Positions 1 to 64,000 of a stretch of DNA of 64,000 nt are shown here, in pieces. Position 1 is the stretch's first letter. Each line of letters starts with the position of its first letter. A program made the position numbers and the translations under genes. The notes under the pieces were generated by a model. The model saw only the letters and a program-made list of their open reading frames with translations, was not told the origin of the DNA and did no database searches. Source of the DNA: Naegleria gruberi (taxonomy: Eukaryota). The stretch lies in assembly GCA_000004985.1 (NCBI GenBank), contig GG738855.1. One strand, written 5' to 3'.

Positions 1-631
1 TGTTATATTTCAATGATGTTTTATAATATTTAATACCACCTAATGTTGAAATGGAATCTGTTATTGTTTTTGGTTTATCAATTATTATAAATTCATTTAA
101 ATTATTTAAATTATTATGATTTAATATATTATTTAAATTATTATTATTATTGTTTAATGTCTGAGATGAACAGGATGATAATGATGATTGAATATTATTA
201 TTATTATTATTAGGAGTATCTTGATTGTCATATTGATGATTATTTACATTAAATATCAAGGCTTGTTGTTGTTGTTGTTGTTGTGGATTATTATTAGGCT
301 TTATAATATTATTATTGGAAGAAATGACAGTAGTAGAGTGGGAGGTAATAGTAGGAGTAGTAATAGTAGTAGTACATTGTGAATGAATAATGTTGTATTC
401 AAGACATATAATAAATAGAGAGAACATTAAAAGGAGGCTAATCAGTGATGATGATGAAATTCGATATTGTAATATATTATTGTTACATAAAGATCTTTTA
501 TCTGCTTCAACACACGTATAGCTCCTACTACTACTACTTGTACAAGGAGCTGATAAAGAAGTTCTAATTATTGTATTGTTAGTGTTATTGTTGGACCAAT
601 AATGTGATGATAATAATGATTTTGGCGCCAT
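1..631 (-). CDS. Partial CDS (5' part; ATG at 631..629, continues past window start): N/S/Q-rich low-complexity protein with one hydrophobic segment
   Basis: Hand translation of the reverse complement from 631 gives MAPKSLLSSHYWSNNNTNNTIIRTSLSAPCT...LISLLLMFSLFIICLEY...PQQQQQQQAL... with no stop down to position 1. It is absent from the ORF track because there is no stop inside the window. Confidence 0.4.
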   Translation of the reverse strand, partial: MAPKSLLSSHYWSNNNTNNTIIRTSLSAPCTSSSSRSYTCVEADKRSLCNNNILQYRISSSSLISLLLMFSLFIICLEYNIIHSQCTTTITTPTITSHSTTVISSNNNIIKPNNNPQQQQQQQALIFNVNNHQYDNQDTPNNNNNNIQSSLSSCSSQTLNNNNNNLNNILNHNNLNNLNEFIIIDKPKTITDSISTLGGIKYYKTSLKYN

Positions 632-876
632 TTTTTTAAAATGGGAAAAGACATGTGAAACAAAAGAATCACAAAAAGGCTTTTTTTCAGAGTTCAAATT
701 AGAACGAAACGATTCGTAATTGGAGAGTTAAAAGATTTTTTAATGATGGTGTTGGATTAAATCATATTATTGATCTTAGAATGAGTGTATCAACAGGATC
801 AAAGTTATTGTGATAGAAACTAAATTATCACACGATTTCAATTGAATTATGTTTTCAATTCTTGATATTTCAATAA

Positions 877-2301
877 TTATTCAGAATGATGAATAGCATT
901 CAATAATAATTCCTTCATTGATTCTAAATCTTCCAAATGGTGAACAATGGATGATTGTGAATTTGTTAATTGAGGATCATTCTTTTTCTGTGAGAGAAAT
1001 GATGGTTTCTTATTAGTATCTTGATTCTTTTCCATTCTCAATCGATAAAATACACTATCCAATATTGATGATCCAGTAGAATGAGATGAACTTATCGATT
1101 CATTACCATATAATGAAGGTATTGGTTCCATCTCACATGCTTCAATAAATTCATCAATTAAAGAATTAGAACTTTCTATTGATGATTCGAGTTGACCAAG
1201 TAATAATTCAATACTAAATCCATCTAAAAGTTGTGTTGGAGATGATGATTCATCCATATCATTTGTATTATGTGGTGGGTATGTTTTGAATGTTGCATGA
1301 TTTATCAGTAATTCATAATATTTCATAATTGAATTAAATGATTCAATAAAATTATTCAATTGATATAATTGAGAACTGTGATCATTTAATAATAGTAAAT
1401 TCAATTCAAATGGTGTAAATCCAATATTTTCACATTCCATATTTAGTAAATAGGATTGCATAGTCTTGTTATATAAATTACTCATAATCATGAATATCTT
1501 ATTGATATTAATTATTAACTTGTGAATTAATTGAATGGTTGTAAACTTTTCATTTGGTGAAATATTTGAAGAATTCTTTACATTCTTTAAAAAATAATAC
1601 AATGAATGATCACTCGGCAATTCACCATTAATTAAATTTTGATTCAAATAATCCATATTCAAAATATGTTTGAAAAGTAATTGATCATGTGATAATATCA
1701 ACCAATTTAAAGTATTCAATAATTCTGTACATAATTGTTGATCATTTTTAGTAATTAATTTAAATGTTCTAGGATATTCTAATTTCATTAATTCATAATT
1801 TACATATTTGATGATTTTCTCCAAATCATGCTTCTCGTTATTAAGTGAAACCTTATTAAATTTATAAAGAATTAATACATTATATATTGTAATGTACATG
1901 GAACGAATTATTTGATGAAGCCTAGAATAATCATCCATAACATCATTATCATCACCATCACTAGCACCACCACTCAATACTAGCAAGATATCGGAACTAT
2001 CCAATCCACAATTTAATTCATAATGATTTAAAATTGATATTACAAAATCAACACATGATGCAAACTCTAGTGATATTGGAGACTTTTTGACTTTCCTATT
2101 TGATGAATTTCCTCCACTGCCAACAATCAATGATGAATTTCTTTTTGGACCAAGCCTAGTAGCACTACTTGTTGATTGATTACTACTAGTAGTCATCGAT
2201 GGTTGCTGTGATGTCTTTTTAATAAGAACATTTCCCCTATTCAAAATAATACTTTTCGATCCTCCACTCGAGGAAGAAGTGTTTTGATTTGTTCTTTTCA
2301 T
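877..2301 (-). CDS. Hypothetical protein, 474 aa, S/N-rich, no recognisable domain
   Basis: Long ORF with ATG start and the local codon bias. Nearby minus-strand ORFs are only low-complexity antisense frames. Confidence 0.55.
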   Translation of the reverse strand: MKRTNQNTSSSSGGSKSIILNRGNVLIKKTSQQPSMTTSSNQSTSSATRLGPKRNSSLIVGSGGNSSNRKVKKSPISLEFASCVDFVISILNHYELNCGLDSSDILLVLSGGASDGDDNDVMDDYSRLHQIIRSMYITIYNVLILYKFNKVSLNNEKHDLEKIIKYVNYELMKLEYPRTFKLITKNDQQLCTELLNTLNWLILSHDQLLFKHILNMDYLNQNLINGELPSDHSLYYFLKNVKNSSNISPNEKFTTIQLIHKLIININKIFMIMSNLYNKTMQSYLLNMECENIGFTPFELNLLLLNDHSSQLYQLNNFIESFNSIMKYYELLINHATFKTYPPHNTNDMDESSSPTQLLDGFSIELLLGQLESSIESSNSLIDEFIEACEMEPIPSLYGNESISSSHSTGSSILDSVFYRLRMEKNQDTNKKPSFLSQKKNDPQLTNSQSSIVHHLEDLESMKELLLNAIHHSE

Positions 2302-2458
2302 TTTTTTGTTATTAATTTAATGATAATAAAAAATAACCCGCCTAAATTTTTACAAAATAATTTTCAATACATCCTTAGTTAGACCAAATCAATTAGTTTT
2401 TCATTAATAATTTAATAGTAATAATAATAATAATTTAATAATAATAATAGTATATAAT

Positions 2459-5141
2459 TTAATCCTTCTTTGAAAGGTAATAATCTAAAGATTGAACTAA
2501 ACCACCCTTTTCAGGTCTCTTCTTTCCCAATTGTTCTCTCTGTTTCACTAATTTAATTAAACCGTGATGAATTTTTTCACTTTGACCTTTAACCATATTT
2601 GCATAAAAATCAGCAGATAACCAACCACCAAAATCAGCAGTTACAGCATAGTAATATCTACACTTGATATCTGAAACTCTTTCTACCATGAATGCAGTTT
2701 TAACTTCACCTCTTACAAATTTAGAACATTCAGGAGCTTTTGGATGGTTGACTGAACGAGAAACACATAAATAACGTTGTTCATCTTCATCAAATTTACA
2801 ACAGAATGCATGAACGAATTCTCTATTCTTTTGTGGGAATTTCATTTTCAAAATTTCATGATGAATGACAGTTGCATAATTTCCAGATTTGATAAAATCA
2901 ATTTGTTTACAACTTTCTAATCTTTCTTCTCTTGATTGAATATAATCTGGATCAATCCACATATTGAAAAGTGAATGAGAACTGCACTCCATTTCACCAA
3001 CATATTTGATTTGAGTGTGACGACGTGAATTACTCAAGTGATTGTGAAGTTCTGGTGGTGAACTGTAGGTACGTCCAGTATCTGAATCATGAATAACTCT
3101 CCACTGATTCATATCTTTGAGATTTTCAATAATCTTTTTAAATTCCTTATCAGTATAGACATAATTTTCCAAATTGATAAGTTCAGTACCACATTTTGGA
3201 CAGAATTTAACATGTTCCTTAACATCACAATCATCTTCAAGTTCAATAATTTCATCACTATCACTTGATCTATCCTTATCACTTGAAGTTGATCCTGTAT
3301 TATTTGTACTACCACCAGTTGTTGTTGAATGATGAGTTCCTCTTGTTGAACCACCTTGATCTGAAGTGTCATCTGATGACTTGTCAGAAGTTAATTCAGA
3401 TTTAATAAATCTGACAAGGAATGTTGGATCAGTTTGCTTCTTTCTTTCAAGATATTTTGTAAAAAGTTTACTATGAATAAACTTTGGAAATGAATCAACT
3501 TTAAGTGAACGAATGGCCAAAGTTTCCAAATTCAAGAATAAATCCTTTGGACAATGATCAGCTGAACATTCATTGAATTTAACACGGAATGGACCGAATG
3601 CATTCTTTAGGAATTTGAGTTTGTGTTGAGAATCTTCTGAAATGAAATGTTCAACAATTTGTTCAGCCTGATGATATCTTTCAGAGTGTGAATTTATCAT
3701 TTTAAATTCTTGAACTGTTTCATAGAATAACATCATATCTTGATTATTATTTAAACTAAGGAAATCTTTCATCTTGGAAACAAAGGTATGATCAGTGATG
3801 AGTTTGTGGAATCTGTAATTTTCTGGATTGGTCAAATCAATTTGTAATAGAGTTTTGGAAATGTCATCTTCTTGTTTCAATTCATGTTTGAATTGTTGAA
3901 GGAGGAATTGAATAGTTTCGTCCTTATTATTTACCTTGGTACATGCTTTAGAATTATTGTACAAGATACGAGCACATTTGTAAGCAGATGATTTTAAAGC
4001 AATGTGCATTGGAGTATCACCATCATTATTTTGAATTAAACAATCACTTGGTTTCAATTGATTCAATGAGAAACAAATTTCAGGATAATTATTAATAACT
4101 GACAAGTGAAGTGGAGTGTTTCCATTTTGATCTCTTTCACAAGTCATTTCACTAATATTCTGTTCAGATAAATGTGTTAATAATTCACCCAATGAATGAA
4201 TATATCCCATTGATGCACATTTGTGAAGAATATTTTGTTTTTCTGGATTCTTAAATCTCACCAAAGTATTCACATATTCAACAGCATCGAAACTAGCTCT
4301 CTTATTAGCACTACTGCTATTAATGAGTGTTCTCTTTGGTTCCTTTCCACTTGGACTCAATGATTTCAATACTTGATTAATCATTCTTGGATATTGAAGT
4401 GCTAAGAAGAATGGAATTTCACCCCTTGTATTTGTTTTTAACAAATCGGCACCACATTGAGTAACGAGAAAGACAACACTTGCAATATTACCACTCTTAA
4501 CAGCCTCATGAATTGCTGTATTATTGTCCTTATCAATAATTTGATTAATATTGGCATTTCCTTCGGCATATAATAGGTAGGCAGCTGGAAGATTATTATT
4601 CTTCAGGGCAATGTAGAATGGTGAATAACCACAACTATTCACAATATTGGCATTGGCTTGATTGGATAACAAATATTCTAAAATCTATTTGTGTATATTG
4701 TATTAGATAAGAGAAACGAATAAATCATATGAGGAATCATCATTGAAAATCATTGAATTATTCATCAATGTGTATATGTAATGAAGAGTAAACATTTCTT
4801 TTATCATGATAATAAAAACAACAACTTACAGTTTCAGATTTGTGATAATTCTTCATCTCTACACAATAAAAAACACAAGATTGTTGATTCTTGTCCAAAT
4901 AATTTAAACTAGCATTGAATTGTTTGTGTAGTAATCTAATCATTTGAATGTTTCCTTCCTCAGTTGCAGTCATTAAAAGTGTTTTACCATTGTTATCTAA
5001 TGCATACAATTCATCAACATTAAAGTTTTCTGTTATTTTGGATTTGTCTCTTTGAATTTCATCACTTAGTGTTTCTAAATGTTGTTCCTTGATGAGTTTA
5101 TGAAGTACTTGACGTCTTTCAACAGAGATTGTTGTTGACAT
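2459..5141 (-). CDS. Ankyrin-repeat + RGS domain + C-terminal START-like lipid-binding domain protein. Two exons: 4830..5141 and 2459..4684; intron 4685..4829, GTAAGT...ATAG
   Basis: Exon 1 (ORF 4758..5141, ATG at 5141) carries an ankyrin motif and ends at a GTAAGT donor. Splicing to the ATAG acceptor joins in frame as ...KNYHKSET|ILEYLLSNQANANIV.... Ankyrin repeats: TAIHEAVKSGNIASVVFLV, TPLHLSV, TPMHIAL. RGS-like segment: FYETVQEFK...QIVEHFISEDS. Zn-ribbon CPKCGTEL. C-terminal block ...VRGEVKTAFMVERV...ADFGGWLSADF resembles a START/Bet v1 fold. Confidence 0.7.
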
Positions 5142-5519
5142 GATTGTTGTGTTGTATGTTATAGTAGTTGTTGTTTTTTTTAATGATGTTTTTTAGTTGG
5201 GTGACATTTTAAAGTTAAAATTATGCGTCTGACAGCACTCAACAGTCCATAAAAGGTACTATGTGGATTTGACCATTTTTGAAAGTGGAGATTTAACTTA
5301 CCATTTTTCCTGAATGATAATAATAAGTTTTTTAATTAATTAGAAAAATGTAGGGGGAATAGGAAAGAAACATTAATAATTAACCGAAAGCTCAATTGGG
5401 TTGTGTTGGTAAAAATTTATACTAATAAGCTCAGTATAACAATGGATGGTTTACATTTCAACAAATAAATCATTCATCTCAAATTGTTAACAAGTATTTC
5501 ACATTTATTTACAAGTACT

Positions 5520-8500
5520 TTAAAAAGGTGGCAAATCATTATCATCCATTTCATCAATTAATTCATCAGCACTAACTGCATTGAAAATTAAAGTCTTTTT
5601 CCTAATGAATAATTGTTCAATGGTTTCAGCATCCACATAAATTGGGGATCCTTCGAGATTATAAGTCTTGGCATTACTAACCAATAATTTGACATCTCTT
5701 TCCATATCATCAATTCCTAAATAACTACCATTTCTAACCTTCCTTTCAATGTCATGCAAACAAATAGGATTCTTAATAATTTCATAGTAAGTTGGGTATT
5801 CTTCCTTGTTAGGAAGCTCTAAGAAAGGAAAAACAAGAGATTTTCCAGTATCATCAGTTGTATTACCAATATCCATGTAGATTTGATAAAGTTTCTTAGT
5901 TACCGTATCACTCAAATCAGCAAGAACTTTATCATATGATTTACCATCATAAGAATATCCAAGAGTTGGTTCTTCTTCAACTACTTTCTTCTTTCTACCT
6001 CTTCCTGGACCAGGTGCTTTCTTTTTCTTTGCTGCTGGTTCTTCTTTCTTTACTGGTGCCTTTCTCTTTCTCTTCTTTGTGTTTTCCTCTTCCTCTTCTT
6101 CTTCCTCAGGTTCTTCTTCTGGTTCAGCTACTTCTTCATCGTCTTCATCTCCATCTTCTTCATCACTTGAGTCAATGATTGATGATTCGGCACGTTTTCT
6201 TCTACCTCTTCCAAGTTCTTCCTTTTCTTCTTCCTCTTCCTCACCAACTTCTCTTATCCATGATGGAAGTTCATCAGCAGACATCAAACGAGGAGGAACA
6301 TTTTCACCATATTTTTCGATAAGTTGTGCTTCTTGTTCCTTATCCATAGTTTGGAAGATTTCAAATTCATCATCACTTCTTGCTAACAAATTGTTCATTT
6401 GTTCATCAGAAGGAGCTTCGTGAGCACTGTAAATATCACTTTCTTTCTTGAGAAGGGTTTCCAAAAGTTCTTGTCTTTCCAAAATTGTAGATTTTTGATT
6501 GAATTTACCAGCCTTAATGACCTTGGCTTCTGCATCTCTTTTTTCTTGGGCACGATCTCTGACTTTTTCTTCTACAGGAGTACGTGTACAGAATGTAAGA
6601 ACCAAAACAGACTTAGTTTGACCAATACGGTGAGCTCTGGCCATAGCTTGCAAATCTTGTTGAGGATTCCAATCGCTATCAAACATGATAACAGTATCAG
6701 CAGTTTGAAGGTTAAGACCCAAACCACCTGAACGTGTACTCAGCAAGAAAACAAAATATGGAGAATCCTTGGCATTCCATTGCTTGACAAGGGTACCTCT
6801 ATCAGCCGCATTAACAGCACCGTCAAGTCTAAGATATTCATAACCAAGATGAGATAAAAATTCCTCGAAAATATCAAGAATTTGGGTCATTTGACTGAAC
6901 AACAAAACTCTGTGACCAGTTCTCTTCAACTTAGGGAAAATTCTTGATAATAATTCAAATTTACCAGATGATCTACACATCCAATCATAGTAAGTTTCAT
7001 CGCTCAAATTATTCAAATACTCAGTTTCTTTGAAGAATAAATAAGGGTGGTTACAAACTTTTCTAAGTTGCATAACAGTATTGTTCAGAGATGTATTTCT
7101 GAGTTTCTTACCATTCAATACAATCTTATTCTTATCTTGAATATTTTGATACAATGTTTTTTGCATGGCTGATAAATCGATATAAACAACCTTTTCTGAT
7201 TTTTCAGGTAATTGTTCTTCAACATCTGTCTTTTCTCTTCTCAAGAGGAAAGGACGAAGAACTTGGTGAAGTCTGTGAATAATAAGAAGTTTTTCTTCTT
7301 CTGTCATTTCTACCTTTTCACCAGAAGCAGCAAAAGGAGAATTGAACCAATTTTCAAAGTTGAGAGAGCTATCAAAAATCTTAGGTAATAAAAAATGAAG
7401 AAGTGCCCACAACTCTTTCAAGTCGTTTTGAAGAGGAGTACCAGTAAGCAAAACTCTGTTTCTTGAAGTATACTCAGCGAGAGCTTTAACTAATTTACAA
7501 TCAGAGTTCTTAATTCTGTGACCTTCATCCATGATAATATAATTCCATTGAATCTTTTTCATGAATTTCTTTTCTTTGGTAATATATTCATATTGGATCA
7601 ATAAAACTTCAAAGTCTTGTTTCTTCAACTCTAAATGAATTTTTTGTCTTTCTTGTTTGGTACCACTATATCTTATTAACTTTAAAGTTGGACACCATTT
7701 TTCAAATTCGTTAGCCCAATTGTCCATAGTTGACAATGGTACAATTACCAAGTGTGGACCCTTGTTACTTTTAAACTCGTAAAGATATGATAAAAGTGAA
7801 ATGGTTTGAATTGTCTTACCGAGACCCATTTCATCAGCTAAAATACCATTCAATCTATTGTTATAAAGAGAAACAAGCCATTGTAAACCTTGTATCTGGT
7901 ATGCTTTAAGATCACCTCCTTTAAGAATTGTTGGTTGTTTTTCAACTTTTTCAACAAGTCTGTGGGCAACCTTATAGTAATTGTTTTGGTTGAGTAAGAA
8001 TTTCTTAAACAATGATCCACCCTTTTCACCATCCTCTTCTTGATCAAATTCTACAACTTCAGCATCACCATCTCTTTCAGAGACCAAAGATGCTCCCAAA
8101 CTTTTAAGACATGAATCTGTTTGTTTAAGTAATTCGGTCAATCTTCCTTCCTTTGTTTGTTCCAATAATTTAAAGTAGGCTTCTTCATCATTTTCTTTCA
8201 AAGCCTTCAATCTGGCCTTTTCAGCTTTAGCTTTCTTTTCCTTTTCAGCCTTTGCCTTCTTTTCAAAGAATTGTGTCAAATCTTTGTTAATTTTATCTAC
8301 TGGCTTCTTGATATCATTCTTGAAGGCTTCCTTGATCTTCTTTTTCTTAGCAATCAAATCGGCTAGGATTGCCTTCTTACTTTTGTTAGTATTCTTTTCC
8401 TTTGGTTTAGTTGATCTATTTTTCTTCGGAATTTCATTAACCAAGGATTGGGTTCTTGCAATATGACTCTCACCGTTTTGAGTCACTGACTGGTTTTTTA

Positions 8501-9371
8501 GCTGACGAATAATATCTGCTCTTAATTCTTTTTGTTGTTTAAGTAATTGGAATTGTTTAATCTCAATAGCTGCTTTAACTTGCTCATTTTGTGGAAGAGA
8601 AGTAAAACTCATCTTGAGATTATCAAATCTTCTTTTCATCTTGTGTTGAATTCTCTTTTCTCTTTCCTTGTACAAGGTTTGAAGATCTAGATTTTGTTGT
8701 CTTTGACTATCTGGATTTATCTTTGATTCCATTTGTTTGGCAGCATTCATTTGAACATGTTGATTAGGAATATTTGGTGCTTGGATCATTTGTCCATTTG
8801 GATTAACAAATGGTTGTGGTTGATTTGGTTGATTTGGTTGCACTTTACGGAGTTGAGTATTTAATTGAACATTGTTTGGTTGTTGTTGAAGAGGTTGTGG
8901 AATGACTGGTCCTACATTTGTTGTTGTTGTTGTTGATTGTGGAGCACCTTGCTTCAAGTAAACTGTTTCATATTCCTTCAAATTATTCTCAACATTGTTG
9001 CCCATGATAGCAAATTGTAAAGAAGTAGGAATTGGTTCTCTCTTAGAAATGTGATGTTTAAAAGCATAGATTTGTGCTTTCAATCTTTCCTTTTGTTGTG
9101 TAGTGAACAAACTTTGTTGTTGTTGTGGTTGTTGTTGTTGTAGAGTTTGTGGATTGATGGTTGCTAGTGAAGGTTGTACGGGTGTTGGAAGCACATTGTT
9201 AATTGTCTGTTGATTTTGTTGTTTCATCTGATTTTGATTGTTAAGTTGTGCTTTCAAGAATTGATGAAGACTTTTATATTGTGGGTCATTCAAATCCTTT
9301 CCTTCACTCTTCAACCTCTTCAACAAGCCCATATACAACTGAAGTTGTTGAGAAGAAAGTTGTTTGTCCAT
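5520..9371 (-). CDS. SNF2: SWI/SNF catalytic ATPase (SNF2/Brahma/BRG1 family), 1283 aa, with C-terminal bromodomain; intronless
   Basis: N-terminal QLQ-like segment and an HSA-like basic region. Helicase motifs DEMGLGKT, DEGHRIKN, LLLTGTPLQN and C-terminal helicase lobe FLLSTRSGGLGLNLQ, QAMARAHRIGQ. Acidic E-rich tail followed by a bromodomain (...YYEIIKNPICLHDIERKV...LLVSNAKTYN). Confidence 0.95.
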   Translation of the reverse strand: MDKQLSSQQLQLYMGLLKRLKSEGKDLNDPQYKSLHQFLKAQLNNQNQMKQQNQQTINNVLPTPVQPSLATINPQTLQQQQPQQQQSLFTTQQKERLKAQIYAFKHHISKREPIPTSLQFAIMGNNVENNLKEYETVYLKQGAPQSTTTTTNVGPVIPQPLQQQPNNVQLNTQLRKVQPNQPNQPQPFVNPNGQMIQAPNIPNQHVQMNAAKQMESKINPDSQRQQNLDLQTLYKEREKRIQHKMKRRFDNLKMSFTSLPQNEQVKAAIEIKQFQLLKQQKELRADIIRQLKNQSVTQNGESHIARTQSLVNEIPKKNRSTKPKEKNTNKSKKAILADLIAKKKKIKEAFKNDIKKPVDKINKDLTQFFEKKAKAEKEKKAKAEKARLKALKENDEEAYFKLLEQTKEGRLTELLKQTDSCLKSLGASLVSERDGDAEVVEFDQEEDGEKGGSLFKKFLLNQNNYYKVAHRLVEKVEKQPTILKGGDLKAYQIQGLQWLVSLYNNRLNGILADEMGLGKTIQTISLLSYLYEFKSNKGPHLVIVPLSTMDNWANEFEKWCPTLKLIRYSGTKQERQKIHLELKKQDFEVLLIQYEYITKEKKFMKKIQWNYIIMDEGHRIKNSDCKLVKALAEYTSRNRVLLTGTPLQNDLKELWALLHFLLPKIFDSSLNFENWFNSPFAASGEKVEMTEEEKLLIIHRLHQVLRPFLLRREKTDVEEQLPEKSEKVVYIDLSAMQKTLYQNIQDKNKIVLNGKKLRNTSLNNTVMQLRKVCNHPYLFFKETEYLNNLSDETYYDWMCRSSGKFELLSRIFPKLKRTGHRVLLFSQMTQILDIFEEFLSHLGYEYLRLDGAVNAADRGTLVKQWNAKDSPYFVFLLSTRSGGLGLNLQTADTVIMFDSDWNPQQDLQAMARAHRIGQTKSVLVLTFCTRTPVEEKVRDRAQEKRDAEAKVIKAGKFNQKSTILERQELLETLLKKESDIYSAHEAPSDEQMNNLLARSDDEFEIFQTMDKEQEAQLIEKYGENVPPRLMSADELPSWIREVGEEEEEEKEELGRGRRKRAESSIIDSSDEEDGDEDDEEVAEPEEEPEEEEEEEENTKKRKRKAPVKKEEPAAKKKKAPGPGRGRKKKVVEEEPTLGYSYDGKSYDKVLADLSDTVTKKLYQIYMDIGNTTDDTGKSLVFPFLELPNKEEYPTYYEIIKNPICLHDIERKVRNGSYLGIDDMERDVKLLVSNAKTYNLEGSPIYVDAETIEQLFIRKKTLIFNAVSADELIDEMDDNDLPPF

Positions 9372-10382
9372 AATGATGACGCGGAGCTGATGATGATCAA
9401 ATAATGTTGAAAATTAAAATTTCTCTGATGATAAAATGTGATGTTTTCAAGTTTTTAGTCGAAGCGATGACGGCACAATTTAAAAGCAGCGTTGTCAAAA
9501 TATTGGTGCTTTCTATTTTTTACGCTCTGATGGTCAATAGAGTAGTATTTGTATCACACAGAGAACAAGAGCTTCTTGGCGCGATAATTTTAAAAAATAA
9601 ATGTAACCGCTTTTTTGATGCGTTCTTGGCTGGCAAGCTGGATAATAGTTTGTTGCTGTTGTGGTTGAACAATGAACCACAAATTTTTTTTTGATAGAGG
9701 ATACCAACAAGGTTTGTGCTTGCAAAACATCTTGCTGCACACATCATCAAGCTAAAAATATTGATGGAGAGCGCATTAATTAAATGGCAATGTGATGATG
9801 GAGGGAAATTATCATCATGAGGGTGAATAATATCTGAAGAATAAGTTGGCACTACAACAAAAATTATGGTTTTATTTTGTTTTTAACCTCTTAGATTTTT
9901 GGCTTATTGGTTGTTAGAGTGCTACTTTAGGCAGAGTGAAATCTTACTCATACAACTTGGGTTCTTTCGGGTGCGTATTGATGAAACTATTTGTTCAATA
10001 TTAATACAATAACTTACACTGCATCTCCTAACATCAACAATTATGAAAAGAAATAAAAACTCTCTAGAATAAAACACGTAATTCAATTAAAAAAATAAAT
10101 TAGTTATTATTATGAATTCAAAATTTGGAAGAAATTAATATTTAATCAAAAATAATTCCAAAGCCAATAATATGTAATAAATGTGTTATTGCAGGCAATT
10201 TTTTTTGGATACTGTATTTACTGTATTTTAAATCTCCCACACGAGATTTTTCACGATGAAATTTAGTAATGCTATTGAATCTACGTCCTATACATATACC
10301 TTGAAGTTCATTAAGGAAAGAGCCTTAATTTGCACGTAATCACAAAGGGACTTGTTGAAAAAAAAAGCTTCTCTGTGACAAT

Positions 10383-13300
10383 ATGCTTCAGCACATGGTA
10401 AAATATTTAATTTTTCTTTCACTACTATTCATCAGTGTTGAGTATGTAATGAGTTTCAACTCCTATCAAAAGGAAACCCTTGTGAAGAATACTGACACTA
10501 CTCTTGAGGTACCTGCTGATATTGCTAAAATTGAACCCTCTAGTTTGTGTGTGATGGACAATGGTGATATTATATTTGTTGAAAAGACAATATTAAAAAG
10601 GTTCAAATCCAGCAGCAAAACTGTGGAATTGTTTCTCGGTAAGGGAAGTAGAACTGATGATGGTGTTGATTCTAAAAGTGTTGATTCAACGAGTGCTTCA
10701 ATGAATAATGTTGTGAGTGTTTTTAAATCACCTGCAACTGGTGATTGTGTCTACATGGATCAAAAACGTGTGAGGATGATATCAAAAACCACAAATTTGG
10801 TAACTACAATTGCTGGTTCACTCACAAGCACCAATACGTCAGACGGTCAGTTTGCCACTAGTGCTAAATTCTTTCCCAAAGCCTTTACTATTGATGAGTA
10901 TGGAAATTTGTATGTGGTAGATTTTAATGTTAGAATTAGGAAAGTTTCTAACACTACCAAAATGGTTTCAGCTTTTTCTGGAGCCACTGGAACAAGTGCT
11001 TCAACACTCCCAATAGATGGCTCACCTGCAAATACTAATCTAGGAAGCATTAGCAGCCTACTTGCAAAAAATGATATTGTTTACTTTACTGTGAGTAATG
11101 CCATTCTTAAAGTTGTTAATGGTGCCTATTATACAGTTGCTGGAAGTTGGATAGCATGTACACCTAATGCTACATTTGAGGGCGATGCTAAATCTGCTTG
11201 TTTTGACCAGCCAAAACTAGTAACAATTTCAGATGGTGAAATTCTCCTCACTGATAACTCTCTTACCATTAGGAAGATTGACAGGAATGGAGTTATTAAA
11301 ATAGTTGCTGGAACAGGAAGTGATATAATTGACATTTCTAGACAAGATCAAATGTTTCAAAATGTGACGTTTTTATTGGCGGGAATTTCAGTCGAAAAGA
11401 AAAATAATGAACTTGAATATTATCTCTCAATTGGAGGTGCCATCTTTAAAGCATTTGAAAAGTCAACCATTTCTGCCATTGTTAAAAAGAGTCTCAATTT
11501 ATCATACTCTTCTTATGATTATGGATTACAGTTTAAATCAGCCAAAAAGATTGCACAAGTATTTAGAAATGGTGATATTTTGATTATTGATCCTGATAAT
11601 CAAACTCTTTACAGATTTTCCAGACAGACAGGTATATTATCCCTTTTCACAAAACTGGACATTACAGTGACTATGTTATTTGTGGAAGATCTCAACTATT
11701 CATTCCTTTACATGGCCAGCACTATTACAAGTTGGAAAATTTACAAGTTTTACCTCAAAACAAAAAGTTTAGAACTTATTGCAGGAAATGACACTGGAAT
11801 ATTTTATAAATTTGATGGTCAAAAAGCTCTTGAAACCAGAATATATGGCATTGATGACATTAAAATTCATAATCATTTACTTTATTACAGAGATATGAGT
11901 TTGAATAGAATTATGGAATTGAATCCAAATACTGGTGAATTGAGAAGTTATTTTGGTAATGGTGAAGCTCAAGGAAAAGCTGTCGGTGGTATTAATGGAC
12001 ATTTACTTGGTTCTGAATTTATTAGAGAGAGTGCAAGTCCTGGAATAATGACTTTTGATTTGAATGGTGTTCTATATATCAGAAATACCAATATTGTGGT
12101 CTATATTGATAAGGATAAAAAATTAAGAAGATTTATAGGAAAGAATGGAGTGAGTGGACTAAACCTTTATTACCCTGTTCCAATTGAAGATGTTTTGATA
12201 GGTGGATCATCAACCATAAGGTTTCATCCAACTAGTGGAAATTGCTACCTTAATATTTACAACAGCACTTTTTCCAGCATATACCAAGTTTCAAACGGAA
12301 TGCTAACTGAAGAAATTAGAGTACCTGTCTCAACTTCTGTTGATTTTGCACTCACATCGAATGGAAGTATTTACTACTTACATGATGGTCTCAAAGTAAG
12401 ACACAAGGGAGCAGGAACCTCAGAAGTATTAATTAGTTTGGGTACCTATAATAGAATATGTCTTTCTGGTAATGATACATTAATTTTAAGTACAGTCAAT
12501 TCTCTTATATACAAGTATAATATCAATACTCGTGTACAAACATCACTTTCACTGTACACTTGGAAATATATCAGAACAATTCATTGTTCTATGAATAGTT
12601 CTGATGTTTATGTGAGTGATTTCCCAGTGACCAATCCAGTCACTTATTCCATTACAAAAATTACAAATTCATACACCTCAGTGGTTTCAGTGATTAAATC
12701 ACCATATCTTCCGTATGATATTGATTCGGTAGCATCAAGTCCAAGTGGAGAGCTGTATCTGCTTGCTACCAATGCAGTTCTTTATCAATTAGATTCCAAT
12801 ACAACATTGGAACCCATTGGTGGTTTAAAGATTAACACAACTTACTCGCTTCAACCAATGAGTAGATATGCTTTATGGTCGATTGCTCCAAATGGAGATG
12901 TCTATTTCAGAGAATATGAAGATGATAATCCTTTGAGAATAGCTTCTCCAAGTGCAAATATTGCTACAATCATTCCAGGAAATGGAACGCTTTACAATCC
13001 AACAACTTTGAATGGTTATAACAATGTTTTTGGAGAAGAATTTACCAAAGATGGATATCTTTTCATCATGTCCATGTTTAATGGTGAAAAAATACCTGAT
13101 GGAAAAACATTAACCTATTCTCCATTTACAGGTCTATATTTCTATTCTGATTTTGACTATAAATTTGGCCAGACAACCAAAACAAGAGATGGAGATTATC
13201 TATATTTAACCACATCATATGGAATTGAAAGATTATCTGTAGATTGTGTGAGAGATAGATATGGATTTTGCTACCAAGAAGATCCATTTTGTTTTGGAAT

Positions 13301-16300
13301 TCATTACAATAACGTTTCAGCTTGTGGTGGTCAAGGAGTTTGTTTCGATTACAATTCATGTGAATGTGAAGAGGGATATTTTGGACAAGATTGTTCACTC
13401 AGATTATGTTTTGGAACACTGAGTAATGAATCAGAATTGGTTTGTAGTGGAAATGGTAAATGTAATGATACTGACACATGTCAATGCAATGATGGCTATT
13501 TCTCTACTCAATGTGAAATTACTACTTGTTTTGGAATACTATCAAATGATACAAGTGTTTGCTCATCACATGGAAATTGTTCGTCTTGGAATAATTGTTC
13601 CTGTTTAGAAGGCTATTATGGAATTTATTGTAATGAAAGCAAGAGTTTCGGTAATGAAAATAATACCATTTCTAATAACACTTTTCAATCAAACGAAACC
13701 CATATTGAGAATACTACGATATCCTCAAATAGTACACTCAACTCTACCATTTCAAATTCAACTTTTGAAATAACCAATAGCTCACAAATTGAAAACTCAA
13801 CGTTACAATCAAATAATTCAAATTCAAATAACGTTTCTGTTATTAATAATACAACTGAACAAGGTACAAACAATAGTTTAATTTCGAATGAAACTCTTAA
13901 TAATAGCACAGATATAAGCAATCATTCAATGGTCAATGATACTCTAGTTTCTAATAGTACATACCATGGAACTAACTTTACACAAATGAATAATGATTCG
14001 ACTGTGAGAAATGACACAAATATCAACCTTCATTCAAATAGCACAAATAACTCAAGTATTTCAAATAATACAGTTTCTAATTCCAATACTACTGAAGGAC
14101 GAAACTATACTCAATTTAATGATACAATGAGAAATGAAACCATCTCTTCAAATATAACTACTAAAGAGACACTAAATGAAACAAGATTCGACAATATGGT
14201 GAATAATTCTATAGTGAACAGCACATTGAATTCTAATAACTCTCAAATATTGAATGATTCAACAGTTTCTAATAACACATCGATGTTCGAATGTTTTGGT
14301 AAAATGTTCAATAATTCTTTGGTGTGTAATGGGCATGGTTCTTGCATTTCACAGAATTTATGCAAATGTCATGATTTATATTTTGGTGTGGAGTGTCAAA
14401 ATAAGTCTATTGATCCAATTACCTGTTATGGAATTAACCAGTCCAATGACAGTGTGTGCAATAATGGTGGCGTTTGTATATCGAATGACACTTGTCAATG
14501 CAAGACTGGTTATTATGGTACGAAATGTTCTGTATTTCTTTTAGCACAACCTAATTTTAATAATTATGGTAATACTCTTGAATTTCATTTCAAAACTTCA
14601 ATTACTATGAGTGATCATGTTGTGGATTGTAAGAAAATCATAGTTACAGTTGATAATACCATTTTTGGAGAGAATCCAACATGTTATTGGAAGAACTCAA
14701 ATTTCTTTATTGAACTCGGAGGTCAACACTCCATTAGACAAAATATTACAATTAATGTGAATGGTTTGGATGATTCTGAAAGTAGAACTCTTTATTTATC
14801 ATTGACTGTGATTCCATCTCTCAATCCTGTGAAACCTGTTGCTGTATTGTCATACAAGAAATTGATTAGTAGTTGTGAGATGATTGAAATTGATGCTTCT
14901 CAATCCTATTGTGGTGATTTGAAACCATTAAAATATATTTGGTCAATTGAATCATCTGATGATCCTAAATTGAGCTTTCAAAATATAATTTACACTAATG
15001 AGTTCAATTCTTCCATTCGTGTAGATAATGGATCATCTGGTGTTTATATCTTTGGATTGATTATTCAAAGTTCATTGAGTGGTGTATCAAGTGAAAAGGA
15101 ATTTATCACTATCACCAAGTCAACTGTTCCAAGTCCAACAATTTCAATAATTAACAGCAAATTATCGAATGTAGAATTGAATAGTGTACCAATTATTATC
15201 AAAAAGACCATTGAATTTCCATCTTGCTATTTTGGTAATAAGGAATTCACCTATGTTTGGACCAAAATCAGTGGATCTTCATTGAATTATGAAATTGACT
15301 CTAATAATGATCTTGTAATTAAAGAATTCCAAGATGGTGCGGATCAGATTTATTCATTCCAACTTCAAGCTCAATTCGACTCTCATTCAAATAGCTCAAC
15401 TTCAAGTGTCACAATATCAACAAAATCCAAAGAGCTTGAGTTGAATATTTTCACATCAAGCTTGTCAACTTCAGAGGCAACGTTACAAGTTGAATATTCA
15501 GATCCAGATAACTTACAATCAACAGAAGAATGGACATGGAAATGCCTTGATTCAAAGCAGGCTTGTCAAGATGCTTCAATTACTTCCTCTTTGGCTTTAT
15601 GTTCCAAGAAAAAATCTGAAACTTGTACCATTCAAAAGTCAACACTTTCAAAATTCGATATTTCCTTATTGATTCAAAAAGGATCAAGATTTATTGAAAA
15701 AAGTATTGAGGTAACTTTCCCATCTAGTGTGTCAAATATTCCTCCAGCGATTAGTTTAGTATCAGTTTATCCAAAGAGGTTTAAGGTTACTAAAGATGAA
15801 ATTTTGAGTTTACAACTTTCTGTAATTTTAAATGGTGATGAAAAGATAACTCTCGAAGAAAATATATCAAGAGAATGGACAATGAACGATAAATCCATTG
15901 ATGCATCCATGACAACCTTGATGAAATCTGACATTTCAAAAACTTCTTCTCTAATTTTATCACTTTCTGAACTGCTTGAGGATACTGAGTATACACTCAC
16001 ACTCAAAGCAACGGATATTATCAATGGACTAGCTTCTTTATATTCCTATTCTTTCAAAGTTGTAAAATCTCCAAAATCTTGCAAATGTTCAATAAGTCCA
16101 TCATCAGGTTACGCTTTGGAAACTTCCTTCTCATTTTCATGTCCTAATTGTCAGAATGCAGAAGGCACAATTGATTTTGTCTTTGGATTTATTGACGACA
16201 AGTCAGGTGTCAAGATTCCACTTTACAACTTGGGAGAGAAATTTGCAACTTATTTCCCATCTCCATATACAGGTGAAACTTTATCAACATTTGTTTCAAT

Positions 16301-17798
16301 TGTTGACACTGACACTGGTGCATCTGTTGAAATTAAAAAGGAAGTTTTAATTTTAACACCTGTAGCAAAGAGTGTCACAGAAACAAAAAAGAAAGTGACA
16401 TTATGGCAGAAATATGCCTCATCTGCAAGTGACAGTGCCAAATTGGTGTTCAATTCTGCAACAATCTCCAGAACTGCAGAGTTGATGTTAGCAAAATTAA
16501 ATTCGAAACGATCTGCACCATGTTCTAATCATGGAGAATACAATTCAGAAAGTGGAAAATGTGAATGTGATGAAGGGTATACTTCTTTGAATTGCTTGCT
16601 TACAGTTGAAGATTACAATGCTATATATTCATTGAGAGAAGAAATGATTGACAGAATGATTGTTGGTATTAATGAAAGAAATCCTCTCGAGCTATTGTGG
16701 GATGTACATTTAAAGATTTTCATCTTTGGATTGGAATCAATTGCTGCAAGTTCAGAAAGTATTTCTTCATTACCATTTGAGAAAATGTTTAATTTGACAG
16801 AAAAGTTAATTTTCATGGCAAATCAAAACACAAAATTAAGAACTTCTTATGGAGTGGATTATTTAATTAATAGTCTTTTGAATCATTTTATGAGATTATT
16901 AAGAAGAATAGAAAATAGTTACAGAACCAGATTGATTAATTTGTTAAAAATGACAAATAAGATTTTTATGAGAAATTATTTTGTTGGACAAGTTGATTAT
17001 TCAGTTAATTTATCAGAATTCTCGAGTGTTGCATCTCTGAATTACAGAAATCAACATTCAAACAAGATTATATCTCTGAGAAATAACACGTATTCTATTC
17101 GATTTGATGAAATAATGGGTGATGTTTCTAATAGAATAGTTTTATCTACATCAATGTTTTCTATTAGTGATTGTTTTGGAATTTCAAGTTTACTTTCTAA
17201 ACAATTTATCAAACAAGTAATTTATTCATTGAAAAATAGAGAAGAATCGTTTTCTAAACAGCTCAATTTAATGACCAATGTGATTGTAATGGATAAGAAG
17301 TATGAATCCAATCATCAATTCATTTTCAATATGCAGAATTACAATTTTACAAATTTAAATTTGGAAAAAGTCTCTCATCAAGTAGAATCGTTTGAAAATA
17401 GGGAAATTCAAACAAGGAACACTGTGAATACCACTTTAGAATGTACACCTCTTGAGAGCCTATTTGACATGTCAGTTTCCAACTGCTCAACCAGAATCTC
17501 ATATCCAAATGTCATTTGTGTTTGTCCCAACTCAGTTTCCTCAATTGTTATTCTTGAAAAGATACTCACAAACACCTTGATTCTAAATAGCGAAGATATT
17601 ATGAATCCAATACTGCCAATTTCAAACCAATATCATTTATATGGCCTATTTGGACTATTCGGACTATTGGTTGTAATATTATTGAGCTGTTTGAGTATAT
17701 GTCTTATTATAATTGTTTGCAAATTAAGGAAAAAGAAAACTAAAAAGAATGATAGTTGTTCAGCATCAGAGAAACAAATTGAATTGATAACAGTTTAA
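10383..17798 (+). CDS. Giant secreted type-I membrane adhesion-type protein, 2471 aa: signal peptide, NHL/beta-propeller-like repeats, tenascin-type EGF modules, N-glycosylation sequon array, REJ/PKD-like region, GPS-like motif, single C-terminal TM; intronless
   Basis: Hydrophobic N-terminus MVKYLIFLSLLFISV. Repeated ...YVVDFNVRIRKV / ...LLTDNSLTIRKIDRNG motifs. EGF modules CSGNGKCNDTDTCQCNDGYFSTQCE at about 13260-13620, 14290-14530 and 16500-16610. About 45 N-x-S/T sequons in about 215 aa (13640-14290). CVCPNSVSSIVILE just before the TM helix LFGLFGLLVVILLSCLSICLIIIV, then KLRKKK. Confidence 0.85.
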   Translation: MLQHMVKYLIFLSLLFISVEYVMSFNSYQKETLVKNTDTTLEVPADIAKIEPSSLCVMDNGDIIFVEKTILKRFKSSSKTVELFLGKGSRTDDGVDSKSVDSTSASMNNVVSVFKSPATGDCVYMDQKRVRMISKTTNLVTTIAGSLTSTNTSDGQFATSAKFFPKAFTIDEYGNLYVVDFNVRIRKVSNTTKMVSAFSGATGTSASTLPIDGSPANTNLGSISSLLAKNDIVYFTVSNAILKVVNGAYYTVAGSWIACTPNATFEGDAKSACFDQPKLVTISDGEILLTDNSLTIRKIDRNGVIKIVAGTGSDIIDISRQDQMFQNVTFLLAGISVEKKNNELEYYLSIGGAIFKAFEKSTISAIVKKSLNLSYSSYDYGLQFKSAKKIAQVFRNGDILIIDPDNQTLYRFSRQTGILSLFTKLDITVTMLFVEDLNYSFLYMASTITSWKIYKFYLKTKSLELIAGNDTGIFYKFDGQKALETRIYGIDDIKIHNHLLYYRDMSLNRIMELNPNTGELRSYFGNGEAQGKAVGGINGHLLGSEFIRESASPGIMTFDLNGVLYIRNTNIVVYIDKDKKLRRFIGKNGVSGLNLYYPVPIEDVLIGGSSTIRFHPTSGNCYLNIYNSTFSSIYQVSNGMLTEEIRVPVSTSVDFALTSNGSIYYLHDGLKVRHKGAGTSEVLISLGTYNRICLSGNDTLILSTVNSLIYKYNINTRVQTSLSLYTWKYIRTIHCSMNSSDVYVSDFPVTNPVTYSITKITNSYTSVVSVIKSPYLPYDIDSVASSPSGELYLLATNAVLYQLDSNTTLEPIGGLKINTTYSLQPMSRYALWSIAPNGDVYFREYEDDNPLRIASPSANIATIIPGNGTLYNPTTLNGYNNVFGEEFTKDGYLFIMSMFNGEKIPDGKTLTYSPFTGLYFYSDFDYKFGQTTKTRDGDYLYLTTSYGIERLSVDCVRDRYGFCYQEDPFCFGIHYNNVSACGGQGVCFDYNSCECEEGYFGQDCSLRLCFGTLSNESELVCSGNGKCNDTDTCQCNDGYFSTQCEITTCFGILSNDTSVCSSHGNCSSWNNCSCLEGYYGIYCNESKSFGNENNTISNNTFQSNETHIENTTISSNSTLNSTISNSTFEITNSSQIENSTLQSNNSNSNNVSVINNTTEQGTNNSLISNETLNNSTDISNHSMVNDTLVSNSTYHGTNFTQMNNDSTVRNDTNINLHSNSTNNSSISNNTVSNSNTTEGRNYTQFNDTMRNETISSNITTKETLNETRFDNMVNNSIVNSTLNSNNSQILNDSTVSNNTSMFECFGKMFNNSLVCNGHGSCISQNLCKCHDLYFGVECQNKSIDPITCYGINQSNDSVCNNGGVCISNDTCQCKTGYYGTKCSVFLLAQPNFNNYGNTLEFHFKTSITMSDHVVDCKKIIVTVDNTIFGENPTCYWKNSNFFIELGGQHSIRQNITINVNGLDDSESRTLYLSLTVIPSLNPVKPVAVLSYKKLISSCEMIEIDASQSYCGDLKPLKYIWSIESSDDPKLSFQNIIYTNEFNSSIRVDNGSSGVYIFGLIIQSSLSGVSSEKEFITITKSTVPSPTISIINSKLSNVELNSVPIIIKKTIEFPSCYFGNKEFTYVWTKISGSSLNYEIDSNNDLVIKEFQDGADQIYSFQLQAQFDSHSNSSTSSVTISTKSKELELNIFTSSLSTSEATLQVEYSDPDNLQSTEEWTWKCLDSKQACQDASITSSLALCSKKKSETCTIQKSTLSKFDISLLIQKGSRFIEKSIEVTFPSSVSNIPPAISLVSVYPKRFKVTKDEILSLQLSVILNGDEKITLEENISREWTMNDKSIDASMTTLMKSDISKTSSLILSLSELLEDTEYTLTLKATDIINGLASLYSYSFKVVKSPKSCKCSISPSSGYALETSFSFSCPNCQNAEGTIDFVFGFIDDKSGVKIPLYNLGEKFATYFPSPYTGETLSTFVSIVDTDTGASVEIKKEVLILTPVAKSVTETKKKVTLWQKYASSASDSAKLVFNSATISRTAELMLAKLNSKRSAPCSNHGEYNSESGKCECDEGYTSLNCLLTVEDYNAIYSLREEMIDRMIVGINERNPLELLWDVHLKIFIFGLESIAASSESISSLPFEKMFNLTEKLIFMANQNTKLRTSYGVDYLINSLLNHFMRLLRRIENSYRTRLINLLKMTNKIFMRNYFVGQVDYSVNLSEFSSVASLNYRNQHSNKIISLRNNTYSIRFDEIMGDVSNRIVLSTSMFSISDCFGISSLLSKQFIKQVIYSLKNREESFSKQLNLMTNVIVMDKKYESNHQFIFNMQNYNFTNLNLEKVSHQVESFENREIQTRNTVNTTLECTPLESLFDMSVSNCSTRISYPNVICVCPNSVSSIVILEKILTNTLILNSEDIMNPILPISNQYHLYGLFGLFGLLVVILLSCLSICLIIIVCKLRKKKTKKNDSCSASEKQIELITV
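13640..14290 (+). repeat. Coding low-complexity array of N-x-S/T glycosylation sequons (mucin-like stalk) inside the adhesion protein gene
   Basis: Translated: NNTISNNTFQSNETHIENTTISSNSTLNSTISNSTFEITNSSQIENSTLQSNNSNSNNVSVINNTTEQGTNNSLISNETLNNSTD... The repetition is at the peptide level; there is no exact DNA tandem unit. Confidence 0.7.
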
Positions 17799-18059
17799 TT
17801 TGTTTAAAGAAAATCCAATAGATGGGAATATTACAGGTTAGTTAACATCATTGAATTCGGACCTATAATTTTCAAAGATTAGTTTCCAATTACAAATGGA
17901 CAATTCATGAGTAAATACTATGATATTTTAAATCTTAGCTTGGTCAAAGGAAAATCAACAAACAAATTCTTTATAAAAAAATTATTTAAAAAACAATTTT
18001 ACTAAAATCTAAATTCTAAATTTAGATGAAGAAATTTGGTAAAAATTCTTTAAAAAAAA

Positions 18060-19240
18060 ATGTCGACCGAACAAGAAAACAAACAAGCCATCACCAACAC
18101 TCAACCTATCACTTCTACTACCACCACCAGTGAACAACAAATGAATGATCATGTTATGGATTCCGATTCTGATGGAGAAGAACAAACATCATCAACTGAA
18201 GTACAAAAATTCGATCCAATTCCAAGAGAAAAATTAGAAATTGATTTGGAGAGTCCTCACCTGGATTTAGCTCATCATCCTCATGAATCCATCGGAGCTG
18301 GTTATCCATTAAGTATAAATTTACAATTTTTAGATTTGACAAATTGTAGATTGAAAAAGATTGAAAATTTGGATCATTTAGTTAATTTGCAATCTCTCTT
18401 GTTGAGACAAAATTTGATTGAAAAAGTTGAAGGATTGAAAGGATTAAAATCTCTTGTTCATCTCGATTTGTATGGTAATCAAATTAAGAGAGTTGATGTT
18501 AATGAATTGAATCATTTACAAAATTTAGAGTAAGTTGTTTCAAATGAATGCAACCTATTTAAAGTATTTAAAGAATTTTGGATTTGTCTTTTAACAAGTT
18601 ACGTCACATGGTTAAAGGTTTGAAAATGCCACACCTCCGAGAACTCTACTATGTAAATAATAAGATTAAAGAAATTGAAGAAGAAGCTACAAAGGGAGAA
18701 ACTGATTTACCTGCATTGGAATTATTGGAACTTGGTGCAAATAGATTGAGAGAAATTAAAAATTTAGAAAATTTAACAACTCTCAAACAATTATGGTTGG
18801 GAAAGAATAAGATTACTGAAATTAAGGGATTGAATACACTCAAACAATTGATTAGATTAAGTCTTCAAAGCAATAGAATCAAAAAACTTGAAAATATCAA
18901 TCATTTAACACAATTAACTGAACTCTATATCAGTGAAAATGGTATTGAAACAATAGAAGGACTAGACACATTAACTGAGTTAGTATTGTTGGATTTGGCT
19001 CAAAATTTCATCAAACAAATAAGTGGTCTTGACAATTTGATTCAATTGGAAGAGCTCTGGATCAATGACAATCAACTTGAAACATTCAAGGAAGTTGAAA
19101 AGCTTGTTAATTTACCACAATTAACAAGTGTCTATTTCAGAAGTAATTTATTTTTCAATGATCCACAGTACAAACGTAAGATTATTCTCATACTGCCTAA
19201 CGTTACATCCATTGATGGTTTCCCTGTTATTAAAAAGTAA
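18060..19240 (+). CDS. SDS22: Protein phosphatase 1 regulatory subunit SDS22 (leucine-rich repeat). Two exons: 18060..18529 and 18574..19240; intron 18530..18573
   Basis: Runs of 22-residue LRRs (LxxLxxLxxLxLxxNxIxxIxx), e.g. LQSLLLRQNLIEKVEGL, LKQLWLGKNKITEIKGL, and a C-terminal LRR cap. Donor GTAAGT after ...NLQNLE; the acceptor AAAG|A joins in frame to ILDLSFNKLRHM. Confidence 0.85.
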
Positions 19241-19553
19241 ATTAGATTCTTTAAAATCAAAGTATCTTGCCAAGTGTTACAGGATCAACAATTAATTCCT
19301 TCACCTTCCAAGACAAAAAATTAGTACCTACCAGAGTGACTGATAAAGTTGTTGTTTCCATTGAGCTAAGGGGTGACTGCGCCTATAATTACGGAGTTTG
19401 AGGACATCCAATGGAGCTCAAAAAAAATAAAAGGAATTTGTTGTGGAAACCTTCTAAAAATCAATTCCAATCTCATGTACAAAACGGTAACACTCTTTCG
19501 TCTATTATCTGGGAGCGAAACGCAATGTTGAACAGACGAAAATCAAGAAAAAA

Positions 19554-22319
19554 ATGAAGAAACAAGTTTTCACAACCAATTGTTTCGCACTAATACTCAC
19601 AATATTGTGCTTAACAACTGCATCTCTTGTTAAAGGAGATGATATTAATTGGTCAACTCTAACATCCGATCAACTCTATCGATTGGATTCTCAAGTATTT
19701 AAAACCATTACTGCAGAACAACTTTCTCAAATTCCCAGCAATGCATGCTCTGGATTCAAAGCAGATCAAATTGCGAATTTAAACCCAACTGCTTGTTCAG
19801 GATTCAAGTCAAATCAATTGAATTCATTGCTAGTTAATTATCCTACAAGAATTTCAAGTGCATTTACTGCCAATTGTTTTGTTAACATTTTACCACAAAG
19901 TTTAAGTTCTGTTTCAAGTGATTTCGTAGCAAATATTAATGGATTAGTATTCAATTCAATGACTTTTGATCAAGTTCAAGCATTACCTGGAAAATCCTTT
20001 GCAAAAATTACTTCATCATTGTTACAAGCACTTAATTCTCAACCAGTTTGTTCTGCATTGACAGCCAATCAATTATCCAACTTGGATAGTAGTTATCCAA
20101 TGAATTCATGTAGTGGTTTTGTTGGTTCCTGTATTTCTTACATGAATTCAACTGCATTTAGTGGAATTGGTTTGGATTGTTTAAAGAAATTATCTGATTC
20201 TGCATTGAATTCACTTTCAGCTGATCAATTCTCTCAAATTCCATCTTCATCATTTGGAGGTTTCTCTCAAGATAATCTTCAAAAAGTATCACCTGCTGCT
20301 TGTGCTGGTTTTACATCCCTTCAAATGTCAAATCTTGTTAACTCATATCCTAGTTATGCTTGTTCTGGATTTGTGGGTGATTGTATTTCAAATATTCCAT
20401 TTTCTGCATTTACTGGTATGAAACCTGAATGTGTTAAAAGACTTGTAAAATCTGCTATGAAATCCTTTTCAAGTGATCAAGTAGCTCAAATTCCACCAAC
20501 ATCATTTTCAGGATTTTCATCAGATAATTTACAATATCTATCAACAAGTGGATGTGCTGGAATTACTGCAAATCAAATGTTTAATTTAGATAATTCATAT
20601 CCTTCCTATGCTTGTAGTGGATTTTCATCAGATTGTTTGGGTGCAATTCCTGCCAATGCCTTTACACAAATTCCATCAGCATGTGTTTCTAAATTGAGTG
20701 ATACTTCTTTCAGTAGTTTAACTCAAGATCAAATGTATCAATTCGATCCAAATTCATTTTCAGGTTTCACTTCATCTAATATTGCTGGATTATCAGATTC
20801 ATCATGTAAGGGAATTAGAGGATCACAAATTTCAAAACTTGTCAATGATTATCCAAATTATGCTTGTCAAGGTATTACTCCATCCTGCATTTCAAATATT
20901 CCAAAAGATACATTCAAGTCAATTACTGCTTCATGTATTGCAAAGTTGCTTTTCAAAACCACTCAAAAAATTTCAGCAGATCAATTGAGTAACATTGATC
21001 CAAAATCAATTTCTGGATTCACAAGTGATAATATGAATGGATTAACAGATTCATGTGCTGGTTTTTCAGCAACTCAATTACCAAATTTAGATACTACCTA
21101 TCCAAAATATGCTTGTAAGGGAATTAATTCACAATGTGTATCTGCAATTCCATCAAATTCTTATTCTGGATTTTTGGGAGCATGTATTTCACAAATTAGT
21201 GCAAATGCCATTTCAGTTATTACAAAAGATCAACTCTCACAAATATCCCAAAATGGAATTGCTGGATTAACATCAGATCAATTAGAAACATTTTTATCTG
21301 ACACTTGTTCTGGATTTTCCAGTCAACAAATTTCCAGATTATCAACTAGTTATCCTCAATATACATGCAGAGGATTCACATTCAAATGTCTCAATGGTTT
21401 GAAATTGAATGCAATTCCAAGTTTCACTTCAACTTGTTTCGCTCAAATTCCAGCCAATTCAGTTCAAGGATTTTCACCAAATGCAATTCCAATTTTCTCA
21501 CCAGAATCATTGAGTGGTTTAACAACTGATCAATTGAGAGAATTTTACAAGTTCTTTGGTTTGAATCAATTTGTTAATGTTCTCTCTCAAAAACAAGTTG
21601 CACAAGTTTCATCTTCTACTATCTGGTCATTTAAGGATGAATTGGAAAGAAACTTACTTTTTAGGAATAGAGAGGCAAGAAGTGATGAATTGGATACTTT
21701 AACTTGGTTGCAATTGAGTGTTTCAAGTGATGAATCTGTTAGAAAGGCATTATCAACATCACTTTCAACTGTACTGCCAAAAACCTTCAGTGGTTTATTG
21801 AACTATTCTCAAATATTCGAAAATGATTTTTATACGAAACTAACTGTTTCTCAATTAGATTATTTACTTTATGATACAATTTCAAGTATTACATTAGAAC
21901 AAATTGAAATTATTCCTGATGTAGTATTTGAATCTCCTCACTCATTCTTCAGATTTTTTAAATATATTAATAATAATGCTATTAAGGGAGTTACAAAACC
22001 TCAATTTACCAAATTAGTAGCCAATACTGCCAATGGACTAGATAAGTTAATGACTTGCCAACAATTTAATTCCCTAACTCAGGAACAATATAATTTCCTT
22101 AGTACATTTGATTCCTATTCAAGAATTTACAATACTTGTTACAAACCAAATCCACAATCATCGATAATTAATCCTCCGACACCAATTATTTCCACAAATC
22201 CACCAGTGCCACCAAAACCATACACTTCTAATAAGAGAAATAATTCAGCAAATGGAAATTCCTTTTCAGTGATCAAGTTTATTCTATCCATGTTATTATT
22301 GTTCCTTATTCAATATTAA
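19554..22319 (+). CDS. Secreted, probably GPI-anchored, cysteine-containing repeat protein, 921 aa, with about 7 tandem units of about 100 aa carrying the motif ACSGF; novel repeat family; intronless
   Basis: Signal peptide MKKQVFTTNCFALILTILCLTTASLVKG. Recurring units ...ACSGF(K/T)..Q...L...YP.YAC.GF...CIS.IP..AF..I...C...L....S.LS.DQ.SQIP..SF.GFS.DN.... Pro-rich spacer NPPTPIISTNPPVPPKPY and a hydrophobic C-terminus FSVIKFILSMLLLFLIQY typical of a GPI signal. Confidence 0.75.
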   Translation: MKKQVFTTNCFALILTILCLTTASLVKGDDINWSTLTSDQLYRLDSQVFKTITAEQLSQIPSNACSGFKADQIANLNPTACSGFKSNQLNSLLVNYPTRISSAFTANCFVNILPQSLSSVSSDFVANINGLVFNSMTFDQVQALPGKSFAKITSSLLQALNSQPVCSALTANQLSNLDSSYPMNSCSGFVGSCISYMNSTAFSGIGLDCLKKLSDSALNSLSADQFSQIPSSSFGGFSQDNLQKVSPAACAGFTSLQMSNLVNSYPSYACSGFVGDCISNIPFSAFTGMKPECVKRLVKSAMKSFSSDQVAQIPPTSFSGFSSDNLQYLSTSGCAGITANQMFNLDNSYPSYACSGFSSDCLGAIPANAFTQIPSACVSKLSDTSFSSLTQDQMYQFDPNSFSGFTSSNIAGLSDSSCKGIRGSQISKLVNDYPNYACQGITPSCISNIPKDTFKSITASCIAKLLFKTTQKISADQLSNIDPKSISGFTSDNMNGLTDSCAGFSATQLPNLDTTYPKYACKGINSQCVSAIPSNSYSGFLGACISQISANAISVITKDQLSQISQNGIAGLTSDQLETFLSDTCSGFSSQQISRLSTSYPQYTCRGFTFKCLNGLKLNAIPSFTSTCFAQIPANSVQGFSPNAIPIFSPESLSGLTTDQLREFYKFFGLNQFVNVLSQKQVAQVSSSTIWSFKDELERNLLFRNREARSDELDTLTWLQLSVSSDESVRKALSTSLSTVLPKTFSGLLNYSQIFENDFYTKLTVSQLDYLLYDTISSITLEQIEIIPDVVFESPHSFFRFFKYINNNAIKGVTKPQFTKLVANTANGLDKLMTCQQFNSLTQEQYNFLSTFDSYSRIYNTCYKPNPQSSIINPPTPIISTNPPVPPKPYTSNKRNNSANGNSFSVIKFILSMLLLFLIQY

Positions 22320-22400
22320 TCAGATTTCCTTAATTTTGAAAATAAAATTATAATTGTAAACTTTTGATTATTGTAAAACATTTGAAAAATTTAAAAAAAA

Positions 22401-23499
22401 ATGCAAACAATTCAAAGTTCGCCTGTAAATCATCACTCACAGGAGGAAAATTGTGAATTCAATAAAAATCATGATGAAAATTTAACAGATTGTGAATTAT
22501 TAAACAATAATTTATTAGATTGTATATTAAATACTTTTTCAAATTATAAAGCTCAAGTTATTGAACATTTATATTTTCGGAATTTGTCATTGAAAAGATC
22601 GGCCGTTACTTTAAATTTAACAATTATTCATGGAAAATTACATATTCTATTTACTAAAAGACCAATTAGAGAGGGTGATAAATGGTCTGGTCAAGTATGC
22701 TTTCCAGGAGGTAAATTTGAAAAGAATGAAGATAAAACACTTTTGGATACGGCAATTAGAGAAACATTTGAGGAGATTGGAGTTGATTTGAGGGATGGGA
22801 ATAATTTTTTACTTGTTGGAAGAGTGGATGATCATTTGGCTCAGGGAAATATGCCAGGTAGGTGCAGCAAATTAGGAATTTAAATATGATTTAAAATATT
22901 GTCAAGTGAGCTGTTTTGTATATTTTTGGAAAGATTTGAAAAGTGTAAAATATAATTTGAATGCTTCTGAAGTGGAAGGAATGCGTTGGTTTCCACTAGA
23001 GAATTTTCTGGCTACCAAGTCGAGGGAACAAAGAATTAGAACTAAACAAAGAGATAGATTTGGAAATGAATCGAATACAAGTGTGTTGACCTTTAGTATT
23101 GGAATAGTTTATCCTAGATTGAAACAATACTTGGAAATGATATCAATTAGGGATGTTAAAACATATTTCCCTTGTGTAAAGATAAGTTCAAGCTCAATTC
23201 ATGATCAATCATTGGAAAGACCAGAATTGGAATTTATTCTTTGGGGCTTAACATTGAGAATATTATCTACCTTCTTGAGGATTATTGATCATACTCTTCC
23301 ACTCATGGATTATGATTACGAATTCGAGATGCAATTATTGGAATGGTTCAGAAGAAAATATAATGAACTTGATCTTTCCTATTTGAGGAAATTTTACAAA
23401 GAATTCAATGAAATGGAAAACTCTGAATTACCCATTGAAAAGAGGATTAATTCACCACATCCAAAATCATTACTTTTAGAAAGATTATCCAAATTATAA
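22401..23499 (+). CDS. Nudix hydrolase, CoA-pyrophosphatase (NUDT7/PCD1)-like. Two exons: 22401..22857 and 22907..23499; intron 22858..22906
   Basis: Nudix box GGKFEKNEDKTLLDTAIRETFEEIGV. Donor CCAG|GTAGGT in phase 1; the acceptor CAAG|TG restores the frame (...GNMP-V-SCFVYFWKD...). Confidence 0.8.
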
Positions 23500-23506
23500 T
23501 AAATAA

Positions 23507-23989
23507 TTATTGATTCATCCATCTATTAGTTCCATCCATTCTTCTCAATTCTTCCAATTGTCTATCCTCTTGTGTAATATAATCAGGAAAACTTGGTAAA
23601 CCTGTAATTGGATTAACATAATGTCCATAATATTCCATTTGTTGTTGTTGAGCAATTGTCCTATTTTCATTCTCAGATAAAGCAAATGAATAAGGACGAT
23701 TTGGTGTTTTATGAGTTATCATTCCGTGATGATTCTCTTTCATGAATTCACCAAAAACTGGAGAATAGACTTTATCATTTTGTTTTTTAAATGATTTATC
23801 ACTTCCATCCGAATAAATTACTTTTTCAAAAAAAAATTTTACAAAAACACTCATCATGGTTATTGTTAACAATTTGGGAACAATGCTTTGAAGAATATTC
23901 CAAATATATTTTAATATTTTAATAAATGTATTATTGTTGTTACTAGGATCATTATTCAATTCCGCTGATGAATGTTCTTTTTCTTTCAT
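23507..23989 (-). CDS. Hypothetical small protein, 160 aa, with one hydrophobic segment
   Basis: ORF with ATG start, MKEKEHSSAELNNDPSNNNN...LLTITMMSVFVKFFF... No recognisable domain. Confidence 0.5.
   Translation of the reverse strand: MKEKEHSSAELNNDPSNNNNTFIKILKYIWNILQSIVPKLLTITMMSVFVKFFFEKVIYSDGSDKSFKKQNDKVYSPVFGEFMKENHHGMITHKTPNRPYSFALSENENRTIAQQQQMEYYGHYVNPITGLPSFPDYITQEDRQLEELRRMDGTNRWMNQ
23771..23819. repeat. About 49-nt segment of the 23507..23989 coding sequence that is re-copied, circularly permuted, in the gene's 5' flank at 24081..24125
   Basis: Copy A is TTTATCATTTTGTTTTTTAAATGATTTATCACTT CCATCCGAATAAATT. Copy B is CCAGAATAAATT TTATCATTTTGTTTTTTGAATGATTTTTCACTT. The tail of the unit is joined to its head, which is the junction signature of a tandem duplication. 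The 34-nt core has 2 mismatches. Confidence 0.6.
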
Positions 23990-24212
23990 TTTTTTTGTAA
24001 ATATTATTTAAACTAAAATTAAATTACAAAATATTGAAAATTGTAAGTTTATTAATGTCTTTTACAATTTCATAGAATCACCAGAATAAATTTTATCATT
24101 TTGTTTTTTGAATGATTTTTCACTTTAAATAATAATTAAAATTACAAATTAATAATAAACTATTAAATATTGTACGCTCAAATATATATATATTAATAAT
24201 AATTGTCAGGAA

Positions 24213-24599
24213 TTATCTAGGACCACTATTACATGAACAACTTGGACATCCCTCATCATTCAATGCAAATCCAAATCTACAGTATTTTCTACAAACGGGT
24301 CCACATTTCTTCTTCTCTTGTTTTCCAAAGTGAATAACATTATAAATTGATTTAATTCCTTTCCATATCGATGATGGTGATGATAGATTTTCCTTAAATG
24401 TCGGAGCAGAGGAAATACATTGACACGATTTGGTCATTGAATTAAAAGTTGCAATTTGATCGGAAGGGCATTTAGTTGAATAACATGGATTTCGTTGTTG
24501 GCCCAATAATTCAATGGCACTCACTCCGAATATGTGCAATAAAAACATAATTCCAATCAAAACAATGATGGAATATTTGATGGTGGAACGTAACGACAT
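24213..24599 (-). CDS. Small secreted cysteine-rich protein, antistasin/TIL-like spacing, about 128 aa
   Basis: Internal ATG (MSLRSTIKYSIIVLIGIMFLLHIFGVSA) gives a signal peptide. C-terminal CGPVCRKYCRFGFALNDEGCPSCSCNSGP fits Cx3Cx3Cx..GCx2CxC of antistasin-like inhibitor domains. The longer track ORF 24213..24848 overlaps the transporter gene's 3' end and starts at a non-ATG codon. Confidence 0.5.
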   Translation of the reverse strand: MSLRSTIKYSIIVLIGIMFLLHIFGVSAIELLGQQRNPCYSTKCPSDQIATFNSMTKSCQCISSAPTFKENLSSPSSIWKGIKSIYNVIHFGKQEKKKCGPVCRKYCRFGFALNDEGCPSCSCNSGPR

Positions 24600-24684
24600 T
24601 TTTTTAAATTTAGAATTGATGATGTAATAATATTGTAAAGTTTCCAATATTATTATTGTGTTGATGAGATATTTCAAAAAGTAT

Positions 24685-26463
24685 TTAATGACAATTCTCA
24701 GCTGCTGATGATTCTCTAGAGTTTGCATTGTTTGTTGTTTGTTGTTGACCTTTGAGGGAGTAGAATTTCCAAAATACCAATTGCAGAGCTGCACAAACCA
24801 AATTTCCAACAACAAACAAGTAGAAGAGTGTTGATGCTCCTGATTCAACCTTATCTTGATTCACAAAGAGAGCAGCAACTGATGGAGCAAGGGAATAGGC
24901 AGGTTTAGTCAACAATGCATTAATACCAAATGTGTTTCCACTATTCTTTTCTTTACGTTTGAAAACGACATAATCCTCATCCACAACATTACTCAAAGCA
25001 ATTTCCAACAATCTACCAACACTTCCTAAAATAATCATGTTGCAAAATAGGAACAGTACTGGAAGTGCTGATCCAATAATTCTTTCTTGAACTGTAATGG
25101 CAACAGCAATGAGACAGATAATACTAATCACACATCTCAATATGAAAGTATTTCTTAATAATGAATAAGCAGGGAATCTAATACTAAGATAACTATTAAG
25201 CACAGCACATGATTCACTTGTAAAAGTTGTAACAGTCAAGTAAATAGAGGCCATATTACCACTGGTAAATAATGAAAAGTTATCTTCCATCCATGGTTGT
25301 ACATAATTTCTAATATATCTTACTTTGAATGAGTCAAATAATGCAACAGAGAAAATATTCAAAAAGTTCACAGCCACAAACAAATCAAAATTCTTGAGAG
25401 AAATTAATTGTTTGAAAATTGAGAAAAAGTCCAATAAATAATTTTTGATAATATACAACAAATGCCTGAATGTAAATCTGGTTTCTGGAGCTTCAGGGAC
25501 TTCCTCATCGCTTACTTCACTTGCAACAACTGGAGTATTAGTAAGACTCTGGGCTCTCCCTCTATTAATTAAATAATTACCAAAGTAAATGATACAGAAT
25601 GATAGAACAGCCAAGCATGTGCAATAAATTCTAAAATAGTTCAAGTTTCCAGTGTACTTTGAATTTCCTTGATCCTGACTTGGTCTTTCAAATAAAATAA
25701 ATGTTGGCAAGAGAAAGAGGGAACCCAAAACACTGCAAGTACTGACAGCTGTGCTTATTTTACCCTTTTCTTTGTCACTTTCAGTCAATTCAGGTAACAA
25801 TGCACAATGATTCAATACTAGCCAAGTAAATGATGTATCCCAAAAGAAGAGCGCACAAATAAATTGCACAAATGCAATGAAATCTCCAAGACCTGTTCTT
25901 TGATCTCCTTCAAATAAACCTCTTATTTGAATCCAAGGTAAGAGGAATGAAATGACAAGAAAAGGAGCTCCAAATAACATTAATCGTTGCCTAGAATATC
26001 TCTTCTTTTTATCATTAATCAATTCATCACTTATATAGCCAAATAATGGATCATTGACTGCATTAAATATAGCAAATAAGAATTGACCAATATAAAAGTA
26101 ATTATACGGTAAATTATGAATAAATAGAAATGTTTCAACATAATACGAATTAAATATATGATTCAACATTTGTGTTCCCAAAATTGTTAGAGCATATCCT
26201 CCTATTGTAGCTGTTTGTATCGATGATGATTTCGGAGATATTGACAATTCTACATCATGATGATCCAAAAAGGCTTTTTCCTCATAACTATTCTTTGTAT
26301 CGTCTGTAATTATACTTTCATTATCAATGGCAATTTCTTCTCCACTTTTTGATGCTATTATTGTTGTTGTATTCTTATTAGAATCATCCAAATCATTGAA
26401 ATTTTCTCCTCCTTCATCACTGTTGCCAAAGCCTTTCGGGCTTGTGCTGGAGAACTTTTTCAT
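24685..26463 (-). CDS. GPH-family / MFSD2-like major facilitator transporter, 592 aa
   Basis: Multiple TM helices and the GPH signature NAVNDPLFGYISD. About 12 hydrophobic segments, hydrophilic N-terminus. Confidence 0.8.
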   Translation of the reverse strand: MKKFSSTSPKGFGNSDEGGENFNDLDDSNKNTTTIIASKSGEEIAIDNESIITDDTKNSYEEKAFLDHHDVELSISPKSSSIQTATIGGYALTILGTQMLNHIFNSYYVETFLFIHNLPYNYFYIGQFLFAIFNAVNDPLFGYISDELINDKKKRYSRQRLMLFGAPFLVISFLLPWIQIRGLFEGDQRTGLGDFIAFVQFICALFFWDTSFTWLVLNHCALLPELTESDKEKGKISTAVSTCSVLGSLFLLPTFILFERPSQDQGNSKYTGNLNYFRIYCTCLAVLSFCIIYFGNYLINRGRAQSLTNTPVVASEVSDEEVPEAPETRFTFRHLLYIIKNYLLDFFSIFKQLISLKNFDLFVAVNFLNIFSVALFDSFKVRYIRNYVQPWMEDNFSLFTSGNMASIYLTVTTFTSESCAVLNSYLSIRFPAYSLLRNTFILRCVISIICLIAVAITVQERIIGSALPVLFLFCNMIILGSVGRLLEIALSNVVDEDYVVFKRKEKNSGNTFGINALLTKPAYSLAPSVAALFVNQDKVESGASTLFYLFVVGNLVCAALQLVFWKFYSLKGQQQTTNNANSRESSAAENCH

Positions 26464-26827
26464 TTTTTTAATGATTAATATTTAATATTAATTGATGATG
26501 AGAATCGGATTCATCATTATAATTAATCGGATCTTTACAATGAATGACAAAAAGAGTAATGCTACTACAGTGGTTATAAGGCTCAATTTCTTATTGAACA
26601 GTTGTAATCACCTTTATGTTATTAGAGAGTGGTAATAATAATCACAAAGTTACTTTTGCTTGTTATTGTTTTTTTCTTTAAAAAAACGAAAGCAACTAAG
26701 GCTTGTTATTTTAGATTCCCTCACTCAAAAAAAGGCTTCTTGGAAGAAATGTTGGAACAATTAGCCAAATACAAAGAATACTCAAGTAAACATTCTTCTC
26801 TCAAGTAGGAATAAATTTAATCATATT

Positions 26828-28670
26828 TTACCTTTGCTTCTTGTGAGGTGGTTGATCACTTCTTTCATATCTTCTAGATTCTGCAGCACCAGATGATCTT
26901 TGATAGTTTGCTGGTCTTGCATTTCTAGCAGTAAGTTCATTTGTTGTTTCTCGTGGTAGTATTGATCTTGGATTGTGGCTGAGTGGATGACCATCTTCGA
27001 AAAACCATTCATGATTCAGAGCTTCTTTAGCAGTTATTCTCTTGTTTGGATTGAGGGTGAGAAGTCGTTCCAATAGATCCAAGGCCTTTTCTGAACAATT
27101 AACATCCTTAAAACGTTTTCTCAAAGTATTGGGAATTGGTTCTGTTGGCTTAACTGTTGTCCATGCATCCAATTCCACAACTTCTGGCCAATCTTCCAAG
27201 TCTGGTGTACCACAACAGTTAAATATTTGTACTAATTGATCAGTTTCATTTTCTCCCATGAATAATGCTCGTTCTCTGAGTAATAATTCTCCAAAAATAC
27301 ATCCAACAGACCACATATCAATAGATGCCCCATAACTTGTTGATCCCATGAGTACATCAGGAGCACGATACCATCTTGTAACAACCTTGTTAGTGTAATT
27401 ATTATTTGTTCTCTTTTTAAAGAGAGAAAGTCCACTAAAGAAAAATTAATAAAATTAAAACTATGGGGTAACTTACAAATCTGCAAGTTTTAAAACACCA
27501 TCTCTTCTAATTAGAATATTTGATGTTTTCAAATCTCTGTGATAAACATTACTAGAATGGCAATAGTACAAGGCATCAATCAATTGATACATGAAAAATC
27601 TTAAATGAGATTCAGAGAATTTAATTCCCATTTCGGATAATCCAGCCAAATCATGATCAACAAACTCAAAAATCATAAAGAATGACTTGTCGTCCCAAGA
27701 AATATCCAAGAGTTTGACAATATTCTCATGATTCAATTCTCTCAAAATTTTAATTTCTCGAATAGTAGTTATTGGAAAACCTGCTTGTTTTTCCTTGCTC
27801 AAGTCACTCCTCATCTTCTTTGCAGCGACAAAGCCAGGTTTATCTCCCAATCTGGCTTGATACACCTTAAAAAAAAGTTAATAAATTCCAATCCAAATAA
27901 CATACCTCTCCATATGTTCCTTCTCCTAATTTTCTAATATTAGTATAATCATTGATAGTTTTTGTTAAATGTGTAAAAGCTTCAGAGAGTGTTCCGATTT
28001 TTGGTTCTGGATCTTCTGGAGGAACTTGTGGATAGGATGGACTTTTTTCTGGATAATTTCTTGATGATCCTCTATTATTATTGTATCGATCAGATTGGTG
28101 GTAATCCTCATAATCTTTATAACTTCGTTTTCCATGATAATTGTTATTTTCTCTATTATCCCTACCACCACTATCACGTCTATTATAATTGTCTCTGTTA
28201 TCTCTCCCGTCTCTATTATCCCTTCCATCCCTATTGTCTCGTTGATAATATCTTTTATCATTATTTCTCTGATAATTATTATTATTATTACTATTATTGT
28301 TATAAGATCGTTTATAATTATCCTGATAATCATCACCATCCTCTCTATTATTACCTCTATAAGAATCGGAAAGTCTCCTATCATATCTACTATTATCATT
28401 CCTGGAGTGTTGTTCATGTCCTCTAGAATCCGTTAATCTTCTTTCGTTGTTCCTACTATTATCATATGAATCTCTCCTCCTATCATAATCTCTTGATGAA
28501 AGCCTTCTATCATGATTGTTATTATCATTATATCTTCTATCAGAATGACCACCACTACCACTACCCCCTCCATGATGAGAAGGAGATCTGTCCCCTCTAT
28601 TTTGTTGGTGACCACTACCGTGATGATGAGAAGACGATGAAGAGGAGTGATGCGAATCGTGATGACTCAT
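26828..28670 (-). CDS. Cyclin-dependent kinase of the transcriptional CDK9/CDK12(CTK1)-like group, with a long N-terminal RD/N/Y-rich low-complexity arm. Three exons: 27906..28670, 27477..27865, 26828..27435; introns 27866..27905 and 27436..27476
   Basis: ATG at 28670 (MSHHDSHHSSSS...), then NRDGRDNRDGRDNRDN-type repeats. Kinase motifs GEGTYGEV|YQARL...AAKK (exon junction), PITTIREIKILRELNHENIV, HRDLKTSNIL, KLAD|FGLS (junction, GTAAGT donor), WYRAPDVL, DMWSVGCIF. Both junctions restore canonical kinase subdomains. Confidence 0.85.
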
Positions 28671-29071
28671 TTTTTTTTGATTATTAATTTTTAAAATAAA
28701 AATAGAATTCTTCATTTCTATTTGTTGTATTACAAAGAAGCAGAAGATTTTGTGTTTTGGATTACATTGAATGTTTGCTGGGTTGTTTAAATTTAGAAAA
28801 TAGTATTTGATGTTGCTTGAATTAGAATGGATCATATCTTGTTTAAGATTGTTGTATATTTGGTTGAATATTCATTGAAAATATTAGAATTTGATTCAAT
28901 ATCCAGAAGCAATTTCTTTCAAAAATTGATCAATTGAACTTTTCAAAAATAGGAGTAGTAGTGATGTATTTCACAGACTATTTTCATTGATTATCCTCAA
29001 TTAGTAGTACATCAAAATAGTATTTTTTATTTGATATACTATTTTCTTATTTACATTGAAACAAAAGAATA

Positions 29072-29975
29072 TTAATTAAATGTTGTGGCTGGTGTACTTG
29101 GTTCCATGGTCATGTTTGAATATTTTGGTCTTTTAAAGTGTGAGAAACAAAGGAATGCAACCATAAATACTTGAATCACCAATAAGGTAATAATCAAAAT
29201 CAAATTAACCACATTAAGTGAAACCAATGGTTCAGGAGGTAAAGTTCTACAAAGGTCAAAAGTTGCCAATGCAGGGAATGAAACCTTAACCCAAGGATTA
29301 GCAGCATAATTATATTCCCATGAAATTGACTTTTCAGAAATGATTGCTTCATCAATAGTATTGGATGTGGCTGTGAATTGTCTATAGCCATGAAGATGTT
29401 TCACATTATCAGTAAATTGAATGGTTACTTTCTTTGGGAAAATGGTAATTGGGCCAGTAAAATCAATTTTAACAGAGTCAACCTAATATAAATGTTGCAA
29501 TTTTAACAATCAAATCCATAACACTTACTGTTTCTTGTGCAACAAGAGGTCCAGACATTTGATAATTCAAAGTAAAAGCATCACTTCCTGCCTTTGAAAT
29601 TGGAGTATCAAGATAGACTGCAATTTCGTAATATTGACCACTCTTTACAATGGTAGTGTTCACAATTTTCTTTGTAATTGATGTTGCAATCACTGAACGA
29701 GCAACAATATCAACATTACCCTCAACATTTGAAATAAACCTCGAAAAGTATCCAACTTCCTTATCCACTTGATTATTGGTAACAATGAATGATTCCACAA
29801 TATTTACATAACAATCATCAGTTACCTCCACAACAGAAGTCAATGAACCAATTGCATAATTTGCTTCACAATTAATTGGACTTGTAAGGATGAATGTGGC
29901 CATCATGAACAAGACTGCCATCATGATGGTTCTACCACCAACATTGAAATTCATTTTTTTCTTCAGGTTACTCAT
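29072..29975 (-). CDS. Type-I membrane protein of unknown function (signal peptide, about 230-aa luminal beta-rich domain, one TM, short basic tail). Two exons: 29529..29975 and 29072..29482; intron 29483..29528
   Basis: Signal peptide MMAVLFMMATFILTSPINC. Donor ACA|GTAAGT in phase 0; the acceptor ATTAG|GTT joins ...VAQET|VDSVKIDFTGP... in frame. C-terminal TM LVSLNVVNLILIITLLVIQVFMVAFLCF, then KRPKY. Confidence 0.6.
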
Positions 29976-30485
29976 TGTTGTTGAGAAGACATTTGGAATC
30001 AGTTGAGACTTTCAATGAATGTTGATGAAAGTGTCAAAGTTGTGGAATTTCCATGCAAGATTTTCTCTGTAATAACACCGCGATTCAATCAATATTAATG
30101 CAATTTGATAGGGTTTGGATAGGAACAGGCCTTTTTTGGAGTTGTGTTCTCAACGAAACTTCAATTTTGGTCAGTTGATAGCTAAAGGTTTCTGTCTTTA
30201 TATTTGTAAGATTTTCCAAATCGGATGAATTTCTTCTCGGATGATCCACAACAATAGCTGTTCACATTGTTGTAAAGAGGTAAATGCTTAATATTTATTG
30301 AGATATTTTATTAAAGATTTTTTGAATAGAAGAGCACAATACCTAAATCACTAAACGTGAAGTAAATCACAATAATATTACGTTTAAGGTATCTGCTTGT
30401 AAACAATAAAAAATAATACGTTAAGTGGTAGATTAAAAAATGTGTAGAAACGCTCCCTCTATGGTGGTTATGGTATTATCATGAA

Positions 30486-30558
30486 GCTGGCGTAGCTCAG
30501 TCGGTAGAGCGTTGGTCTAATAAGCCATTGGTCGCCGGTTCGATCCCGTCCGTCAGCA
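30486..30558 (+). tRNA. tRNA-Ile (anticodon AAT)
   Basis: GCTGGCG-TA-GCTC-AGTCGGTA-GAGC-G-TTGGT-CTAATAA-GCCAT-TGGTC-GCCGG-TTCGATC-CCGTC-CGTCAGC-A. 7-bp acceptor stem with one G-U. Anticodon loop CTAATAA as in eukaryotic tRNA-Ile(AAU). T-loop TTCGATC. By my folding, one mismatch each in the anticodon stem (T27-T43) and the T stem (C50-T64). Confidence 0.85.
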
Positions 30559-30741
30559 TTCCTTTTTAATGGACATTTTCCTAAGCATCAAGGAGCACTT
30601 CCTCTTACTACGAAATATTGATTCTCTTATTCCAATAGCGAAATGCGCATTCGGACACCACTTCGAGCAAATGTCTTCAAGTAAAAAAGCTCGGCAAATC
30701 ATTTTCACTTTCTTTTTAAAAAATATTATCATCATCAACAA

Positions 30742-31929
30742 ATGAATAGACAGGCACAAATTGCCCACCACAATAGTGGTCTTGATGTGATTACCATGTT
30801 GACCAACTTGAATTTAAAGCCTAGTACTGAATCTATAATAATTTATTTATCTGCTGTTCTTTTTTCTGTGATTGGAACCTTGTTGATCCCTGGCAAGTGG
30901 GTTCCGGGAGCTCCACTCAAGGATAATTCTAGAGTTTATTATAAAACCAATGGATTGTTGGTTGTTCTTGTTGGAAGTTTAATTTATGGAGCATTGTGTT
31001 ATACTAATTTCCAATTTGCTGGTCAAGCTATCTACACTTTGATCTGTAATAGTTTTGGTGAATTATTGACAGTCAGTTTGGTATTCAGTATCTTGTTGAC
31101 TACTTTATTATATTTGAGAGGTTTATTTATTATTCCAGAGAAGGAAAGAAACTTCCTTTATCCAAAGTGGAACATTCCAATGAATTTTTGGTGTGGTGTT
31201 GAATTGAATCCACACTTTTTCGGATTTGAAATTAAGGAATTCTCATATAGACCTGCATTCTTGATGATGTCAGTTTTAAATTTGAGTTATGCTTTTGAAC
31301 AATATCGTCTTTATGGAGCTCTTTCAACAAATTTAGTGACATTCCAAGCTATTAGTTTCTTCTATACCATTGATGCTTTTGTCTTTGAATATGGACTTAT
31401 TTATATGTTTGATATTATTGAAGAAAACTTTGGTTTCATGTTGGTATTTGGTGATTATTTGTGGATGCCTTTTGTTTTCACTCTCCAAAACTTGTACCTT
31501 GTCAATGATTTCAATGTTAACCACACTCAAACATTTGTCAATATTGCCATCTTTATCGTTGGTTATATCATTTTCAGAGGTGCCAACAATCAAAAGTTTG
31601 TCTATCGTCAAGATCCAAAACAAGTTTGGTTGGGACTTATTGAACCAAAGACATTGGAAACTGCTAGAGATAGAAAATTATTAATTTCAGGATTCTGGGG
31701 AGTTGCCAGAAAGATCAATTATTTGGGTGATATTCTCATTGCTATTGCTCAAAGTTTACCATGTCTTCAATGTGGTTACTTATTACCATGGTTGTATCCA
31801 ATTTACTTGACTGCTCTTCTCTTCCACAGAGCTATGAGAGACAATGAAAGATGTAAGGAAAAGTATGGTAAATTCTGGGACGAATATTGCAAGAAGGTTA
31901 AATGGGTTATGATTCCAGGTGTTTATTAA
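30742..31929 (+). CDS. Sterol reductase of the ERG4/ERG24/DHCR7/TM7SF2 family, 395 aa
   Basis: Polytopic membrane protein. Family signatures LLISGFWGVARKINYLGDIL and the C-terminal LLFHRAMRDNERCKEKYGKFWDEYCKKVKWVMIPGVY. Confidence 0.85.
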   Translation: MNRQAQIAHHNSGLDVITMLTNLNLKPSTESIIIYLSAVLFSVIGTLLIPGKWVPGAPLKDNSRVYYKTNGLLVVLVGSLIYGALCYTNFQFAGQAIYTLICNSFGELLTVSLVFSILLTTLLYLRGLFIIPEKERNFLYPKWNIPMNFWCGVELNPHFFGFEIKEFSYRPAFLMMSVLNLSYAFEQYRLYGALSTNLVTFQAISFFYTIDAFVFEYGLIYMFDIIEENFGFMLVFGDYLWMPFVFTLQNLYLVNDFNVNHTQTFVNIAIFIVGYIIFRGANNQKFVYRQDPKQVWLGLIEPKTLETARDRKLLISGFWGVARKINYLGDILIAIAQSLPCLQCGYLLPWLYPIYLTALLFHRAMRDNERCKEKYGKFWDEYCKKVKWVMIPGVY

Positions 31930-32060
31930 ACAAATTATAATTTTTCTTAGCATTACATTTTGACAACTCAACAATTTTCATCTTGGCACGTTTCTTTTAA
32001 GCCACGACAAACAACTGATGAAGACAATTTTAATACGAAAAAATATTTTAAAAATAAAAA

Positions 32061-33093
32061 ATGTCCTTCAGAATTGCCTTGAGAAGTTTGACTTCACCTT
32101 TCGTTAAGACTTCAAAGACTACATCTTTGGTTGCTAATCAAACTAGTAAAATGTTCTATGTAGGTGTTCTCACTTATATATTTTTGTTTAGAATTATTTT
32201 TAATCCGATAATTTATTCCGGAATATCATCTTGTGGATTTGTATGATTAAATGATGATAACATGATGACTATACAATGATGAACAAATTGTTATTATTAT
32301 TAATTGTTTTTATTGTTGGAAATGTTAGCATCAATCAATGATGATGAATAACCAAGCAGCCAAGAAGGAAGAAAAGAAAAAGACTGCAGCTGTTATTTTG
32401 AGCGGATGTGGATTTATGGATGGAAGTGATGTTGTTGAATCTGTTAGTGTTATTGTTGAATTGACAAGAAAAGGAATTGTTCCAAGATTCTTCTCACCAC
32501 ACGAAGAAATTGATGAATCATACAATTATATTACAAAACAAATTGATTCAAGCGAAGAAAGATATATGCATAAGGAAAGTGCTCGTATTGCACGTGAAAA
32601 GATTTTGAGCATTGACCAACTTCGTGCTGATCAATTTGACATGTTAGTTATTCCAGGTGGTAATGGAGTTGTTCGTAATTTGTCTAATTTTGAACAAGAA
32701 GAATATAATGTTAATGAAGTTGAAGTTAATTCACATGTTGAAAAGGCCATTGTTGACTTTTTCAAACAAAAGAAACCAATTGGCTTTATGTCAAACTCTG
32801 TTATTTTAGGTGCTAAGGCTTTGGGTAAAGTTTCAGGAAAGACTGGAAATGGTATTGCTGTTGCTTTGGGTAAGACTTTGGATCGAGTTTTTGTTGAAAC
32901 TCTCATGACAAAGTTTGGTAATGAACTCTCTCAAGAAAGTGGTGATGCTGAAGTTGTTTGTACTGATTCTTCACATCGTATTGCTAGCGTTGCCAGTGTT
33001 TCTGCTGCTGGTACTGTTCAACCAAATGAAATTCATGCTGCTGCTAAGAATTTAATTGAAGAATTGATTGATTTGACCAAGAGGGAAGAATAA
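32061..33093 (+). CDS. GATD3: ES1/GATD3 (DJ-1/PfpI-class glutamine amidotransferase-like) protein with an N-terminal mitochondrial targeting peptide on a separate exon. Two exons: 32061..32159 and 32329..33093; intron 32160..32328
   Basis: Exon 1 MSFRIALRSLTSPFVKTSKTTSLVANQTSKMFY is an amphipathic R/S/T-rich presequence with no acidic residues, ending at TAT|GTAGGT. The acceptor GTTAG|CAT is in frame with HQSMMMNN.... The body matches human ES1 closely: AAVILSGCGFMDGSD, ESARIAREKI, LVIPGGNGVVRNLSNF, KPIGFMSNSVIL. Confidence 0.8.
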
Positions 33094-33295
33094 TCATTAA
33101 AAATCTTTTGTACAAATATATCAACAACCAAACATTTAACACATAACAATAAGGGCAAATAAAGTTCAATTTGAGGGTGTTCAACTTGAAGATGCCGATG
33201 ATATCATTTGAATTTGTTTCATTTTCAAAATTGATGTTCAACGCTCAGATCATTACAATTAATTGAAAAATAGCCTAAAAACACAAAAGAAAAAA

Positions 33296-34420
33296 ATGCT
33301 CTCAACCACCTCTCAGATTGACAAAGATAATGATAGTGGTGATGAATCGGAAGGCTCCTCCGAATTATTTAAAGGCTACATTAAAATTGATTCATCTAAC
33401 AAACATTGGGATATGGATCAAAAGCAAACTAAACTATTCAAGAAGGTCAAATGGGTCGCCACAGAAAAGGTTCATGGAGCTAATTTCTGCTTTTTTATGA
33501 ATGAAGATTTGGGTGGAAATATTCATATTGAATGTGCAAAGAGGAAATCAATTTTAAGTGAAAATGATCAATTCTTTTATTTTCAAAAATTGAAAGAGAG
33601 ATTAACAAGTAAATTGGAAAATATATTCAGAATGGTCAAGACAAATTATCCAGATCTGATTCATGTTTATTTATTTGGTGAAATATTTGGTGGATTTTAT
33701 CCAAATATGCCAAAACTAGAAGGAATTGAACAACCAGTTCAAACAGGTATATGGTATACAAATGATATTGAATTTTATGCATTTGATATTGCAATTCAAA
33801 AGAGTGATTTGATTCAAATTTATTTAGATTACGAAGTAACATTGGAAATATTCTCAAAAAGTCAACTTTTATATGCAGAACCTTTATTAATTGCAAGTTA
33901 TGAAGAATGTATGGATATGGATGTTAAATTTGACTCGAAACTTCCTAAAAAATTAGGAATGCCATCACTTAATGAATCAAATTATGCTGAAGGTGTTGTG
34001 ATAAAACCAATGAAAGAAATTAACATTTCTAAAAAAGGAAAATTAGAACGAGCAATAATCAAGAGGAAAATTCAAGAATTTTCAGAAAAGAAATATGAAC
34101 AAGCTGTTAAATGGTCAACTCCAACCTCCAATTCATCATCAAATTCCATTGATGAATTAGAAGTTATCAAATATGAAGCATTGGCTTGCATTACAGAAAA
34201 TCGATTGAATAATGCAATTTCTAAAATTGGAAATATCGACACCAAAAACAAAGTACAAATGAATCAACTACTCCAGGCCTATATTCAAGATGTATTTGAT
34301 GAATTGAATGAATCAGGATTTCAAATATCCTCTTCACAAAAATCACAACTTGAAGAAGTAATTACTTTGGAATCAAAAAAGATTATTTTCCAATATTTTA
34401 AAAAACTTCAATCCAAGTAA
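33296..34420 (+). CDS. ATP-dependent RNA ligase of the Rnl2 family (T4 Rnl2 / kinetoplastid REL-like), about 375 aa
   Basis: Nucleotidyltransferase motif I ATEKVHGAN (KxHGxN, lysine adenylylation site, Rnl2-type), motif III YLFGEIFGG, motif IV EGVVIKP, motif V AIIKRK. The track ORF starts at a non-ATG codon at 33263; the first ATG is 33296. Confidence 0.7.
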   Translation: MLSTTSQIDKDNDSGDESEGSSELFKGYIKIDSSNKHWDMDQKQTKLFKKVKWVATEKVHGANFCFFMNEDLGGNIHIECAKRKSILSENDQFFYFQKLKERLTSKLENIFRMVKTNYPDLIHVYLFGEIFGGFYPNMPKLEGIEQPVQTGIWYTNDIEFYAFDIAIQKSDLIQIYLDYEVTLEIFSKSQLLYAEPLLIASYEECMDMDVKFDSKLPKKLGMPSLNESNYAEGVVIKPMKEINISKKGKLERAIIKRKIQEFSEKKYEQAVKWSTPTSNSSSNSIDELEVIKYEALACITENRLNNAISKIGNIDTKNKVQMNQLLQAYIQDVFDELNESGFQISSSQKSQLEEVITLESKKIIFQYFKKLQSK

Positions 34421-34510
34421 ATGTACATTATTCAATTCGTTCAACAATACCCTGAATGAAAATTGATTAGAAATTTGGTTTACATTTTTTTTGTAAAATC
34501 TTTAAAAAAA

Positions 34511-35707
34511 ATGGAACAACACGATGATGAAGATGCAAAGATTCGTATTGGGGAAAATAATATGTTAAATCCCTTCTCAATTCTTCCACAAGATTTATTC
34601 TATGAAATTTTACCATTTTTATCTCCGATAGAGGTTTTGCTAACTTTTCGATTAATTTTTAAAAATCATCAATTTATTTCCAAACATTTATTCGAATATT
34701 ATAATGAAAAAACAAGATTATTGGATAGGCTGAAAATATCGGATCATATTAAACAGGAGAATAAGAATTTGTTGGAGTGTTTTGATGAATTTCTAAATTT
34801 GGAAAGCGATAAATATTTGAGGAGAAAATTTATTAAATTTGCATTTAGATATGAAATTTATGAATTTTCTAAAAGAGTTTACAATAGTAGAAAACAGAGC
34901 ACGGATTTAGACTTTTGTAATGAGATGGAATGGATTGAAAATGATATTAAATGTTACAATAATTTATTTCAATATGCGAGAAGAAAATGTAACCAAGAGG
35001 AAGAAGAAATTAACAAAGAAGACAATAATTATATTATTAATACCGAACAAAAGAAATCTGATGGATTATTTTCAAGTATTTTAAAGTTTTTTACTAATTT
35101 TGGAATTACACCTCCTGAAACCGAACCCACAAGTAGTACTCACAAACCTACTTGTGAATCGTCAAAATATGGAAATAACGATTACATAGTGAAAGTATTA
35201 CTAGAAGGATTTTCTGGCAGTTCAAAACACAAATTCCGTAATTATATTATTCAAAATTCTTCAAAGTTTGAAGATTATAGACATTTTGAGGATTTCTCTA
35301 CGAAAACTTATTATTTTGGAAATCTCCAGTCTAAGCTACAGTTGTGGAATATTTCAGTGTATAAATTTAATAGCCTCATTTCAGCATATTATAGAGGTAG
35401 TTTTCTAGTAGTGCTCATTGTTGATCCATTTGATGATCGGGAATTGGAGGGATTAAGTGAAAAGAAAAAATTAATTCTTGAAAATATTTCAAAAGAAGCA
35501 CAAATAGTTCTTGTAACAAAGAAAGAATGGGAAAATGGAAATAAGAGACTTCTTTCGAATGATAATGCTGATTTCATGGCATTTGATGAATTTAATAGTT
35601 TTCATATTGATATTTCAGACCCTTATGATATTGATAGCCCTCAATGTATTGTGCTTTATGCAATGTTATTGAAATATATCATTGCATACCAATTTGAAAC
35701 TAAATGA
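34511..35707 (+). CDS. F-box-like N-terminus fused to a degenerate Ras/Rab-like (pseudo-GTPase) domain, about 398 aa
   Basis: LPQDLFYEILPFLSPIEVLLTFRLIFKNHQF is F-box-like. C-terminal Ras fold with decayed motifs: P-loop VKVLLEGFSGSSKHK, switch II LWNISVYKF, VLIVDPFD, NKxD position LVTKKEW. First ATG at 34511 (MEQHDDED). Confidence 0.6.
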   Translation: MEQHDDEDAKIRIGENNMLNPFSILPQDLFYEILPFLSPIEVLLTFRLIFKNHQFISKHLFEYYNEKTRLLDRLKISDHIKQENKNLLECFDEFLNLESDKYLRRKFIKFAFRYEIYEFSKRVYNSRKQSTDLDFCNEMEWIENDIKCYNNLFQYARRKCNQEEEEINKEDNNYIINTEQKKSDGLFSSILKFFTNFGITPPETEPTSSTHKPTCESSKYGNNDYIVKVLLEGFSGSSKHKFRNYIIQNSSKFEDYRHFEDFSTKTYYFGNLQSKLQLWNISVYKFNSLISAYYRGSFLVVLIVDPFDDRELEGLSEKKKLILENISKEAQIVLVTKKEWENGNKRLLSNDNADFMAFDEFNSFHIDISDPYDIDSPQCIVLYAMLLKYIIAYQFETK

Positions 35708-35752
35708 ATTAAAGATCGATTTATTTTTACAAATTATTTACATCGCCGATAA

Positions 35753-38474
35753 CTAATTGAGAGCAAAACCTCCTCCTAAATGTACCCTAGTTCCTTCTCC
35801 AGGAGTAACTTTGTAAGATGGTTCTCCGGCCATTTCCTCACCTCCTAAAGTTTGTGATTGAGATCGTTCCTTTTCCAAGTAGAAATCCTTCTTTGTTTGT
35901 AAGAATTTCTTCTTGGTATCTTTGAGTTCTCTGTTAAGTCTTTCCTTTTCATACTCTTGTTGTTTATCCTTGTATTGTAAAAAGTTAAGTTCAGAAGCAA
36001 GAGATTGAATTTGAGAATTCTTCTTTCTCAAAGTCTCTTGATAAATATTAAGCTGTTCTGCAACTTCTGGACCTGGTTGTCTTGAAAGGATAGCCTTGAG
36101 CTTTTTGTTCATTTCCTCCTTTTCTTGAACAATTAAATCCTTTTCCATAACTTCCTCAGTTTTGGCAATCAATCTCTTTTGGAGCGTTTGGGTTTTAAGA
36201 ACAAGTTCATATTGTGTAGGATCGCTTCCTTCTAACTTTCTCCATCTGTGAACGTTCATTGGATTTTGAAGTTCTTCTGAGAGAGCTTTGACCTTGTTTC
36301 TTTCTTCGAGTAATTGTTTCTTCAACTCATGATTCTCTCTTTGGAATTCCTTAATCTTGTAAATGTGCTTCTTCAAGACTTGTAATTGTCTTGTGAGATC
36401 TTTGATTTTCAGTTTGAGAATCTTGATGTCACCCAACCGTTCTCTATATTGAATAGCTCCCTTGTCTAGTGTACTGTTTTGAAGTTGAATCTTTTCATAG
36501 AGGAGTGCAATTTCGTCGTTTCTTCTAATCAACTGAGTACCTAGAACATCTCTTTCACTAACAACAGCATCATAGTCCTTTTGTTGTTTTCTTCTTTCAT
36601 TATCAGCTTGCTTAATGATTTGAGTGAGCCTATAGTTTTCAGACTCGTGAGATTTGATGATTCTTTCCTGTTCCTTTTGCTTTTCTTCCAACAATTTAAT
36701 TTCTTCCTTCATCTTTTCCTTCTTCTTCAGGATTTGTTTAGCATTGTATGTTTCATCAACGAGAGCCTTTTCTCTACTGGTAATTTCATCCTTAAGTTGA
36801 GTAATTTGTTGTTCCATAATCTTGAACTGTTTCTTCATTTCTTCTGCCTCTTCGTGAGCCGCAATAAGAGCCTTACTCTTAGTGTTTCTTTCGCTTCTCA
36901 CTGATTCATATAGAGATTGTTGAGTCTTCAATTTTTCTTGAAGTTCAATAATCTTCTTTTGAAGCTCATTCAATTCAACAGTCTTGATTCTTACTTCTTC
37001 CAGAGCTTGTCTGTATTTCAGGTCAGAATCTGAAGCCTCCGAAGCATATCTTTCTCTTTCCTTCTCCAGTGTGTAGGTAAGTTGTCTGTACTTTTCTGTT
37101 TGCTTCCTTTCAGCAACAATTTCAGCTTTCAATACCTTTGAATTTCCTTCCAGAATTTTAATGTTATCCTGTTTCTTAGTCTTTTCCTTTTTCATGAGAA
37201 CCAAACTCTTACTGAGGTAATTTCTTTCTGCTTTGATTTTTTCTCCAGCTTCCAATTGTTGATCTTTTTGATTATTTAATTCCTCTATGACCTTGTTCAA
37301 ATGGATAATTTCTTGATTGAGAGATTCTTTAGATCTTTCAATTTCTTCCTTTTCATTTTCAACAATCTTCTTCTTTTGTTGGAGAGTTTGATAGCTTTGA
37401 TGCCATTGATTCTTTTCATCAATAACTTCTTTAACTTTTGTTTCCAACAACTTCTTTTCGAAATTCAATGTTTGATCGTTAGCCTTCAACCTAGAAACTT
37501 CAGCAATTAGTCCAACTCTTTCCTTTTCATCTGTATCAATGGTAGACTTGTATTGCTCTATTCTCTTTTGGAGAGAATTAATAGTTTGTTCCATATCCTT
37601 GATAACCTTTTCCGAATCTGTCACTCTTGTTTGTTCCTTCTTAATATTCTCATCTTTCTTTAAGAGTTCTTGAGCTTTAGCTGTGAGAAGTTGTTTCGAT
37701 TCTTTAAGTTCCTTTTCTGATTTTTCCTTTTGCTTGATTGTTTGATCTAACTTGTTCTTTGTTTCGTTGAGCTGTTCATTGATACTTTCAATAACAGTTA
37801 GCAATTTCTTCTTTTCTTGATTTACATCATTGATCTGTAAGAATAGTAGGTTATTAGAATTAATACTAGTACAATTTTTTGAAACTAACCTGAATTTGCA
37901 TATTCGATAATTCATTGTTAAGGGAAATTACTTGAGCATTTTTCATTTCCTTTTCTCTGGCAAGCTCCTTTTTTACCTTTTCCAACTCTGGTGCAGAGGC
38001 ATCTTGAACTGTATTACCGGTTCCTTGATTTGCAATTTTTGTCAGCTCCGAAATTTCTTTGGTAAGTTTTTGAACAGTTTCCTTAGCTTTGGCTTCTTTT
38101 TCATGTGATGCGTTTACTAGTTTCCATGCTTTATCAATTTCCTTTTTTAAAATTGCGATGGTGTTTTGGTCTTCCTTAGATAAATTAATTGCTGTTTGTA
38201 CCTTGATGGCATTTGCTACTATTTGTTGAGTAAGTTCCTCACATCTCTTCATAAGTCTCTTCTCATTTTCGTGACATCTCAATAAATTACGATGTAATTT
38301 TTCATATTCAATCCTAAAATTTTCCAAATGATCTTTTCCAGCCAATTCCATCAAAACTTCTTGAAAATCTCTTTCAAGTGTTTCAAAGGCTGTTTTGGTC
38401 AAACTAAGGACCATCTTTTCTTGATCATTCTCCTTTCCATCTCCTTGTTGGTTGGTCGAACCATCTGATGACAT
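35753..38474 (-). CDS. Long coiled-coil protein, about 915 aa. Two exons: 37890..38474 and 35753..37834; intron 37835..37889
   Basis: Heptad-rich E/K/Q/L sequence throughout. Donor CAG|GTTAGT and acceptor CTTACAG|ATC join ...NMQIQ|INDVNQEKKK in frame. Confidence 0.75.
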
Positions 38475-38791
38475 TTTTTAAAACTATTTTAAAGTAGTTT
38501 TTGGCGCGAAAAATTACAGTTTTATCTGTTGGAGCTTCTACAACACTCAAGAAGAAGAATAACAACCAACACGAATAATACCACGATATGTAATTTTAAT
38601 AAGTCAGCCATGACATAATTTCATCATCAGCAAACATTTAATAATAATCAAGCCTCCACAAGAAACTGAATATAAAACCGTAGTGATAAAGAACAATAAC
38701 TTGAGTTACAAAGATACATGTTATGAATCAATACACCCAAAACACCAAATACTATTAATAAATTAATTGTACATTGTTAGGCGGCAAAAAA

Positions 38792-41553
38792 ATGAGTAAA
38801 TCAGAAGGCTCTGACACAATCCAAGTCTATTGTCGTATTAGACCAGTGAGTGAGAGTCATTGCCAATATTCAATAGAACAAACATTTGATAATGCAGTAC
38901 TACATTTTAAAAAACCAAGATCGGATGAAGCAGGATATATTAATAATACAATTGAAAATTATGAATATAAATACACCGGAATATTTGATCAACAAGTGGA
39001 TCAAGATGAAATATTTGATAGATGTGCTAAGAAATGTGTTCTTAGTGCTTTAGAAGGATATAACTCAACAATTTTTGCTTATGGTCAGTCTGGAAGTGGT
39101 AAAACTTATACAATGACTGGTGGAGATGGAAGCTATGAAAAAAGAGGTATCATTCCTAGAGCTATTTCACTTCTTTTTGAGGAATCGTCGAATGAAGGAA
39201 AACGAGATCGAGAATATACATTTTCAGTTTCATATATGGAAATTTATAAAGGATTTGGATATGATTTATTGAATGATAAAAGAGATTTAATGGATATTAA
39301 GGAATTACCGTAAGTTTAAAATGATGAGGAAATATATTAAAGAAATAATTTAGGAAAGTATCGGCTAGAATTGATACAAACGGAGCTGTTGTTTTCAAAA
39401 ATATTCAAACCTTTCCAACTAAAACAGAAGAGGATGCTTTGGATAAATTATTTATTGGTGATAAAAACAGAGTGTTGAGGTAAGAGATTTAATTTTAGTT
39501 TTGAATTTATTCATTCATTTTCAGTGAAACTATGCTCAATGAGTCCTCTACTCGTTCTCACTGTATATTTACTGTTAATATTGAATCAAAGGAACCTGGA
39601 TCATCAGTTGTAAAATCCTCAAAACTTCACATGGTAGATTTGGCCGGTAGCGAACGGCCTAGTAAGACAAATTCAACAGGCAAAACTCTGGAAGAAGCCA
39701 AGAGTATCAACTTGTCTCTGTATTTTTTGGAACGTTTTATTATGAGTATCAGTGAAGGTAATGACCACATTCCTTGGAGAGATTCATTAATCACCACTGT
39801 CCTTAAAGATAGTATTGGTGGTAATTGTAAAACTATTATGATTTCGACGATTAATCCTTCATATAGACACTTGTCGGAATCTGTTTCAACATGTAAATTT
39901 TCAATGAGAGTAGCTAGCATTAAACAAAATGCTGTCATTAACGAGAAAGTCGATCCATATGTTCAAATTAGAAAACTGAAAAAGAAAGTTGAGGAATTGG
40001 AGGAAGAACTGAAATATTATAGAGGTGAAGGGCAGAAAAGAGAAGCACTGGATGGAAACGAAAAAGCAATTATTAAGGAGAGAGTGGATGAATTTTTGGA
40101 TGATTTGGATAGAGACAGTTCTCTGAATTTGGGAGGAGACCATTTGAGAATTAGGGAGGCCTTCTTGGTTTTAAAATCCTATGTTTTGGATCTCAGGAAA
40201 AGGCCAAAGGAAGCTACAGCGTCGAAAGAGAAACCAGTACCTCAAAAAACGAAACCTCAGCCAATTCAGCAAGCCCCTCCACAACAACAAGTTGCTCTCT
40301 CAGAAGATATCCAAGAGAAGCTCAAAAACTTATCGGTTGCCATTGAGCTCAGAGATATTGAAATTGATATCCTTGTCTCCATGTTAAATAAGAAACAAAA
40401 GAACATGTCTGAAGTATCGATACAGACAGAAATTAGCCCATCGAGTCAAATTGTTACAACCCTTCCACCACCATCACCCAAGAGATCAATGCTTCATACT
40501 TTCACAAACGGAAATACATCTTCTATGGAATCAATAGCAAGTATGCATAGAAGTGTAGAACGAAAACCTATTCAAGATATTGTGACAAAAGAAGTTATTA
40601 AGGAAAGAATTCGAGAGAAGGAAAAATCCATTCTTTCCCAAACAGGTGATAATGCACCAAAATTCTCCAATGAAAAGATTGCCATCCTAGCCGATGCAAC
40701 TGGAATGAGGAGAAGAGCAGAAGCGTTCGAGTTATTTAGACAAAAATATAGAAATTACAATGTCATTGAAAAGAACAAGGAAGCTTTGGGAGAAAAGATT
40801 GCCTTTGCAAAGGAGATGGCTAGAGATATCAATGATAAGAGATCTGTCATTGAAGTGTTAAAGAACAGACTCATTCAACTAAGAACTGAAAGAGCTGCTC
40901 AAAATCTTGTAAATAAGAATGCTGAAACAGATGAAGAATTCCCAGAAGAAATTGAACTTAAAAAAGAGTTGTTAGCTGAAAAGGATAGACATCAAGATCA
41001 ATGTAATCAACTCAAGGAATTAAAGAAGGAAATTGAACACTTGAAGAGAGTATTGGAAATGAGCAGAGTGAGACTTCAACAAGATTTTGAAAATTGGTAC
41101 AAGACAACTAATCCATACCCAGAAGAAGATTCACCAGAAGAATCCATATCCTCTCAAGTTTCTGCAACAATACGAAGTAATATTTCACAACAGTATAGTA
41201 ATAGCAGTATTCCTGTTTCTACACTCAGTTTTGATTCCTCCTCTTCTCCAATATCTTCAACTCTTTCCACAACTACCTCCTCCTCTTCTAGGCCAACTGT
41301 AAAACAAGCTTGGGGAGTTGATAGTATTTCACCTAAAAACAATGTCAGCTCTAATTTAATGACACTCCGAAACAATAATCAACTACCACCACAGCAACAG
41401 CAACAAGGATTTAGTGAAGACAATCCATTCTTTAAGAAACTGAAAGAACATGTTGAACAGTCCTCAACTCTCTCAAGTGCAGCTGTTAATTCATCTGCCA
41501 ATACTAATTCCTCAAAGAGAGTTTCACTTCTCCAACAAGCTTACAAACTTTAA
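38792..41553 (+). CDS. Kinesin-like motor protein (N-terminal motor, C-terminal coiled coil and S-rich tail). Three exons: 38792..39309, 39352..39479, 39525..41553
   Basis: Motor motifs IQVYCRIRP, P-loop GQSGSGKTYTM, SSRSH (exon 3), LAGSER, HIPWRDSLITTVLKDSIGGN. Introns 39310..39351 (GTAAGT..TTTAG) and 39480..39524 (GTAAGA..TTTTCAG). A small 128-nt middle exon encodes ...NGAVVFKNIQTFP.... Confidence 0.85.
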
Positions 41554-41560
41554 ATAAAAA

Positions 41561-42226
41561 ATGGAAAACACTCTGCAACCCAATTCCACCAATTCATTGG
41601 ATTTTAAAGTATTAAATAATAATGTGAAAGAGAGGAATAATTTATCAATTATTATACAAAGAATTATTAATTGGATATTATCTGTTTTAAAGGGAATTTT
41701 TAAATCGAATACTAGTAATAATACAAATAATAACATGTTCAAATCTCCTATTAGTAATAGTGGTGATGATGATAGTAATAATACTGCATCATCATCATTT
41801 GAATGTTCACAATTATCTATCTATTCCGATTTATTTAACCAACAAGTAAATATCGATGATAATCATCAAATACAATCCATCAAACCTAATCATATCAATC
41901 ACGATGATAAACCACAATTAATGAATCAAATAGATATTCAATTTAATAAGTGTATTTCTGGTACTGCTCTTCCATCCATGAATTCATCTAAATATGAAGC
42001 AATGAGAATTAAAAAACACTTTACCACCTCTACTAATTTACTTATCAAGGAATTTGATAAACCACACTTTGTAGGAAGTTTTTCCAACTCGACTGAATTG
42101 AAAACTATTAGAAAATCACCACTCTCTTTTATACCATTCCTCTCTGATTTATTTACTAGAAATGAATACATGATTGTTAAATCGGCAATTCTTGTATTTA
42201 TCACTGCAAGTTTAAAGAATGATTAA
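41561..42226 (+). CDS. Hypothetical protein, 221 aa (ORF begins 8 nt after the kinesin stop)
   Basis: ATG ORF, N/S-rich, no domain recognised. The tight spacing to the upstream gene makes independent gene status uncertain. Confidence 0.35.
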   Translation: MENTLQPNSTNSLDFKVLNNNVKERNNLSIIIQRIINWILSVLKGIFKSNTSNNTNNNMFKSPISNSGDDDSNNTASSSFECSQLSIYSDLFNQQVNIDDNHQIQSIKPNHINHDDKPQLMNQIDIQFNKCISGTALPSMNSSKYEAMRIKKHFTTSTNLLIKEFDKPHFVGSFSNSTELKTIRKSPLSFIPFLSDLFTRNEYMIVKSAILVFITASLKND

Positions 42227-42816
42227 TTATATAATCTAATGAAATGTTGTAATATATTTGAATATTGTGATAATTGACCTTTTTAAAAGAATACAAGGCC
42301 TTAACGAATGAGTTCAATCATCCAAATTATCAGAAACTCTTCACTAAGGAGAATATTAAGAAATTAGCCCAAAAAGTTAGGATGATATAAAATTGAAAAT
42401 CTTACCTCACACTGGTGAGATGCATTTGTAGTTTGCAAATTTTTCACAGGCTGTGGCTAAACCAATGCACGATAAAACCAGCAGTTTCTTCCTCTTATGA
42501 TTACAAGTACAATATGAAATCCGTTATGGTGTGAATCCTTATATTGCTGCATTACTAGTTCAATAATTGGTGGGCGATTTTTAAACACAACAACAATAAA
42601 TTTGTTAGGTTTTTTGAATTTTTGCTTTGTCTTGAAATGAGCTTGTTGAAGTAAATTCATTAAATATTATTGTAAACTGTTGATAAGATCACTAGTCGTT
42701 GGTGAAATTAAAAAAGTCTAAAAACCATTCACTGAAAATGTTGCGCCAGATGTGATGGAGTTATTGATTACTAGACAAGTGACATTTTTAAAAAAAATCA
42801 TCATCATTATCTCTCA

Positions 42817-44253
42817 ATGCTAAATCCCAACCAAACGATTGGAAGAAGAACACCCTCCATCATCACACCCTCTGCATCATTTCAAGATATATCAGAGTTA
42901 CGGAATCAAGAAGAAGAACATGATTTTGAAATTTTGACAACTAGCAATGCAAATTCATCAAATCAAAAATTACATTTTAAAATTATTGTATTAGGAGATT
43001 GTGAATGCGGAAAAACGAATTTAATTAATCGATATATATCAAATTCATATGAAAGAAAGCATGTGCCAACTGTCATTGAATCTTATTCGACAAATGTCAG
43101 CAGTAATGGACAAGATTTTCATATAGAATTGTGGGAATTGAGTAGTTTAAAGAATTATGATGAACTGAGACCGCTTTCTTATTCAAATGTTGATTTATTT
43201 TTTCTATGTTTTGACATTTCAAAACCTTCAACTTTACAATCAATTAAAAAGAAATGGATTCCAGAAATTCAGAAATATTCACCAGATGCTTCATTTTTAA
43301 TTGTTGGATGTAAATCTGATCTAAGAAGAAAATATAGACTTTCCCTAAATGCAAATAGTTTAGAACAAATGAAAGAATTGGACGAATTGACTAGTAGCGA
43401 TGTAGGATCTGAATTTTCACCTTCTAGTTCTAGAACTAGTTCAAATGCTAATTCTAGAAGTAATTTTAGTTCACCAATGCAATCTCCTATTCGTGATTCA
43501 AGTCATTATCACCAACCGTTGGGATATTCAGCAAGTAGTGGTGGTGGATTTGCTCATCACGATCCACGTAGAGATTCTCATATTAGTATAAGTAGTAGTT
43601 TGAGTTCGACGAGTAGTAATAGTCAAACAAAATCTACTAGTAGTTCATCATTTAAATTTAAGAGAAATATTGGGAGTGTTCTATTGAGTGCTATTGGAAA
43701 GAGTGGTTCGAAACAACAACTCACCGACGCACAATCATCACCAATAAGTGATACTTTTGAATCTGCTTCACCACAACAACAGTCAACTATGAATACAAGT
43801 CAGAATAGTGGTGCTAGTAGTTCTACATCATTTGTTTTGGAAATTTCAGATATTGAACTAACAGTTCCACAAAATTCTCCAAAAACTGCTAGGTCTAGAG
43901 GTAAATCAACAACTGCACGATCCAGGTCAATGCCAACCAATGATTGGAAGGACTATATTGATTCTAGAAAATCAGTAGCAACTCCTAGCACTCCAATTGA
44001 TGAAAATTCATTTAAAACACCAAGAGAAACATTCATGGAACAAGATTGTGATAATTCACCACGAGATAATTCAATCGCTGAAAATTGTGTAACATTTGTA
44101 GAAGCTAGGAGATTTGCAACCAAGGTTGGTGCTTGTTGCTATATTGAATGCAGTGCCAAAACCACTCTAGATTTCAAGTCAGTTATCAATGATGGTTTTA
44201 CTCAATTCTTGGAAAATAGAACAAAACGAAAGAAATCTTGCTTAATAATGTAA
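42817..44253 (+). CDS. Atypical Rho-family small GTPase, 478 aa, with degenerate catalytic motifs, a long Ser-rich C-terminal extension and a C-terminal CAAX box (CLIM)
   Basis: Rho-like core KIIVLGDCECGKTNLINRY, PTVIESY, ELRPLSYSNVDLFFLCFDIS, KKKWIPEIQ, LIVGCKSDL. The G3 motif is ELWELSSLKNY instead of LWDTAGQE (no catalytic Gln), and G4 is VGCKSD. Ends ...KKSCLIM*. Confidence 0.75.
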   Translation: MLNPNQTIGRRTPSIITPSASFQDISELRNQEEEHDFEILTTSNANSSNQKLHFKIIVLGDCECGKTNLINRYISNSYERKHVPTVIESYSTNVSSNGQDFHIELWELSSLKNYDELRPLSYSNVDLFFLCFDISKPSTLQSIKKKWIPEIQKYSPDASFLIVGCKSDLRRKYRLSLNANSLEQMKELDELTSSDVGSEFSPSSSRTSSNANSRSNFSSPMQSPIRDSSHYHQPLGYSASSGGGFAHHDPRRDSHISISSSLSSTSSNSQTKSTSSSSFKFKRNIGSVLLSAIGKSGSKQQLTDAQSSPISDTFESASPQQQSTMNTSQNSGASSSTSFVLEISDIELTVPQNSPKTARSRGKSTTARSRSMPTNDWKDYIDSRKSVATPSTPIDENSFKTPRETFMEQDCDNSPRDNSIAENCVTFVEARRFATKVGACCYIECSAKTTLDFKSVINDGFTQFLENRTKRKKSCLIM

Positions 44254-44337
44254 ATATAATCTTGCTTATTATGTTCAAATATTGCTTAATAATGTAAATA
44301 TAAAATAATCTTAATAGATTTCTTAGATTTTTATAAA

Positions 44338-46005
44338 TTATTTCATACTTTTTAATAGTTCATGAATGGAAGGAAGAGCAGATACTTGATTAGTTGATGG
44401 TGATGATTGATTCAGTGGGGAAGGTGGTGGTTGCATTCGCATCATCATGTTTGCTGAAGAAGTTGTGTTGGTTGGTGATTGTCTATTATTGTGAGATAAA
44501 GGAGTTGAATCACTAGAACTACTTCTTGAATAATTCTCCAAAGATGAGAAGGAAGTTGTAGAATAAATATTATTACTACCTGAATGAGCTAGTTGCATAG
44601 ATTGGTCAGCTGCACGTGGAATTTGGAATTGACCATTATTAACAGTTTGAATGTATGGATTGGATTTAAGTGAGGCAGGTGAGGATGAATTGAGTAGTGG
44701 TTGAGCTGGTGGTGTTGAAACATAACTAGATTGTGGTGAAACTTCACTACAATTCTGAGAGGAATAAGATGAAGATAAAAGAGATGAATCAACTCTTTTA
44801 ACTCTTTTAGCATTGTCAATATTGCTTTCATGTTCTCGTTTTCTATTAATCTTAGTATCACCAGCACTGGCATCATCAGAATTAGATTCCTCCTCTTCAA
44901 TGTCACTTCCACTCGATTTTTGAAGTAAATTTCTATCCATTGATAAATTTGCTGAACCAGATGGTCGCTTGATATTTTCAATTTCCGTATCAACTTTTTC
45001 CAATTGAGTTGTAAACTTTTTCTGAGATAGTGGGTTTGATGAATTGTTTTTCATATTTTCCAGAATCTTATCCCTCTTCATGTACAAACTCTTTAATTTT
45101 CTGTACGGCCATCTGTTGATAATTTAATAAACAACAATATAGTGTGAATTAAATAATTGATAGAATTAATTATTGTCATTATTCGAAATTAATACTAACC
45201 TTGGAATATTGAAATGTCTACATAATTTCTTCATTGATGTACTACTAATTCCGATTGCTTCACATGCTTGTTCTAATTTCCAATCAAAGTAAATAGCCAA
45301 TTCTTTAAATTTAATTGTTGTCATGGTAATGTGAGCTTGATGACCATTTGTTCTTTTAGCATTCGATGATGTTGCTTCATTATTCGATGAAACTGGACTA
45401 GATTTTCCACTAGGTGTTGAAGAAGGCACATTAAATGTTGATGATTGTGGTCTTTCACTTGGAGAGCTATTTCCATGCAATGATTGTGATGCAACAACAT
45501 GTTGTTGTGGTTGTGAGAAAGAATTAGATGGACTGGTCAAATTGGATGTTGGTACAGGAGTTGGAAGTGTGGCAAAGGGTCTATTAGATGGGGGTGATGT
45601 TGGAGAGGAATTATACATGTGATTGTTATTCAATGCATGGTTTCTTGTTGAATGCATGTGATGATTGAATACTTGCTGTTGGGCACTAGGATGCACATCA
45701 TAGTTATTGTACTCGTGATGATAATGATATTCGTTATTTACATGTTGTTGCTGCTGTCTGTCCAATCTGTTGGATGATCCAGTCACGGAGGATGACTTTT
45801 CGAAAAATTGAGCTGGTTGTCTGTGGTCGAAGGACATGGAAGAATTATTGGCCATTGTGTGGTGGTGGTCATACTGTTGGCCATGTGGTGGAGATAAAGA
45901 ATACATGTGACCGTGGTCTGGAGCATGGTGATGATGTGAATTCATTCCATACCCAGATTGATGAGAATGATGATGAGGAGGTTGAATTCTCTGATACGAC
46001 ATCAT
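44338..46005 (-). CDS. RWP-RK domain transcription factor. Two exons: 45200..46005 (first ATG; possibly extends upstream) and 44338..45112; intron 45113..45199
   Basis: The RWP-RK domain spans the intron: ...ITMTTIKFKELAIYFDWKLEQACEAIGISSTSMKKLCRHFNIPR|WPYRKLKSLYMKRDK. Donor CCAAG|GTTAGT, acceptor CAACAG|A. The rest is H/Q/S/N-rich low complexity. The upstream ORF 46073..46459 is in another frame (see finding). Confidence 0.75.
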
Positions 46006-47704
46006 ATTGTTATTATCTGCACTACTAATACTTGTCAACTGTGAAGGTGATGGTAGTGAGTCGAAGGTTTCTCTAAGGGGAGGCAGACTTTCTCTGATAG
46101 AAGCTACTGCTACTGTTGGTATTGGCACTGGTAGTAGGTGGTGGTGGTTGTGATGTTGTTATATTGTCTTGGTGTGCTATAACAATTGATAAAGTTGATG
46201 ATCTTCTTAATGATTCCAAGTTATCATAAGCTTGTTCTTTTTTCTTCATAAAGTTTTCATGAGGTTGGTGTTCTGTGCTTTCTATTTGTTGGTTGTGCGT
46301 TGTGTTCGCCGACAATAATCCCTCTGCTGATGTTGTTATTAAGGCAGCGGCTTGTGTTGTTGTTGTTGGTGAATTTTGCTCACTCACAGTGTTAGGAGTT
46401 GTCTTATTAGGATCGGTTGAGGGAAAAGATTTACTTATTGTTGGTACCTCAACGCTCATGTTGCAAATTTGGAACTATTAAGAGAACGTTACAGCTGAGA
46501 TATGAAGGGATCAAACTGAAGTCAAATGAAGTCAAAGGAAGCCAGTGAAGAATGAATAAGGAAACTTGTGAAGAAGAATGAAGAGAGTGGAAATCAAACA
46601 GTACAGTCTAACTATTTTGTAGAAATGGTATGCTTTGAATTGCGAACCAAGCGAAAGTGATGTAATACAATGATTTTTTACAAATACTTTTTCTAGTAGA
46701 AGAAGAATGACGAGATTTAACTCTCAAGATAGTTTGTGTGTTCTGTTGGTTGGTGGGGAATGGTGTGTTCCTTGTTGGAATTAATTTGCTGACAGAAACA
46801 CACTGTTATGGAAGTTTAGACAATTTCTTTGAACGAATCGTTTGAGTTACAACAAGTTATTGTTGCGAGTGCCAACAACATTCTCCTCAAGGAGAAACCA
46901 ACCTCTACTCCTCCAAACAATGCAAAGTTTGCATCTCTCAAGTTTGATTTTGTTGTGTTGGTTGGATATGAGAACAAGGCGAAAAACCTTCCATCTTGCG
47001 ATAGTGTGAAACATCGAAACCTTGAAAAATTCAAAATAAAGAAAGAGTAATCCTTATTGCAAGAATTGATTGTTCTCTTAAAAAGTGCCCTTATTCTATA
47101 AAGGCAGTGACTTGGATATAATAGATAATTGATCAGGTAACAATTTTATTCCTGTAGCGAAATTGACTTCGCTCATGTCCTCAAACCTGTCAAAATTTTG
47201 ACAAAACATTTTTTGGTGGAGTTATTGAAATCCAAGGACGTTTCAACAATGGTATGCAAGACAAGTTGCTTTCCAAGTGGTCTTGCTTTGTTTGTGCACT
47301 ATGTACGAGATCTCATCAACTTCAATTATAAGATATATTGAAAATTCGATTGATGTATTTGATGTTCACAACAAACGTTGATATCAAACGATGATGACGA
47401 ATTACTTGCCAAATTGAAAGAAAATTAAATTACCAGTCTGGATGCATATTGTCTATTGTTCAATGCAACTTAAATGATTTCAGTATGAGATTACAATAGC
47501 TATGAAGGTGAACTTGGACAAATTGGTTTCTATTTTCTAGATTTTAATTATGTAAATTGTCTTTTACAAAAATGATAGATATGAACATTTGCTGTAGTTG
47601 AGGTTCATGCAAAACATCTCTAGAACAGCAAATTGTATTACAAAATTAACTATTAAATAATTAACATTAAATAGTTAATATTAAAAGTGCAATAATTTAA
47701 AAAA

Positions 47705-48584
47705 ATGAGTAGTTCATCATCAACAACCACAGACAAGAAACTCTTGGAAAAACAATTGAGAAGTGCCTGCGAATATGATGAAAAAGAAAAGGCTTCAAAC
47801 CTAATTTCGGAACAAGGAGTGGATGTAAATACTTTTGATGAAAGAGTAGGTTTTTTATCATCACCAACAGCATCATCACGTTCTACGAATTTATTCATCC
47901 GATAAGAGTGGAGTAGGTTTTCGGAAGAATTGTGATGTTGAACATTTATAATACTGAATTAAAAATTGATTTTAAATTGAATTGATAAGATGGTGAGTGT
48001 TTGGATTTTTGGAAATTGAATTAATAATTGGAAAATTGTCAAAATTAATTGAATGAATATTAGACACCGTTGATTAATGCTGCTCAATGGGGTAATTTGG
48101 CTATTGTACAAATGTTAATTGAGGAATATCAAGCAAATATTAATCATCAATCAAAGGTATGTAATTGTTTACTGACATTGCATTTTCGAATAATAATTAT
48201 CATAATATTCATTAATAATATTATAATTTCGCAATGTAAAGATTGGAGTAAGTGTTACATTCACACACAATTGGAAAGTTAATTTACTATAAATTAGGAG
48301 GTTTGTAAATGATTTATTGTACAATAATTTGTTACCTCTTCAAAAACTTGTGAAAACCTTCAACAGACAGCTCTTCATTGGGCCAGTTACAATGGACATT
48401 TCGAAGTAGTCAAGTATTTGTTATCTAAGGGAGCTGACAAAAATATCAAGAATAATGTAAGTTTGTTTTTTGAATCGAGAAACATATTCACTTACCCAAA
48501 TAGGCAGGACAAACTCCAGAAGAAATGGCAAGAGATAGAGGTGTTAAAGTACATGTATGCGATTACTTGCGTGATTTTGAATAA
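47705..48584 (+). CDS. MTPN: Myotrophin-like small ankyrin-repeat protein, about 127 aa. Four exons: 47705..47845, 48064..48156, 48367..48456, 48504..48584
   Basis: Donors GTAGGT, GTATGT and GTAAGT follow phase-0 exon ends. The assembled protein ...NTFDER|TPLINAAQWGNLAIVQMLIEEYQANINHQSK|TALHWASYNGHFEVVKYLLSKGADKNIKNN|AGQTPEEMA... has three ankyrin repeats. LLSKGADK matches the same residues in myotrophin. Confidence 0.75.
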
Positions 48585-48925
48585 AGAAACTATTAGATTG
48601 AAATCGGATACGAACTTCTATCATAAGCCAAGAAGGATTTGACTTTTTCATAACTTTAGGATATGGCACCTGTCCATATCTTGTGAGTCGATCAATAGAA
48701 TCTACTCTATTGATTGACCTATTCAATATCACCAACTTCAGAGATTAAAATTGATTGTGCATTTGTTAGAAAGGACCCTCTTCGTTCTCTAGAGTTAAAT
48801 AGTTAAATCTGTACTACATTGTGCATTTCTTGCTTTATCTTCAAGAACATGTTCTTAATTTCTTGTCTAAATACTTTCTAACAAACTTATTTTACAATAC
48901 TTTGTACTTACCAAAACCTTAAAAA

Positions 48926-49504
48926 ATGAAGATACAAGTGGGAAGTGCATTAACAGCAGAAATTGTTTTGATGAAAAATTGTTCATTTATTGCCAAGTTG
49001 ATCGAATTACAAAAGAGTTCATGCTCTTTGTCGTGTATCAATCCAACAAGAATACCAAGCCTATTTGTTCTTGAATCTAGGCTTCATCATGTTTTACTCT
49101 CCAAATCCGAGAGCAAGGATAGTTGGGGTGAAGATGATCAATCTATTGTTGGATGGAAAACTCAAAATGTTCATACAGAATTAATTTACAAATTAAATCC
49201 AAAGAGAAATATTGGACAAGCTTATAGAAATTTTGGTGCAAGTGTGTCGGATGGAAATCATGTCTTGTGTGTTTGTTGTGATGGTGTGATGAGCATTGAA
49301 GAGTATGTGAAGAGTAATTTTAATCAGGATGAAATGAAGGATACGGAATTTATTTCAGATGAGAAACAGATTGAAGATTATTTGCAAAACAATCTTGACA
49401 CTCAGACAATTACCAAATTATTCAATTTTTCAAAGGAAGAAATTGCTAAATATTCTATAGAATTGAATATGGTTGCCTACTTGGCCATTAGAGATTTTAA
49501 CTAG
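48926..49504 (+). CDS. Hypothetical protein, 192 aa
   Basis: ATG ORF with the local codon usage; no recognisable domain. Confidence 0.45.
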   Translation: MKIQVGSALTAEIVLMKNCSFIAKLIELQKSSCSLSCINPTRIPSLFVLESRLHHVLLSKSESKDSWGEDDQSIVGWKTQNVHTELIYKLNPKRNIGQAYRNFGASVSDGNHVLCVCCDGVMSIEEYVKSNFNQDEMKDTEFISDEKQIEDYLQNNLDTQTITKLFNFSKEEIAKYSIELNMVAYLAIRDFN

Positions 49505-49520
49505 TGATTATGAGAAAGAT

Positions 49521-49934
49521 TTATCCAACATTATTCTCTGTGGGAAGTGGTACTGTTTGATTGGTCTTTTCACTCAACATTTCAATGTTCAAATCATCAA
49601 TATTAATCCCAAGATTGGGATGTCTTGGAATCAGAACTTTTTGTGACATGGCTTTCCCAGTTTTTGGATGATATGCTATTACCTCCACACTTTTCATAAA
49701 TTCGTCAACATCTGTAATTTTAACATCATACTCAAACTTAGTGCTTGGATAGGTTTCCTTATCATTCTCAATCATGAATGCAATGACTTCCTCATGACTC
49801 ATACTTTTTTCTTGAAAAAGTTCTGTACTGAACGGATTTGATGTTTCACATTCTTTTCTAATAATTGATTTTATAATACCAATCATTCTATTGAAAATTA
49901 TTAAATCCATTTCAATATCCTCAATTTGTAACAT
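49521..49934 (-). CDS. Hypothetical small protein, 137 aa
   Basis: ATG ORF; no confident family assignment. Confidence 0.4.
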   Translation of the reverse strand: MLQIEDIEMDLIIFNRMIGIIKSIIRKECETSNPFSTELFQEKSMSHEEVIAFMIENDKETYPSTKFEYDVKITDVDEFMKSVEVIAYHPKTGKAMSQKVLIPRHPNLGINIDDLNIEMLSEKTNQTVPLPTENNVG

Positions 49935-49968
49935 GATACTCTTTTTGAATTTACTATCTATTCAAATA

Positions 49969-50418
49969 TTATTTGATGATACATCCAAAATAATACATAC
50001 AAACAACTGAAAATGAAGACATCATGGCTGTTGCAATTAATGGTTCAATTAAATATAGATAATGTCTCTTTTCCACATTCAATACTCGTTTTCCATTCTT
50101 TAATTGAGAAATAAATTTCATTAATTTATCAAAATTCAAAATTAAATTTTCCCTCCTCACTGATTTAATAATCATCAAGAATGATAATATGATAATTGAA
50201 ATCCAAATTGATCTGTAAAATTCCATTAAAATCTTCAATTTAAACATGTTATTATCCAATTCCGAAATTCTATCATGATTCGATTGCATCCTTTTCCTCC
50301 GAAATGATGATGGAACCAAATGTTGAATTAATCTTTCCAATCTATCCTTTCCTCGTTGTTGATGCTGTTCTTTTGTTTGCTGTTCTTCTTTATTTGTTGC
50401 AATTATTACTTCTTTCAT
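49969..50418 (-). CDS. Hypothetical small membrane protein, 149 aa, one or two TM segments
   Basis: ATG ORF; hydrophobic stretches IWISIIILSFLMII and LIATAMMSSFSVVCMYYFGCII. Confidence 0.4.
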   Translation of the reverse strand: MKEVIIATNKEEQQTKEQHQQRGKDRLERLIQHLVPSSFRRKRMQSNHDRISELDNNMFKLKILMEFYRSIWISIIILSFLMIIKSVRRENLILNFDKLMKFISQLKNGKRVLNVEKRHYLYLIEPLIATAMMSSFSVVCMYYFGCIIK

Positions 50419-50863
50419 TTTTTAGTAATTTAATTTTAAATTACCTTATCAGATTTAATCTTCAAATAGGAATTAATTTCGAATAATTTTTCTGCAGAAT
50501 CACAAAGAATCTTTTTCATAAACCGACACTTTAACATTGAACGATTTCCATGCCTACCCTAAAAATCCCTCAAGAATAAATAAATGGGAGAAATTCGTCA
50601 TCCATTGAACCTACACAAACATCATCATTTGAAAATACACTCATCGTTACTCATCCTAATAATCAGCATCAGCATAGGCTTGGGTATCTTTTTGGTCTTT
50701 ATGAATCTAAAATGTATAAACATGAAAACCTCTAAAAAACAATCAAAAAAAAAATCACCACACCCACCATACAACGAGATCTTTACCTTGTTGTTTTTTG
50801 ATAAATTGTGATACATTTTCATTATAGAAAGATTGCGAGAGAGAACAATCATCGGAATTCAAC

Positions 50864-52670
50864 ATGTCTGCCTCCCACTCTGATACCACCTTATTGTCTG
50901 TTCATACTGAAGGAGAAATGAGAAGACCTTCTCAACACTGGCTTTCTCAAACTACTGAAGTTGAATTTCCAGACAAGTCTATTCATGTTTTCCCATGCCC
51001 TGTAAAGTGTTTTGATATTGCTGTATTGTTGAAGAAACATATGCATATTAAAACAGATATCTATGCTTTGGAAATTAATAATTTAATTACTTCATTGAAT
51101 GAAGTTATTTCCTTTGCCCAAGTAAAGGTTGCTCCAGTTCTTAAAGATAGTGTTGAAGGTCACGCTATCCTCAGACGTAGTTTAGTCTTTTTAGTCGGAT
51201 TGGCAACTCACTTGGAATTCCCAGAACTTTCTTTATCTGTTGAACATTCATTGAGAAGTGGTTATATGATGTAAGTTTTTAATTGTTTATTTATACTAAT
51301 CTCTGAGAAATAGTTGTGTTGATGGAAAAGATGAACTTACTAATGAACAAGTTTCTAAAGTTCAACATAGAATGGAATTATTAGTATCAAAGGATTTACC
51401 AATTTTGACACGTTATGTATCATACGAAATGGCCATGGATTTCTTCCAAAATGTTGTCAAGAGGCCATATACTGCTTCACTTATTTCTGCAAACAATGAT
51501 CCTGCTGTTCCAATTGATTATTGTGACGGAGTTGACCAACAATATTTCGATTTGCATCACAGAACTCTTGTTGCTAGGACAAGCTTTATGAAGAGTACTT
51601 TTACTTTGGAAAAATTCAAGCAAGGATTCAAGCTTTCATTCCCTAATGAACCATATGATTTCGGTCTTGAATTCAATGACGAAACACTTTCTAATGTCTA
51701 TTCCGAATATAATAACTGGGGTAGAATTACAAATACTAGATGTGTTGGTGATTTGAATCAACACGTCAATGATAATACTATCAAATGGTTCATGGCTTTG
51801 AATCATGCTTTGCATGACCAAAAGATTGTTAAAATTGCTTTGGATATTTTCTCTAGAAAGGATAAGGTTAAACTTATCTTGGCTGCTGGCCCAAGTTCAT
51901 CAGGTAAAACTACATTTGCTAAGAAATTGAGTATTCAATTGGAAATTTTGGGTATTAAGCCAGTTACTATCTCAGTTGATGACTATTATAAGCCAAACAA
52001 GGAATGTCCACTTGATGAAAACGGTAATTATGATTTTGAAACCATTGATGCTTTGAGAATTGACTTGTTGAATGACCATCTCGAATCATTGATCAAGGGT
52101 GAAGAAGTCATGTCACCAATTTTCGATTTTAGAAAGGGTGAACCAAAGGCTGTTGGTCGTAAAATTAAATGTTTACCTGGTCAAGTCTTATTGATGGAAG
52201 GTATTCACTGTCTCAATGATAAATTGACTCCAAAGATTCCATCTGAAAACAAGTTCAAGATTTTCCTTGCTCCACTTACTCAATTGAATCTTGACGAAAT
52301 GAACTTTATCAGTAATAATACTACTAGATTGTTGAGAAGAATGGTCAGAGATTTCAACTTTAGAGGTCACTCTGTTACATCAACACTTGATATGTGGCCT
52401 GCTGTTCGTAAGGCTGAACACAAGAATGTTTTCCCATTCATGAAGAATGCAGATGTTGTTTTTAATACTTCACTTGATTACGAATATTCTGTACTCAAAG
52501 TTTATGCCAAGCCTCTTTTGAGTGCTGTCAGTCCACAAAGTCCACATTACAACTCTGCAAGAGAATTGTTGGCATTCTTACGTTATTTCCATGCCATTCC
52601 AGCTGGATCCATTCCTTCTGATTCATTGCTTCGTGAATTCATTGGAGATTCCTTCTTTGATTATGAATAA
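50864..52670 (+). CDS. P-loop kinase of the uridine kinase / phosphoribulokinase (PRK) family with an N-terminal extension domain. Two exons: 50864..51270 and 51314..52670; intron 51271..51313
   Basis: Walker A LILAAGPSSSGKTTFAKKL followed by ISVDDYYK and a PRK/UK-family lid region. Donor AT|GTAAGT in phase 2; the acceptor AAATAG|T restores the frame (...SGYMI-CVDGKDELTNEQVSKVQHRMELLVSKD...). Confidence 0.8.
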
Positions 52671-52951
52671 ATTGTAAATAATTTAAAATTCCTTCTCTTT
52701 CCACAAAAATATTCTGAGTAGTAATTGAATTTCCAAAAAGGCAGGAATAAGGCAACATCCCAAGAAAATCCACCACAAAGTAATTGGATGCCAAGTGTAA
52801 ATAATAAAAAAACAAAATAATAATCCTCCTAATAAATTACAAAAAATCTCAATAACAGAAATTAAATCTTCAAAAAATGTAATACCAGTAAATAATGTAA
52901 CTAATTGTAAAACAACTACAATTAGTGTTAAGGAGCAACATGCTATTATTC

Positions 52952-53182
52952 TTAATTTCCTTCAATAAAATTCCAAGTAACTAAAAAAACATACTGATCC
53001 GACATTGATGAAACATCATTGTTGAATTGTTCTTCTGTGAGGTAAGTTTTAGTTGATGAGTAGATGGCTTTTTCAATGTTCCTATATCGTTCATACAAAA
53101 GCACAATAACGATAATAAAGAAACCTAAGGTAATCAAAAAACGAGCGGGAACAAGAGTATTGGTGTAAATAGTTGTAGTCAT
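52952..53182 (-). CDS. Possible first exon of a small TM protein (76-aa ORF); downstream exons unresolved
   Basis: ATG ORF with a TM helix FLITLGFFIIVIVLLY. A GTATGT lies at the ORF end, and further hydrophobic in-frame coding potential lies 52670-52950 on the minus strand. I could not find a consistent splice. Confidence 0.25.
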   Translation of the reverse strand: MTTTIYTNTLVPARFLITLGFFIIVIVLLYERYRNIEKAIYSSTKTYLTEEQFNNDVSSMSDQYVFLVTWNFIEGN

Positions 53183-53563
53183 TTTTTTGTATTTATTAAT
53201 GACGCAAGTAATTCTAAAAAAGAAGTCAACTCTTCTTTTACATTACAAGTTGTCAAGATAGGTAATTTATTGACAAGAGAGTTAATAAAGTTGTCTAGCA
53301 AAACCTAGACAGTAGCTGAAGATACAGATTGAGTGTATCCTCAAAATAATGAAAAAAATCCAAAACTGTGAGGCAAACAAAAAGCTAAAATTAGAGAAAC
53401 CTAAGTTTGGTATTTCTCTATAACATCATAAGATGCTATAATAATTTCCAACACTGCTACCGATACTAATCTTTGAGTTGGTACATTGACTCGTAGCTAT
53501 TTGAATTTTTTAGCCTGATACCCTCTCACCAACAAATTAAGTGCTCCTCTTTTGAGTGTGAGC

Positions 53564-55453
53564 TTACTCTTCTTCATAATCTTCTTCAAAGCCAAGATCA
53601 GAGTGGTATGATCTTCTATTGTTATTGTTTGAATCAAAGAATGATCTACCACCTCTGGTTGAGCTTCCACCTCTACTACTACTGAATCCACCTCTACTAC
53701 CACCACCTCTACCATTGGCCATGCCAAATCCACCTCTACTACCACCTCCAAAGAAGTTTGAGGAACCTCCTCTACCTCCTCTGCTACCGCCTCCTCTGAA
53801 TCCCTTGGCATATCTGAGTTTATCTCTTCCTTCAACAATGAATGGTGGGACTTCTTGTTTGGCTTCTTCTAATACAGTAATAAGGTCATCAGCAATTTGA
53901 TTATTCTTATCAGTAAAGAAACTAGTACTAATACCAGTATTACCAGCACGACCAGTTCTACCAATTCTGTGAACATAATCTTCAATATTTTCTGGAAGAT
54001 CATAATTAATAACGTGACCTACATCGTTGATATCTAAACCTCTACTAGCAACATCAGTTGCGACCAAAATTGGTGTGATACCTCTTCTAAAGTTTTCAAG
54101 AGCTGTTTCTCTTTCTCTTTGTGTTTTATCTCCGTGAATGGATGATGATTTGAAACCATTCTTCATTAAGAAGTATTCCAAGATACTAGCTTCCTTCTTA
54201 GTCTTGACAAATACCAATGTAAGTGTTTCAACAGATGCAATAGCTTCAAGCATCAAGTCACGTTTCTCGTCGTCTTTGCAATAAACAAACTTTTGCAAAA
54301 TATTTTCGTGAGTACTACCGACTCTACCAACAGTCAAGTTCAAATTGTTGTGTAAAAAGTCACGGGCCAAAGTTTGAATATTCTTTGGGAAAGTAGCACT
54401 GAACATAAGTGTGATACGTTGGCCTGGAGCTGGCATACCAGTCTTTTCTACAATATAACGAATTTGTGGTTCGAAACCCATATCTAACATTCTATCGGCT
54501 TCGTCCAAAACCAAGTATTGAACATTGTGGAGGGAAATTGAACCTCTGTCAATGAGGTCAACCAATCTACCAGGTGTAGCAACCAAAATGTCACAACCTC
54601 TTTCTAATTGTTTAAGTTGATATTGAATAGCAGCACCACCATAAGCAACGACAGTTCTTCTACCAGTGTGATAAGTAAACTTTCTAGATTCATCATAAAT
54701 TTGAGTACTCAATTCACGAGTTGGAGCCATAATCAAAACAGATGGACAAGTAACAAGGGTATCCATCAATTCAGGATGAGGCATAACAGTTTCGTAACCA
54801 GGTTGAGTCATCAAATTAGAAATGATAGGGAACAAGAAAGCGCAAGTCTTACCAGAACCTGTTTGTGCACAAGACAATAAATCTCTACCAGCAAGGACGA
54901 TAGGAATACTGTGCTTTTGGACAGGTGTTGGTTTACCAAAACCAGCTCTTTCAATGTTTTGCATCAACTTTGGTGGAAGGTTGGCTTCCTTGAAAGCAGC
55001 AATTGGTGGAATAATATCTTTACCAGTGACTTTAACTGGAATGTCTTCATAGGCATCAAAGTTAATACCGGTACTCTTAGACTTGAAGAGTTCTTCAGTT
55101 TCAACATCTTCTCTGGTGTAAGCATCTCTACTACGGTCAGTGAAGGCTGGCTTTCTTTCTTCTCTATCATAACTTCTTCTGTTGTCATAGCTTCTTCTAT
55201 TGTTGTCAAAAGAGTCATTGTCATCCGATTTGCTCCAATCAACAGCTACTCTACTATTGGTTGGTTTGTTGTTGTTATTGTTGGAACTGAAGATATCACC
55301 AGTGAATTTTCTTTGTTGGGCAGAACCATTACCATTACTGCTGCTGTTTTGTCTTTGTGAGAATGGTTTATCGCTTGATGAAGATGATGATGGTGGAGAG
55401 TCAGCTTGTTCCAAAAGCTTTTGTCTCATATGAGGGGGAATGTATTTGGACAT
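53564..55453 (-). CDS. DDX3: DEAD-box ATP-dependent RNA helicase of the DDX3/Ded1 family, about 630 aa
   Basis: Q motif PTPVQKHSIP, motif I AQTGSGKT, PTRELSTQI, DEADRMLDMGF, SAT, ATDVASRGLDI, HRIGRTGR. Arg/Asn-rich N-terminus and a GG/RGG-rich C-terminus. First ATG at 55453 (MSKYIPPHMRQ); the track ORF extends upstream from a non-ATG start. Confidence 0.9.
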   Translation of the reverse strand: MSKYIPPHMRQKLLEQADSPPSSSSSSDKPFSQRQNSSSNGNGSAQQRKFTGDIFSSNNNNNKPTNSRVAVDWSKSDDNDSFDNNRRSYDNRRSYDREERKPAFTDRSRDAYTREDVETEELFKSKSTGINFDAYEDIPVKVTGKDIIPPIAAFKEANLPPKLMQNIERAGFGKPTPVQKHSIPIVLAGRDLLSCAQTGSGKTCAFLFPIISNLMTQPGYETVMPHPELMDTLVTCPSVLIMAPTRELSTQIYDESRKFTYHTGRRTVVAYGGAAIQYQLKQLERGCDILVATPGRLVDLIDRGSISLHNVQYLVLDEADRMLDMGFEPQIRYIVEKTGMPAPGQRITLMFSATFPKNIQTLARDFLHNNLNLTVGRVGSTHENILQKFVYCKDDEKRDLMLEAIASVETLTLVFVKTKKEASILEYFLMKNGFKSSSIHGDKTQRERETALENFRRGITPILVATDVASRGLDINDVGHVINYDLPENIEDYVHRIGRTGRAGNTGISTSFFTDKNNQIADDLITVLEEAKQEVPPFIVEGRDKLRYAKGFRGGGSRGGRGGSSNFFGGGSRGGFGMANGRGGGSRGGFSSSRGGSSTRGGRSFFDSNNNNRRSYHSDLGFEEDYEEE

Positions 55454-56337
55454 ATTCTTTTTATCGTTTCTATAAAATTGTTTGGATAAATGATTAGTTT
55501 TTATACTTTGTAAAACATAAACTCCTTCAAGTTGGCAATGAACATTCGATAACAACAAAAGTAAAAATAGTTTGTTATCAACATCAGGATAAACATTAGA
55601 TAAATTTTGGATAATATTTGTTTCAACCGCATAGTGTCGATAGATAGCAATGATAGAATATTAATTTCAAAAGGGTCAAAATGAATATTAATACGTTGTT
55701 TAAACATACCTTGTGATAGGGTAATTGATGGGATTGTTGTATTTTTTTTGACCAATTTTTGCAAAGTCAGCATTATTTCAATGTTGTTGGAGAATCTTTT
55801 GCGTCACGTGGATTGAATATTCTTTAATGTTGCTTGTGCAAAGTAACCTAGGTTTTAATAATTATCTAGCTATTAATAATAATTGAAGGTAATGTATTGT
55901 ATTAATCGATGATAATATCTGTTTAATACTTGATGTTATAGACAATTTTGCTTTTTGTTTTCCTATAGATTATCAAAAATCGGTTTAAAGTGTGGTAATG
56001 AGGAATATCGAGATGATGATTATGTTGATATAGAATCCGATTCAAAAAACTCATTAGAAAAACAAGGGTTTTATACACCAATACTCACCAGCTAAAATTG
56101 TTCAATTTTTTTGTTCAATTAATTTTTCATCTTTTAAATTGATTGCTTCACCATTCAGCAATGGACAACAGTGGGAGATTTAAAATTGACCTGAAATTGA
56201 ATTATTATATTATTTAAATGATTGTAATTCTTCAAGAATTGGAATGTGTATGATTAGCAGTTCCTTCAATGTTCTCAAAACCATTGAGTCACTTACAATT
56301 TCATTTTCTCAATAATTGTGGAAAATCAAGAAGAAAA

Positions 56338-57295
56338 AATGTCATCATCATTGGATATGGAAAAGTTATTGAATGAATCTTGGAGAACAACCAATCTCCC
56401 TGAAATCATTAAAAAACAAAAAGATGCTGAAAAGTTTATTGGTACCACAAGAAGTAAAGATGTTATTCCTAAACTTGAAAATACCTTCAGAGCACTAAAT
56501 GATATGAAATCAGTCTCTGATTGCAAAGTTGTCATCTTCGGACAAGGTATGTTTGAATGTAGTTGTGTGATTATTTACTTTAATAATGATTATCATCACT
56601 AGATCCATATCCGAGAGAAGAAAGTGCAATTGGTGTTGCTTTTTATGATGGTCAAATTAAAAAGTGGTCAGATGCCATGTCTCCTTCATTTAGAAATATC
56701 ATTAAAAATGTTTTGATCAGTGCTGATGAATTGAAAACTTCTGATAAAGTGGAAGCATTGAGAAGTAAAATTGAAAAGTTGAAATTACTTCCTCCACCAC
56801 AATGGTTTGAAGATACCATGTCACAAAATGTACTGTGGCTCAATACTGCATTGACTTTTAGTGGAAAGGAGAAAACTGACTTGGATAAGCATACTAAATT
56901 CTGGAAACCAATTATTGAAGGAATTTTACAAGTAGTTTTGAAAGCAACTGAGAAGGGAATTGTATTTGTACTTTGGGGAGGAATTGCTAAAAAGTTAAAG
57001 ACCACGATCAATAATATTGCCAAGAAGGAGGGTAAAACTGTTAAATTTGTCGGTAAGTTTAGGTAGAATTAGTTCAATCTAATTGAAAATTAAAGAGGCT
57101 AACCATCCAGCTGTAGAATCATTCCACGATGTGAACTCATTTTCAGACATTAACAAACATCTCAAAGAGTTAGGTCATGAAGAAATTGATTGGCTTCCAA
57201 CTTCAAAGAAGAGAAAACAAGAAGAATCAAAGACAACTACCACAAGCTCGTCATCAGATAATGACGAATCATCTTTAAAAAAACAAAAGAAGTAA
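56338..57295 (+). CDS. UNG: Uracil-DNA glycosylase (UNG family 1), three exons: about 56338..56546, 56603..57052, 57096..57295
   Basis: KVVIFGQ|DPY across intron 1 (CAAG|GTATGT...ACTAG|AT). NVLWLNTALTF, VFVLWGGIAKK, and ...FVEANHPAVESF with IDW across intron 2 (GTCG|GTAAGT...TTAAAG|AG). The water-activating loop reads GQDPYP rather than the usual GQDPYH. The track ORF start 56318 and end 56602 do not both agree with my hand-indexed positions (I place the start at 56317 and find an extra T near 56400-56401). This is either a 1-nt transcription or indexing error on my side or a real sequence anomaly, so treat the UNG exon coordinates as +-1-2 nt. Confidence 0.8.
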
Positions 57296-57390
57296 ACTAT
57301 TAATGGGAATATTTATTGCCATACGACAAGAAGTACCAACTTTGGAATCGTTAAACAATTCAAAAAAAATGACCAAAGAGTTAAGGAAAG

Positions 57391-57780
57391 TTGTTCACCT
57401 TGAAAAATTTCCACCCCTCACTGAATTCAAGCCTTCCTTTTCAGCTTCACATTGTGAGTATAACAACTCTTAAACATCGCTTCCTTCGTGAGGACCAACT
57501 TTTTTTTGATGGAATGGTAAAGGACCACTTTGTATGTGGGAAAGAAAGCCAAGAGTTCCAAGGTTATTCACAAACAGCAAAGGACAAACTAACAAGTATG
57601 GTCAACTGGCCAAATTGCAAAATTGTTGAATACAGTGCTGCAAAAGACTTACTATTTGACAGGTATTTTATTAGAGTGTTTGTAGATAAAGAATTTCATG
57701 ATTCTCTCGATTCTCTCGCCACGTACATTGATAATGGTTCAATTAGATTGATAAGATCAAGTGTGAAAGATCATTTCTGA
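57391..57780 (+). CDS. Hypothetical protein (ORF of 129 aa; true 5' end unclear)
   Basis: ORF in frame from a non-ATG start. An upstream ATG at about 57369 is in another frame and ends at a GTGAGT, but I could not find a phase-compatible acceptor. Confidence 0.3.
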   Translation: MFTLKNFHPSLNSSLPFQLHIVSITTLKHRFLREDQLFFDGMVKDHFVCGKESQEFQGYSQTAKDKLTSMVNWPNCKIVEYSAAKDLLFDRYFIRVFVDKEFHDSLDSLATYIDNGSIRLIRSSVKDHF

Positions 57781-58107
57781 ACCGATATACCAGAAGTTCA
57801 AAAATTAACTCTAGAAAATGTCAAGACGATAACTGTTGGATTGATATCATCGTTTACAGATTTAGAGCCCATTCTATTATTTATATGTACTCTTGATGTG
57901 TCAGGTAATGAAATTCTTGAATACTATGGGTCAACTCCTAACTGCAGTTGTTGTGTACAGGGTAAAAGAGTTTTAAAGATGGTGATAATGATCAAAATCA
58001 TCATTGTTCAAAATTATATTGGCAAAGCATTTTGAGGTTCGTCTTTATTAAATTAAGAATGACATTAATAATCCGTATCGATAATCTCACAACTTAACTT
58101 CCTTTGA

Positions 58108-60343
58108 ATGAATGGCGTCAAAAAAATGCTCGCATCAACCTCAACAGCTTTCCCTCAATCATCATCATTCGATGGTAACAATAATGAGGAAAATTCAAAG
58201 CAATCTTTTCGGAAGTTGAGAATTGAGGCACCACCAATAGTACAATATGAATTTGATAGAAGAGGAGGAGGAAGTACATCAAAACAACTTCCTCCACTAT
58301 TAGCAAATCAACCAAGAACCATTTCCAATGGTGATATTCTCTCCACTCCAACTAACAGGAGGTTATCTCCCGTGCTTAAGAGATCGATGAGTGCATCACC
58401 ATCAACAGAAATGGGACTTGAATCACCGGTCCTTCTAATTTCTAAACCTTTTGAAAGTGAAAATGATGGCTTTGAGCCGGGAGAGGCATCAGAAGCTGAA
58501 TTGTTGGAAAGAGGTGCACTCTTTTATTCACCACTTTTCATTTAGGAACAGATTAACAGTAGGACCTGAGATTAGGTCCCCAACACCTCCAAGGCTAAAG
58601 AGAGGGTATTCAAATAGATCTCTCAAAGAAATACCTACAGAATTACTCCCAACCATTGTCTCAGTATCATCACCAACATCATCTAATCTTTCACCCTCTC
58701 CACTATTAGAGGAAGTCAGAAGACAACAAGGTGACCTTTCCATTCCTATTTCTCCTTCTTCAAACTCATCACTTCCTCCAACACCACCATCAATTAAAGG
58801 AAGACTCTCGAAACAACCTTCATTTACAGATCCTAATGCTAGAAGAATGAAAAGTTCGGGAAGTTCAACTGGTACCTTTCTTACGGAAGTTTCCTTAAAG
58901 TCTATGGATAGTTTTTTCATTCCAAGCCCTCCTAAACAAGTTCATTTACTTCCAGATTTTCTCTTTTCCCCCCAAACAGAAAATATTGAAAATTGCAGAT
59001 TTCCTTCTGATTTTAATAATCCTCAATTTCCAAGAAATAGACCCCTAAATCCAAAATATGTGTTGAACAAGACTCTCATACTATATTTCCCTTCTCTCTT
59101 CTCAGATTACACTAATTCAGAACATAGAATTCAGTTTAATGACTTATTTTTGACAGAGCAAAATCAATCGATACTAATTGACTCTTTTTGGTGGTTTTTC
59201 TTGACTGTATTTTCAAAGGATTATCTTTTAAGAAAAGCAGTTCAATATTACGAGTACATGATAGAGAAGGAGTTGGAGAAGAGAAAAGAAAAGAATAACT
59301 TTTTCCTAAGAAAGGAACAACACAAAGTTTACAAAGAGAAAGGAGAGAATTGGGCAAACCAAGTTTATAAGAAACTTTTAGGAGAATTACCTGCCATTGA
59401 AAATAGAATTTCTAATAATTATGCAGAGCTTGTTGTTAAATTTATTACTCACAGATCTTACACCATCAAGACAAATATACAACTTGATTTGGATGATATA
59501 TTTATTGAGGTTATTTCGAAATCTGTTTTTCTTGCTTATGGGTTAAATTTTCCAGATTGTCATGAAATATTCGAAACAGAAGCGTTTCAAGCAAGAGTAG
59601 CGAGACAATTTCAATTGTGGTGTTTTGGTGTCTGTACCATTAATTTACCATTTCTTGACACCTTATGGATGTTTAAAATGGAGTTGAAATCACCTCCCTA
59701 TGTAAGGGATGAGCATTCTCTATCTCCAAAGCAAAGATTCAAGAGAGCTATCCAAGCTGTCAGAGTTGGTTACAATGAAAGTATTGTTAAAACAAAGGAA
59801 GTGAGAGAAGAATTAGAAAAGGCATTGGATAACCTTGAATATAATGATTATTCACCAGCCTACAATTTATTTGAGATGTTTTTTGAAGATGAATCTGAAT
59901 TTGCAGCAATTAGAAAACAAAACAAAAGGTTGCAAATTATGGAGGCGTTCACTTCTGGAGCTACTCTTAAAGAAGAAGAATTGAATGAAATTATTGAATG
60001 TGACGATAGGGATGAAGAGCTATTTATTGAACTTCAAATATTAAAAGAAAAGAAGGAAAAGAACATATTTGCCAAACCTCTTCCTTCTAAAGATATCAAG
60101 GAAATAGCTGCTGTCAGAGAGAAAGCTTGGTATGAAATGGGTGAAGGAACAACTAAAACGCTTGTTACAAATATTAAACAAGTGAAAACACTAGGAACCT
60201 TTAAAACCTATTCACACAGCAAAAAATCAAGCCCTCTAGTTTCTCAATATTTGACCTTACTTCGTCACAATAAGGCAACTCAAAGAAAGCAAGAACGATT
60301 TGAAAAGAGAATGGAATTAAGAAAAAATTACATGAAGGAATAG
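58108..60343 (+). CDS. FWWh-domain (FAM227-like) protein, about 730 aa. Probably two exons: 58108..58502 and 58546..60343; alternatively a frameshift at 58451-58545
   Basis: The conserved block ...QSILIDSFWWFFLTVFSKDYLLRKAVQYYEYM... matches the FWWh motif family. Two overlapping ORFs (58108..58545 and 58451..60343) can be joined by a 43-nt intron (TT|GTTGGA...CATTTAG|G), but the donor is weak. Confidence 0.55.
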
Positions 60344-60444
60344 TATTTGTAAATTCTAGTGCAAATTTAGAATGGATTGCTTTGCGAGAGAAGAAATACC
60401 CATTGGTGCATTGGTGCCGAGAATAGATGATACACTTTAAAAAA

Positions 60445-60915
60445 ATGTTTTCATTCAATGATATCGATTGTATCCTTCCTGGAAAGCTCTATCTCGGAAA
60501 CGAACTAGGAGCTGATTGTCTAGAATCATTACAAGAACACTCAATCACACATGTAGTGCAGATAAGAAGTCCTTTCCTTTATTATTCATCAATTGTTCCT
60601 TTTCCTGATAATTTCAAATATCTTCAGTTAAATTTTGCTGATAACGACAAGACAGAAATTCAACAATACTTTTCCGAGACTTTTGAATTTATTTCCTCTG
60701 CTTTGGAAAATTCTGGAATTGTGTATGTGCACTGTGCAATGGGTGTTTCTAGAAGTTCATCAATTGTAATTGCTTTTCTAATGAAATATATGAAATTAGA
60801 TTTCAATAATGCACTTTCAATAGTTGAGAGATGTAGACCTATTGTTCAACCAAATCAAGGATTCATCAAACAATTACAAGAATATGAAAATAAATTAAAG
60901 GAACAATCTCTGTGA
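60445..60915 (+). CDS. Dual-specificity protein phosphatase (DUSP), about 156 aa
   Basis: Catalytic loop VHCAMGVSRSSSIVIAFLM (HCxxGxxRS) with the upstream general-acid region. First ATG at 60445. Confidence 0.8.
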   Translation: MFSFNDIDCILPGKLYLGNELGADCLESLQEHSITHVVQIRSPFLYYSSIVPFPDNFKYLQLNFADNDKTEIQQYFSETFEFISSALENSGIVYVHCAMGVSRSSSIVIAFLMKYMKLDFNNALSIVERCRPIVQPNQGFIKQLQEYENKLKEQSL

Positions 60916-60979
60916 TAGCAGATTCATTTCAGTATGCCGAAAATTAAATATTAATAATTTAAATTCTTAGAAATAAAAA

Positions 60980-62179
60980 ATGCTTCAACAATCAACAAGA
61001 TTTGCACTCAGAAAATTTAATCATCATCACACCCCTTCGGGTTTATTATTTTGGAATCCGTCATGTAATTCCTTCCACGCTAATAATTGTTTTAAACAAG
61101 CAAGCGAAGGAACACCATCAAAAAGCATGGATGTTATTTATCAGGAATTAGAAAATCAGAGACAATATTACTTGAATTACGTAAAGAAGAAGGAAGAAAC
61201 AGATGAAGAAGTTCTTCAAAATTATAATGCTCTTTTTAGACCATTTTTAAAAGCCTATATTAAAGATATTCGTTTTCTAGTTGATCGTTATGAACCTCTC
61301 CGAATTCAAAAAGAAATAGAAAAGGATATTAAAGATGGTAATATGCCAAAGAAATACAATGTTAGTTGGGTTACACCTAGTGCTGTTAGTCAATTTAGAA
61401 CTGAAAATCAACCTCTTGCATTAAGACTTCTTGGTTTCTTTGGACAAGAATCAATTATTAACAGATCCACTGACTTTGTCTGGAACATGATATTAAATCA
61501 TATCAATGCTATTAGAAAGAGTGGAATTTATGAAAAAGTTAATCTTGGTAATGTTAGTTGGACTGGTTCAGACTTTTTCGTTTGGACTTTACATTTGTGG
61601 GTAATTTTCAGAAGATTACGTTTTGAAGGAAGTGATGGCGATTTAATGTCAAAGAAATTGTGTGATAGATTTTGGAATTATGTTGAACATTACATTAATG
61701 ATACTTATAAGGTTAATGCATATACTCTTCCAAAGAATTTAAAGAGACTCCAACAAATTCACTACGGTATTTGTATTCAATTGGATGAAATTCTTGATTT
61801 GGAAAATTCTGCCAACACAACTGATTCTGCTCCTTCCTCATGGGATCCAAAAACTTTATCAGAACTTATTAAGGATTCTTCAGATCAAGATTCTTTGATT
61901 GCAGAAGTTGTTTGGAGAAATTTCTATTGTGGTGGTGTTGAATTTAAAAACTTGGATGTTGACGATACAGTTTCTGGTGAGGTTGAAGTGACAGCAGAGG
62001 ATGTATTATTCTGGACTAGATATATTCGTTACTTGTTGTGTTGGACTGATCACGTCGACTCTGTAATTTTGATGAGAGGATTATTCCATTATCACTTGCC
62101 TCAAGATGATTTTGTAACAAAATTCAAAGCAGGAGATGCTGCATTCGCTCCACCTTATCTTCCAACTACCAAAAAATAA
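60980..62179 (+). CDS. Ubiquinol-cytochrome c reductase assembly chaperone Cbp3/UQCC1-like protein, 399 aa
   Basis: The central block ...SDFFVWTLHLWVIFRRLRFEGSDGDLMSKKLCDRFWNYVEHYIN...LPKNLKRLQQIHYG resembles the Cbp3 domain (hydrophobic-W...LH.W....RL... then FW.......R). Basic N-terminus compatible with a presequence. Confidence 0.55.
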   Translation: MLQQSTRFALRKFNHHHTPSGLLFWNPSCNSFHANNCFKQASEGTPSKSMDVIYQELENQRQYYLNYVKKKEETDEEVLQNYNALFRPFLKAYIKDIRFLVDRYEPLRIQKEIEKDIKDGNMPKKYNVSWVTPSAVSQFRTENQPLALRLLGFFGQESIINRSTDFVWNMILNHINAIRKSGIYEKVNLGNVSWTGSDFFVWTLHLWVIFRRLRFEGSDGDLMSKKLCDRFWNYVEHYINDTYKVNAYTLPKNLKRLQQIHYGICIQLDEILDLENSANTTDSAPSSWDPKTLSELIKDSSDQDSLIAEVVWRNFYCGGVEFKNLDVDDTVSGEVEVTAEDVLFWTRYIRYLLCWTDHVDSVILMRGLFHYHLPQDDFVTKFKAGDAAFAPPYLPTTKK

Positions 62180-62341
62180 ATACAGGGACAACTAATATAA
62201 AATTCAGTCAACTAAGGTTTTATTTGTTGGATTGGGATGGTTTCAATTTACAATATTTTCTCTCTGAAAGCAATTAAAATCATTGGTTGACTAAAAATAT
62301 TAGAAAATGCCAAAACTCGAATTATATTTTAAACTCCAAAT

Positions 62342-63491
62342 CTATTCGTTTGATGATGATGCTGTTGCTGCCTTTTCCTTTTGTTTTTCTTCGTACTTTT
62401 GTAAAAATCGCAAAGCAACAAGAGAGGCATTTTGTTCAGCCAGTTTACGACTAGGGAATAATTTTGACAACATGAATTCCTTCTTGATTGGTTTTTCAAT
62501 AACTACTGAGATTCTTTCACCATTTTCTTGTGGATTTTGTTTTGGAAGCTTTTCATATTTAGCATCTGGGTATTTTCTAGATTGTGTATAGTTCAATAAT
62601 TGTTCCTTTGGAGTTTGTTTTTCCTTCCAAGAAGATGGATCATATTCCTCATCAATTTCTTCACTAATTTCTTCCTCATCATCACCTTCCAAGAACAAAT
62701 CTTCATCGATAGCATCTTCTGGAATTTCATAGACGGTTTCATCAGCTTCTTCGTCATCTACGAAGAGAGCTTCATTCATCTTGAACAATTCACGACCAGA
62801 CAAACCTTGACCAGACTTTTCATAGAGAGCCATTTGTAATTTACGTTTTCTTTCTTCTTCCTTCTTTTGTTGTTCAACCTTGAATTGCTTCCATTTAGTG
62901 AAGGATTCATATGTAACAGGTGTACCATCCATAATCTTGGCTCTTTCCTTTTCAACAATTTCTTCAATAGAAAGTTCAGCTTCATCAGCCATTTCTTGTT
63001 CAAGGGAATCAAAGGTAACTTCTTCACCTTCTTGTCCTTCTTCTGTTGATGCTTCTTCAGCCTTTTCATCCTTCTTACCATCAATAGTTTTGAACAAATC
63101 CTTTAATTCTTGTTCTCTCTTCTTTTGAGCCAACTTTTCAAGACGTTTCTTTTCCTTTTCTGCCATTTCCTGCTTGACTTTCTTGTCATGGACTTGGTTA
63201 ACAGTGTTGGAAACACTCTTAACATAGGTTTGAACGGTCTTTGATTTGTTCTTATTCTTCAAACCAAAGGTCTTGTCTTCAATAATTTTGTTTTTTTGTT
63301 TCTACAAGAACAACAACATTCCGCATACAAGTATTCGTTAATGATACAAATTATCCAATAATTCAATACAATTATAACAACATAATAATAAGCGTCATCA
63401 CAAGAACGATTGAAGTACTCCATCAATAACAACATTCCGTTAAAAAACTTACTTGCTCAGTCTTCTTGCTCACTTTTGGTGGTCCAGCCAT
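62342..63491 (-). CDS. ZC3H15: DRG-family regulatory protein DFRP1 / ZC3H15 (yeast Tma46)-like, lacking the CCCH zinc fingers. Two exons: 63453..63491 and 62342..63301; intron 63302..63452
   Basis: Exon 1 MAGPPKVSKKTEQ|(GTAAGT). Exon 2 KQKNKIIEDKTFGLKNKNKSKTVQTYVKSV matches the ZC3H15 N-terminus (KIIEDKTFGLKNKKG). The downstream block ELSIEEIVEKERAKIMDGTPVTYESFTKWKQFK...SGRELF...DDEEADE matches the DFRP domain ([32 protein letters not shown]...SGREVF...DDDEEAD). Confidence 0.75.
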
Positions 63492-63686
63492 TTTTCAAAA
63501 ATATTTTTTTTTACAACGCGTTTTATGAAATTGAATTTTATTCCGAAGCCATGCTTATGGCCCTTTGTGTCTTCATGTTCATCACTTGAATAGACAAGAA
63601 CATGAAACAATATTATAATATTTCTAACAAAATGTCATCTAAGAATAAGCGATTTTTGAAAAATTACTCTGATTTAATATTTTTAT

Positions 63687-64000
63687 TTACATTAAATAAA
63701 TCAATGAAAGCAAAATTGAAAGAATGAGAGTGCCAAAACCTTGGAAAAGTGAAATGCCTAGAGAAACTCTGCCAATATTCCTTGTAGTGATGGTTCCAAA
63801 GAGGTATGGATCAGAGAAGAGTCTAACGGTGCAATTAGTGCAACCAGTTGTGTTGAGTTTAAGGAATTGCTTAAACTCAATGGTATCACCAACAATGGCA
63901 TGAACTGTGACATTTGTAGAAACAGCTGCATACAAGCTGGTATAGTCACCAAAAGGAACGAGTTGAGCTCCAGAAAATTGAGTTTGAACTGTATTTTGAT
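63687..64000 (-). CDS. Partial CDS (3' end; gene starts beyond window end) with a C-terminal hydrophobic tail (GPI-signal-like)
   Basis: Open frame on the minus strand from the window edge down to the stop at about 63687. It ends ...RNIGRVSLGISLFQGFGTLILSILLSLIYLM*. Confidence 0.35.
   Translation of the reverse strand, partial: QNTVQTQFSGAQLVPFGDYTSLYAAVSTNVTVHAIVGDTIEFKQFLKLNTTGCTNCTVRLFSDPYLFGTITTRNIGRVSLGISLFQGFGTLILSILLSLIYLM

What the first reader, a model, noticed from the sequence alone, without database searches (positions are those of the whole stretch)
62342..63491. ZC3H15/DFRP1 homologue that retains the DRG-binding (DFRP) region but has no CCCH zinc fingers
The N-terminal exon plus the start of exon 2 align with the ZC3H15/Tma46 N-terminus. 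The DFRP block (ELSIEEIVEKERAKI...VTYESFTKWKQFK...SGRELF...DDEEADE) is conserved. The roughly 130-aa segment that carries the two C3H fingers in animals and yeast is replaced by an acidic E/D-rich linker with no Cys/His pattern. The gene has a 151-nt intron immediately after a 13-codon first exon.
Basis: partly seen in the sequence, partly recalled or inferred. Interest (0 to 1): 0.5.

Follow-up and report, generated by a model that had tools for sequence, protein, structure and literature searches.

The report
Fingerless DFRP1 carrying a dsRNA-binding domain
This Naegleria gruberi gene encodes the partner protein of the ribosome-associated GTPase DRG1, but it has no zinc fingers (the part that attaches the yeast protein to the ribosome) and instead carries a previously unremarked double-stranded-RNA-binding domain at its C-terminal end.

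Summary
On the minus strand, 63491..62342 is a two-exon gene: a 13-codon exon, a 151-nt GTAAGT..TAG intron, then one long exon. The 332-aa protein has 0 Cys and 1 His. It matches Pfam DFRP_C at 70 bits (cut-off 27.5). Its N-terminus carries the invariant Tma46/ZC3H15 motif (KIIEDKTFGLKNKNKSK). About 35 acidic residues stand where yeast Tma46 has about 127 residues holding two CCCH fingers.

The window is Naegleria gruberi. The gene is NAEGRDRAFT_64637, deposited as "predicted protein".

A family profile finds only dsRBDs in the PDB (best 5e-8, Dus2). AlphaFold gives an alpha-beta-beta-beta-alpha fold (pLDDT 81-92) that superposes on the human Dus2 dsRBD (rmsd 1.9 Å).

The same architecture occurs in N. 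fowleri, N. lovaniensis, Willaertia, Acrasis and the jakobid Andalucia, so it is a Discoba-type DFRP1. Of 258 collected relatives, 105 have fingers, 36 have the dsRBD and none has both. Many others have neither.

My inference, not tested, is that the dsRBD supplies the RNA contact that the fingers give in yeast. This is a new variant of a known family and is of moderate interest.

The parts
63453..63491 (-). Exon 1: ATG plus 12 codons (MAGPPKVSKKTEQ), with an in-frame TGA two codons upstream
   Evidence: The same 12-13-codon first exon ending in ..KKTEQ occurs in N. lovaniensis and N. fowleri.
63302..63452 (-). Intron, 151 nt, GTAAGT...TTGTAG, phase 0
   Evidence: The position is conserved in N. 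lovaniensis (212 nt) and N. fowleri. The deposited N. gruberi model uses an AG 30 nt further downstream and so deletes KQKNKIIEDK.
62342..63301 (-). Exon 2: residues 14-332 plus the TAA stop (62342..62344), one uninterrupted ORF
63233..63301 (-). Residues 14-36: the conserved DFRP1 N-terminal basic motif KQKNKIIEDKTFGLKNKNKSKTV
   Evidence: K18, D22, T24, F25, G26, L27, K28, N29, K30 and S33 are invariant across 19 fingered and fingerless homologues. The motif aligns to Tma46 residues 2-70.
63089..63232 (-). Residues 37-84: basic helical segment that precedes the fingers in canonical DFRP1
   Evidence: AF2 helices 34-50 and 53-84, pLDDT about 81-86. It aligns with Tma46 up to residue 84.
62981..63088 (-). 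Residues 85-120: acidic, disordered linker at the position of the two CCCH fingers (11 Glu, 4 Asp, no Cys or His)
   Evidence: pLDDT is below 50 for residues 86-107. Tma46 residues 85-211 have no counterpart.
62732..62977 (-). Residues 122-203: DFRP (DRG-binding) domain, including the short helix, the long helix with F147/W150/K151, and SGRELF...LFVDDEEAD
   Evidence: Pfam DFRP_C 70.1 bits, E=2.4e-19. AF2 helices 125-135, 144-176 and 182-188. F147, W150 and K151 correspond to human DFRP1 F255, W258 and K259, reported as DRG1 contacts.
62645..62731 (-). Residues 204-232: acidic tail with the conserved DEDLFLE motif, which is the usual C-terminal end of DFRP1. It is disordered and here serves as the linker to the dsRBD.
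   Evidence: D212 and F216 are invariant, L215 and L217 nearly so. Canonical proteins end with a similar (D/E)xxLF acidic tail. pLDDT is below 50 for residues 216-229.
62387..62644 (-). Residues 233-318: double-stranded-RNA-binding domain with a short N-terminal extension (YDPSSW)
   Evidence: Family profile against the PDB: 25 hits, all dsRBDs, best 5e-8. Pfam dsrm hits 12 of 17 family members, best 1.3e-7; the N. gruberi protein alone scores 17.9 bits, below the 23-bit cut-off. AF2 gives H244-254, E261-265, E275-281, E287-290, H298-, pLDDT 81-92. Foldseek best hit is the hDus2 dsRBD, TM 0.72, rmsd 1.9 Å.
62345..62386 (-). Residues 319-332: Lys/Glu-rich tail that continues the last helix; not conserved
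63314..63323 (-). Copy 2 of the intronic motif CGGAATGTTG, 12-21 nt upstream of the 3' splice site
   Evidence: The motif occurs only twice in the 64-kb window, both times in this intron (0.02 expected). Related motifs lie in the orthologous introns of N. lovaniensis and N. fowleri.
63430..63439 (-). Copy 1 of the intronic motif CGGAATGTTG, 13 nt downstream of the 5' splice site

Best explanation
The locus is the Naegleria gruberi gene for DFRP1 (the ZC3H15/Tma46 family), the regulatory partner of the ribosome-associated GTPase DRG1. It has a domain layout typical of Discoba.

Shown:
- The protein keeps the family's invariant N-terminal basic motif.
- It keeps the following basic helices.
- It keeps the DFRP domain with the residues that contact DRG1 in other species.
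- It keeps the acidic C-terminal tail.
- The ~127-residue segment with two CCCH zinc fingers is absent and is replaced by a ~35-residue acidic disordered linker.
- A dsRBD of the Dus2-like kind is appended after the acidic tail.

Inferred:
- The protein still forms a heterodimer with DRG1 through the DFRP domain.
- The dsRBD supplies the RNA contact (18S rRNA helices, or A-site tRNA or mRNA) that recruits the complex to translating ribosomes. In yeast this job is done by the second zinc finger, wedged between h16 and h33 of the 40S subunit.
- The long acidic linker lets the C-terminal dsRBD reach an RNA helix near the GTPase-associated centre.
For: Identity.
- The product is 100% identical to N. 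gruberi XP_002680036.1/D2V717 apart from a 10-residue splice difference.
- DFRP_C scores 70 bits.
- Tma46 is the best PDB hit, in two stretches that flank the finger region.
- There is no RWD domain and no Gir2/RWDD1 hit.

DRG1 interface.
- F147, W150 and K151 match human DFRP1 F255, W258 and K259, which were described as DRG1 contacts; mutation of W258 was tested in that study.
- These residues and SGRxLF..F.DD are invariant in 17 family members.

Absence of fingers.
- 0 Cys, and no CCCH pattern in any frame of the locus.

dsRBD.
- Profile against the PDB gives only dsRBDs, best 5e-8.
- The AF2 fold has pLDDT 81-92.
- Foldseek top 50 are nearly all dsRBDs; hDus2 gives TM 0.72 and rmsd 1.9 Å.
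- RNA-contact positions of hDus2 are T369, K371, K419, K420 and Q424. They correspond to T243, K245, R298, K299 and Q303 here. P244, K245, K299, A301 and E302 are invariant or nearly so in the family. This pattern is typical of RNA-binding dsRBDs rather than protein-binding ones.

Need for an RNA anchor.
- Deleting the Tma46 finger domain abolishes ribosome binding of Rbg1/Tma46.
- A mutation in finger 2 prevents rescue of the triple-knockout yeast strain (ΔTma46 ΔGir2 ΔSlh1) growth phenotype.
- Tma46 recruits Rbg1 to polysomes.

Mutual exclusion.
- Of 258 relatives, 105 have fingers, 36 have the dsRBD and 0 have both (Fisher p=1e-9, not corrected for phylogeny).

Conservation.
- The same layout is found in N. 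fowleri, N. lovaniensis, Willaertia, Acrasis and the jakobid Andalucia godoyi.

A second, independent swap.
- Thraustochytrid homologues carry a probable OB-fold insert exactly at the finger position.

Precedent.
- A dsRBD docked on the small ribosomal subunit exists: the DHX29 dsRBD is among the Foldseek hits (9cpa_h, 22tu_DH).
Against: - Nothing here shows RNA or ribosome binding. The dsRBD role is an inference from domain identity.
- 117 of the 258 relatives have neither fingers nor a dsRBD, for example kinetoplastids, diplonemids and red algae. A dedicated RNA-binding module is therefore not obligatory in all lineages, and the dsRBD need not be a 'replacement'.
- The dsRBD sits at the opposite end of the protein from the fingers, so it cannot occupy the same site by simple substitution.
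- The canonical GPxH loop is missing.
- alpha1 has N250 where hDus2 has the RNA-contacting E376.
- The N. gruberi sequence alone is below Pfam's dsrm threshold (17.9 against 23 bits).
- The mutual exclusion may reflect a single ancestral event in Discoba.
- I could not verify the presence of DRG1 in Naegleria, nor the absence of a second, fingered paralogue.
Confidence: 0.6

Rival explanations
1. The protein is a normal DFRP1 whose ribosome recruitment relies on the conserved N-terminal basic motif and helices together with DRG1's own TGS, HTH and G-domain contacts. The dsRBD has a separate accessory job. Examples are binding A-site or free tRNA as the Dus2 dsRBD does, selecting particular structured mRNAs, or acting as a protein-protein interaction module.
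For: - Fingerless relatives without any dsRBD are widespread and appear complete: 109 full-length sequences, median 261 aa, including Leptomonas, Trypanoplasma, Diplonema, Porphyra and Galdieria.
- The N-terminal motif is the most invariant part of the whole family.
- The closest solved dsRBDs are those of Dus2, a tRNA-binding dsRBD.
- Rbg1's S5D2L domain touches the A-site tRNA in the yeast complex.
- Some dsRBDs, such as Staufen dsRBD5, bind proteins, and they also appear among the fold matches.
Against: - In yeast, removing the finger domain abolishes ribosome binding even though the rest of the complex is intact. A core without any RNA module is therefore not sufficient there.
- The KK-type basic start of helix alpha2 and the K of alpha1 are conserved across the family. 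Protein-binding dsRBDs usually lose these residues (general knowledge of the domain, not tested here).
- The basic residues R361/R362 of the Dus2 N-terminal extension, which give tRNA preference, are not conserved here; the equivalent positions are P235 and S236.
Confidence: 0.28
2. This is a diverged paralogue. Naegleria also has a canonical fingered DFRP1 elsewhere, or a stand-alone protein carrying the ZC3H15-type fingers, so nothing has really been lost.
For: - The tools here cannot search the N. gruberi genome, so absence was not shown directly.
- Only the best 120 of 1561 hits were visible.
Against: - Among the named hits, fingered proteins of distant taxa (Cavenderia, Planoprotostelium, Achlya, Piromyces) appear at 82-92 bits. 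Yet no second protein appears from N. gruberi, N. fowleri, N. lovaniensis, Willaertia or Acrasis, although all five have proteomes in the database.
- The sister lineages in Discoba (Andalucia, kinetoplastids, Diplonema) also show only fingerless forms.
- The protein keeps the orthologue-defining N-terminal motif.
- The locus is syntenic in three Naegleria species.
Confidence: 0.08
3. Gene-model artefact: finger-coding exons exist but were missed, or the C-terminal dsRBD belongs to a neighbouring gene that has been fused by read-through.
For: The deposited N. gruberi model is itself slightly wrong at the exon 2 acceptor, so annotation errors do occur at this locus.
Against: - Residues 14-332 are one uninterrupted ORF running from the N-terminal motif through the DFRP domain to the dsRBD.
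- No CCCH pattern occurs in any frame of the locus, including the intron.
- The same continuous layout appears in intron-less genomic ORFs (P0010, P0011) and in the MMETSP transcript P0020, labelled 'type:complete'; other EukProt entries such as P0017 and P0131 show it too.
Confidence: 0.02

Closest known systems
DFRP1 / ZC3H15 / Lerepo4 (animals) and Tma46 (yeast), partner of DRG1/Rbg1
   Same: - The N-terminal basic motif (IEDKTFGLKNKNKS) and the following basic helices.
- The DFRP domain with the F..WK contact residues and the SGRxLF..LFVDDE segment.
- The acidic C-terminal tail with a (D/E)xxLF motif.
- Best PDB sequence match, in two stretches.
   Different: - Both CCCH zinc fingers, together with the ~127-residue segment that carries them, are absent.
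- A dsRBD is added after the tail.
- In yeast the fingers are required for ribosome binding and function, so the recruitment mechanism must differ at least in part.
DFRP2 / RWDD1 / Gir2, partner of DRG2/Rbg2
   Same: It shares the DFRP domain and, like the Naegleria protein, has no zinc fingers.
   Different: [quoted passage not shown] The Naegleria protein has no RWD match and hits no Gir2/RWDD1 chain in the PDB.
Extended dsRBD of animal tRNA-dihydrouridine synthase 2 (Dus2; PDB 4wft, 5oc6, 1whn)
   Same: - It is the best sequence and structure match of the C-terminal domain: profile E=5e-8 to 3.5e-7, TM 0.72, rmsd 1.9 Å, 26% identity.
- The KKLAEQ start of helix alpha2 corresponds to RKLAEQ here.
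- The TPK start of helix alpha1 is shared.
- Neither has the GPxH loop motif.
- Both have an N-terminal extension.
   Different: - The host protein is entirely different: a flavoenzyme in one case, a GTPase cofactor in the other.
- The basic residues of the Dus2 extension that favour tRNA (R361/R362) are not conserved.
- The Naegleria family has its own YDPxTW extension motif.
- Common descent of the two domains is not shown.
Fingerless short DFRP1 of Euglenozoa, red algae and some stramenopiles (e.g. Leptomonas ABB37_08156, Diplonema 'ZC3H11'-labelled protein, Porphyra BU14_0816s0005)
   Same: They share the N-terminal motif, the DFRP domain and the acidic tail, and they have no CCCH fingers.
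   Different: They stop after the acidic tail (about 210-270 aa) and have no dsRBD. Kinetoplastids and diplonemids instead carry a conserved EYLWTADDFD motif at the former finger position.

Membership tests
DFRP1 / ZC3H15 / Tma46 | Conserved N-terminal basic motif (..K.IEDKTFGLKNKNKS..) | tested here: met
   Residues 18-34 are KIIEDKTFGLKNKNKSK. K18, D22, T24-K30 and S33 are invariant in 19 homologues. The motif aligns to Tma46 residues 2-70.
DFRP1 / ZC3H15 / Tma46 | Two CCCH-type zinc fingers between the N-terminal helices and the DFRP domain | tested here: not met
   0 Cys and 1 His in 332 aa. No CCCH pattern in six frames of the locus. Tma46 residues 85-211 have no counterpart. The fingers fall in an alignment gap.
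DFRP1 / ZC3H15 / Tma46 | DFRP (DRG-binding) domain, Pfam PF16543 | tested here: met
   70.1 bits, E=2.4e-19, cut-off 27.5, residues 122-203. The domain is present in all 17 family members.
DFRP1 / ZC3H15 / Tma46 | Conserved DRG1-contact residues (human F255, W258, K259) | tested here: met
   F147, W150 and K151 are invariant in the family. The residue roles are taken from bioRxiv 10.1101/2023.05.31.543024.
DFRP1 / ZC3H15 / Tma46 | Physical binding to DRG1 and stabilisation of it | not testable with these tools
   No complex prediction or experiment is available. The presence of DRG1 in Naegleria was not verified; only N. lovaniensis DRG2 was seen in a published table.
DFRP1 / ZC3H15 / Tma46 | Association with translating ribosomes | not testable with these tools
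   Known for yeast and human. There are no data for Naegleria.
DFRP2 / RWDD1 / Gir2 | N-terminal RWD domain | tested here: not met
   No RWD family appears in the Pfam scan at E<=1. No Gir2/RWDD1 chain appears in the PDB searches.
dsRBD (Pfam PF00035 dsrm) | Sequence match to the dsRBD profile | tested here: met
   The N. gruberi protein alone gives E=0.0047 and 17.9 bits, below the 23-bit cut-off. Twelve of 17 orthologues match, best 1.3e-7. The family profile finds 25 PDB chains, all dsRBDs, best 5e-8.
dsRBD (Pfam PF00035 dsrm) | alpha-beta-beta-beta-alpha fold | tested here: met
   AF2 gives H244-254, E261-265, E275-281, E287-290 and H298-, with pLDDT 81-92. Foldseek against the PDB: hDus2 dsRBD TM 0.72 and rmsd 1.9 Å; HYL1 0.81; Staufen dsRBD5 0.85.
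dsRBD (Pfam PF00035 dsrm) | RNA-contact motifs: alpha1 polar/E, beta1-beta2 GPxH loop, KKxAK at the start of alpha2 | tested here: inconclusive
   Region 3 is present as R298-K299-L-A-E-Q303 (KK in most orthologues; K299 nearly invariant). The alpha1 residues T243 and K245 are present, but N250 replaces E. There is no GPxH loop, as in Dus2.
dsRBD (Pfam PF00035 dsrm) | Binding of double-stranded RNA | not testable with these tools
   This needs EMSA or ITC with the isolated domain.
Dus2-type extended dsRBD | N-terminal extension with basic residues (R361/R362, Q367) that give tRNA preference | tested here: not met
   An extension exists (E232-YDPSSW-K239, pLDDT about 81; W238 invariant). The positions equivalent to R361/R362 are P235 and S236, and Q367 corresponds to K241.

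The most novel reading that the evidence does not exclude
DFRP1 is a modular adaptor. Its conserved core is the N-terminal motif plus the DFRP domain. Its nucleic-acid-binding module has been exchanged several times in eukaryote evolution:
- tandem CCCH fingers in most groups;
- a C-terminal Dus2-like dsRBD in Discoba (Heterolobosea and Jakobida);
- an OB-fold insert at the finger position in thraustochytrids;
- nothing in Euglenozoa and red algae.

If so, the Naegleria DRG1-DFRP1 complex docks on the ribosome through a different RNA element (an rRNA helix or the A-site tRNA) than the h16/h33 cleft used by the yeast finger. The anchoring site would then be evolutionarily free while the GTPase position is fixed.
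Probability: 0.35. Interest if true: 0.6.

Novelty: new variant of a known kind. Interest (0 to 1): 0.45.

Why it matters
In the DRG/DFRP literature read here, DFRP1 is described as having two conserved CCCH fingers. In yeast the fingers are required for ribosome association of the GTPase complex.

A whole eukaryotic supergroup-level lineage (Discoba) lacks the fingers and carries a dsRBD instead, and another lineage has a probable OB fold at the finger site. This indicates that the ribosome-tethering module is interchangeable.

That gives natural experiments for asking what the tether actually has to do: find stalled ribosomes, bind a particular rRNA cleft, or simply raise local concentration.

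It also corrects the functional annotation of a 'predicted protein' in N. gruberi and of 'hypothetical proteins' in the pathogen N. fowleri. In a full-text search, no paper held both 'DFRP' and 'dsRBD'.

Tried and rejected
- Hidden finger exon or alternative exon in 62900-63200. Rejected: the ORF is continuous and no CCCH pattern occurs in any frame. The only two CCCH-like strings in the window are at 13245-13304 (+) and at 60137-60190 (-). The latter is antisense to a 630-aa ORF, so it is a chance match.
- DFRP2 identity. Rejected: no RWD domain.
- Rfam scan of the locus, including the intron. Only sub-threshold chance matches, none in the intron.
- Foldseek against AFDB50, to obtain organisms for similar models. 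The library is not installed.
- Exact look-up of the deposited N. gruberi protein to fetch its scaffold. Not on record.
- Search for a DRG GTPase or an RWD protein in the window by motif. None found.
- Pfam and PDB sequence searches for the inserts of other fingerless relatives (P0165/P0180). No hit.
- Taxonomic origin of most environmental dsRBD-type members (P0007-P0020, P0125-P0138). Not resolved; only sample numbers were obtained.
- Presence of DRG1, and absence of a fingered paralogue, in Naegleria. Not testable, because no tool searches eukaryotic genomes and protein searches list only the best 120 hits.
Full report
**1. What is in the sequence**

The feature lies on the minus strand.
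- The ATG is at 63491, and an in-frame TGA sits two codons upstream.
- Exon 1 (63491..63453) encodes MAGPPKVSKKTEQ.
- A 151-nt intron follows (63452..63302, GTAAGT...TTGTAG, 29% GC).
- Exon 2 (63301..62342) is one uninterrupted ORF ending in TAA.

The product is 332 aa. It is very rich in Glu (58) and Lys (53), with 0 Cys and 1 His.

**2. Source and existing annotation**

The closest database proteins identify the organism as Naegleria gruberi.
- The 90% cluster of the 100%-identical hit contains XP_002680036.1 / D2V717_NAEGR / NAEGRDRAFT_64637, named 'predicted protein'.
- Orthologues are 78% identical in N. lovaniensis, 77% in N. fowleri, 62% in Willaertia magna and 50% in Acrasis kona.

The deposited N. 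gruberi model is 322 aa. It joins exon 1 to an AG 30 nt further downstream (MAGPPKVSKKTEQ|TFGLKNK) and so removes KQKNKIIEDK. That segment contains residues invariant in the whole family (K18, D22). N. lovaniensis and N. fowleri both have a phase-0 intron at the same place, followed by KEKKKIIEDK.

The locus is syntenic. A Ubiq_cyt_C_chap (Cbp3-like) gene lies convergently downstream in all three Naegleria species.

**3. The DFRP1 core is real and significant**

- Pfam DFRP_C matches residues 122-203 with 70.1 bits, E=2.4e-19, against a cut-off of 27.5.
- phmmer against the PDB finds yeast Tma46 (7rr5_T) as the only significant hit.
- A profile of 17 orthologues raises this to 8.6e-10 in two stretches: profile 6-94 = Tma46 5-84, and profile 116-163 = Tma46 212-261. 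It also hits the Tma46 fragment of the Rbg1 complex 4a9a.
- The N-terminal motif KIIEDKTFGLKNKNKSK is nearly invariant across fingered and fingerless homologues from many supergroups.
- F147, W150 and K151 correspond to human DFRP1 F255, W258 and K259, reported as DRG1 contacts. They are invariant in the family, as are G182, L185, F186, F193 and D195 of the SGRELF...LFVDDEE segment.
- AlphaFold predicts a short helix (125-135), a long helix (144-176) and a short helix (182-188) here. This matches the alpha6/alpha7/alpha8 description of human DFRP1.
- There is no RWD domain, so this is DFRP1-like and not DFRP2-like.

**4. The fingers are truly absent**

- In an alignment with fingered proteins (Cavenderia, Planoprotostelium, Achlya, Piromyces, Hyaloraphidium, Piptocephalis and one more), both CCCH blocks fall in a gap of the Naegleria sequence.
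- The gap is bridged by residues 87-121, an acidic stretch predicted to be disordered (pLDDT below 50 for 86-107).
- Tma46 residues 85-211 have no counterpart.
- No CCCH pattern exists in any of the six frames of the locus, intron included.
- Exon 2 runs without interruption from the N-terminal motif to the stop, so a missed exon is excluded.
- Intron-less genomic ORFs (P0010, P0011) and the MMETSP transcript P0020 (labelled 'type:complete'), together with EukProt entries, show the same layout.

**5.

- Residues 244-313 give a weak Pfam dsrm match (E=0.0047, 17.9 bits, below the 23-bit cut-off).
- The family settles the question. Twelve of 17 orthologues match dsrm, best 1.3e-7.
- A profile of the C-terminal ~90 residues (alignment A2) finds 25 PDB chains at E<=0.01, and every one is a dsRBD. 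They include mouse and human Dus2 (5e-8 and 3.5e-7), DRB4, HYL1, TRBP, MLE, Staufen and RNase III.
- AlphaFold (17-sequence alignment) gives helix 244-254, strands 261-265, 275-281 and 287-290, and a helix from 298, with pLDDT 81-92.
- Foldseek against the PDB returns dsRBDs almost exclusively. The best is the human Dus2 dsRBD (TM 0.72, rmsd 1.9 Å, 26% identity). Also present are HYL1 (0.81), Staufen dsRBD5 (0.85) and the 40S-bound dsRBD of DHX29.
- The residues that contact RNA in hDus2 are T369, K371, E376 and R379 in alpha1, and K419, K420 and Q424 at the start of alpha2. They align with T243, K245, N250, Q253, R298, K299 and Q303.
- P244 and K245 are invariant, and K299, A301, E302, A305 and L307 are invariant or nearly so.
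- As in Dus2 there is no GPxH loop.
- The family has its own N-terminal extension, (E/V)YDPxTW, with invariant W238. It lacks the basic pair R361/R362 that gives Dus2 its tRNA preference.
- The dsRBD follows the conserved DEDLFLE acidic tail. That tail is where canonical DFRP1 proteins end, so the dsRBD is an addition to an otherwise complete fingerless DFRP1.

**6. Distribution**

- A profile search of 1.84 billion representatives found 1678 DFRP-family proteins (E<=1e-3). About 18 clusters at 50% identity extend through the dsRBD.
- I classified all 258 proteins collected. Of these, 105 have a CCCH pattern, 36 have the dsRBD, none has both and 117 have neither (Fisher p=1e-9). The sample is biased toward the query and is not phylogenetically independent.
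- Named dsRBD-type members are Naegleria (three species), Willaertia, Acrasis and the jakobid Andalucia godoyi (ANDGO_06782). The Andalucia dsRBD scores E=2.9e-18 although it was not used to build the model.
- The layout is therefore likely ancestral to at least Heterolobosea plus Jakobida within Discoba. Kinetoplastids and Diplonema have a short fingerless form without a dsRBD.
- Red algae and some stramenopiles are also fingerless.
- Thraustochytrid proteins (P0151 from Thraustochytrium sp. LLF1b, plus P0163 and P0192) carry a ~110-residue beta-rich insert exactly at the finger position. The AlphaFold model is of low confidence (mean pLDDT 53.6). Even so, its best 30 or so Foldseek hits are all OB-fold nucleic-acid binders: Sulfolobus SSB, Pot1, Teb1, RPA, hSSB1 and HIN. 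This tentatively points to a second, independent module swap.

**7. Mechanism**

Established elsewhere:
- DFRP1 binds DRG1 through the DFRP domain, stabilises it and stimulates its GTPase.
- Tma46 recruits Rbg1 to polysomes.
- The second finger sits between h16 and h33 of the 40S subunit.
- Deleting the finger domain abolishes ribosome binding.
- A finger-2 mutant does not rescue the triple-knockout yeast strain's growth phenotype.

Shown here: the Naegleria protein keeps the DRG1-binding part and the N-terminal motif, lacks the fingers and has a dsRBD.

Inferred (about 45-60% confidence): the dsRBD, on a ~30-residue acidic flexible linker, supplies the RNA contact to the ribosome or its ligands.

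The main rival (about 28%) is that recruitment needs only the conserved core plus DRG1, as must be the case in lineages with neither module. On that view the dsRBD does something else, such as binding tRNA, mRNA or a protein.

A fingered paralogue elsewhere in the genome (about 8%) could not be excluded directly. It is made unlikely because no second Heterolobosean hit appears among named hits, although fingered proteins of distant taxa were listed at similar scores.

**8. Novelty and score**

- The gene is in the databases, but only as 'predicted protein', 'hypothetical protein' or 'ZC3H15/TMA46 family C-terminal domain-containing protein'.
- The DRG/DFRP papers read here describe DFRP1 as having two conserved CCCH fingers.
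- No paper in the searchable library holds both DFRP and dsRBD.

This is a new variant of a known family and not a new kind of system. Its interest is moderate. It bears directly on how the DRG1 complex is tethered to ribosomes, and it offers natural domain-swap variants. The function remains inferred.

Noticed in passing
window 63272..63301 (minus strand): The deposited N. gruberi gene model (XP_002680036.1, 322 aa) splices exon 1 to an AG 30 nt downstream of the acceptor used here. This deletes KQKNKIIEDK, which includes family-invariant residues. The N. lovaniensis and N. fowleri models keep this segment. The reference annotation is probably wrong by 10 codons.
   Followed up: yes
window 63314..63323 and 63430..63439 (minus strand, inside the intron); L004 1537..1748; L005 intron: The 10-mer CGGAATGTTG occurs only twice in the 64-kb window, both times in this 151-nt intron: near the 5' splice site, and 12-21 nt before the 3' splice site (0.02 expected). 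The orthologous introns carry ACGGAATGTTG plus TGCGGAATTG (N. lovaniensis) and TGCGGAATTG (N. fowleri). The rest of the introns does not align well. There is no Rfam match. This may be a conserved intronic element of unknown role.
   Followed up: partly
related proteins P0151 (Thraustochytrium sp. LLF1b, MMETSP0198), P0163, P0192: These DFRP1 homologues have no fingers. They carry a ~110-residue beta-rich insert at the finger position. A low-confidence AlphaFold model of it matches OB-fold ssDNA/RNA-binding domains (Sulfolobus SSB, Pot1, Teb1, RPA) in the top ~30 Foldseek hits. There is no Pfam hit.
   Followed up: partly
related proteins P0165 and P0180: Two further fingerless DFRP1 homologues carry a different ~100-residue insert at the finger position (...NPKYGVRLSELGG.P...). 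It has no Pfam match and no PDB sequence match. Its fold and origin are unknown.
   Followed up: partly
related proteins P0034, P0051, P0075, P0028, P0146, P0159, P0161, P0188, P0193 (kinetoplastids, Diplonema and unnamed relatives): The short fingerless DFRP1 of Euglenozoa shares a conserved motif (E/D)YLWTA(D/E)DFD at the place where the fingers would be. Its function is unknown.
   Followed up: no
window 60980..62179 (+), 60427..60915 (+), 58451..60343 (+): The neighbouring ORFs are a Cbp3-like ubiquinol-cytochrome c chaperone (convergent with the DFRP1 gene, 163 nt between the stop codons), a dual-specificity phosphatase, and a protein with an FWWh domain. The chaperone gene is in the same position in N. 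lovaniensis and N. fowleri.
   Followed up: partly
L004 64..1170 (N. lovaniensis, upstream of the DFRP1 orthologue): A DDE_3 transposase-like gene sits next to the N. lovaniensis orthologue. No counterpart was seen at the corresponding side of the N. gruberi window end or in N. fowleri.
   Followed up: no
window 13245..13304 (+): This is the only sense-oriented CCCH-like string in the window (CVRDRYGFCYQEDPFCFGIH). I did not examine it further. Its spacing fits the loose pattern only, so it is probably a chance match.
   Followed up: no
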